Shown here: piece by piece, positions 1 to 19,220 of the stretch
Position numbering within the stretch: position 1 is the stretch's first letter
Layout: each line of letters opens with the position of its first letter
From: a virus
Taxonomy: Duplodnaviria; Heunggongvirae; Uroviricota; Caudoviricetes
DNA length: 19,220 nucleotides
Reading direction: 5' to 3' (one strand)
IMG/VR virus record: IMGVR_UViG_2778261559_000018
Program-made: the position numbers and the translations under genes
Notes under the pieces: model-generated
What the model saw: the letters and a program-made list of their open reading frames with translations, nothing else
What the model was told of the DNA's origin: nothing
Databases searched by the model: none

Positions 1-8621: not shown

Positions 8622-10717
8622 AACCATCCTCCGGAAGTCAGCCAGGGGTTAACATCGTCAGTTACTGTTTTCTTCCGTTTTTGTTTTTTAACAGGCGTGG
8701 ATACCGGTTCCGGTGAGGATGACGGTTCGGTACTGTCCTGGACACACTCCAGCCAGGTCTCCCGGCTCGCCCACTCCGGTGCATCCGGCCAGCGGATCTT
8801 TTCGTATCCATGCAGAATGACCAGAGCCTCGGCATACACCATCAGGTCAAAAGCTTCGTTGGCACCGCGACCCGGCTTACTCCATTTCCCGTCACTGCTC
8901 CGCTCTTCATACGTCAGTTCGTCGTAAAACCAGCTCCCCAGCCAGTCAGGGAAATGCACATAGCCTGGACCTGGCGAGTCACGCCATAACGCGTTATTCA
9001 CCCGGTCTTTCAGGGCATCCGTCTGAAGAAGCCAGAGCGGCACATCACCTGCGGCCTGCGCCCGGCGGCCCGTTCGTCCGGTGTTATCAGGGAATGTACG
9101 GCTGATCAGTTTTGCGCGCCGGATGCTGTCACCCTTAAACAGGTAAATACGTTTACCAAGGCCATCACGACGGCAACGACGCCAGAATTTATAGGCATTA
9201 TCAGTGACCCCGTCTTCACCGCCGGAGTCCACCGCCATTGCCATCAGTCGCATTTGTTGAGAAGGATCGGAGGCCAGCGGCCAGCTTTTATGAAAAACAT
9301 CCGTCAGCAGGACATCCCAGTCTTCCGGATAGCTGGCCGGATCAATTCGCTGGCTCTCCCCGTCGCAGTCACTGCGCAATGACTGCGTGATGTTGTAACG
9401 ATCAATAATCCAGCGTTCGCCACGACTGCCATAGCCCGTTACCTGAACCACAAAACGGCGATGACGTCCCGCCTGCACATCCACTGTCGCCACAAGGAAA
9501 TTAACGCCATCCGGCACACTGCGGGAAGGAACTGGCTCTGCCCGCTGCTCAAGCAGTTCACTTTTTCGTTGCTCCATGCTGGCACGAGGAAGATAAGGCA
9601 ATCCCCAGTCGGTGTTGATAACCGCCCTGAGTGTTTCTTCGCTTCCTGTCGCTTCATACTCCTGTTCTGCAGTCAGTAATTTGTAAACCAGTTGCGCCCA
9701 GGTCTGATACGCAGCAGCTGGCCCTTCCATCCAGAAACTGGCGATACGGGAGCGGCGCGGTTCACCGGAAACGTTGCCGTTACGATCAATGACCTGACCT
9801 TCACGCAACCAGACTCCTGCACTATTGAGCTCACGCTTTTTCTCCGCAGTGATAATGCCGCTGCAGTGCGGGCAAAGTAGATACGCCGCCTCACTGGCTT
9901 TAAAGGGATCCGGTTCATTACGGTAGCCGGTCATGGCATCCATGGCTGGCTGAAAATATTCACCGCAGTGCGGACATGACCAGTACCAGCGGCGGCGGTC
10001 ACCACGATTGTAAAGGGAAAGAATACCAGTCGTCGGTGGCGCTTCATGAGGCGACTTACGTCGCCATTTGCTGTCGCAGATGTCACGTCCCGGCGAGCTC
10101 TCCACCAGAGTCATCCCAGCGGACATAAATGTGGTGGTACGTTTTGAGGCCAGGGAGAAACCATCACCCTCGCTGTCGATATTCTCCGGAAAACGGTCGT
10201 AATCGGTTAAGGCGACAAACCGGTAATCCGACGACGACATAATGTTGACCGAGGGCCAACCAATTTTAAGGAACGAGCCATCTCTGAACGTCTTATCATG
10301 GACATTATTGTCGTTACGACGTGGACTCATTCTTTTCTTTACCGCCGCACTGCTTCTGAACGTTCTGTCGAGGCGCTTTTTAGAATGCTCGCGGGCCTTA
10401 TCTTCGGTCATCTGCACAACGAGCATGTCCGAAGGATCGCAAACGATGGTATAGACAATCCATCCATCGATCAGACCAATGGTCTTCCCTGTTCGCGCAG
10501 GACCAACAAAAATCACCGCATCGTATTCACGCGATGCCAGGCAGTTCATGGGCTCAATGATGTAGGGTGTCAGTTCAGGATCCCATGGCACCGAGTTACC
10601 AGCCCCCTTGGGAACACGCATGAATTTTTTAACAGCCTCCGAAATCGGCATGCGACGTGGTGGGGAAAATCCTGCCGATATGTCCCTTCCCAAATTTCGG
10701 GCTGATGAAAAACCCAT
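8618..10717 (-). CDS. Terminase large subunit (lambda gpA family)
   Basis: 699 aa; Walker A-like VGPARTGKT; lambda-A-like organisation; AGGAGG 6 nt upstream of ATG 10717. Confidence 0.95.
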   Translation of the reverse strand: MGFSSARNLGRDISAGFSPPRRMPISEAVKKFMRVPKGAGNSVPWDPELTPYIIEPMNCLASREYDAVIFVGPARTGKTIGLIDGWIVYTIVCDPSDMLVVQMTEDKAREHSKKRLDRTFRSSAAVKKRMSPRRNDNNVHDKTFRDGSFLKIGWPSVNIMSSSDYRFVALTDYDRFPENIDSEGDGFSLASKRTTTFMSAGMTLVESSPGRDICDSKWRRKSPHEAPPTTGILSLYNRGDRRRWYWSCPHCGEYFQPAMDAMTGYRNEPDPFKASEAAYLLCPHCSGIITAEKKRELNSAGVWLREGQVIDRNGNVSGEPRRSRIASFWMEGPAAAYQTWAQLVYKLLTAEQEYEATGSEETLRAVINTDWGLPYLPRASMEQRKSELLEQRAEPVPSRSVPDGVNFLVATVDVQAGRHRRFVVQVTGYGSRGERWIIDRYNITQSLRSDCDGESQRIDPASYPEDWDVLLTDVFHKSWPLASDPSQQMRLMAMAVDSGGEDGVTDNAYKFWRRCRRDGLGKRIYLFKGDSIRRAKLISRTFPDNTGRTGRRAQAAGDVPLWLLQTDALKDRVNNALWRDSPGPGYVHFPDWLGSWFYDELTYEERSSDGKWSKPGRGANEAFDLMVYAEALVILHGYEKIRWPDAPEWASRETWLECVQDSTEPSSSPEPVSTPVKKQKRKKTVTDDVNPWLTSGGWL

Positions 10718-10725
10718 TATTCCTC

Positions 10726-11253
10726 CTAGAGACTCTCTCCTTCCTCATCAGGAATTAATTCAGCAGCACAAGCCTCGTAGGATTTTTCCTGAAGAGTGTA
10801 TCGCAGGTCATCAATGGCCTGCTGTACAACGCCGACGGCCTGAGGAGTCAGGGCGCAATCGCGTTCAAGAACATCCGGAATTGTCTCCAGAACCTGGACG
10901 ACAGCCTTTCTCATGGACGAATAGACGATGACTACTTCATCAACGGGGATGAGTTTTCGCTGCTCCTTTTCCAGCTTGATCCTTTCATTTTCAGATTGGT
11001 ACCAGTCCTTTCTCTCTTTCGGCTCCATACGGGATGGATCATGAACAGAGTCTGCTGCCTCATGCTTCACACTAAACAGGGCTGGCCCGACATGCTGCAG
11101 GGCGTAAACGGGGTTCCCCCTGACAGTCGCAGCCACAGGAGTGTTAGCCGCGAGGAGCCGTTTTTTTACTGTGTCCCGGTGAAGCCCAAAGGCCTCAGCG
11201 ATTTTAAAAACACTCCAGTAATAAGCATCACCGATCCCGCTCACATTTGACAT
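10726..11253 (-). CDS. Terminase small subunit (Nu1-like)
   Basis: 175 aa from ATG 11253 with GGAG upstream; helix-turn-helix-like N-terminus; about 180 bp downstream of the predicted cosN and directly upstream of the large subunit. Confidence 0.8.
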   Translation of the reverse strand: MSNVSGIGDAYYWSVFKIAEAFGLHRDTVKKRLLAANTPVAATVRGNPVYALQHVGPALFSVKHEAADSVHDPSRMEPKERKDWYQSENERIKLEKEQRKLIPVDEVVIVYSSMRKAVVQVLETIPDVLERDCALTPQAVGVVQQAIDDLRYTLQEKSYEACAAELIPDEEGESL

Positions 11254-11432
11254 AAGCAACTCCATCTGGCAGGTGAAAATCATGTTTATTTATATATTTC
11301 AATTAATTGCAAACTGGTCTAATGACAGGGAGAAAGAAATATTGTACAGGTGAAAAGAGAAATAACTTTTAATTATCAATAAATTACCAAACATGCTGCC
11401 GCCGCCATGGAAATGCAAAAACTAGCCTTTTT

Positions 11433-11452
11433 CCGCGACGCTCCCGCCCCGT
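11433..11452 (-). other. cosN-like cohesive-end site (predicted 12-nt end GGGCGGGAGCGT on the minus strand at about 11438..11449)
   Basis: Minus-strand ACGGGGCGGGAGCGTCGCGG versus lambda ACGGGGCGGCGACCTCGCGG as remembered; upstream GGGTCCTCCCGGTG resembles the lambda cosQ region. Confidence 0.6.
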
Positions 11453-11478
11453 GGCAGGGGCCCCCACCGGGAGGACCC

Positions 11479-11501
11479 GACAGCCTGACAGCCTGACAGC
11501 C
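11479..11501. repeat. Three tandem copies of GACAGCC(T) on the distal side of cosN
   Basis: gacagcct gacagcct gacagcc read directly; a gcctgacag copy recurs near 11752. Confidence 0.5.
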
Positions 11502-11637
11502 GTGATGAGCATCTGATACAGCGCTTTACATAATGGCATAGGAATAATTCAGAAGGACATCACAGCATGCCCACACAAATTAGTGTGAGTGTCCTGTTTC
11601 TTCCTACGCACAGGACTGACGAGCATGAGGGGAAAAT

Positions 11638-11814
11638 ATGCGAACCATAAATGCCTCATCTTCAGCAATGCAACCGGCATCCGAACAGGACGATATTGTA
11701 AATTCACCTAATTACGAGGACATTGCAGTAGTTGAATTGCAGCTCTGTATTAGCCTGACAGTGACAGAATGCGATATTGACTCTGTCACAGGTGAAATAG
11801 TTTGAATGATTAGC
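11638..11814 (+). CDS. Hypothetical 58-aa ORF (uncertain; overlaps a conserved non-coding segment)
   Basis: ATG preceded by GAGGGG at 6 nt; below the ORF-track size threshold; no recognisable motifs. Confidence 0.2.
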
Positions 11815-11825
11815 AGTTATGGTGC

Positions 11826-12032
11826 TCAGTCAACCACCAGGGAATAATCCTTCGAATTCTTATCGTGCTTCACCAACGCTGCCTCAATTGCCCTGAATGC
11901 TTCCAGAGACACCTGATGTTCTATACATGCAATTACAACATCCGGGTAACTCATAGAAATGGTGCTATTAAGCATATTTTTTACACGAATCAGATCCAAC
12001 GAGACTTCATCAGCAGATTGTTCTTTATTCAT
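11826..12032 (-). CDS. Conserved 68-aa hypothetical protein, homolog of a small ORF in the lambda right arm between the lysis genes and cos
   Basis: ATG with GGAG 8 nt upstream; translation [39 protein letters not shown]... closely matches a lambda right-arm ORF as I remember it. Confidence 0.7.
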
Positions 12033-12332
12033 TTTGTCGCTCCATGCGTTTGCTCGTCATCTAGCGGTTAAAATATTACTTCAAATCTTACTGCATAAAA
12101 GAGGAAAAGTATGAAAGTTTGAGTACATCGACCTTACATACATCTGTCGGTTGCATATCCCTCCTGGATGCCAGCAAGGCTCAATTTTGTTACGCAATCA
12201 ACACTATTCATTAAAAACAGGCTTAATATTTGACATAAATCATCAACAAAACACAAAGAGGTCAGACCAGATTGAAACAATAAACACGATAATGCTAACT
12301 ACGCGCCATCGTATCACATGGAAGGTTTACCA

Positions 12333-12743
12333 ATGGCTCAGGCTGCCATTTTTAAAGAAATATTCGATCAAGTGCGTAAAGATTTAAACTGTGAATTATT
12401 TTATTCTGAGCTAAAACGTCACAATGTCTCACTTTATATTTACTATTTAGCCACAGATAATATTCACATTGTGTTAGAAAACGACAACATAGTGTTAGTA
12501 AAAGGACTCAAAAAGGTTGTAAATGTTAAATTCTCCAGAAACAAACATCTTATAGAGACCTCCTATAATAAGTTGAAATCAAAAGAAATCACATTTCAAC
12601 AATACAGGGAAAATCTTGCTAAAGCAGGAGTTTTCCGATGGGTTACAAATATCCAGGAACACCAAAGATATTACTATGCCTTTGATAACTCATTACTATT
12701 TACTGAAAGCATCCAGAAAACTACACAGATCTTACCACGCTAA
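12333..12743 (+). CDS. ydfO: DUF1398-family protein (YdfO/YbcV-like), opposite strand to the late operon
   Basis: 136 aa from ATG 12333 with GGAAGG upstream; same cos-proximal position as ydfO in Qin and ybcV in DLP12; assignment from synteny and length, not alignment. Confidence 0.6.
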
Positions 12744-12894
12744 ACCATAACGTCCGGCTTCTCTCACTCCTGAGCCGGACTGCATTGGTTTAATAAAAAC
12801 CATCAACAATTGTGATTTAGATATTCGGAACCATTCAAATATAACAAAACCCCGAAAAAACGAGGTTTATGGATAAATTTTATTATTGAATACA

Positions 12895-13068
12895 TCAGAT
12901 TAAATTAATCTTGACATCATAGCTTTCAAGACCCGTCATTTTTTCCCGTGCGGTAAACTGAATACTGGTAACTTCTTTCCCGGTCTTTTTCTTAAGTTCA
13001 ATAATTTTTTTTGTTATATATTCAGAAATATCTGCTTCTGCTTTTGTTTTTAAGTTTTCAATATTCAT
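12895..13068 (-). CDS. gnsB: GnsB-like protein (Gns family, 57 aa)
   Basis: Hand-translated MNIENLKTKAEADISEYITKKIIELKKKTGKEVTSIQFTAREKMTGLESYDVKINLI resembles GnsA/GnsB; GAGG 7 nt upstream; missed by the ORF track as <60 aa. Confidence 0.7.
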   Translation of the reverse strand: MNIENLKTKAEADISEYITKKIIELKKKTGKEVTSIQFTAREKMTGLESYDVKINLI

Positions 13069-13239
13069 CATTTCCTCTTTTAGTCTGTTATGACTTTCCA
13101 GTTACACAGTAAGTCGATTATATGGTGCAAACGTGTAAAAGATAAGATGAAACATCGCAATAATCAACATACGATAGTCTAAATTTTACACAAACAGACA
13201 AAGAGAATTTTCCTGAATTATCAATACAATAGCATCAAA

Positions 13240-13470
13240 TCAACTCAAGAGCCTTATTGCTGCTTCCAGAATTTCTTCTGAAGTAACATGTCGATCCGCG
13301 GCTACATAAATGACTTTATGATCTCCGGTCAGAGATGGAAACCCTGCGGCCATTACAGTAAGGTGTGTTTTTTCGCCATTTGGATATTCACGCATGATGG
13401 TGTTAACTCCAGTCATCGCTGGCACTACCACTGCTGGTTCAGAGTTAAAAAAAACTATGATTTTTTTCAT
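13240..13470 (-). CDS. YmcE/YnfN-like small protein (76 aa) upstream of gnsB
   Basis: ORF from ATG 13470 (MKKIIVFFNSEPAVVVPAMTG...); same position and orientation relative to gnsB as ymcE to gnsA in e14; weak ribosome-binding site. Confidence 0.5.
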   Translation of the reverse strand: MKKIIVFFNSEPAVVVPAMTGVNTIMREYPNGEKTHLTVMAAGFPSLTGDHKVIYVAADRHVTSEEILEAAIRLLS

Positions 13471-13514
13471 GATGTTACCGTAGTATGTGAGTATCCATCG
13501 AATAGATACCAAGC

Positions 13515-13537
13515 AAAAAAGCTCCCGAAGGAGCCTT
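13515..13537 (-). terminator. Rho-independent terminator downstream of cspI
   Basis: gctcc-cgaa-ggagc hairpin flanked by A6 on plus, giving a T6 tract on the minus strand. Confidence 0.5.
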
Positions 13538-13741
13538 CATTTTCACTTTTTTAAATCCAACGACAGACGGCTGGCATTTAAGTATTGTGAAATATTATCA
13601 AATGTAATCATCATTGATTTACAAAAGATACATTTTGCCCCGAAAGGATTCATGTCAGAAACATCAAAAGATGATGTTCTATACTGGGAACCATGACAAC
13701 ACGGGCATCTAAAGTGAATATGGTTTGTAATATTGTCTACC

Positions 13742-13954
13742 TCAAAGCGCCACTACATGAACAGCGGCAGGACCTTTAGGTCCGTTCTCAATACCAAATT
13801 CAACTTCCTGATTCTCAGTTAATGTTTTGAAATCGTTGCTCTGAATTGCTGAGAAATGGACAAACACATCTTTGCTGCCATCTTTCGGCGTGATGAAACC
13901 AAAACCTTTTTCAGGGTTAAACCATTTCACTAAACCAGTCATTTTGTTAGACAT
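13742..13954 (-). CDS. cspI: Cold-shock protein CspI
   Basis: 70 aa [70 protein letters not shown] with RNP motifs; matches E. coli CspI as remembered; long AT-rich 5' region. Confidence 0.95.
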
Positions 13955-14316
13955 AATTATTACCTTTTGAAGAAATTAGCCCTTGGGCAGAATGGTCCGA
14001 AAAAAAATATCAGAGAGAAAAACCAACAAGGAAATCTCAAGAGGTACAAATAATAAAATTATAACAATGACTGCTTCAGATAAATTTGTAACAAACCAGA
14101 ACACCATTAACGCATGATTAACCACCCATAGCAAGGATTACTTTTGTAAAGAAAAACACAGCAATGAAAGAATAGCTTTATTTATTAATAAAACGTGTCA
14201 TTCTGATTAAGACCTTTTATCTTACCCTTAAGATTTCAGGAATTTTGGCTCATGGAAGAGTCCTTTTTATTTAAATTTTACATTCCGCGATGTAAATGTT
14301 CCGATTTAATATTACC

Positions 14317-15340
<1,024 letters not shown>

Positions 15341-15344
<4 letters not shown>

Positions 15345-15652
15345 ATATATTTATGATGAGGACGCTCGTGCTTATTGGCAGGATTTTCAATCTTAAAGGA
15401 GTACTGATGCTGCAGATAAGACTCAACTTTTTCTGACAATTTTTCTGCTACTTCCAGGAAGACTTGCCGGACGCTCCTTCTGGCTGCTGCCTCATAAAAC
15501 TCCAGCGCAGCTCCTTCAACACGGTCCATGGCGACATCCAGGTCAAAAATTTCACCGTCAAAGCGTTCCTTGTCCTGTAAGGCTACAGTTACCGTAACTT
15601 TATTCTCAAAATTACGGACTCCTTTCACAACCAGTTCATAGTCTTGAGTCAT
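15341..15652 (-). CDS. ydfR: YdfR-like soluble protein of unknown function (DUF1327-type) inserted between holin and endolysin
   Basis: 103 aa, no transmembrane segment, acidic; GAGGAGAG upstream; same position as ydfR in the Qin lysis cassette. Confidence 0.7.
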
Positions 15653-15656
15653 TGGA

Positions 15657-15872
15657 TTACTCTCCTCTCGCAGCCTTACGCCTGTCTTCTTTAATCTTGA
15701 AATAAAGATTTGTCAGATACGTCAGCAGGCCAAAAACCAGGCTACCCAGCACACCGATTGCAGCCCACTGTGACGGAGTTACTTTATCGAGTAACTGTAA
15801 TGCCCAGAAACCAGCATTACCCGCCGATGTGCCATAGGCAACACCTGTTGTTAACTTATCCATTGATTTCAT
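15657..15872 (-). CDS. essQ: Class II pinholin (phage 21 S-like) with dual-start motif MKSM (antiholin Met1, holin Met4)
   Basis: 71 aa [28 protein letters not shown]...[23 protein letters not shown]...[10 protein letters not shown]; two transmembrane segments, charged C-terminus; near-identical architecture to S21 68/71. Confidence 0.85.
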
Positions 15873-16091
15873 ATCCTCACCCCGATGTACACGGATGGTG
15901 CAATATGTTTGAAAAAGATCGGAGTCTACGGGGTAGTTTTGACAGCACACGTTGTTCTCAACGGCGCTAAAGAAACATACACATTAAAAATGTGAGTAAT
16001 TATTTTGAAAGAAAGTCATATATAAAATAATAATACGAGAAATGTTTTCATATTTAGTGTACTGTATACGGCCATTATACAGGAAAAGCCT

Positions 16092-16262
16092 ATGTCAGAA
16101 CGTAAAGACTCAAAATCACGCCGTAATTATCTCGTTAAATGTTCCTGCCCAAACTGCACCCAAGAGTCAGAACACAGTTTTTCAAGAGTACAAAAAGGTG
16201 CCCTTTTGATCTGCCCTCATTGCAACAAAGTATTCCAGACAAATCTTAAAGCTGTAGCCTGA
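16092..16262 (+). CDS. Small zinc-ribbon protein (56 aa, CxxC...CxxC), possibly YnfU-like
   Basis: Hand-translated MSERKDSKSRRNYLVKCSCPNCTQESEHSFSRVQKGALLICPHCNKVFQTNLKAVA; AGGA 8 nt upstream of ATG; below the ORF-track threshold. Confidence 0.5.
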   Translation: MSERKDSKSRRNYLVKCSCPNCTQESEHSFSRVQKGALLICPHCNKVFQTNLKAVA

Positions 16263-16321
16263 TTGATTTTATTAGTAACAAGTATTTTTTATATTTTAAT
16301 AATATATTTAAAGCAGATAAT

Positions 16322-16344
16322 AAAAAACCCGCCTGAGCGGGTTT
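16322..16344 (-). terminator. Rho-independent terminator (minus-strand polarity), probable cspB terminator
   Basis: aaacccgc-ctga-gcgggttt hairpin followed on the minus strand by TTTTATTAT. Confidence 0.6.
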
Positions 16345-16625
16345 GAGATTGTGGTGCTTTTTGTGGGAGTCATCCACTTACGCACTTTGTTTTGCGATGC
16401 CAGCAGTTAGCTTCTGCTGTGAAACTATTCATGCAGCAAACCTGCACTTCACCACAATGGTTAGCATACTTTTCCTGATTAAGATTTTGCCAAATATGCT
16501 AGCCATTGTTTCATGTATTGGACCTCCTTACTTTTTATTAAAGAGATCCAATATTCACTACTCTGTCCGTATCTCTACTCAGGCATCAGCCTTCTTCGTT
16601 ATCGTATACAGACGAGCGATGAATT

Positions 16626-16841
16626 TTAATCAGTAATGATGACATTTGCTGCTGCAGGACCTTTAGCACCTCTCTCTATAGAGAAGGTAACCTTTTGACC
16701 TTCAAATAAGGTTCGATAATTATCATTCTGAATCGCAGAAAAATGCACAAACACATCTTTACTACCATCAACAGGAGAAATAAAGCCGAAACCTTTATCA
16801 GCGTTAAACCATTTTACTAAACCAGTCATTTTATTTGACAT
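16626..16841 (-). CDS. cspB: Cold-shock protein CspB
   Basis: 71 aa [71 protein letters not shown]; matches E. coli CspB as remembered. Confidence 0.95.
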
Positions 16842-17139
16842 TCTACATTCCTTAACTTGAGCCTTTCGGCATAAATGGTTTGCATAACAGAAACGACTTC
16901 GTACTTAATTGGAGAGACTCAAAGAAGGAATAAGTGAATAACACCTGAAATGAGAACTGCTTTAGTAAACTACTTCGTATATCGTCTGTTCTTCAAACCG
17001 ACGCAGTCATTAACTCATAGTTGAACATATGAAGCAATGTTTATTTTAGACATCCAGCCACCTTCAATCCTATCAAAAAAGTAGTTTTCTCCAGGAACGT
17101 GTGTATGGTGCACCAGGTTATCAGTATTAAGGAGTTTTT

Positions 17140-17345
17140 CTGTCCCCTAAAATGACAGGAATTGTCAAAAACTTTGACTACAAAAGCAGCAAAGGTCTTA
17201 TATTCCCATCCGATGGCGTATCGATGCCCAGCTTCACGTTTCAGCTCTCAATCTTCGAGATGCAGAAGAAATTACCACAGGATTACGCGTGGAATTTTGC
17301 TGGATAAATGGTTCGCGTGGACCTTCAACTGCCAATGTTTATCCC
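17140..17345 (+). pseudogene. cspF: cspF-like cold-shock gene, inactivated: single-base deletion frameshift after the SDG codons, CTG at the ancestral start position, no in-frame stop after the domain
   Basis: Frame 1 encodes (L)[25 protein letters not shown] and frame 0 continues [42 protein letters not shown]; together one cold-shock domain split at about 17217; AAGGAG sits 5 nt upstream of the CTG. Confidence 0.55.
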
Positions 17346-17384
17346 GGGATGAGATTCAATATCTCTATTGCCCCATTTAAAGCA

Positions 17385-17420
17385 CAAAAACCCGCTTATA
17401 AGCGGGTTTTCTACTTTTTT
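17385..17420. terminator. Bidirectional rho-independent terminator: cspF terminator on plus, tR'-like terminator of the short late leader on minus
   Basis: Perfect palindrome cccgcttataagcggg flanked by A5 upstream and a T-rich tract downstream. Confidence 0.6.
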
Positions 17421-17456
17421 CTAAACGTCGGATACACAAAGCCCATCGTTGAGAAA

Positions 17457-17485
17457 ATCTTATCCATATTTTTTGAAAAATGCAA
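17457..17485 (-). promoter_or_regulatory. Candidate late promoter pR' (-35 TTGCAT, 17-bp spacer, -10 TAAGAT) with lambda-like initial transcribed sequence CTCAACGATGGG
   Basis: Lies just downstream of the Q stop on the minus strand; the initial transcribed motif matches the lambda pR' pause region as remembered; hairpin terminator about 55-65 nt downstream. Confidence 0.5.
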
Positions 17486-17516
17486 ACATCATGTCGCCAT
17501 CTTCAGCAAAAATCAT

Positions 17517-19220
<1,704 letters not shown>

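Follow-up and report, generated by a model that had tools for sequence, protein, structure and literature searches.

A lambda-type cos site with a variant predicted 12-nt cohesive end in a cdtI/Tritos-type prophage of Escherichia coli

The stretch of DNA analysed here, a 19,220-nt caudovirus sequence from IMG/VR (record IMGVR_UViG_2778261559_000018; hereafter the window), carries terminase genes on its minus strand with a non-coding interval upstream of them. This interval raises three linked questions: whether it contains a lambda-type cos site, which cohesive end such a site would leave, and whether that end would keep the phage from exchanging packaged DNA with lambda. Sequence comparison indicates that positions 11270-11478 on the minus strand are very probably the cos site of a cdtI/Tritos-type, lambda-like prophage of E. 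coli.

Read on the minus strand from 11478 to 11431, the window gives GGGTCCTCCCGGTGGGGGCCCCTGCCACGGGGCGGGAGCGTCGCGG, which divides into GGGTCCTCCCGGTGGGGGCCCCTGCCACG GGGCGGGAGCGT CGCGG. An earlier note on this DNA, made from its letters, had transcribed the same bases, and the lambda sequence that it quoted agrees with J02459. The lambda record ends in ...GGGTCCTTTCCGGTGATCCGACAGGTTACG and starts with GGGCGGCGACCTCGCGG, giving the junction GGGTCCTTTCCGGTGATCCGACAGGTTACG/GGGCGGCGACCT/CGCGG (slashes mark the nicks). The corresponding layout in the window spans 11478-11433 and reads GGGTCCT-N20-CG/GGGCGGGAGCGT/CGCGG.

The cosQ-like heptamer GGGTCCT (11472..11478, minus strand) is the same as lambda bp 48473-48479 and occurs once in the window, 20 nt upstream of the cosN pattern; the distance from its first base to the predicted top-strand nick is 29 nt, compared with 30 nt in lambda. 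The cosN core CG/GGGCGGGAGCGT/CGCGG occupies 11433..11451 on the same strand, with ACG (11452-11450) before the predicted end and CGCGG (11437-11433) after it. Both nick-flanking CG dinucleotides are conserved, as CG/GGGCGGGAGCGT/CG at 11451-11436. The predicted 12-nt 5' cohesive end, GGGCGGGAGCGT, falls at 11438..11449 on the minus strand, end position 1 being 11449, so that the top strand would be nicked between 11450 and 11449 and the bottom strand between 11438 and 11437. This end is identical to that of lambda at 8 of 12 positions, including all of bp 1-6. The cosN core also aligns with those of Gifsy-1, mEp213 and the Providencia phage PSTCR8lys. Among related prophages, homology starts at the cosQ heptamer and the sequence is mosaic further upstream, which fits cosQ as the left boundary of the functional unit. 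Directly upstream of cosQ (11479-11500, minus strand), an 8-bp unit, GCTGTCAG, is repeated about 2.75 times; related prophages carry two units or none, indicating that the repeat is not needed for cos.

Genomic position and orientation are likewise those of lambda. The site lies between the lysis and terminase genes in the order cosQ, cosN, cosB, small terminase (TerS), large terminase (TerL), and an A/T-tract spacer, an IHF consensus, the small terminase gene and a gpA-family large terminase gene follow downstream at lambda-like spacing. No ORF of at least 60 aa lies in the 540 bp that separate the TerS gene from the next ORF upstream. The TerS gene (10726..11253, minus strand; 175 aa) belongs to the DUF1441 family (Pfam PF07278, 1.7e-44; phrog_141 'terminase small subunit', 7.9e-65), and its product is 100% identical to TerS of Tritos, cdtI and HannyBb. 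Measured from the predicted left end, the gene begins after 196 nt (PGAP/Tritos ATG at 11253) or 184 nt (cdtI-annotated start at 11265), acceptably near the roughly 180 bp that the earlier note had given. The start codon is thus at end position 197, compared with 191 in lambda. At 11281-11283 (minus strand), the window has ATG where cdtI and Tritos have CTG, creating a mechanical ORF of 185 aa that overlaps the second copy of a cosB repeat, TTTTCACCTG; TerS translation probably begins in fact at the ATG at 11253, which is preceded by a GGAG motif.

The large terminase gene (8618..10717, minus strand; 699 aa) encodes a lambda gpA-family protein with GpA_ATPase (PF05876, 4e-80) and GpA_nuclease (PF20454, 2e-86) domains. 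Its BLASTP match to lambda gpA has 24% identity (E=3e-22), and this is the enzyme expected to nick cosN. Beyond the terminase genes, on the same strand, lie a lambda-family portal gene and a Gifsy-2-like fusion of ClpP protease and major capsid protein. Upstream of cos are lysis genes and cold-shock morons. An Rfam search identified two cspA thermoregulator 5'UTR elements, which precede the cold-shock genes cspI and cspB of the prophage, and an isrC Hfq-binding sRNA (13715-14100, minus strand; 16610-17002, minus strand; 17726-17848, plus strand). The cos region itself matched no Rfam family, the interval 11200-12100 showed no terminator and one weak promoter-like site only, and the window contains no tRNAs.

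The earlier note had called the small terminase Nu1. Its function as a small terminase holds and a remote kinship with Nu1 is likely, but the family assignment fails: Pfam gives DUF1441 only, without Phage_Nu1, and BLASTP against lambda Nu1 returns E=4.6. Profile comparison by hhalign of 38 DUF1441-type with 37 Nu1-type sequences from cos loci yielded a probability of 81.7% (E 1.1e-5) over TerS residues 13-159 and Nu1 residues 3-160. PHROG cross-matches are reciprocal, with the window TerS hitting phrog_141 at 8e-65 and phrog_57 at 1e-9, and lambda Nu1 hitting phrog_57 at 1e-76 and phrog_141 at 5.6e-8. On these profile matches, the window protein is best described as a putative remote Nu1 homologue that would have the same function. 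Modelling of TerS by AlphaFold from the single sequence gave a structure too poor for use (pLDDT 44.7), and no relative emerged when PDB sequences were searched with a profile. DUF1441-type TerS proteins 36-38% identical to that of the window also occur in OM373202.1 and BK059895.1, which are named as Cylindrospermopsis cyanophages, an unexpected host for this packaging module; in both, the gene starts about 137 bp from the start of the record.

Two deposited phages have genome ends that coincide with the predicted nick. The records of cdtI (AB285204) and Tritos (OV696610) place base 1 at GGGCGGGAGCGT and finish in ...CCACG; more fully, they open with GGGCGGGAGCGTCGCGG and close with ...CCTGCCACG. 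A megablast search with a 601-bp region around the site was split exactly at the predicted nick, with query positions 1-301 matching the last 301 bases of the linear Tritos record and 302-601 matching cdtI bases 1-300. The two genomes were deposited independently by two groups, which chose the same ends. Tritos, prophage 3 of E. coli LF82, makes virions and forms plaques on K-12 (PMC9928086).

Both phages (cdtI: AB285204 / NC_009514; 2007) share with the window an identical cosN and a cosQ GGGTCCT placed 29 nt before the nick. Their cosB regions are 97-99% identical to that of the window, with a few SNPs, and their TerS and TerL proteins are 100% and 99% identical, respectively. In Tritos, cosQ, cosN, the I2-like spacer, the IHF site and both TTTTCACCTG copies agree with the window base for base. 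In cdtI, the last ~180 nt upstream of cosQ are unrelated to the window. The boundaries of the two records may have been set by analogy with lambda. Within the accessible literature, physical end mapping was found for neither phage nor for any other phage with GGGCGGGAGCGT; the Tritos paper describes att boundaries and contains no cos mapping. A full-text literature search for GGGCGGGAGCGT returned an unrelated mammalian paper only, and the announcement of phage Ayreon predicts cos packaging from TerL phylogeny only.

Downstream of cosN, a series of elements occupies the positions of lambda cosB. The I2-like spacer AAAAAGGCTAGTTTTT (11417..11432, minus strand; end positions 18-33), with A5 and T5 tracts, is conserved in all sampled DUF1441-type cos sites; lambda I2 is likewise AT-rich with poly-dA/dT segments at the same position (PMC4856287), suggesting a similar function. 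Next comes CATGGCGGCGGCAGCATG (11392..11409, minus strand; end positions 41-58), whose location matches R3 of lambda (bp 50-65) and of N15 (bp 48-59). This R3-position segment is the type-specific part of cosB: it tells apart cosB types with identical cosN and is partly conserved in PSTCR8lys. By its location it may be a TerS site. Ungapped comparison in both orientations against shuffles revealed no significant repeat of the segment further downstream in cosB (P 0.3-0.8). A lambda-style R3/R2/R1 triplet is consequently not demonstrable, the segment matching downstream cosB no better than shuffled sequence.

The I1-like IHF core consensus TAATTTATTGATA (11374..11386, minus strand; end positions 64-76) is the sole match to YAANNNNTTGATW in the window, where about one would be expected somewhere in 19 kb. 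As in lambda, it comes after the R3 position and before the following repeat, and PSTCR8lys has a perfect consensus in the same column; use of IHF at this cos site is presumed from that placement. The decamer TTTTCACCTG then occurs twice in direct orientation. Copy 1 (11347..11356, minus strand; end positions 94-103) is a candidate TerS site at the R2 position and is not conserved in PSTCR8lys, which reads TATTGAGGTG there. Copy 2 (11270..11279, minus strand; end positions 171-180), a candidate TerS site at the R1 position, lies 17 nt before the TerS start codon, and PSTCR8lys shares TTTTCACCTG.CAGA.

The exact 9-mer TTTCACCTG is found three times on the minus strand within 530 bp, with one further exact copy in the window. 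The third member of this group (11789..11797, minus strand) lies about 340 nt upstream of the nick. It is present in Tritos and HannyBb, which are homologous over that stretch, and absent from the unrelated last ~180 nt of the cdtI right arm; it is possibly an accessory site or a chance occurrence, and is probably not essential. The alignment with PSTCR8lys, whose TerS is 56% identical, is nearly gapless from cosQ to the TerS start codon and keeps the left half of cosN with its flanks, the spacer and part of the R3-position segment. The TerS contacts assigned to these elements are putative.

Taken together, these elements suggest how the site would work. TerS, through a predicted N-terminal helix-turn-helix, would bind cosB between end positions ~40 and 180, with IHF probably bending the DNA at 11374-11386. 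The gpA-family TerL positioned in this way would nick the strands 12 bp apart at CG/GGGCGGGAGCGT/CG, leaving 5' overhangs of GGGCGGGAGCGT. Packaging would proceed toward the terminase and head genes, that is, toward lower window coordinates, and GGGTCCT, 29 nt upstream, would serve as cosQ for cutting at termination.

Comparison with characterised relatives places the site within the range of natural cos variation. With lambda it shares the cosQ heptamer, the nick-flanking CG pairs, end positions 1-6, 10 and 12, the AT-tract spacer, an IHF consensus after the R3 position and a gpA-family TerL. Differences from lambda lie at end positions 7, 8, 9 and 11, in the cosQ-to-nick spacing (29 versus 30 nt), in a cosB of unrelated sequence without a demonstrable three-R arrangement, in having a DUF1441 rather than a Nu1 TerS, and in Gifsy-2-like head genes with a ClpP-capsid fusion. 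Gifsy-1, whose site in NC_010392 reads GGGTCCT...TTACG/GGGCGGCAGCGT/CGCAGG, has the same cosQ heptamer and an end, GGGCGGCAGCGT, that is one base (position 7) away from GGGCGGGAGCGT, whereas its TerS is of the Nu1 type, its head genes are of the lambda/21 type and its I2 and cosB are lambda-type. Feiss counted Gifsy-1 among the lambda-like phages with 12-nt 5' ends (PMC4669245).

A further close system is the cos of mEp213/LLS, in which GGGCGGCGCGCT is annotated as a '5' extended single-strand cohesive site' in PQ299149; the LLS authors and M. Feiss inferred a 12-nt 5' overhang for the mEp213 site (PMC12315714). It belongs to the same packaging-module clade as the window, with a DUF1441-type TerS, a TerL about 78% identical, cosQ, the 29-nt spacing, the I2 type and TTGAT at about +70. 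[quoted passage not shown] In some relatives the distance between the ACG and CGCGG flanks departs from 12 nt, being 11 nt in VT1-Sakai, 10 in 1720a-02, 9 in mEp460_4F5 and 14 in Gifsy-2. They stem from variable G-run length, from a 3-nt gap or from a different cosN, and could reflect real variation in overhang length, defective sites or assembly artefacts at the ends.

Several other readings of the locus were weighed against this evidence. That the resemblance is a coincidence in non-coding DNA with no packaging role could appeal to the shortness of the individual motifs, yet the cosN pattern CGGGGCGGNNNNNNCGCGG, with one match in the window, gave no match in 200 shuffles. Moreover, cosQ, cosN and the IHF site stand together immediately before terminase genes, ordered and spaced as in lambda, and the block is conserved across mosaic prophages with unrelated upstream flanks and in the Providencia phage. 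Shuffle statistics and homology together rule out a chance match, and we give this reading virtually no weight. A subtler alternative accepts the site as real and places the nicks elsewhere, or gives them a 10- or 11-nt overhang, so that the end would not be GGGCGGGAGCGT. Its basis is that TerL is only 24% identical to lambda gpA, that cosQ and the nick are one base closer together than in lambda, that the clade relatives VT1-Sakai, 1720a-02 and Gifsy-2 have 10-14 nt between the flanking motifs, so that overhang length is not uniform in the clade, and that deposited record boundaries may rest on analogy. Against it stand the flanking CG dinucleotides and the 12-bp spacing, exactly as in lambda, the agreement of two submitting groups on the same ends, and the 12-nt 5' overhang inferred for the related mEp213 site (PMC12315714). 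In addition, the record of Hafnia phage yong2, on whose ends a literature search for a description of the phage found nothing, has the homologous CGCGG as its first bases, which agrees with conservation of the right-hand nick. We consider a shifted or shortened end improbable. The proposal of a lambda-type cos with the variant 12-nt end GGGCGGGAGCGT is supported by the cdtI and Tritos record ends, by alignment with lambda, Gifsy-1, mEp213/LLS and others, and by the adjacent gpA-family TerL and TerS, the nick positions themselves being predicted.

The most serious alternative concerns use of the site: the cos may be an intact but idle relic, in a prophage that neither excises nor replicates, so that it would at most undergo abortive in-situ packaging or be used with a helper. 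In O26:H11 strain 11368, a prophage matches the 601-bp cos query at 100% identity. That prophage (NC_013361.1, 2156000-2176000) occupies ydfJ, the Qin site; its late region is complete, its integrase gene is split by IS600, its xis is disrupted by the IS66-like ISCro1, and its early region holds an ISEsa1 remnant. A second lambdoid prophage, carrying nleC, directly adjoins it. The insertions in int and xis mean that a copy of the 11368 type, with its cos intact, may perhaps never form a packageable concatemer without help, and the broken int and xis and the Qin-site location set it apart from cdtI and Tritos. Set against this, the late genes of the window are without exception annotated as intact, from terminase through to tail, every cos element agrees with its counterpart in the viable phage Tritos, and the 601-bp query is also 100% identical in many other strains, so that the window may belong to one other than 11368. 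Moreover, idleness would concern use in one strain and not the identity of the site. We regard an idle copy as a real possibility, somewhat short of even; the identification as a cdtI/Tritos-type cos is the same under either outcome.

To place the variant end among known cos sites, we scanned IMG/VR with GGGTCCT-N19-25-CGGGGCGG-N6-CGCGG, obtaining 126 cos sites among the matches listed (120 stretches). Among these listed matches, the lambda 12-mer GGGCGGCGACCT was commonest (68), followed by GGGCGGGAGCGT (22), the end of the window, cdtI and Tritos; GGGCGGCGCGCT of mEp213/LLS accounted for 10, GGGCGGGAGCGG of mEp460 for 5 and rarer 12-mers for the other 21. Where the downstream ORF was readable, the lambda-type 12-mer was followed by a Nu1-type TerS in 50/50 cases among the matches listed, and GGGCGGGAGCGT was followed by a DUF1441-type TerS in all 26 cases with a downstream ORF (IMG/VR matches listed, phage records and the window).

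The exact 21-mer around the end was found, among species-representative genomes, in E. coli, E. ruysiae and two MAG contigs only. These contigs, assigned to Veillonella parvula and Bacillota, most probably represent Escherichia prophage DNA placed in the wrong bin. Of 5,426 complete E. coli genomes, 652 contain 80% or more of the 601-bp cos region. Feiss and co-workers defined lambda-like phages by 12-nt 5' ends resembling those of lambda, and reported that natural cosN differences cluster in bp 7-12 while the 7-bp cosQ and the nick-flanking CG pairs are conserved, Gifsy-1 differing from lambda at bp 8, 9 and 11 (PMC4669245). All differences between the window end and lambda (bp 7, 8, 9 and 11) fall in the right half, following this pattern. 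Natural cosN variation is also the subject of a dedicated survey by Vahanian et al. (2017), as cited in PMC12315714 and PMC9026076. The variant end is neither new nor rare; it is ordinary and already known.

The distribution of GGGCGGGAGCGT further reveals what the end sequence follows. It adjoins at least three cosB sequences, namely the window type, an mEp460-like type and a PhiR40 type. Loci whose TerL is at least 84% identical to that of the window keep GGGCGGGAGCGT, or GGGCGGGAGCAT in one locus, despite differing cosB and despite TerS N-terminal regions (70 residues) without detectable similarity. At 72-79% TerL identity other right halves appear, and lambda-type TerL proteins (23-25%) go mainly with lambda's end. 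This pattern indicates that the right half of cosN tracks TerL lineage, with cosB and the TerS DNA-binding domain being exchanged independently. Co-variation of the 12-mer with TerS and cosB was rejected, as GGGCGGGAGCGT stands beside at least three cosB/TerS N-domain types and tracks TerL identity.

A broader hypothesis, which we advance tentatively and hold to be rather less probable than not, is that the cdtI/Tritos-type cosB represents an uncharacterised packaging specificity. Its architecture would be unlike the lambda R3-I1-R2(inverted)-R1, comprising a (GGC)3-containing R3-position segment, an IHF site, two direct TTTTCACCTG repeats and a third repeat some 340 bp ahead of cosN, read by a divergent DUF1441 TerS N-domain; the 12-mer would be set by TerL lineage and be common to at least three such specificities.

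The earlier note had held that a different cohesive end would limit cross-packaging; incompatibility is indeed to be expected, though chiefly through the TerS-cosB pair and not through the end. Published work places packaging specificity in TerS-cosB and finds changes at bp 7-12 tolerated: right-half mutations have little effect because cosB-bound TerS positions TerL, and a 2-base mismatch between ends costs only about 4-fold in yield (PMC4669245). In the published lambda and 21 system, the two phages have cosQ and cosN in common and exclude each other more than 1,000-fold. A cosB unrelated to that of lambda and a TerS of another family should alone prevent cross-packaging. By analogy with these systems, incompatibility with lambda would arise mainly from cosB and the small terminase, with the end sequence secondary, and the four-base end difference would be relevant to hybrid chromosomes only.

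[quoted passage not shown] Its value lies in annotation: it marks where a widespread E. coli prophage family would be cut and packaged, and it fixes the natural start of the phage genome. Carriers of the cos region include effector- and toxin-carrying EHEC/EPEC prophages, and a recognition code between DUF1441-type TerS and diverse cosB sequences would govern which co-resident prophages package one another. Further upstream of the site, a 63-bp segment (11680-11742, minus strand) is 93.7% identical to lambda 48028-48090, a non-coding sequence about 410-475 bp from the lambda right end that is common to many lambda relatives.

Follow-up and report, generated by a model that had tools for sequence, protein, structure and literature searches.

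In phage lambda, the moron bor is located between Rz and cos. Qin, a prophage of E. coli K-12, carries the gene series rzpQ-cspI-ynfQ-ynfR-ynfN-gnsB-ydfO (b1549-b1553), and several of these genes have an experimental history. AZT co-induces cspI (6.5-fold), ynfQ (5.9-fold) and ynfN (5.8-fold). SPA-tagged YnfR shows strong cold induction in K-12 (PMC6001520). Overexpressing either gnsA or gnsB of K-12 is reported to increase the content of unsaturated fatty acids, to rescue cold-sensitive growth and to suppress both fabA6 and a secG-null mutation (Sugai 2001, cited at second hand). In prophage DLP12, a PdhR box has been reported between ybcV and ybcW, the mRNAs of which fall around 10-fold in a pdhR mutant (PMC7660256).

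The gns genes also have a second reputation. As stated in the initial annotation of the sequence considered here, YmcE and GnsA have been proposed to form a toxin-antitoxin pair (Wei 2015, cited at second hand; Yamaguchi & Inouye), a view preserved in Pfam and NCBI names. The same annotation assigned ymcE-gnsA to prophage e14, which is not where K-12 carries it: the pair adjoins cspG and cspH at 1.051 Mb, in the order cspH-cspG-ymcF-ymcE-gnsA, with ymcE overlapping both of its neighbours and extending 11 nt into gnsA.

A cargo region between Rz and cos

The window analysed here is a 19,220-nt stretch of caudoviral DNA (IMG/VR record IMGVR_UViG_2778261559_000018), in which the cargo of interest is flanked by two landmarks on the minus strand. 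The lysis cassette (holin essD, ydfR, lysozyme rrrQ, Rz/Rz1) occupies positions 14317-15872, as annotated in RefSeq and matched by PF10721, PF00959 and PF07041. The cos junction, a lambda-like cosN GGGCGGGAGCGT at 11438-11450 that resembles the lambda site (GGGCGGCGACCT), is where the phage genome ends on the right. Its place follows from phage Tritos (OV696610): the last and first bases of that linear genome align to the window at 98-99% and meet at 11450|11449 (...CCACG|GGGCGGGAGCGT).

The stretch from Rz to cos, around 3 kb, matches E. coli O26:H11 strain 11368 and many other genomes without a single difference over 3021 bp (100% identity), and a match is found in 3410 of 5426 complete genomes. 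When the RefSeq annotation of E. coli O26:H11 prophages is mapped onto the window, every gene of the stretch receives a name, and gene order equals that of Qin and of Tritos. All the open reading frames listed in the initial annotation exist where it had placed them. Judged by its sequence, the stretch is cargo already annotated in E. coli O26, where it belongs to a Qin-type lambdoid prophage; it comprises cspI-ynfQ-ynfR-ynfN-gnsB and two further genes, one of the DUF1398 family and one YbcW-like.

Does this cargo qualify as a moron? GC content is 36-37% in the cargo region, compared with 54% in the head genes and 47% in the lysis genes, and this insert of deviant composition lies between conserved phage modules, with Rz (14317) on one side and cos (11450) on the other. 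A moron should further bring its own promoter and terminator, so that it can be expressed while the prophage is repressed. Terminators follow ynfQ and gnsB, and the presence of cspA-type leaders implies a dedicated promoter; a convincing sigma-70 consensus was not found for gnsB.

Two further cold-shock genes lie beyond the lysis genes, as had been noted: cspB (16626-16841, minus strand) has a cspA-type leader of its own (RF01766, 161.6 bits at 16610-17002, minus strand), and cspF (17142-17354) is encoded on the plus strand, both according to RefSeq. They form a context block at 16610-17354, upstream of the lysis cassette.

From these elements the initial annotation drew a single cold-shock-associated cargo island. 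The link to cold holds up, with RF01766 leaders at both cspI and cspB, a cold-induced YnfR and the co-induction of cspI, ynfQ and ynfN, whereas the single island probably does not. We consider it probable that the stretch is a standard annotated moron region, such as Qin-type lambdoid prophages carry at their right end, made up of three independent units, and neither one island nor a toxin-antitoxin pair.

cspI, ynfQ and the conserved terminator

Correctly placed between Rz and cos in the initial annotation, cspI (13742-13954, minus strand) encodes a 70-aa cold-shock protein (PF00313, E 1.6e-31, 108.4 bits) that is 100% identical to K-12 CspI and shows a dN/dS of 0.02-0.04. The closest NCBIfam profiles are CspG and CspA, both with scores slightly under their curated cut-offs. 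A cspA-type thermoregulator that spans the 5' UTR and the coding sequence (13715-14100, minus strand) matches Rfam RF01766 over the full length of the model (112.8 bits, the gathering score being 78; E 1.4e-28).

Two genes annotated between cspI and ynfN had been overlooked. The first, ynfQ (13543-13731, minus strand), has an ATT start and encodes a 62-aa paralogue of YmcF, named 'cold shock small protein YmcF' in RefSeq, which matches PF23641 (YmcF-like) across profile positions 1-62 of 62 (109.9 bits, E 6.9e-32) and contains two CxxC pairs, CPCC and CIFC. It is under purifying selection (dN/dS 0.07-0.17), as are all four core genes (0.02-0.22). Directly 3' of its stop codon lies a conserved intrinsic terminator (13515-13538, minus strand), in which the hairpin AAGGCUCC-UUCG-GGAGCUU is followed by a U-tract, with a folding energy of -12.4 kcal/mol (z -2.31). 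Of the 25 loci read, 24 have a hairpin plus T6-7 tract after ynfQ/ymcF; locus L016 has a weaker stem, and L019 has a compensatory GGCCCC/GGGGCC stem.

The second overlooked gene, ynfR (13475-13540, minus strand; RefSeq), is a 21-aa open reading frame that spans the terminator hairpin. A role for ynfR as a conserved upstream reading frame coupling translation into ynfN was considered and rejected because the frame is broken or absent in four loci (L009, L012, L013, L020); conservation of the ynfR frame in other loci was not found.

Taken together, these features would make cspI-ynfQ a first unit, driven via the thermosensing cspA-type 5' leader and ending at the conserved terminator. ynfR and ynfN, located past the terminator, would be reached by read-through, which may be favoured in the cold and could possibly involve antitermination by Csp-family proteins.

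ynfN, gnsB and the toxin-antitoxin question

The 76-aa frame originally described as YmcE/YnfN-like is ynfN (13240-13470, minus strand; phrog_3425, E 7e-54), and only the second half of that description stands. BLASTP returned no alignment between YnfN and YmcE at E<=100, and YnfN matched nothing in PF15939 (YmcE_antitoxin) at E<=10, a profile that YmcE itself hits with 188.9 bits (E 1.6e-56). In K-12, ynfN is frameshifted by a 1-bp deletion and annotated at 51 aa. By sequence comparison, the 76-aa gene is the intact form of YnfN, unrelated to YmcE, and the short K-12 ynfN is a frameshift remnant; correcting this annotation logic is one modest point of value of the present analysis.

For the 57-aa frame called GnsB-like (gnsB, 12895-13068, minus strand), homology is certain: PF08178 is matched across profile positions 1-54 of 54 with 120.2 bits (cut-off 27, E 3.3e-35), and the protein is 100% identical to K-12 GnsB. 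Residues 1-56 resemble the solved structure of GnsA (PDB 4xo1/4xo2; 4xo2_A and 4xo1_A, E 5e-20), and dN/dS relative to Citrobacter is 0.04-0.07. An intrinsic-terminator-like hairpin with a U-tract was found by terminator scan 27 nt past the gnsB stop (12847-12868, minus strand); it folds at -9.7 kcal/mol (z -2.87), and none of 200 shuffled sequences folds as well.

ynfN does lie upstream of gnsB, albeit not directly. The two are separated by a 171-nt spacer (13069-13239, minus strand), which reaches 335 nt in Citrobacter and which, given its conservation, is a candidate for the gnsB promoter and leader. In an alignment of 16 gns upstream regions, with the GnsA and GnsB clades both represented, the spacer holds a conserved non-coding block, TTGATTATTG (13158-13167), and a conserved leader with ribosome-binding site (ACAGACTAAAAGAGG). 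The pattern of the block occurs once in the window. A promoter consensus scan called no site in the spacer, found no good sigma-70 match there and yielded none that would explain gnsB (6 sites observed versus 10.9 in shuffled sequence); because of this result, we go no further than to infer that the TTGATTATTGA block may act as the gnsB promoter. Candidate -10 hexamers in the block are poor. gnsB would then constitute a second unit, with its own conserved upstream block, its own terminator and a product that raises unsaturated fatty acids when overproduced.

Could ynfN and gnsB nonetheless be a toxin-antitoxin-like pair, in which GnsB perturbs phospholipid synthesis and the upstream YnfN neutralises it, either to stabilise the prophage or to abort phage infection? 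They are, as expected of a type II module, small, adjacent and co-oriented, with the putative antitoxin gene upstream. What is more, PF08178 is named 'GnsAB_toxin' in Pfam, GnsB is an addiction-module toxin in NCBI naming, and both reviews and prediction tools count ymcE-gnsA among the type II systems. YnfN is also present in 7 of 7 records of sequenced phages that carry GnsB; these modules, however, are at least 93% identical to one another, and as identities of 93-100% point to shared descent we discount this co-occurrence as a sign of functional pairing.

Several observations argue against the pair. First, YnfN shows no relation to YmcE, and its predicted structure matched no known antitoxin fold (RHH, HTH, AbrB and Phd/YefM among those named), leaving it with no recognisable antitoxin or DNA-binding fold. 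Second, a tight bicistronic operon is not what we see: ynfN stops 171 nt before gnsB, with a block common to both gns clades in between, instead of overlapping the gns start as ymcE does by 11 nt, so that the proposed analogy to ymcE-gnsA fails. Third, although an antitoxin should be kept wherever the toxin is intact, intact gns genes occur in loci that lack ynfN (L019, L016) or carry it frameshifted (L020) or truncated (L006, and K-12 by way of its frameshift); conversely, phage PHB10 carries a YnfN homologue but no gns. Finally, overexpressing gnsA or gnsB without a partner gene is routine, and it rescues growth. On the comparative evidence, we regard it as very unlikely that this stretch contains a toxin-antitoxin pair.

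Conserved neighbours of gns genes and the status of ymcE

If ynfN is not the companion of gns, is there another? We compared 26 gns loci from Escherichia, Shigella and Citrobacter. YnfN, YdfO and YbcW are variably present among them, while a csp gene and then ynfQ/ymcF stand directly upstream of gns, in constant order, in 26 of 26. The comparison shows, at the level of sequence, which neighbours of gns are invariant: a csp gene, the gene for a zinc-ribbon small protein (ynfQ/ymcF) and, in all but one of the loci read, the intrinsic terminator.

One might take this arrangement to mean that YnfQ/YmcF, with its CxxC zinc ribbon and possibly together with Csp, is the real partner of Gns, that csp-ynfQ-terminator-gns is one cold-triggered circuit, and that YnfN is an optional insert. 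Constant order across the loci, the recurrent terminator between ynfQ/ymcF and gns and the purifying selection on ynfQ would all fit. Yet the linkage may simply be an ancestral block inherited within narrow taxa (in 5.8 billion sequences there are 188 protein clusters for Gns and 60 for YnfN), and a terminator combined with a separate upstream block suggests that gns is transcribed independently. On balance, we think such a partnership unlikely.

The comparison also covered ymcE. Its dN/dS is 0.81, at a dS of 0.08, compared with 0.29-0.63 in its neighbours; the frame is frameshifted or interrupted by stops in three other Escherichia species in which gnsA is intact; and residues 10-20 of YmcE are, like YnfR, a translation of the terminator hairpin. 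These patterns suggest that ymcE evolves like non-coding regulatory DNA. A bolder reading, which we offer tentatively and hold to be possible though doubtful, is that csp-ynfQ/ymcF-terminator-(ynfN)-gns works as one cold-gated circuit, controlled by Csp-dependent read-through of the hairpin, the 'YmcE antitoxin' being the terminator plus the gnsA promoter and leader, and no protein at all. Were YmcE not a protein, Pfam and NCBI would have mis-assigned the toxin-antitoxin label that all Gns proteins carry there. Short of that, the comparison suggests that the 'Gns toxin / YmcE antitoxin' label rests on a reading frame that behaves as non-coding regulatory DNA.

A divergent gene pair and the question of defence

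Returning to our preferred reading of three independent units, the third would consist of two divergent genes. The 136-aa DUF1398 gene (12333-12743, plus strand; RefSeq WP_000035577.1), YdfO/YbcV-like and antisense to late transcription, matches PF07166 with 147.9 bits (E 1.7e-43) and is related to the NMR structure of YdfO (PDB 2hh8; 2hh8_A, E 8.2e-67). A GGAAGG motif 8 nt 5' of its ATG bears out the earlier reading of an opposite-strand gene with its own ribosome-binding site. The 68-aa frame, initially described as conserved (11826-12032, minus strand; phrog_657, E 6.8e-47), owes its YbcW name to the annotation of phage Tritos. Predicted models of YnfN, the DUF1398 protein and the YbcW-like protein matched no informative fold. 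In the 300-bp divergent spacer shared by the YbcW-like and DUF1398 genes lies a PdhR-box-like site, ATCTGGTCTGACCTCTT (12256-12272, minus strand), an exact match where 0 are expected by chance.

Prophage moron hotspots can house anti-phage or superinfection-exclusion genes, and the cluster, which occupies a classic hotspot, might be cargo of that type and not for cold adaptation. CspI does weakly resemble cold-shock-domain defence effectors (PADLOC CSD_V, E 3e-15; NCBIfam retron Se72 effector, 50 bits, under the cut-off of 82), and the DUF1398 protein has a marginal PADLOC match to REase_II (E 2e-4). But CspI is, residue for residue, a K-12 cold-shock paralogue with CspG and CspA as its top matches, the PADLOC matches reflect the common cold-shock domain fold or are marginal, and no partner genes of defence systems were found. 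We therefore rejected both PADLOC matches as signs of defence, as fold-level or chance similarity, which upholds the earlier statement that recognisable defence-system domains are absent, and we regard a defence function of the cluster as extremely improbable.

What, then, might the cargo of three independent units do? In the lysogen, it could act as lysogenic conversion that aids the host when it is cold, by way of RNA chaperoning and membrane fluidity. In the lytic cycle, the cargo genes on the minus strand would simply lie within the Q-antiterminated late transcript. Sequence comparison establishes which genes these are, how they are laid out and how far they are conserved; the assignment of a promoter, the read-through and any benefit to the host are inferred. 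The invariant neighbours of gns, the csp gene and the zinc-ribbon small protein, may be of use to studies of prophage-borne cold adaptation.

Comparison with described systems

As a discovery the region matters little: its genes are all named in RefSeq and their arrangement is known from K-12 Qin and from sequenced phages. In Qin the genes recur with order and orientation unchanged; CspI and GnsB are the same proteins in both, terminator and spacer are alike, and cspB and cspF likewise lie across the lysis genes. There are also differences. ynfN is intact in the window and disrupted in Qin; Qin has ynfO where the window has the YbcW-like gene; the DUF1398 protein of the window shares only 78% identity with ydfO of L006, a K-12-like E. 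coli strain; a DUF1441 protein serves as small terminase subunit in the window, NohA in Qin; and the prophage in the window looks complete, whereas Qin is cryptic.

The K-12 cspH-cspG-ymcF-ymcE-gnsA locus is a paralogous block with the same sequence of elements, namely a csp gene, a YmcF-like CxxC protein, a terminator hairpin, the TTGATTATTGA block plus leader, and gns. It differs in being without ynfN; between ymcF and gnsA it has 195 nt, which carry the ymcE annotation. The ybcV-ybcW pair of DLP12, for its part, resembles the third unit: its DUF1398 gene, also antisense to late transcription, and its 68-aa YbcW gene diverge around an identical PdhR box, at the same place in the phage map, which is also that of lambda bor. 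DLP12 presumably lacks the cspI-gnsB module at the Rz-cos position, so that the window would combine both modules.

YnfN and GnsB are also carried, at 93-100% identity, by the temperate phages Tritos, mEp460_ev081, 2H10, HannyBb, PhiR42_1 and PhiR63_1. These are free phage genomes with less complete annotation, Tritos ynfN, for example, being annotated in its short form. Tritos, a functional phage, carries cspI-ynfQ-ynfN-gnsB-ybcV-ybcW in the same order at the right end of its genome.

Gene content between Rz and cos

All the ORFs named by the initial annotation between Rz and cos are recovered by the ORF list and family searches, but it overlooked ynfQ and ynfR, which lie between cspI and ynfN; RefSeq annotation covers all genes of the stretch. 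The phage genes of this part of the window are all on the minus strand: cspI (13742-13954, PF00313); ynfQ (13543-13731, 62 aa, starting at ATT, YmcF-like PF23641) and ynfR (13475-13540, 21 aa), both as annotated by RefSeq; the 76-aa ORF identified as ynfN (13240-13470); gnsB (12895-13068, 57 aa, PF08178 at E 3.3e-35); and a YbcW-like 68-aa ORF (11826-12032, phrog_657), whose product models as a three-helix bundle (pLDDT 75.7) with generic structural matches only. The DUF1398 gene (12333-12743, 136 aa, PF07166, matching PDB 2hh8 YdfO at E 8e-67) is on the plus strand. GC content is 36-37%, compared to 54% in the head genes. cspB, cspF and a second cspA-type leader are found upstream of the holin gene. 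A small gene encoding a CxxC zinc ribbon adjoins a csp gene in both cold-shock loci of the window, namely ynfU near cspB (16092-16262, plus strand, PF23499) and ynfQ after cspI; YnfQ also weakly matches the ECs_2282 CxxC family.

The 76-aa protein is YnfN

The 76-aa product had been labelled YmcE-like. However, BLASTP of YnfN against YmcE returns no alignment at E<=100, and PF15939 matches YmcE (E 1.6e-56) only, with YnfN finding nothing in Pfam at E<=10. Nor does ymcE-gnsA belong to prophage e14, as had been stated: it sits at 1.051 Mb in K-12, in the block cspH-cspG-ymcF-ymcE-gnsA. There ymcE and gnsA overlap by 11 nt, whereas ynfN, described as directly upstream of gnsB, is separated from it by a 171-nt spacer. 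The 51-aa ynfN annotated in K-12 Qin (L003) results from a 1-bp deletion in a T8 run (window 13447-13454); since the intact 76-aa gene is present in the window and in most O26 genomes, the K-12 reference gene is a damaged copy, left over from a frameshift.

Comparative analysis of the csp-ynfQ-gns module

Both families are very small (188 protein clusters for Gns among 5.8 billion sequences and even fewer, 60, for YnfN) and come almost exclusively from Escherichia and Citrobacter. We collected 26 gns loci by a Gns-alignment scan, one genome per species, and searched them by tblastn. A csp gene and ynfQ/ymcF, the latter two being paralogues, precede gns in constant order in 26/26 loci. What follows ynfQ/ymcF, ahead of gns, depends on the locus: the GnsB clade has YnfN, 171-335 nt from gns; the GnsA clade has the 'YmcE' ORF; one locus (L016) has a mere fragment; and another (L019) has nothing recognisable by tblastn. 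In L020 and K-12, ynfN is frameshifted and gns intact. Conversely, phage PHB10 (L004, MK524177) carries a 59% identical YnfN adjoining csp genes, with no gns beside it. In this 57-kb E. coli phage, divergent csp genes and the YnfN homologue occupy L004 1728-3740, an unrelated 112-aa ORF follows in the place of gns, and integrase, an SOS-response-associated peptidase and umuDC are neighbours. Sequence identical to E. coli Qin and the cspG locus also turns up on contigs of Veillonella parvula and Mucilaginibacter MAGs (L007 and L023), and P0212, a protein attributed to the plant 'Dovyalis caffra', shares 90% identity with the 68-aa ORF; contamination during binning or assembly is the probable cause of these matches.

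Of the 25 loci read, 24 have a GC-rich hairpin with a T6-7 tract directly behind the ynfQ/ymcF stop codon. The stem is weaker in L016 and compensatory (GGCCCC/GGGGCC) in L019. In the window this terminator (13515-13538, minus strand) folds at -12.4 kcal/mol, and the ynfR frame, not conserved as an ORF in the compared gns loci, runs across the hairpin. In K-12 the tagged YnfR product is strongly cold-induced (PMC6001520). Together with the co-induction of cspI, ynfQ and ynfN by AZT, this implies that read-through into ynfR and ynfN occurs. CspA-family proteins have established antiterminator activity, and Csp-family antitermination may promote this read-through. Further downstream, about 100 nt upstream of gns, the GnsA and GnsB clades share a block, TTGATTATTGA (13158-13167 in the window), and a leader, ACAGAC(C/T)A(G/A)AAGAGG, which points to a regulatory region belonging to gns itself. 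A sigma-70 scan called no promoter there. A terminator follows gnsB (12847-12868, minus strand; terminator scan and fold).

Is 'YmcE' a gene?

At the cspG locus, the terminator, conserved block and leader all fall inside the annotated ymcE ORF (K-12, L002 3848-4078). Compared with E. albertii, its non-overlapping part has a dN/dS of 0.81 at an unusually low dS of 0.083, where neighbouring genes have 0.02-0.12 and 0.29-0.63, respectively. Escherichia sp. E1V33 and E. whittamii have a frameshift in the ORF, and E. ruysiae a stop codon that interrupts it, with gnsA intact in all three; besides L002, the loci concerned in the ymcE pattern are L021, L025, L027 and L029. By this dN/dS, the low dS and the broken ORFs beside intact gnsA, 'YmcE' behaves like conserved non-coding DNA, and the annotated 'YmcE antitoxin' looks, from these alignments, more like regulatory DNA than a gene.

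This undermines the analogy on which a toxin-antitoxin-like pair had been proposed. If YnfN and Gns formed such a pair, we would not expect gns to be kept where ynfN is absent or frameshifted, and YnfN is unrelated to YmcE in any case. In the literature consulted, gnsA or gnsB overexpressed alone acts as a growth-rescuing multicopy suppressor that raises unsaturated fatty acids. The toxin-antitoxin label goes back to a review listing and the GnsA structure paper.

A separate DUF1398/YbcW-like unit

YdfO-like genes occur in only 5/26 loci and YbcW-like genes in only 3/26, and therefore stand outside the conserved module. In the window the two are divergent around a 300-bp spacer containing ATCTGGTCTGACCTCTT (12256-12272), an exact copy of a reported PdhR site. 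That site lies between ybcV and ybcW of DLP12, and both mRNAs are ~10-fold down in a pdhR mutant (PMC7660256). Since the spacer holds a sequence identical to the DLP12 site, we read the pair as transcribed apart from the other genes and under a metabolic regulator of its own, its PdhR box being predicted. The function of the stretch is most likely lysogenic conversion for cold adaptation, which three independent moron units would provide.

Relatives and the genome end

By megablast against complete E. coli genomes, window 11300-14320 matches O26:H11 strain 11368, among many other strains, at 100% identity over its full 3021 bases, and 3410/5426 genomes contain some match. Elsewhere in the window, a full-length Rfam match to the Hfq-binding sRNA isrC (RF01387, 145 bits, 17726-17848, plus strand) overlaps, on the opposite strand, the 3' end of ydfT, which encodes the Q antiterminator (17776-18528, minus strand). 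The mechanical small terminase ORF (185 aa from 11283, 10726-11283) is longer than that of RefSeq (10726-11253).

Of the earlier interpretation, the terms 'YmcE-like' and 'e14' and the analogy with a toxin-antitoxin pair find no support; a cold-shock-associated cargo between Rz and cos stands, and is already known. The cryptic K-12 prophage Qin has the identical order rzpQ-cspI-ynfQ-ynfR-ynfN-gnsB-(DUF1398), with CspI and GnsB proteins 100% identical to those of the window. It differs in carrying NohA at the place where the window has a DUF1441 small terminase subunit, and there is therefore a mosaic joint at or near cos. The functional phage Tritos carries the same cluster, then ybcV and ybcW, at its right genome end, and the two ends of its linear genome meet at window 11450|11449, where the sequence resembles the cohesive end of lambda, ...CCACG|GGGCGGGAGCGT, so that the description of the cargo as cos-proximal was right.

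What the first reader, a model, noticed from the sequence alone, without database searches (positions are those of the whole stretch)
16081..16262. Unannotated 56-aa zinc-ribbon protein between the holin and cspB
A plus-strand ORF with a good ribosome-binding site encodes two CxxC pairs (CSCPNC ... CPHC), a classic zinc-ribbon arrangement. It is below the ORF-track size cut-off and antisense to the late operon, so it would be expressed from the prophage in the lysogen. It may correspond to a small protein such as YnfU found by ribosome profiling in E. coli, but I cannot confirm that from memory.
Basis: partly seen in the sequence, partly recalled or inferred. Interest (0 to 1): 0.5.

Follow-up and report, generated by a model that had tools for sequence, protein, structure and literature searches.

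The report
Known small zinc-ribbon protein YnfU
The ORF is real and is the already described E. coli small protein YnfU, a 56-residue basic zinc-ribbon protein of unknown function; the only new point is that across enterobacteria it travels with cold-shock protein genes, not with phage lysis genes.

Summary
Window 16092..16262 (+) encodes a 56-aa protein with an AGGA Shine-Dalgarno 7 nt upstream and two CPxC knuckles. It is YnfU: it scores far above the cut-offs of Pfam PF23499 and NCBIfam NF038384, differs at one residue (D6N) from K-12 b4776, and RefSeq annotates it as ynfU. Weaver et al. 2019 found it by ribosome profiling and a tagged western blot; later studies re-detected it.

Across about 80 Enterobacterales species, C19, C22, C41, C44 and H28 are invariant, and median dN/dS is 0.11. 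A conserved promoter-like block and the Shine-Dalgarno precede the gene. The family is tiny: 36 proteins among 1.84 billion representatives, all real members stand-alone proteins of about 55 aa. It is basic (pI about 9.5).

The fold is a generic zinc ribbon with no close solved relative. The holin neighbour is specific to Qin-like prophages (7 of 80 loci). A cold-shock-domain gene lies within 470 bp in 55 of 80 loci, often in non-prophage chromosome.

Function remains unknown. My best inference is a zinc-stabilised RNA- or protein-binding adaptor linked to csp physiology.

Already known; low interest.

The parts
16092..16262 (+). ynfU coding sequence (56 codons plus stop). It encodes a basic C4 zinc-ribbon small protein; the proposed Zn ligands are C19, C22, C41 and C44.
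   Evidence: ORF listing. Pfam PF23499 and NCBIfam NF038384 both score above cut-off. RefSeq annotates it as ynfU. dN/dS is 0.11 and the cysteines are invariant.
16081..16084 (+). Shine-Dalgarno AGGA, 7 nt upstream of the ATG
   Evidence: Read directly from the sequence. CAGG(A) is invariant or nearly invariant in 43 aligned upstream regions from many genera.
16060..16065 (+). Proposed -10 hexamer TACTGT (family pattern TAnnGT). This is inferred, not mapped. It would place the transcription start near 16072 and give a leader of about 20 nt.
   Evidence: T1, A2 and T6 are fixed in 71 of 72 upstream regions, positions 3-4 vary freely, and the hexamer lies a fixed 26-30 nt from the ATG. No consensus RNA structure explains the conservation. 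CspF-like genes carry cGTGTATAGTg at a comparable position.
16037..16042 (+). Weak -35-like element GAGAAA, 17 bp upstream of the proposed -10. It lies in a conserved block (C-R-R-G-C-W-A-T in other genera). Inferred; it could instead be a regulator binding site.
   Evidence: The G at its third position is conserved in at least 90% of sequences, and conservation stops abruptly just upstream of the block.
16005..16034 (+). Alternative sigma-70-like promoter TTGAAA-18-AATAAT (10 of 12 matches). It is specific to Escherichia and not conserved in other genera.
   Evidence: Consensus scan (the number of sites found is no more than shuffles give). The region does not align outside Escherichia.
16325..16344 (.). 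Bidirectional intrinsic-terminator hairpin AAACCCGC-CTGA-GCGGGTTT. It has a strong T-tract on the minus strand (the end of the cspB transcript) and a weaker TTTGAGATT tail on the plus strand (the end of the ynfU transcript).
   Evidence: Terminator scan. The same ACCCGC...GCGGGT hairpin lies 60-115 nt after the ynfU stop in Escherichia, Citrobacter, Klebsiella, Raoultella and Superficieibacter.
16610..17002 (-). Context: cspB (CDS 16626..16841) with its cspA-type thermoregulator 5' UTR, convergent with ynfU. This is the most frequent neighbour of ynfU across genera.
   Evidence: Rfam RF01766 scores 161.6 bits against a gathering score of 78. A CSD gene lies within 470 bp in 55 of 80 loci, and in 37 of those it is convergent and downstream.
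15657..15872 (-). Context: the essD/essQ holin, first gene of the lysis cassette and divergent from ynfU. This neighbour is found only in Qin-like prophages.
   Evidence: Annotation. Pfam PF04971. The holin cluster is present in only 7 of 80 loci.

Best explanation
The ORF is ynfU, a known and translated accessory gene. Shown here or in the literature: it encodes a 56-aa protein of 6.4 kDa and pI 9.4, under strong purifying selection. The protein has a basic N-terminal tail (residues 1-16: 6 K/R, 2 D/E) and a core made of two CPxC knuckles separated by an invariant S-E-H-S-F..R.QKG segment. It is translated in E. coli K-12. Inferred: C19, C22, C41 and C44 bind one Zn(II) and hold a four-stranded zinc ribbon with a short helix. 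The gene appears to be its own transcription unit, with a conserved TAnnGT -10 element, a weak conserved -35 block, a strong Shine-Dalgarno, and a hairpin terminator shared back-to-back with cspB. That would let it be expressed independently of the phage late operon it faces. It is not functionally part of the lysis cassette. It belongs to a small gene set specific to Enterobacterales (ynfU with cspB/cspF/cspI-like genes, ymcF/ynfQ-like and ynfN-like genes). This set is chromosomal in many genera, and Qin-like lambdoid phages carry it as cargo between Q and the holin. Most likely mechanism (speculative, about 0.35): the zinc ribbon presents its conserved SEHSF/RxQKG face and basic tail to RNA, or to an RNA-associated partner such as a Csp protein, the ribosome or a helicase. 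In that model it acts as a small stoichiometric adaptor in the RNA-chaperone physiology that the neighbouring csp genes serve. The 0.85 confidence covers the identity, the architecture and the independent-unit reading, not the biochemical mechanism.
For: Identity: family HMMs; RefSeq ynfU; 1,650 of 5,426 complete E. coli genomes; one residue different from b4776. Translation: Weaver et al. 2019 by Ribo-RET and SPA western, where YnfU was the highest of the new proteins; PIRT-seq; Ribo-seq/DeepRibo. Selection and ligands: (C19/C22/C41/C44/H28 invariant in 70 of 70 unique sequences; C17 in 68 of 70; median dN/dS 0.11, specific to this frame). Fold: (mean pLDDT 71.6, core 76-83; strands 14-18, 25-29, 38-40 and 47-49; helix 30-35). 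Searches return only zinc-ribbon matches. Basic character: (family median pI 9.55, net charge about +6.7). Own transcription unit: conserved -10-like hexamer and SD, no RNA structure; terminator hairpin in several genera. Not a lysis gene and linked to csp: (CSD within 470 bp in 55 of 80 loci, at least two CSD genes in 27; holin in 7, lysozyme in 10; Klebsiella/Raoultella loci flanked by a LysR regulator, acetolactate decarboxylase and an SDR); phage PHB10 carries ynfU with cspB/cspF, away from lysis genes; chromosomal Hafnia and Cronobacter copies with CSD genes 0.8-1.9 kb away; the flanking csp genes have cspA thermoregulators; the neighbouring small genes ynfR, ynfQ and ynfN are cold-induced or co-regulated with cspI.
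Against: No experiment has shown zinc binding, RNA binding or any phenotype. The published papers I found give no function. YnfU-SPA is abundant at 37 C in rich medium, so it is not a cold-only protein. The csp linkage could be inherited synteny rather than selected co-function. About 18-25 of the 80 loci have no csp-island gene within 2 kb, and the Erwinia copy sits beside flagellar genes. The transcription start is not mapped, the -35 is poor, and a better-scoring Escherichia-only promoter lies 30 bp upstream. Zinc ribbons bind proteins as often as they bind nucleic acids. The best profile hit in the PDB is a protein-binding DNL finger, not an RNA binder.
Confidence: 0.85

Rival explanations
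1. YnfU is a protein-binding small regulator, like most characterised E. coli small proteins. One version is a zinc-finger escort or co-chaperone that works like the DNL finger of Tim15/Hep1, which binds Hsp70. The csp neighbourhood would then be only shared ancestry.
Confidence: 0.3
2. YnfU is a phage moron that serves the prophage. It might provide superinfection exclusion or defence, modulate lysis timing, or dampen leaky late transcription into the holin simply by being transcribed in the antisense direction.
For: In this window it sits in the Q-to-S interval, where lambdoid phages carry morons, and it is antisense to the late operon. Six Escherichia phage records carry it at 98-100% identity, and a Klebsiella phage has a 57% homologue divergent from its holin.
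Against: The holin is adjacent in only 7 of 80 species loci and the lysozyme in 10. Many copies are in plain chromosomal context. It belongs to no PHROG family (best E = 0.0026) and matches no PADLOC model. The protein sequence itself is under strong purifying selection, so antisense transcription alone cannot explain it. In this window the Q gene is interrupted by an IS3 element, so there should be little late transcription to counteract.
Confidence: 0.1
3. YnfU is a metal-homeostasis protein, either a zinc or iron buffer or a sensor, rather than a structural zinc ribbon.
For: It has five cysteines and two histidines in 56 residues, and C17 and H28 are conserved beyond the four knuckle cysteines. 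A preprint groups ynfU with suf genes among the genes upregulated under hypomagnetic conditions and in lag phase. A low-frequency polymorphism in the ynfU/cspB intergenic region was reported in one silver-nanoparticle-evolved line. The Escherichia upstream sequence GAAATGTTTT resembles half of a Zur box; the Zur consensus is recalled from memory.
Against: One zinc per 6-kDa protein is poor buffering capacity. The Zur-like half-site has no matching second half and is absent in other genera. The preprint's 'iron-metabolism' label comes with no evidence, and the silver-line variant is intergenic and occurred in one line at frequency 0.28.
Confidence: 0.05
4. The ORF is a chance reading frame in an AT-rich intergenic spacer and makes no functional protein.
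For: It is short and lies in AT-rich DNA where several other short ORFs overlap it.
Against: Purifying selection is specific to this frame, and the ORF is intact in 77 of 80 species. Translation was detected by four independent approaches. Curated family models exist for it.
Confidence: 0.01

Closest known systems
YnfU of E. coli K-12 (b4776, Qin cryptic prophage; Pfam PF23499, NCBIfam NF038384)
   Same: It is the same gene. 55 of 56 residues are identical (D6 versus N6), the neighbours are the same (essQ/essD holin | ynfU | cspB), and the flanking DNA is 97% identical over 5 kb. It is 100% identical to WP_001405948.1 of O26:H11 strains.
   Different: Only the D6N substitution. The prophage copy in this window also has an IS3 insertion in Q and a damaged cspF.
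Generic C4 zinc ribbons, including archaeal ribosomal zinc-ribbon proteins (eL42/L44e, eS27), HVO_2753, LysW, ZitP and Cren7
   Same: Two CxxC knuckles on beta-hairpins, a size of about 50-60 aa, and often a basic, RNA-binding character. L44e shows a local motif CPxC..(T/S)EHS.S..KG.
PhnA/YjdM N-terminal zinc ribbon (PA0128, PDB 2AKL; Pfam PF08274)
   Same: This is the match Weaver et al. reported by threading. I recovered it weakly (Pfam E = 1.3e-4; PDB profile E = 0.31).
   Different: It is below the Pfam gathering score (22.4 versus 30.8 bits). PhnA has an additional C-terminal domain that YnfU lacks.
DNL-type zinc finger (Tim15/Zim17/Hep1, an Hsp70 escort protein; Pfam PF05180)
   Same: It is the best PDB profile hit, and the spacing of the knuckles and of the S.H..S...KG segment is similar.
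   Different: E is only 0.014, Pfam zf-DNL scores 13.4 bits against 27, the tail that would hold the DNL motif is not conserved, and the DNL family is eukaryotic and organellar.
YmcF/YnfQ-like cold-shock small proteins (Pfam PF23641)
   Same: They are also about 60 aa with two CxxC pairs, restricted to enterobacteria, encoded beside csp genes and often beside ynfU itself.
   Different: They are not homologous: hhalign probability is 1.6%. The cold induction reported for genes of this region has not been tested for YnfU.

Membership tests
YnfU family (Pfam PF23499 / NCBIfam NF038384) | Scores above the curated cut-offs of the family HMMs over the full length | tested here: met
   PF23499 scores 107.7 bits against 27 and covers profile positions 1-49 of 49. 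NF038384 scores 79.8 bits against 36 and covers 1-51 of 52.
YnfU family (Pfam PF23499 / NCBIfam NF038384) | Two CPxC zinc knuckles with the conserved SEHSF..R.QKG linker | tested here: met
   C19-P-N-C22 and C41-P-H-C44 are present, and S26 E27 H28 S29 F30 are present and invariant in the family.
YnfU family (Pfam PF23499 / NCBIfam NF038384) | Stand-alone small protein of about 51-63 aa in Enterobacterales | tested here: met
   The protein is 56 aa. All genuine family members found among 1.84 billion representatives are stand-alone small proteins from Enterobacterales.
YnfU family (Pfam PF23499 / NCBIfam NF038384) | Orthology with E. coli K-12 ynfU (b4776): near identity and the same genomic position | tested here: met
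   One residue differs, and the gene order essQ | ynfU | cspB is the same.
YnfU family (Pfam PF23499 / NCBIfam NF038384) | Actually binds zinc (the annotated name is 'putative zinc-binding protein') | not testable with these tools
   Zinc binding is inferred only from the invariant cysteines and the fold. I found no metal analysis in the literature.
Zinc-ribbon fold | Two beta-hairpins, each carrying a CxxC knuckle at its turn, that together form one metal site | tested here: met
   The AlphaFold model has strands 14-18/25-29 and 38-40/47-49 flanking the knuckles. Core pLDDT is 76-83, which is moderate confidence. All structural neighbours are zinc ribbons.
PhnA/YjdM zinc ribbon (PF08274) | Scores above the Pfam gathering threshold | tested here: not met
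   22.4 bits against 30.8. The PDB profile E-value to PA0128 is 0.31.
DNL zinc finger (PF05180; Tim15/Hep1) | Scores above the Pfam gathering threshold and has a conserved DNL-type motif after the second knuckle | tested here: not met
   13.4 bits against 27. The C-terminal tail is variable across the family.
YmcF-like cold-shock small proteins (PF23641) | Homology to the YmcF/YnfQ profile | tested here: not met
   hhalign probability is 1.6%, with 8 aligned columns.
Phage moron (an independently expressed cargo gene in a prophage) | Own promoter and terminator, placed between phage operon genes, not needed for the phage cycle, and variably present among related phages | tested here: inconclusive
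   Its position and opposite orientation in the Q-S interval are shown. Promoter-like and terminator-like signals are present but not mapped experimentally. It is present in only 8 of 50,697 phage records. However, most homologues are not in prophages at all.
Known anti-phage defence proteins (PADLOC) | Matches any defence-system protein model | tested here: not met
   No families matched at E <= 1.
Cold-shock regulon member | Induction on temperature downshift, and a long cspA-type 5' UTR thermoregulator | tested here: not met
   Rfam RF01766 matches cspB and cspI but not the ynfU leader. The conserved leader is about 20-50 nt long and has no consensus structure. Induction itself cannot be tested here, and no published data were found.

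The most novel reading that the evidence does not exclude
YnfU is a dedicated partner of the enterobacterial Csp RNA-chaperone system. In this reading it is a basic zinc-ribbon protein that binds RNA, the ribosome or a Csp protein and tunes translation or mRNA structure. That would explain why selection keeps it within a few hundred base pairs of cspB/cspF/cspI-type genes across many genera, and why Qin-like phages acquired it together with those genes as one module.
Probability: 0.25. Interest if true: 0.45.

Novelty: already known. Interest (0 to 1): 0.15.

Why it matters
As a discovery it adds little. The gene, its translation and its zinc-knuckle motif were published in 2019 and are in RefSeq, EcoCyc-style K-12 annotation, Pfam and NCBIfam. 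The finding does show that the first-stage reader can recover a genuine small gene from raw sequence alone. What remains open is the function of YnfU, one of the better-expressed uncharacterised small proteins of E. coli. The comparative result here is that ynfU is a chromosomal gene linked to csp genes in many Enterobacterales, and that Qin-like phages merely carry it. I did not find this stated in the papers I could search. It gives a concrete, cheap hypothesis to test (cold or RNA-chaperone phenotypes, Csp or ribosome interaction), in place of treating YnfU as an anonymous prophage gene.

Tried and rejected
(1) RNA element in the conserved leader. The window has a hairpin, CTGTATA..TATACAG, that overlaps the SD. 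The fold is no better than shuffled sequence (z = -0.36). RNAalifold on 43 genera-spanning sequences predicts 0 pairs, and the variable hexamer positions do not covary with the invariant CC. I rejected this in favour of a promoter plus SD.

(2) Homology between YnfU and the neighbouring YmcF/YnfQ-like zinc proteins. hhalign gives a probability of 1.6%, so I rejected it.

(3) Domain fusions or distant relatives that might reveal function. The exhaustive HMM search found only 36 hits. The long ones are read-through gene calls (P0050, P0057), an HMA-repeat protein matching only on 'CPNC' (P0067) or a zinc-ribbon repeat protein (P0072). This was uninformative.

(4) Phage-family or defence membership. 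PHROGs gave a best E of 0.0026 and PADLOC gave nothing.

(6) A promoter profile shared between ynfU and cspF. nhmmer with the ynfU upstream profile hits only ynfU's own upstream regions. Only the short -10 core, cGTGTA(T/A)(G/A)GTg, is shared, so this remains a hint.

(7) A Zur or Fur box upstream. By eye there is only a half-site, it occurs in Escherichia alone and it is not conserved. The consensus sequences are recalled from memory.

(8) Literature on function or cold induction of YnfU. I found none.

Full report
OBSERVATION. Window 16092..16262 on the plus strand is an ORF of 56 codons, MSERKDSKSRRNYLVKCSCPNCTQESEHSFSRVQKGALLICPHCNKVFQTNLKAVA. Its ATG is the first start codon after an in-frame stop. 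The cysteine arrangement C17-x-C19-P-x-C22 ... C41-P-x-C44 is as described. The gene lies between the holin essD (15657..15872, minus strand; Pfam Phage_holin_2_1) and cspB (16626..16841, minus strand). It points against the lysis genes.

IDENTITY. The protein matches Pfam PF23499 'YnfU' at 107.7 bits (cut-off 27) and NCBIfam NF038384 'YnfU family zinc-binding protein' at 79.8 bits (cut-off 36), in both cases over the full model. A 1.3-kb stretch around it is 100% identical to many RefSeq E. coli chromosomes, for example O26:H11 strain 11368. There the ORF is annotated 'ynfU: putative zinc-binding protein YnfU', WP_001405948.1. In K-12 MG1655 the same position (essQ | ynfU | cspB, inside cryptic prophage Qin) holds ynfU, b4776. 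The two proteins differ at one residue, D6 here and N6 in K-12, caused by one nucleotide. Window 12255-17341 is 97.4% identical to Qin.

The discovery paper is Weaver et al. 2019 (bioRxiv 10.1101/511675). YnfU was found by ribosome profiling of stalled initiation complexes and confirmed by chromosomal SPA tagging. It had the highest level among the newly identified small proteins. It was also the only one with a recognisable motif: 'a pair of zinc knuckles', with a threading match to the PhnA-like protein PA0128. PIRT-seq re-detected it genetically, and a Ribo-seq benchmark found full read coverage and a top DeepRibo score. I found no paper that assigns a function. The word 'unannotated' in the finding's title is thus outdated with respect to public records. 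The gene is present in 1,650 of 5,426 complete E. coli genomes, in one or two copies, and is labelled ynfU in every record I sampled.

IS IT A REAL, SELECTED GENE? A scan of one genome per species returned 80 loci, nearly all Enterobacteriaceae. The few records labelled Veillonella, Vagococcus, Kocuria or Bacillota are MAGs or tiny contigs and are probably contaminated. The ORF is recognisable in 77 of the 80.

In 70 unique coding sequences C19, C22, C41, C44 and H28 are invariant, and C17 is present in 68. Median pairwise dN/dS is 0.11 for pairs with unsaturated dS. The same DNA read in the other two frames gives pN/pS of 1.1 and 2.2. Third codon positions carry most of the variation, at 31/28/48 variable sites. 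The segment S26-E27-H28-S29-F30 ... R32. Q34-K35-G36 between the knuckles is as conserved as the cysteines.

The whole family is basic, with median pI 9.55 and net charge about +6.7. This protein has pI 9.4 and charge +5.6, with six K/R in its first 16 residues.

An exhaustive HMM search of 1.84 billion representative proteins found only 36 hits at E <= 0.001. The genuine ones are all stand-alone proteins of 51-63 aa. The most divergent come from Cronobacter, Hafnia, Erwinia, Mangrovibacter, Jejubacter and Scandinavium. The family is therefore restricted to the order Enterobacterales, and there are no informative domain fusions.

STRUCTURE. AlphaFold2 with the family alignment gives a moderately confident model: mean pLDDT 71.6, with 76-83 over residues 11-50 and disordered termini. 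It has strands 14-18 and 25-29 around the first knuckle, a short helix at 30-35, and strands 38-40 and 47-49 around the second knuckle. That is a zinc ribbon.

EXPRESSION SIGNALS. Aligning the 130 nt upstream of the ATG from all loci shows a conserved block of about 65 nt that ends at the start codon. Further upstream there is no similarity between genera. Within the block, CAGG(A) (the SD) is invariant or nearly so.

A hexamer TAnnGT (TACTGT here, at 16060-16065) keeps T1, A2 and T6 in 71 of 72 sequences. Its positions 3-4 vary freely, and it sits a fixed 26-30 nt from the ATG. That is the conservation signature of a sigma-70 -10 element. Seventeen base pairs upstream lies a weakly -35-like but conserved block, GAGAAA here at 16037-16042.

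The alternative, a conserved RNA structure, is not supported. RNAalifold predicts no pairs on 43 sequences. The window's own hairpin, CTGTATA/TATACAG, is specific to Escherichia and no more stable than shuffled sequence. CspF-like genes carry an almost identical core, cGTGTATAGTg, 39-52 nt before their start in 8 loci, while the 9-mer pattern occurs about once per 19 kb overall. This supports the -10 reading and hints at a shared promoter type. A full upstream profile of ynfU, however, finds only ynfU's own upstream regions.

A better consensus promoter, TTGAAA-18-AATAAT at 16005-16034, exists only in Escherichia, and the scan found no more such sites than shuffles give. Downstream, the hairpin AAACCCGC-CTGA-GCGGGTTT (16325-16344) is a strong terminator for cspB on the minus strand. 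It has a weaker T-rich tail on the plus strand. The same ACCCGC...GCGGGT hairpin follows ynfU at 60-115 nt in several genera. The gene therefore looks like an independent, monocistronic unit. The transcription start and end are inferred, not mapped.

CONTEXT: NOT A LYSIS GENE BUT A COMPANION OF CSP GENES. I searched the 80 loci with the Qin proteins. Independently, I clustered every ORF within 2 kb of ynfU and checked the recurrent clusters against Pfam. The results were:
- The holin is adjacent in 7 loci and the lysozyme in 10, essentially Escherichia/Shigella plus a few Citrobacter and Superficieibacter.
- A cold-shock-domain gene (PF00313) lies within 470 bp in 55 loci. In 37 of these it is convergent and downstream, as in this window.
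- 27 loci have two or more CSD genes within 2 kb.
- YnfN-like genes occur in 21 loci and YmcF/YnfQ-like genes (PF23641) in 9.

In Klebsiella and Raoultella the flanks are a LysR regulator, an acetolactate decarboxylase and a short-chain dehydrogenase, which is ordinary chromosome. Phage PHB10 carries ynfU with cspB/cspF near its integrase, far from lysis genes. A Klebsiella phage has ynfU beside its holin with no csp gene.

Among the most distant members, Hafnia has ynfU-DUF2058-CSD on one strand in a chromosomal setting. Cronobacter has a CSD plus YmcF-like pair 1.9 kb upstream. Erwinia has neither and sits next to fliEFG.

In this window both csp genes near ynfU, cspB (adjacent) and cspI (about 2 kb away, beyond the lysis genes), carry the cspA thermoregulator (Rfam RF01766). 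Published work shows that the small genes of this Qin segment are cold-induced (YnfR) or co-regulated with cspI (ynfQ, ynfN). YnfU and YmcF-like proteins are not homologous, with an hhalign probability of 1.6%.

MECHANISM. Shown: a translated, strongly conserved, basic protein of 56 aa with two invariant CPxC knuckles. Inferred with good support: one structural Zn(II) bound by C19/C22/C41/C44 in a zinc ribbon, and expression from its own promoter independently of phage late transcription.

Speculative (my estimate is about 0.35): the conserved SEHSF/RxQKG face and the basic tail bind RNA or an RNA-associated partner, and the protein acts within the physiology served by the adjacent csp genes. 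Several facts argue against a strictly cold-specific role. YnfU is abundant at 37 C, its leader lacks a cspA-type thermoregulator, and about a quarter of the loci lack csp neighbours.

The rivals are: a purely protein-binding small regulator, possibly escort-like as in Tim15 (0.3); a phage-serving moron (0.1), disfavoured by the non-prophage contexts and by the lack of PHROG or PADLOC matches; and a role in metal homeostasis (0.05). A chance ORF is excluded.

VERDICT. The finding is a correct re-discovery of a gene that is already described and annotated, so its novelty is 'already known' and its interest is low (0.15). The residual value is the comparative observation that ynfU is a csp-linked gene of Enterobacterales that Qin-like phages carry as cargo, which turns 'unknown prophage small protein' into a testable hypothesis.

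Noticed in passing
window 17658-18916: A segment of about 1.26 kb is absent from K-12 Qin. It is an IS3-family element (ISEc31-like; a 348-aa ORF at 17861..18907) inserted inside the Q antiterminator gene ydfT. The K-12 matches on either side overlap by 4 bp, which looks like a target-site duplication. This prophage copy should therefore be unable to antiterminate its own late operon.
   Followed up: partly
window 17142-17342: cspF is a pseudogene here. Relative to K-12 it has a 1-nt deletion near 17216 that shifts the frame. A 258-bp deletion (junction at 17341/17342) also removes its 3' end and the small gene ynfS.
   Followed up: partly
window 17726-17848 (+): Rfam matches the isrC Hfq-binding sRNA (RF01387) at 145 bits against a gathering score of 39. 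The match lies inside the IS3 element, so this 'sRNA' family may correspond to the 5' region of the IS.
   Followed up: no
window 16345-16625: About 280 nt separate the cspB stop codon (16626) from the only detectable terminator (16344..16325). That implies an unusually long cspB 3' UTR or an unrecognised feature. The only ORF there (16343..16636, +, 97 aa) looks spurious. A low-frequency variant reported in a silver-nanoparticle evolution line maps to the equivalent ynfU/cspB spacer (PMC13306010).
   Followed up: no
window 17100-17140 and loci L006, L010-L012, L014, L015, L038, L046: CspF-like genes carry cGTGTATAGTg 39-52 nt upstream of their start. This is almost the same -10 core as in the conserved ynfU promoter block (cGTGTAtgGTg). 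It may mark a promoter type shared within this gene island.
   Followed up: partly
window 13715-14100 (-) and 16610-17002 (-): There are two cspA-type thermoregulator leaders (Rfam RF01766; 112.8 and 161.6 bits), belonging to cspI and cspB. The lysis cassette of this prophage is thus bracketed by cold-shock genes.
   Followed up: no
window 16062-16082 (+): A 7-bp inverted repeat, CTGTATA-N7-TATACAG, has a 3' arm that overlaps the ynfU Shine-Dalgarno. It is found only in Escherichia copies, is not conserved in other genera, and is no more stable than shuffled sequence.
   Followed up: yes
L016-L033 (Klebsiella and Raoultella loci), around 5001-5400: In these genera ynfU is followed on the same strand by a CspF-like gene only 171-198 nt downstream. 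The pair sits next to a LysR regulator and an acetolactate decarboxylase (a bud-operon-like neighbourhood). This may be a two-gene ynfU-cspF operon in a non-prophage setting.
   Followed up: partly
L005 (Escherichia phage HannyBb), 4585-7350: The deposited annotation lists about 20 consecutive ORFs of 30-55 codons between ynfU and the Q gene. This looks like over-annotation of a non-coding or tRNA-rich stretch.
   Followed up: no

Follow-up and report, generated by a model that had tools for sequence, protein, structure and literature searches.

The closest described system is the pR'-qut-tR' region of phage lambda. Its antiterminator Q gives its name to the Q-lambda family (PF03589), in which the elements follow this order: the Q gene, the promoter pR', a Q-binding element, a sigma-dependent pause element, a terminator and the late genes; in lambda the Q-binding element is located in the spacer between the -35 and -10 hexamers (PMC9388147). 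The lambda record has, in this order, TTGACT, 17 nt, TAAATT, TGACTC and AACGATGGG. The RNA which ends at the lambda terminator is the 6S RNA, which binds Hfq and has a few partners (bioRxiv 10.1101/2024.10.31.621285). Shiga-toxin phages have a further example, StxS, which acts in trans; its pR' transcript is made constitutively and, in lysogens, stops at tR' (PMC7547250). Salmonella phage P22, with a late promoter behind gene 23, and the Qin prophage of Escherichia coli K-12, in the intergenic region from ydfT/quuQ to cspF, are two other loci which can be compared with ours.

The stretch of DNA that we have analysed, which we will call the window, has a length of 19,220 nt. It contains a site of this kind on its minus strand, just after the remains of a Q gene. 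We estimate a probability of about 0.85 that this site is a late cassette of the lambda-Q type, with pR', Q-binding element, pause element and tR', which belongs to a Qin-like lambdoid prophage. The cassette is an ordinary late-gene switch of a well-known kind, but it has no annotation. Its features are collected in Table 1. The sequence-only reading of this region had also proposed a late promoter similar to lambda pR'. It is supported in the type of promoter, the pause element and the close terminator; its statements on the leader, on Q and on cspF have to be modified, as discussed below.

Table 1. Position of the late cassette and of the neighbouring features in the window
Feature	Positions	Strand	Basis
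Pseudogene of cspF, which converges with the leader; frameshift of 1 bp, stop codon lost	17152-17380	plus	ORFs, alignment to K-12
U tract with the predicted 3' end of the RNA, UUUUUGUGC	17382-17390	minus	alignment to the Term-seq 3' end of K-12
Intrinsic terminator hairpin (tR'), palindromic, GC-rich, with an A tract on one side and a T tract on the other	17387-17410	either strand	terminator scan (plus), fold (minus)
Predicted 5'-terminal RNA hairpin, +1 to +27	17424-17450	minus	AACG:CGUU pairing, inner GGG/UCC stem; fold and covariation
GGG directly after AACGAT	17444-17442	minus	sequence
AACGAT, predicted +1 to +6, -10-like sigma-dependent pause element, identical to that of lambda; register kept in about 80 related cassettes	17450-17445	minus	
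TTTCTC between -10 and pause element	17456-17451	minus	sequence
-10 hexamer TAAGAT (TAAAAT in K-12)	17462-17457	minus	sequence, alignment
17-bp spacer TTTTCAAAAAATATGGA	17479-17463	minus	place of the lambda Q-binding element; blocks TTC and TGG kept in Qin-type loci
-35 hexamer TTGCAT	17485-17480	minus	sequence; invariant in Qin-type cassettes, TTGCAA/TTGACT/TTTACT in relatives
3' part of the antiterminator gene Q (homolog of ydfT/quuQ), stop codon 17519-17517	17517-17657	minus	alignment to the intact Q of DEC9B
IS3-family element (ISEc31/IS911-like), 1258 bp, splits Q, with a CGT target duplication (3 bp) at its ends	17658-18915	plus	boundaries by alignment, transposase ORFs, ISEc31-family annotation in matching genomes
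Middle fragment of Q	18916-19143	minus	alignment to the Q of DEC9B; Q genes of E. coli match up to about 19143

The hexamers TTGCAT and TAAGAT, separated by 17 bp, had been noticed on the minus strand and are indeed present at 17485-17457; the promoter starts 32 nt after the end of the Q remnant (17517). The two hexamers coincide with the sigma-70 consensus in 3/6 (-35) and 4/6 (-10) positions and are absent from the list of a consensus promoter scan. Since they are weak and not listed by the scan, the case for the promoter rests on positional homology and conservation and not on a consensus score: the hexamers are present with the same 17-bp spacing and conserved across related cassettes. The sequence AACGATGGG begins at 17450, 6 nt past the -10 hexamer. 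The 12-mer CTCAACGATGGG (17453-17442) occurs a single time in the window and is identical to lambda pR', in the same register of -10, 6 nt and AACGAT, so that the proposed match to the initial transcribed region of lambda is borne out. A chance origin of this match was considered and rejected: only 0.07 matches are expected per window, allowing up to one mismatch, and the register is that of lambda. An alignment to lambda pR' had been proposed as a check; besides the 12-mer it shows 11 identical positions among the 17 of the spacer. From this homology and conservation we infer a promoter with its start at about 17450. Just upstream of the -35 hexamer there is a block GATGGCGACATGAT (17491-17503, minus strand) which is kept in all Qin-type cassettes; it resembles the sequence GGATGGCAACATATT found at the equivalent position in lambda and P22.

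The similarity with lambda is apparent in the whole arrangement. In both cases the promoter is found just after Q, the spacer has 17 bp, there are 6 nt up to AACGAT followed by GGG, the terminator is intrinsic and the lysis genes are found downstream. The Q proteins are homologous: the intact ortholog of the Q found in the window and lambda Q both belong to PF03589 (E = 3e-54 and E = 6e-58, respectively), with 41% identity between them. The differences are also clear. The leader has 194 nt in lambda and 65-69 nt in the window cassette. Six of the 17 spacer positions are mismatched, so that the specificity of Q probably differs from that of lambda. Beside the pause element lambda has a -35-like TTGACT, which in the window is a degenerate TTTTCT. 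Finally, the Qin-type Q has an extra zinc-ribbon insert of 47 residues, and in the window this gene has been inactivated.

P22 shares the Q family, the AACGAT element and a leader of about 59 nt with two hairpins, but its promoter and spacer are nearly those of lambda, while the Qin type has a distinct spacer and distinct terminator sequences. K-12 Qin is much closer: its cassette is near-identical and differs from that of the window, over the leader, by three substitutions and by two deletions of 1 nt, and the 3' end at its terminator has been mapped. It differs by an intact Q, a better -10 hexamer (TAAAAT), an intact cspF and an additional segment of 257 bp with the gene ynfS. StxS has no sequence similarity with the leader of the window. 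It is also different in that it is a product of 74 nt, made by RNase E from a transcript of 258 nt, and in that its binding to Hfq and its targets are established.

The 761 bases around the cassette are 100% identical to those of strain DEC9B and 93.6% identical to those of K-12. A match to this region is found in 2,397 of 5,426 complete E. coli genomes; the number of genomes in which cassettes are counted is 1,635-2,397. A cassette with over 93% identity, placed behind an intact Q, is present in K-12, DEC9B, the phages Tritos, SfV and mEp460 and the Stx2c phages. We have also considered HnrS, a 66-nt small RNA from an EHEC prophage, which has been reported in 99% EHEC/EPEC strains (PMC13502914), against the proportion of genomes with cassettes just given; we do not equate it with the RNA of the cassette.

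Viral contigs contain 22 variants of the Qin type, in which the -35 hexamer, the spacer, the -10 hexamer, AACGAT and the leader length are all kept; AATGAT or GACGAT are found rarely as variants of the pause element. The changes in the stem and loop of the terminator compensate each other: CCCGCT/AGCGGG, CCTCGC/GCGGGG and ACCGCC/GGCGGT. Right past the U tract the sequences diverge completely. Conservation up to this point and abrupt divergence after it are the mark of a functional module located at a mosaic boundary. The search of viral contigs for related loci gave near-identical Q loci only; the diversity of the family comes from tblastn on phages and on species-representative genomes. In the phages and in the 80 species-representative genomes, with Q proteins which are 36-72% identical, the geometry is shared: a -35 hexamer, 16-18 bp, a -10 hexamer, 5-8 nt and a -10-like hexamer, usually with GGG next to it.

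Leader length was measured in 86 distinct leaders as the distance between the pause element and the last U of the run in the first terminator. The median of these cassettes of the lambda-Q type is 64 nt and 70 of the 86 have a leader within 53-79 nt; some examples are P22 (59 nt), a Stx2a phage (65 nt), SEN34 (62 nt) and a Yersinia phage (55 nt). Lambda, with its 194 nt, and a few others constitute a separate class with long leaders of 160-200 nt. The lambda leader is a minority form, an outlier of its own family. In the window the leader has 65 nt when it is counted up to the last U of the run, and 69 nt (17450 to 17382) if its 3' end is the one mapped in K-12. This length had been presented as unusually short, but it is typical: an average member looked exceptional because it had been compared with lambda alone, which is atypical.

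The terminator found at the end of this leader is a hairpin AAAACCCGCTTATAAGCGGGTTTT. It lies 40 nt beyond 17450 and is followed, on the minus strand, by one more T and GTGC. The description of a perfect palindromic hairpin with a T tract is accurate: it has 24 nt (17410-17387). The terminator scan calls it terminator-like on the plus strand, and the 70-nt RNA folds with -21 kcal/mol (z = -2.6). A terminator has been annotated at the equivalent place in the records of phages SfV and Ayreon. Rfam has no family which matches the leader at gathering score; the matches below threshold are at chance level and are driven by the terminator hairpin.

Direct information on the end of this RNA is available for K-12. 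Adams et al. 2021 (PMC7815308) give in their Term-seq tables a 3' end at position 1642356 of MG1655, minus strand, in all three growth conditions, where it is classed as 'orphan'. The mapping of the 3' end had been suggested as a way to check the reading, and the K-12 ortholog gives a positive answer, with an end on the expected strand and at the terminator. It has about 104,000 and 55,000 reads in two rows of the tables, the same order as the 3' end of the hokD mRNA in those rows. The sequence at this end reads ...GCGGGUUUUGUGC, with flanking sequence ...AAAACCCGCTGATGAGCGGGTTTTGTGC; it is found 8 nt past the stem, as expected of intrinsic termination. The RNA from the predicted +1 of K-12 (1642422) to the mapped end has 67 nt. 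Read-through of the Q mRNA could in principle be a source of the same end. The supplements of Cappable-seq (PMC4782308), of the TSS profiling of Kim 2012 (PMC3415461) and of RNET-seq (PMC7876045) have no TSS entry near 1642422, and we have found no annotation of the promoter or of the RNA of the cassette in K-12. Term-seq also has a second orphan end on the minus strand, at 1642188 in one condition. It is antisense to ynfS, 168 nt beyond the 3' end of tR' and inside the 257 bp which are missing from the window; it would indicate that in K-12 tR' is read through to some degree, or that there is another promoter.

On the other side of the hairpin we find cspF. When compared with K-12, the absence of 257 bp has removed from the window the last codons of cspF and the small gene ynfS. 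This deletion and the 1-bp deletion in cspF are common to the window, DEC9B and phage Tritos, and RefSeq describes the identical copy of cspF in DEC9B as 'frameshifted; incomplete'. In the window the open frame of cspF continues through the hairpin. The same hairpin had been said to terminate cspF on the other strand, a claim which we do not maintain: in the window cspF has a frameshift and no stop codon remains, whereas in K-12, where cspF is intact, this gene and ynfS are more than 250 bp away from the hairpin. Furthermore, Term-seq in K-12 has no plus-strand 3' end at the hairpin, in a context different from that of the window and with a weak expression of cspF. With its A tract and its T tract the hairpin could stop polymerases from either direction; bidirectionality is a property of the sequence only.

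The Q gene of the window is a dead remnant, truncated at its 5' end and disrupted by an insertion element. The site had been located downstream of the Q stop codon; the position is correct, but the gene before it is not functional, since its first 385 nt, approximately, are absent from the window and an IS element occupies 17658-18915. The junction of this element with Q has no single contiguous match in the 5,426 complete E. coli genomes. A match to isrC in Rfam, at 17726-17848, falls within the IS element. Beyond the Q homology there are 77 bases (19144-19220) which match nothing among the sequences compared: they are a second rearrangement, at the edge of the window.

By homology with lambda the cassette would work as follows. 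The sigma-70 RNA polymerase would start at about 17450 on the minus strand. Region 2 of sigma would then bind again, to the non-template AACGAT at +1 to +6, and the complex would pause. The pause is predicted near +13 to +16, at +13 or +15. A consensus T-N-Y-G has been given for the scrunched paused state (PMC9191641); two sequences of the leader fit it, TTTG (+11 to +14) and TGTG (+13 to +16). Without Q the RNA would end at the hairpin and U tract with a length of about 65-69 nt, an end which has been shown for K-12. A cognate Q, with a predicted binding site in the -35/-10 spacer, would load on the paused polymerase and lead to read-through of the terminator, antisense to cspF and into cspB and the lysis genes. 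Because the local Q is truncated and disrupted by the IS element, the cassette of the window would make the short terminated RNA only, unless a Q of like specificity is provided by another prophage. The genes found downstream on the minus strand are cspB, a holin similar to that of phage 21 (S21-like), ydfR, an R21-like endolysin and rzpQ. The cspA thermoregulator RNA (RF01766) has two full-length matches on this strand, at 16610-17002 and 13715-14100, ahead of cspB and cspI; thus cold-shock genes with their own leaders sit inside the late operon.

A feature which we have not found in descriptions of other cassettes appears at the beginning of the leader. The initial 4-5 nt (+1 to +5), which belong to the pause element, have a complement at +19 to +27 in nearly all cassettes, and the two sides covary. 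The pairs of 5' and 3' arms are AACG/CGTT, AACA/TGTT, AATG/CATT, AATA/TATT, GATGA/TCATC, CATG/CATG, TCGT/ACGA and, with G-U pairs, AAGGA/UUCUU. The presence of G-U pairs points to the RNA and not to the DNA level. MAFFT misaligned the 3' arms when loop lengths were different; for this reason we have used a permutation test and a gapless subset. In total 81 distinct leaders were anchored on the promoter geometry or, for about 24 loci, by hand on the pause element; the 3' arm did not serve as an anchor in any of them. Of the 81 leaders, 57 contain the exact Watson-Crick complement of their own +1 to +4; with arms exchanged between classes this number is 7.9 on average (sd 2.1, maximum 15), although the relatedness of the sequences inflates this test and that of the gapless set alike. 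CGTT follows AACG in 35/39 cases and TGTT follows AACA in 15/15. The gapless set consists of 20 lambda-like leaders; pairing is found in 98% of its cells, against 25-56% in slid controls, and 3/5 pairs have changed on both sides; this subset was partly picked by complementarity, so that only its covariation counts as evidence.

These results lead us to propose, tentatively and with more doubt than confidence, that the pause element has a second role as RNA: it would be the 5' arm of a conserved hairpin, and the terminated transcript would have a fixed shape with two hairpins and about 55-70 nt. Such a 5' hairpin may guard both transcripts, the late one and the short one, against decay which depends on the 5' end. 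It may also help to keep the RNA threaded through the nozzle formed by Q (PMC9388147). Rfam has no family for it and we have found no description in the literature searched, although older papers on 6S RNA may mention it. If the proposal is true, the abundant RNA of about 67 nt from K-12 Qin, which has no annotation, would be a stable prophage RNA with its own function.

The same RNA could be looked at in a different way, as the product which has been selected: a prophage small RNA acting in trans, with two hairpins joined by an A/U-rich linker. This would be compatible with a Q switch. The abundance of the orphan 3' end in three conditions in K-12, where the prophage is cryptic, is in agreement with it, as well as the persistence of the cassette in the window with a dead Q; StxS and the Hfq-bound 6S RNA of lambda are precedents (PMC7547250; bioRxiv 10.1101/2024.10.31.621285), and the conserved 5' hairpin could stabilise a small RNA. 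However, the single-stranded linker is the only candidate for a seed and it varies among close relatives, UAGAAAAAAGUAGAAA vs UGAUAAGAUUUAAGA vs UAACGAAAUCAUAACAA. We have not found any record of Hfq binding or of targets for the leader RNA, nor a family in Rfam. We consider that a selected trans-acting RNA is unlikely.

A simpler interpretation is that the hairpin is just a terminator shared by the upstream ydfU-Q operon and the convergent cspF/ynfS, and that the promoter-like hexamers are inactive remnants. A palindrome with tracts on either side is in agreement with such a terminator, but K-12 has no plus-strand 3' end there. As for the hexamers, their weak match to the consensus, their absence from the promoter scan list and the lack of TSS entries near 1642422 in the supplements searched would fit with inactivity. 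Inactive remnants would hardly explain that the register of -35, -10 and pause element is kept across loci whose Q proteins have an identity of only 36-42% while the flanking DNA diverges, nor the 12-nt identity with lambda pR' in a shared register. This interpretation appears to us very improbable, and the late cassette of the lambda-Q type is the reading that we prefer.

As a late cassette of this type, the site provides an explanation for an 'orphan' RNA 3' end in the transcriptome of K-12. It adds the late promoter, the pause site and the terminator, left blank in genome annotations, of a prophage which is common in E. coli. Its leader has a typical length, and both Q and the neighbouring cspF are pseudogenes in the genome of the window; it is the long 6S leader of lambda which is the exception in its family. 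In spite of the dead local Q, the Q of a co-resident prophage could switch on the cassette in trans: the Stx2c phages, which have a 94% identical Q and carry the same cassette, are an example of a possible source. The covarying 5' hairpin is the sole part of the case which deserves to be followed up; if confirmed, it would mean that a textbook DNA element is also under constraint at the RNA level.
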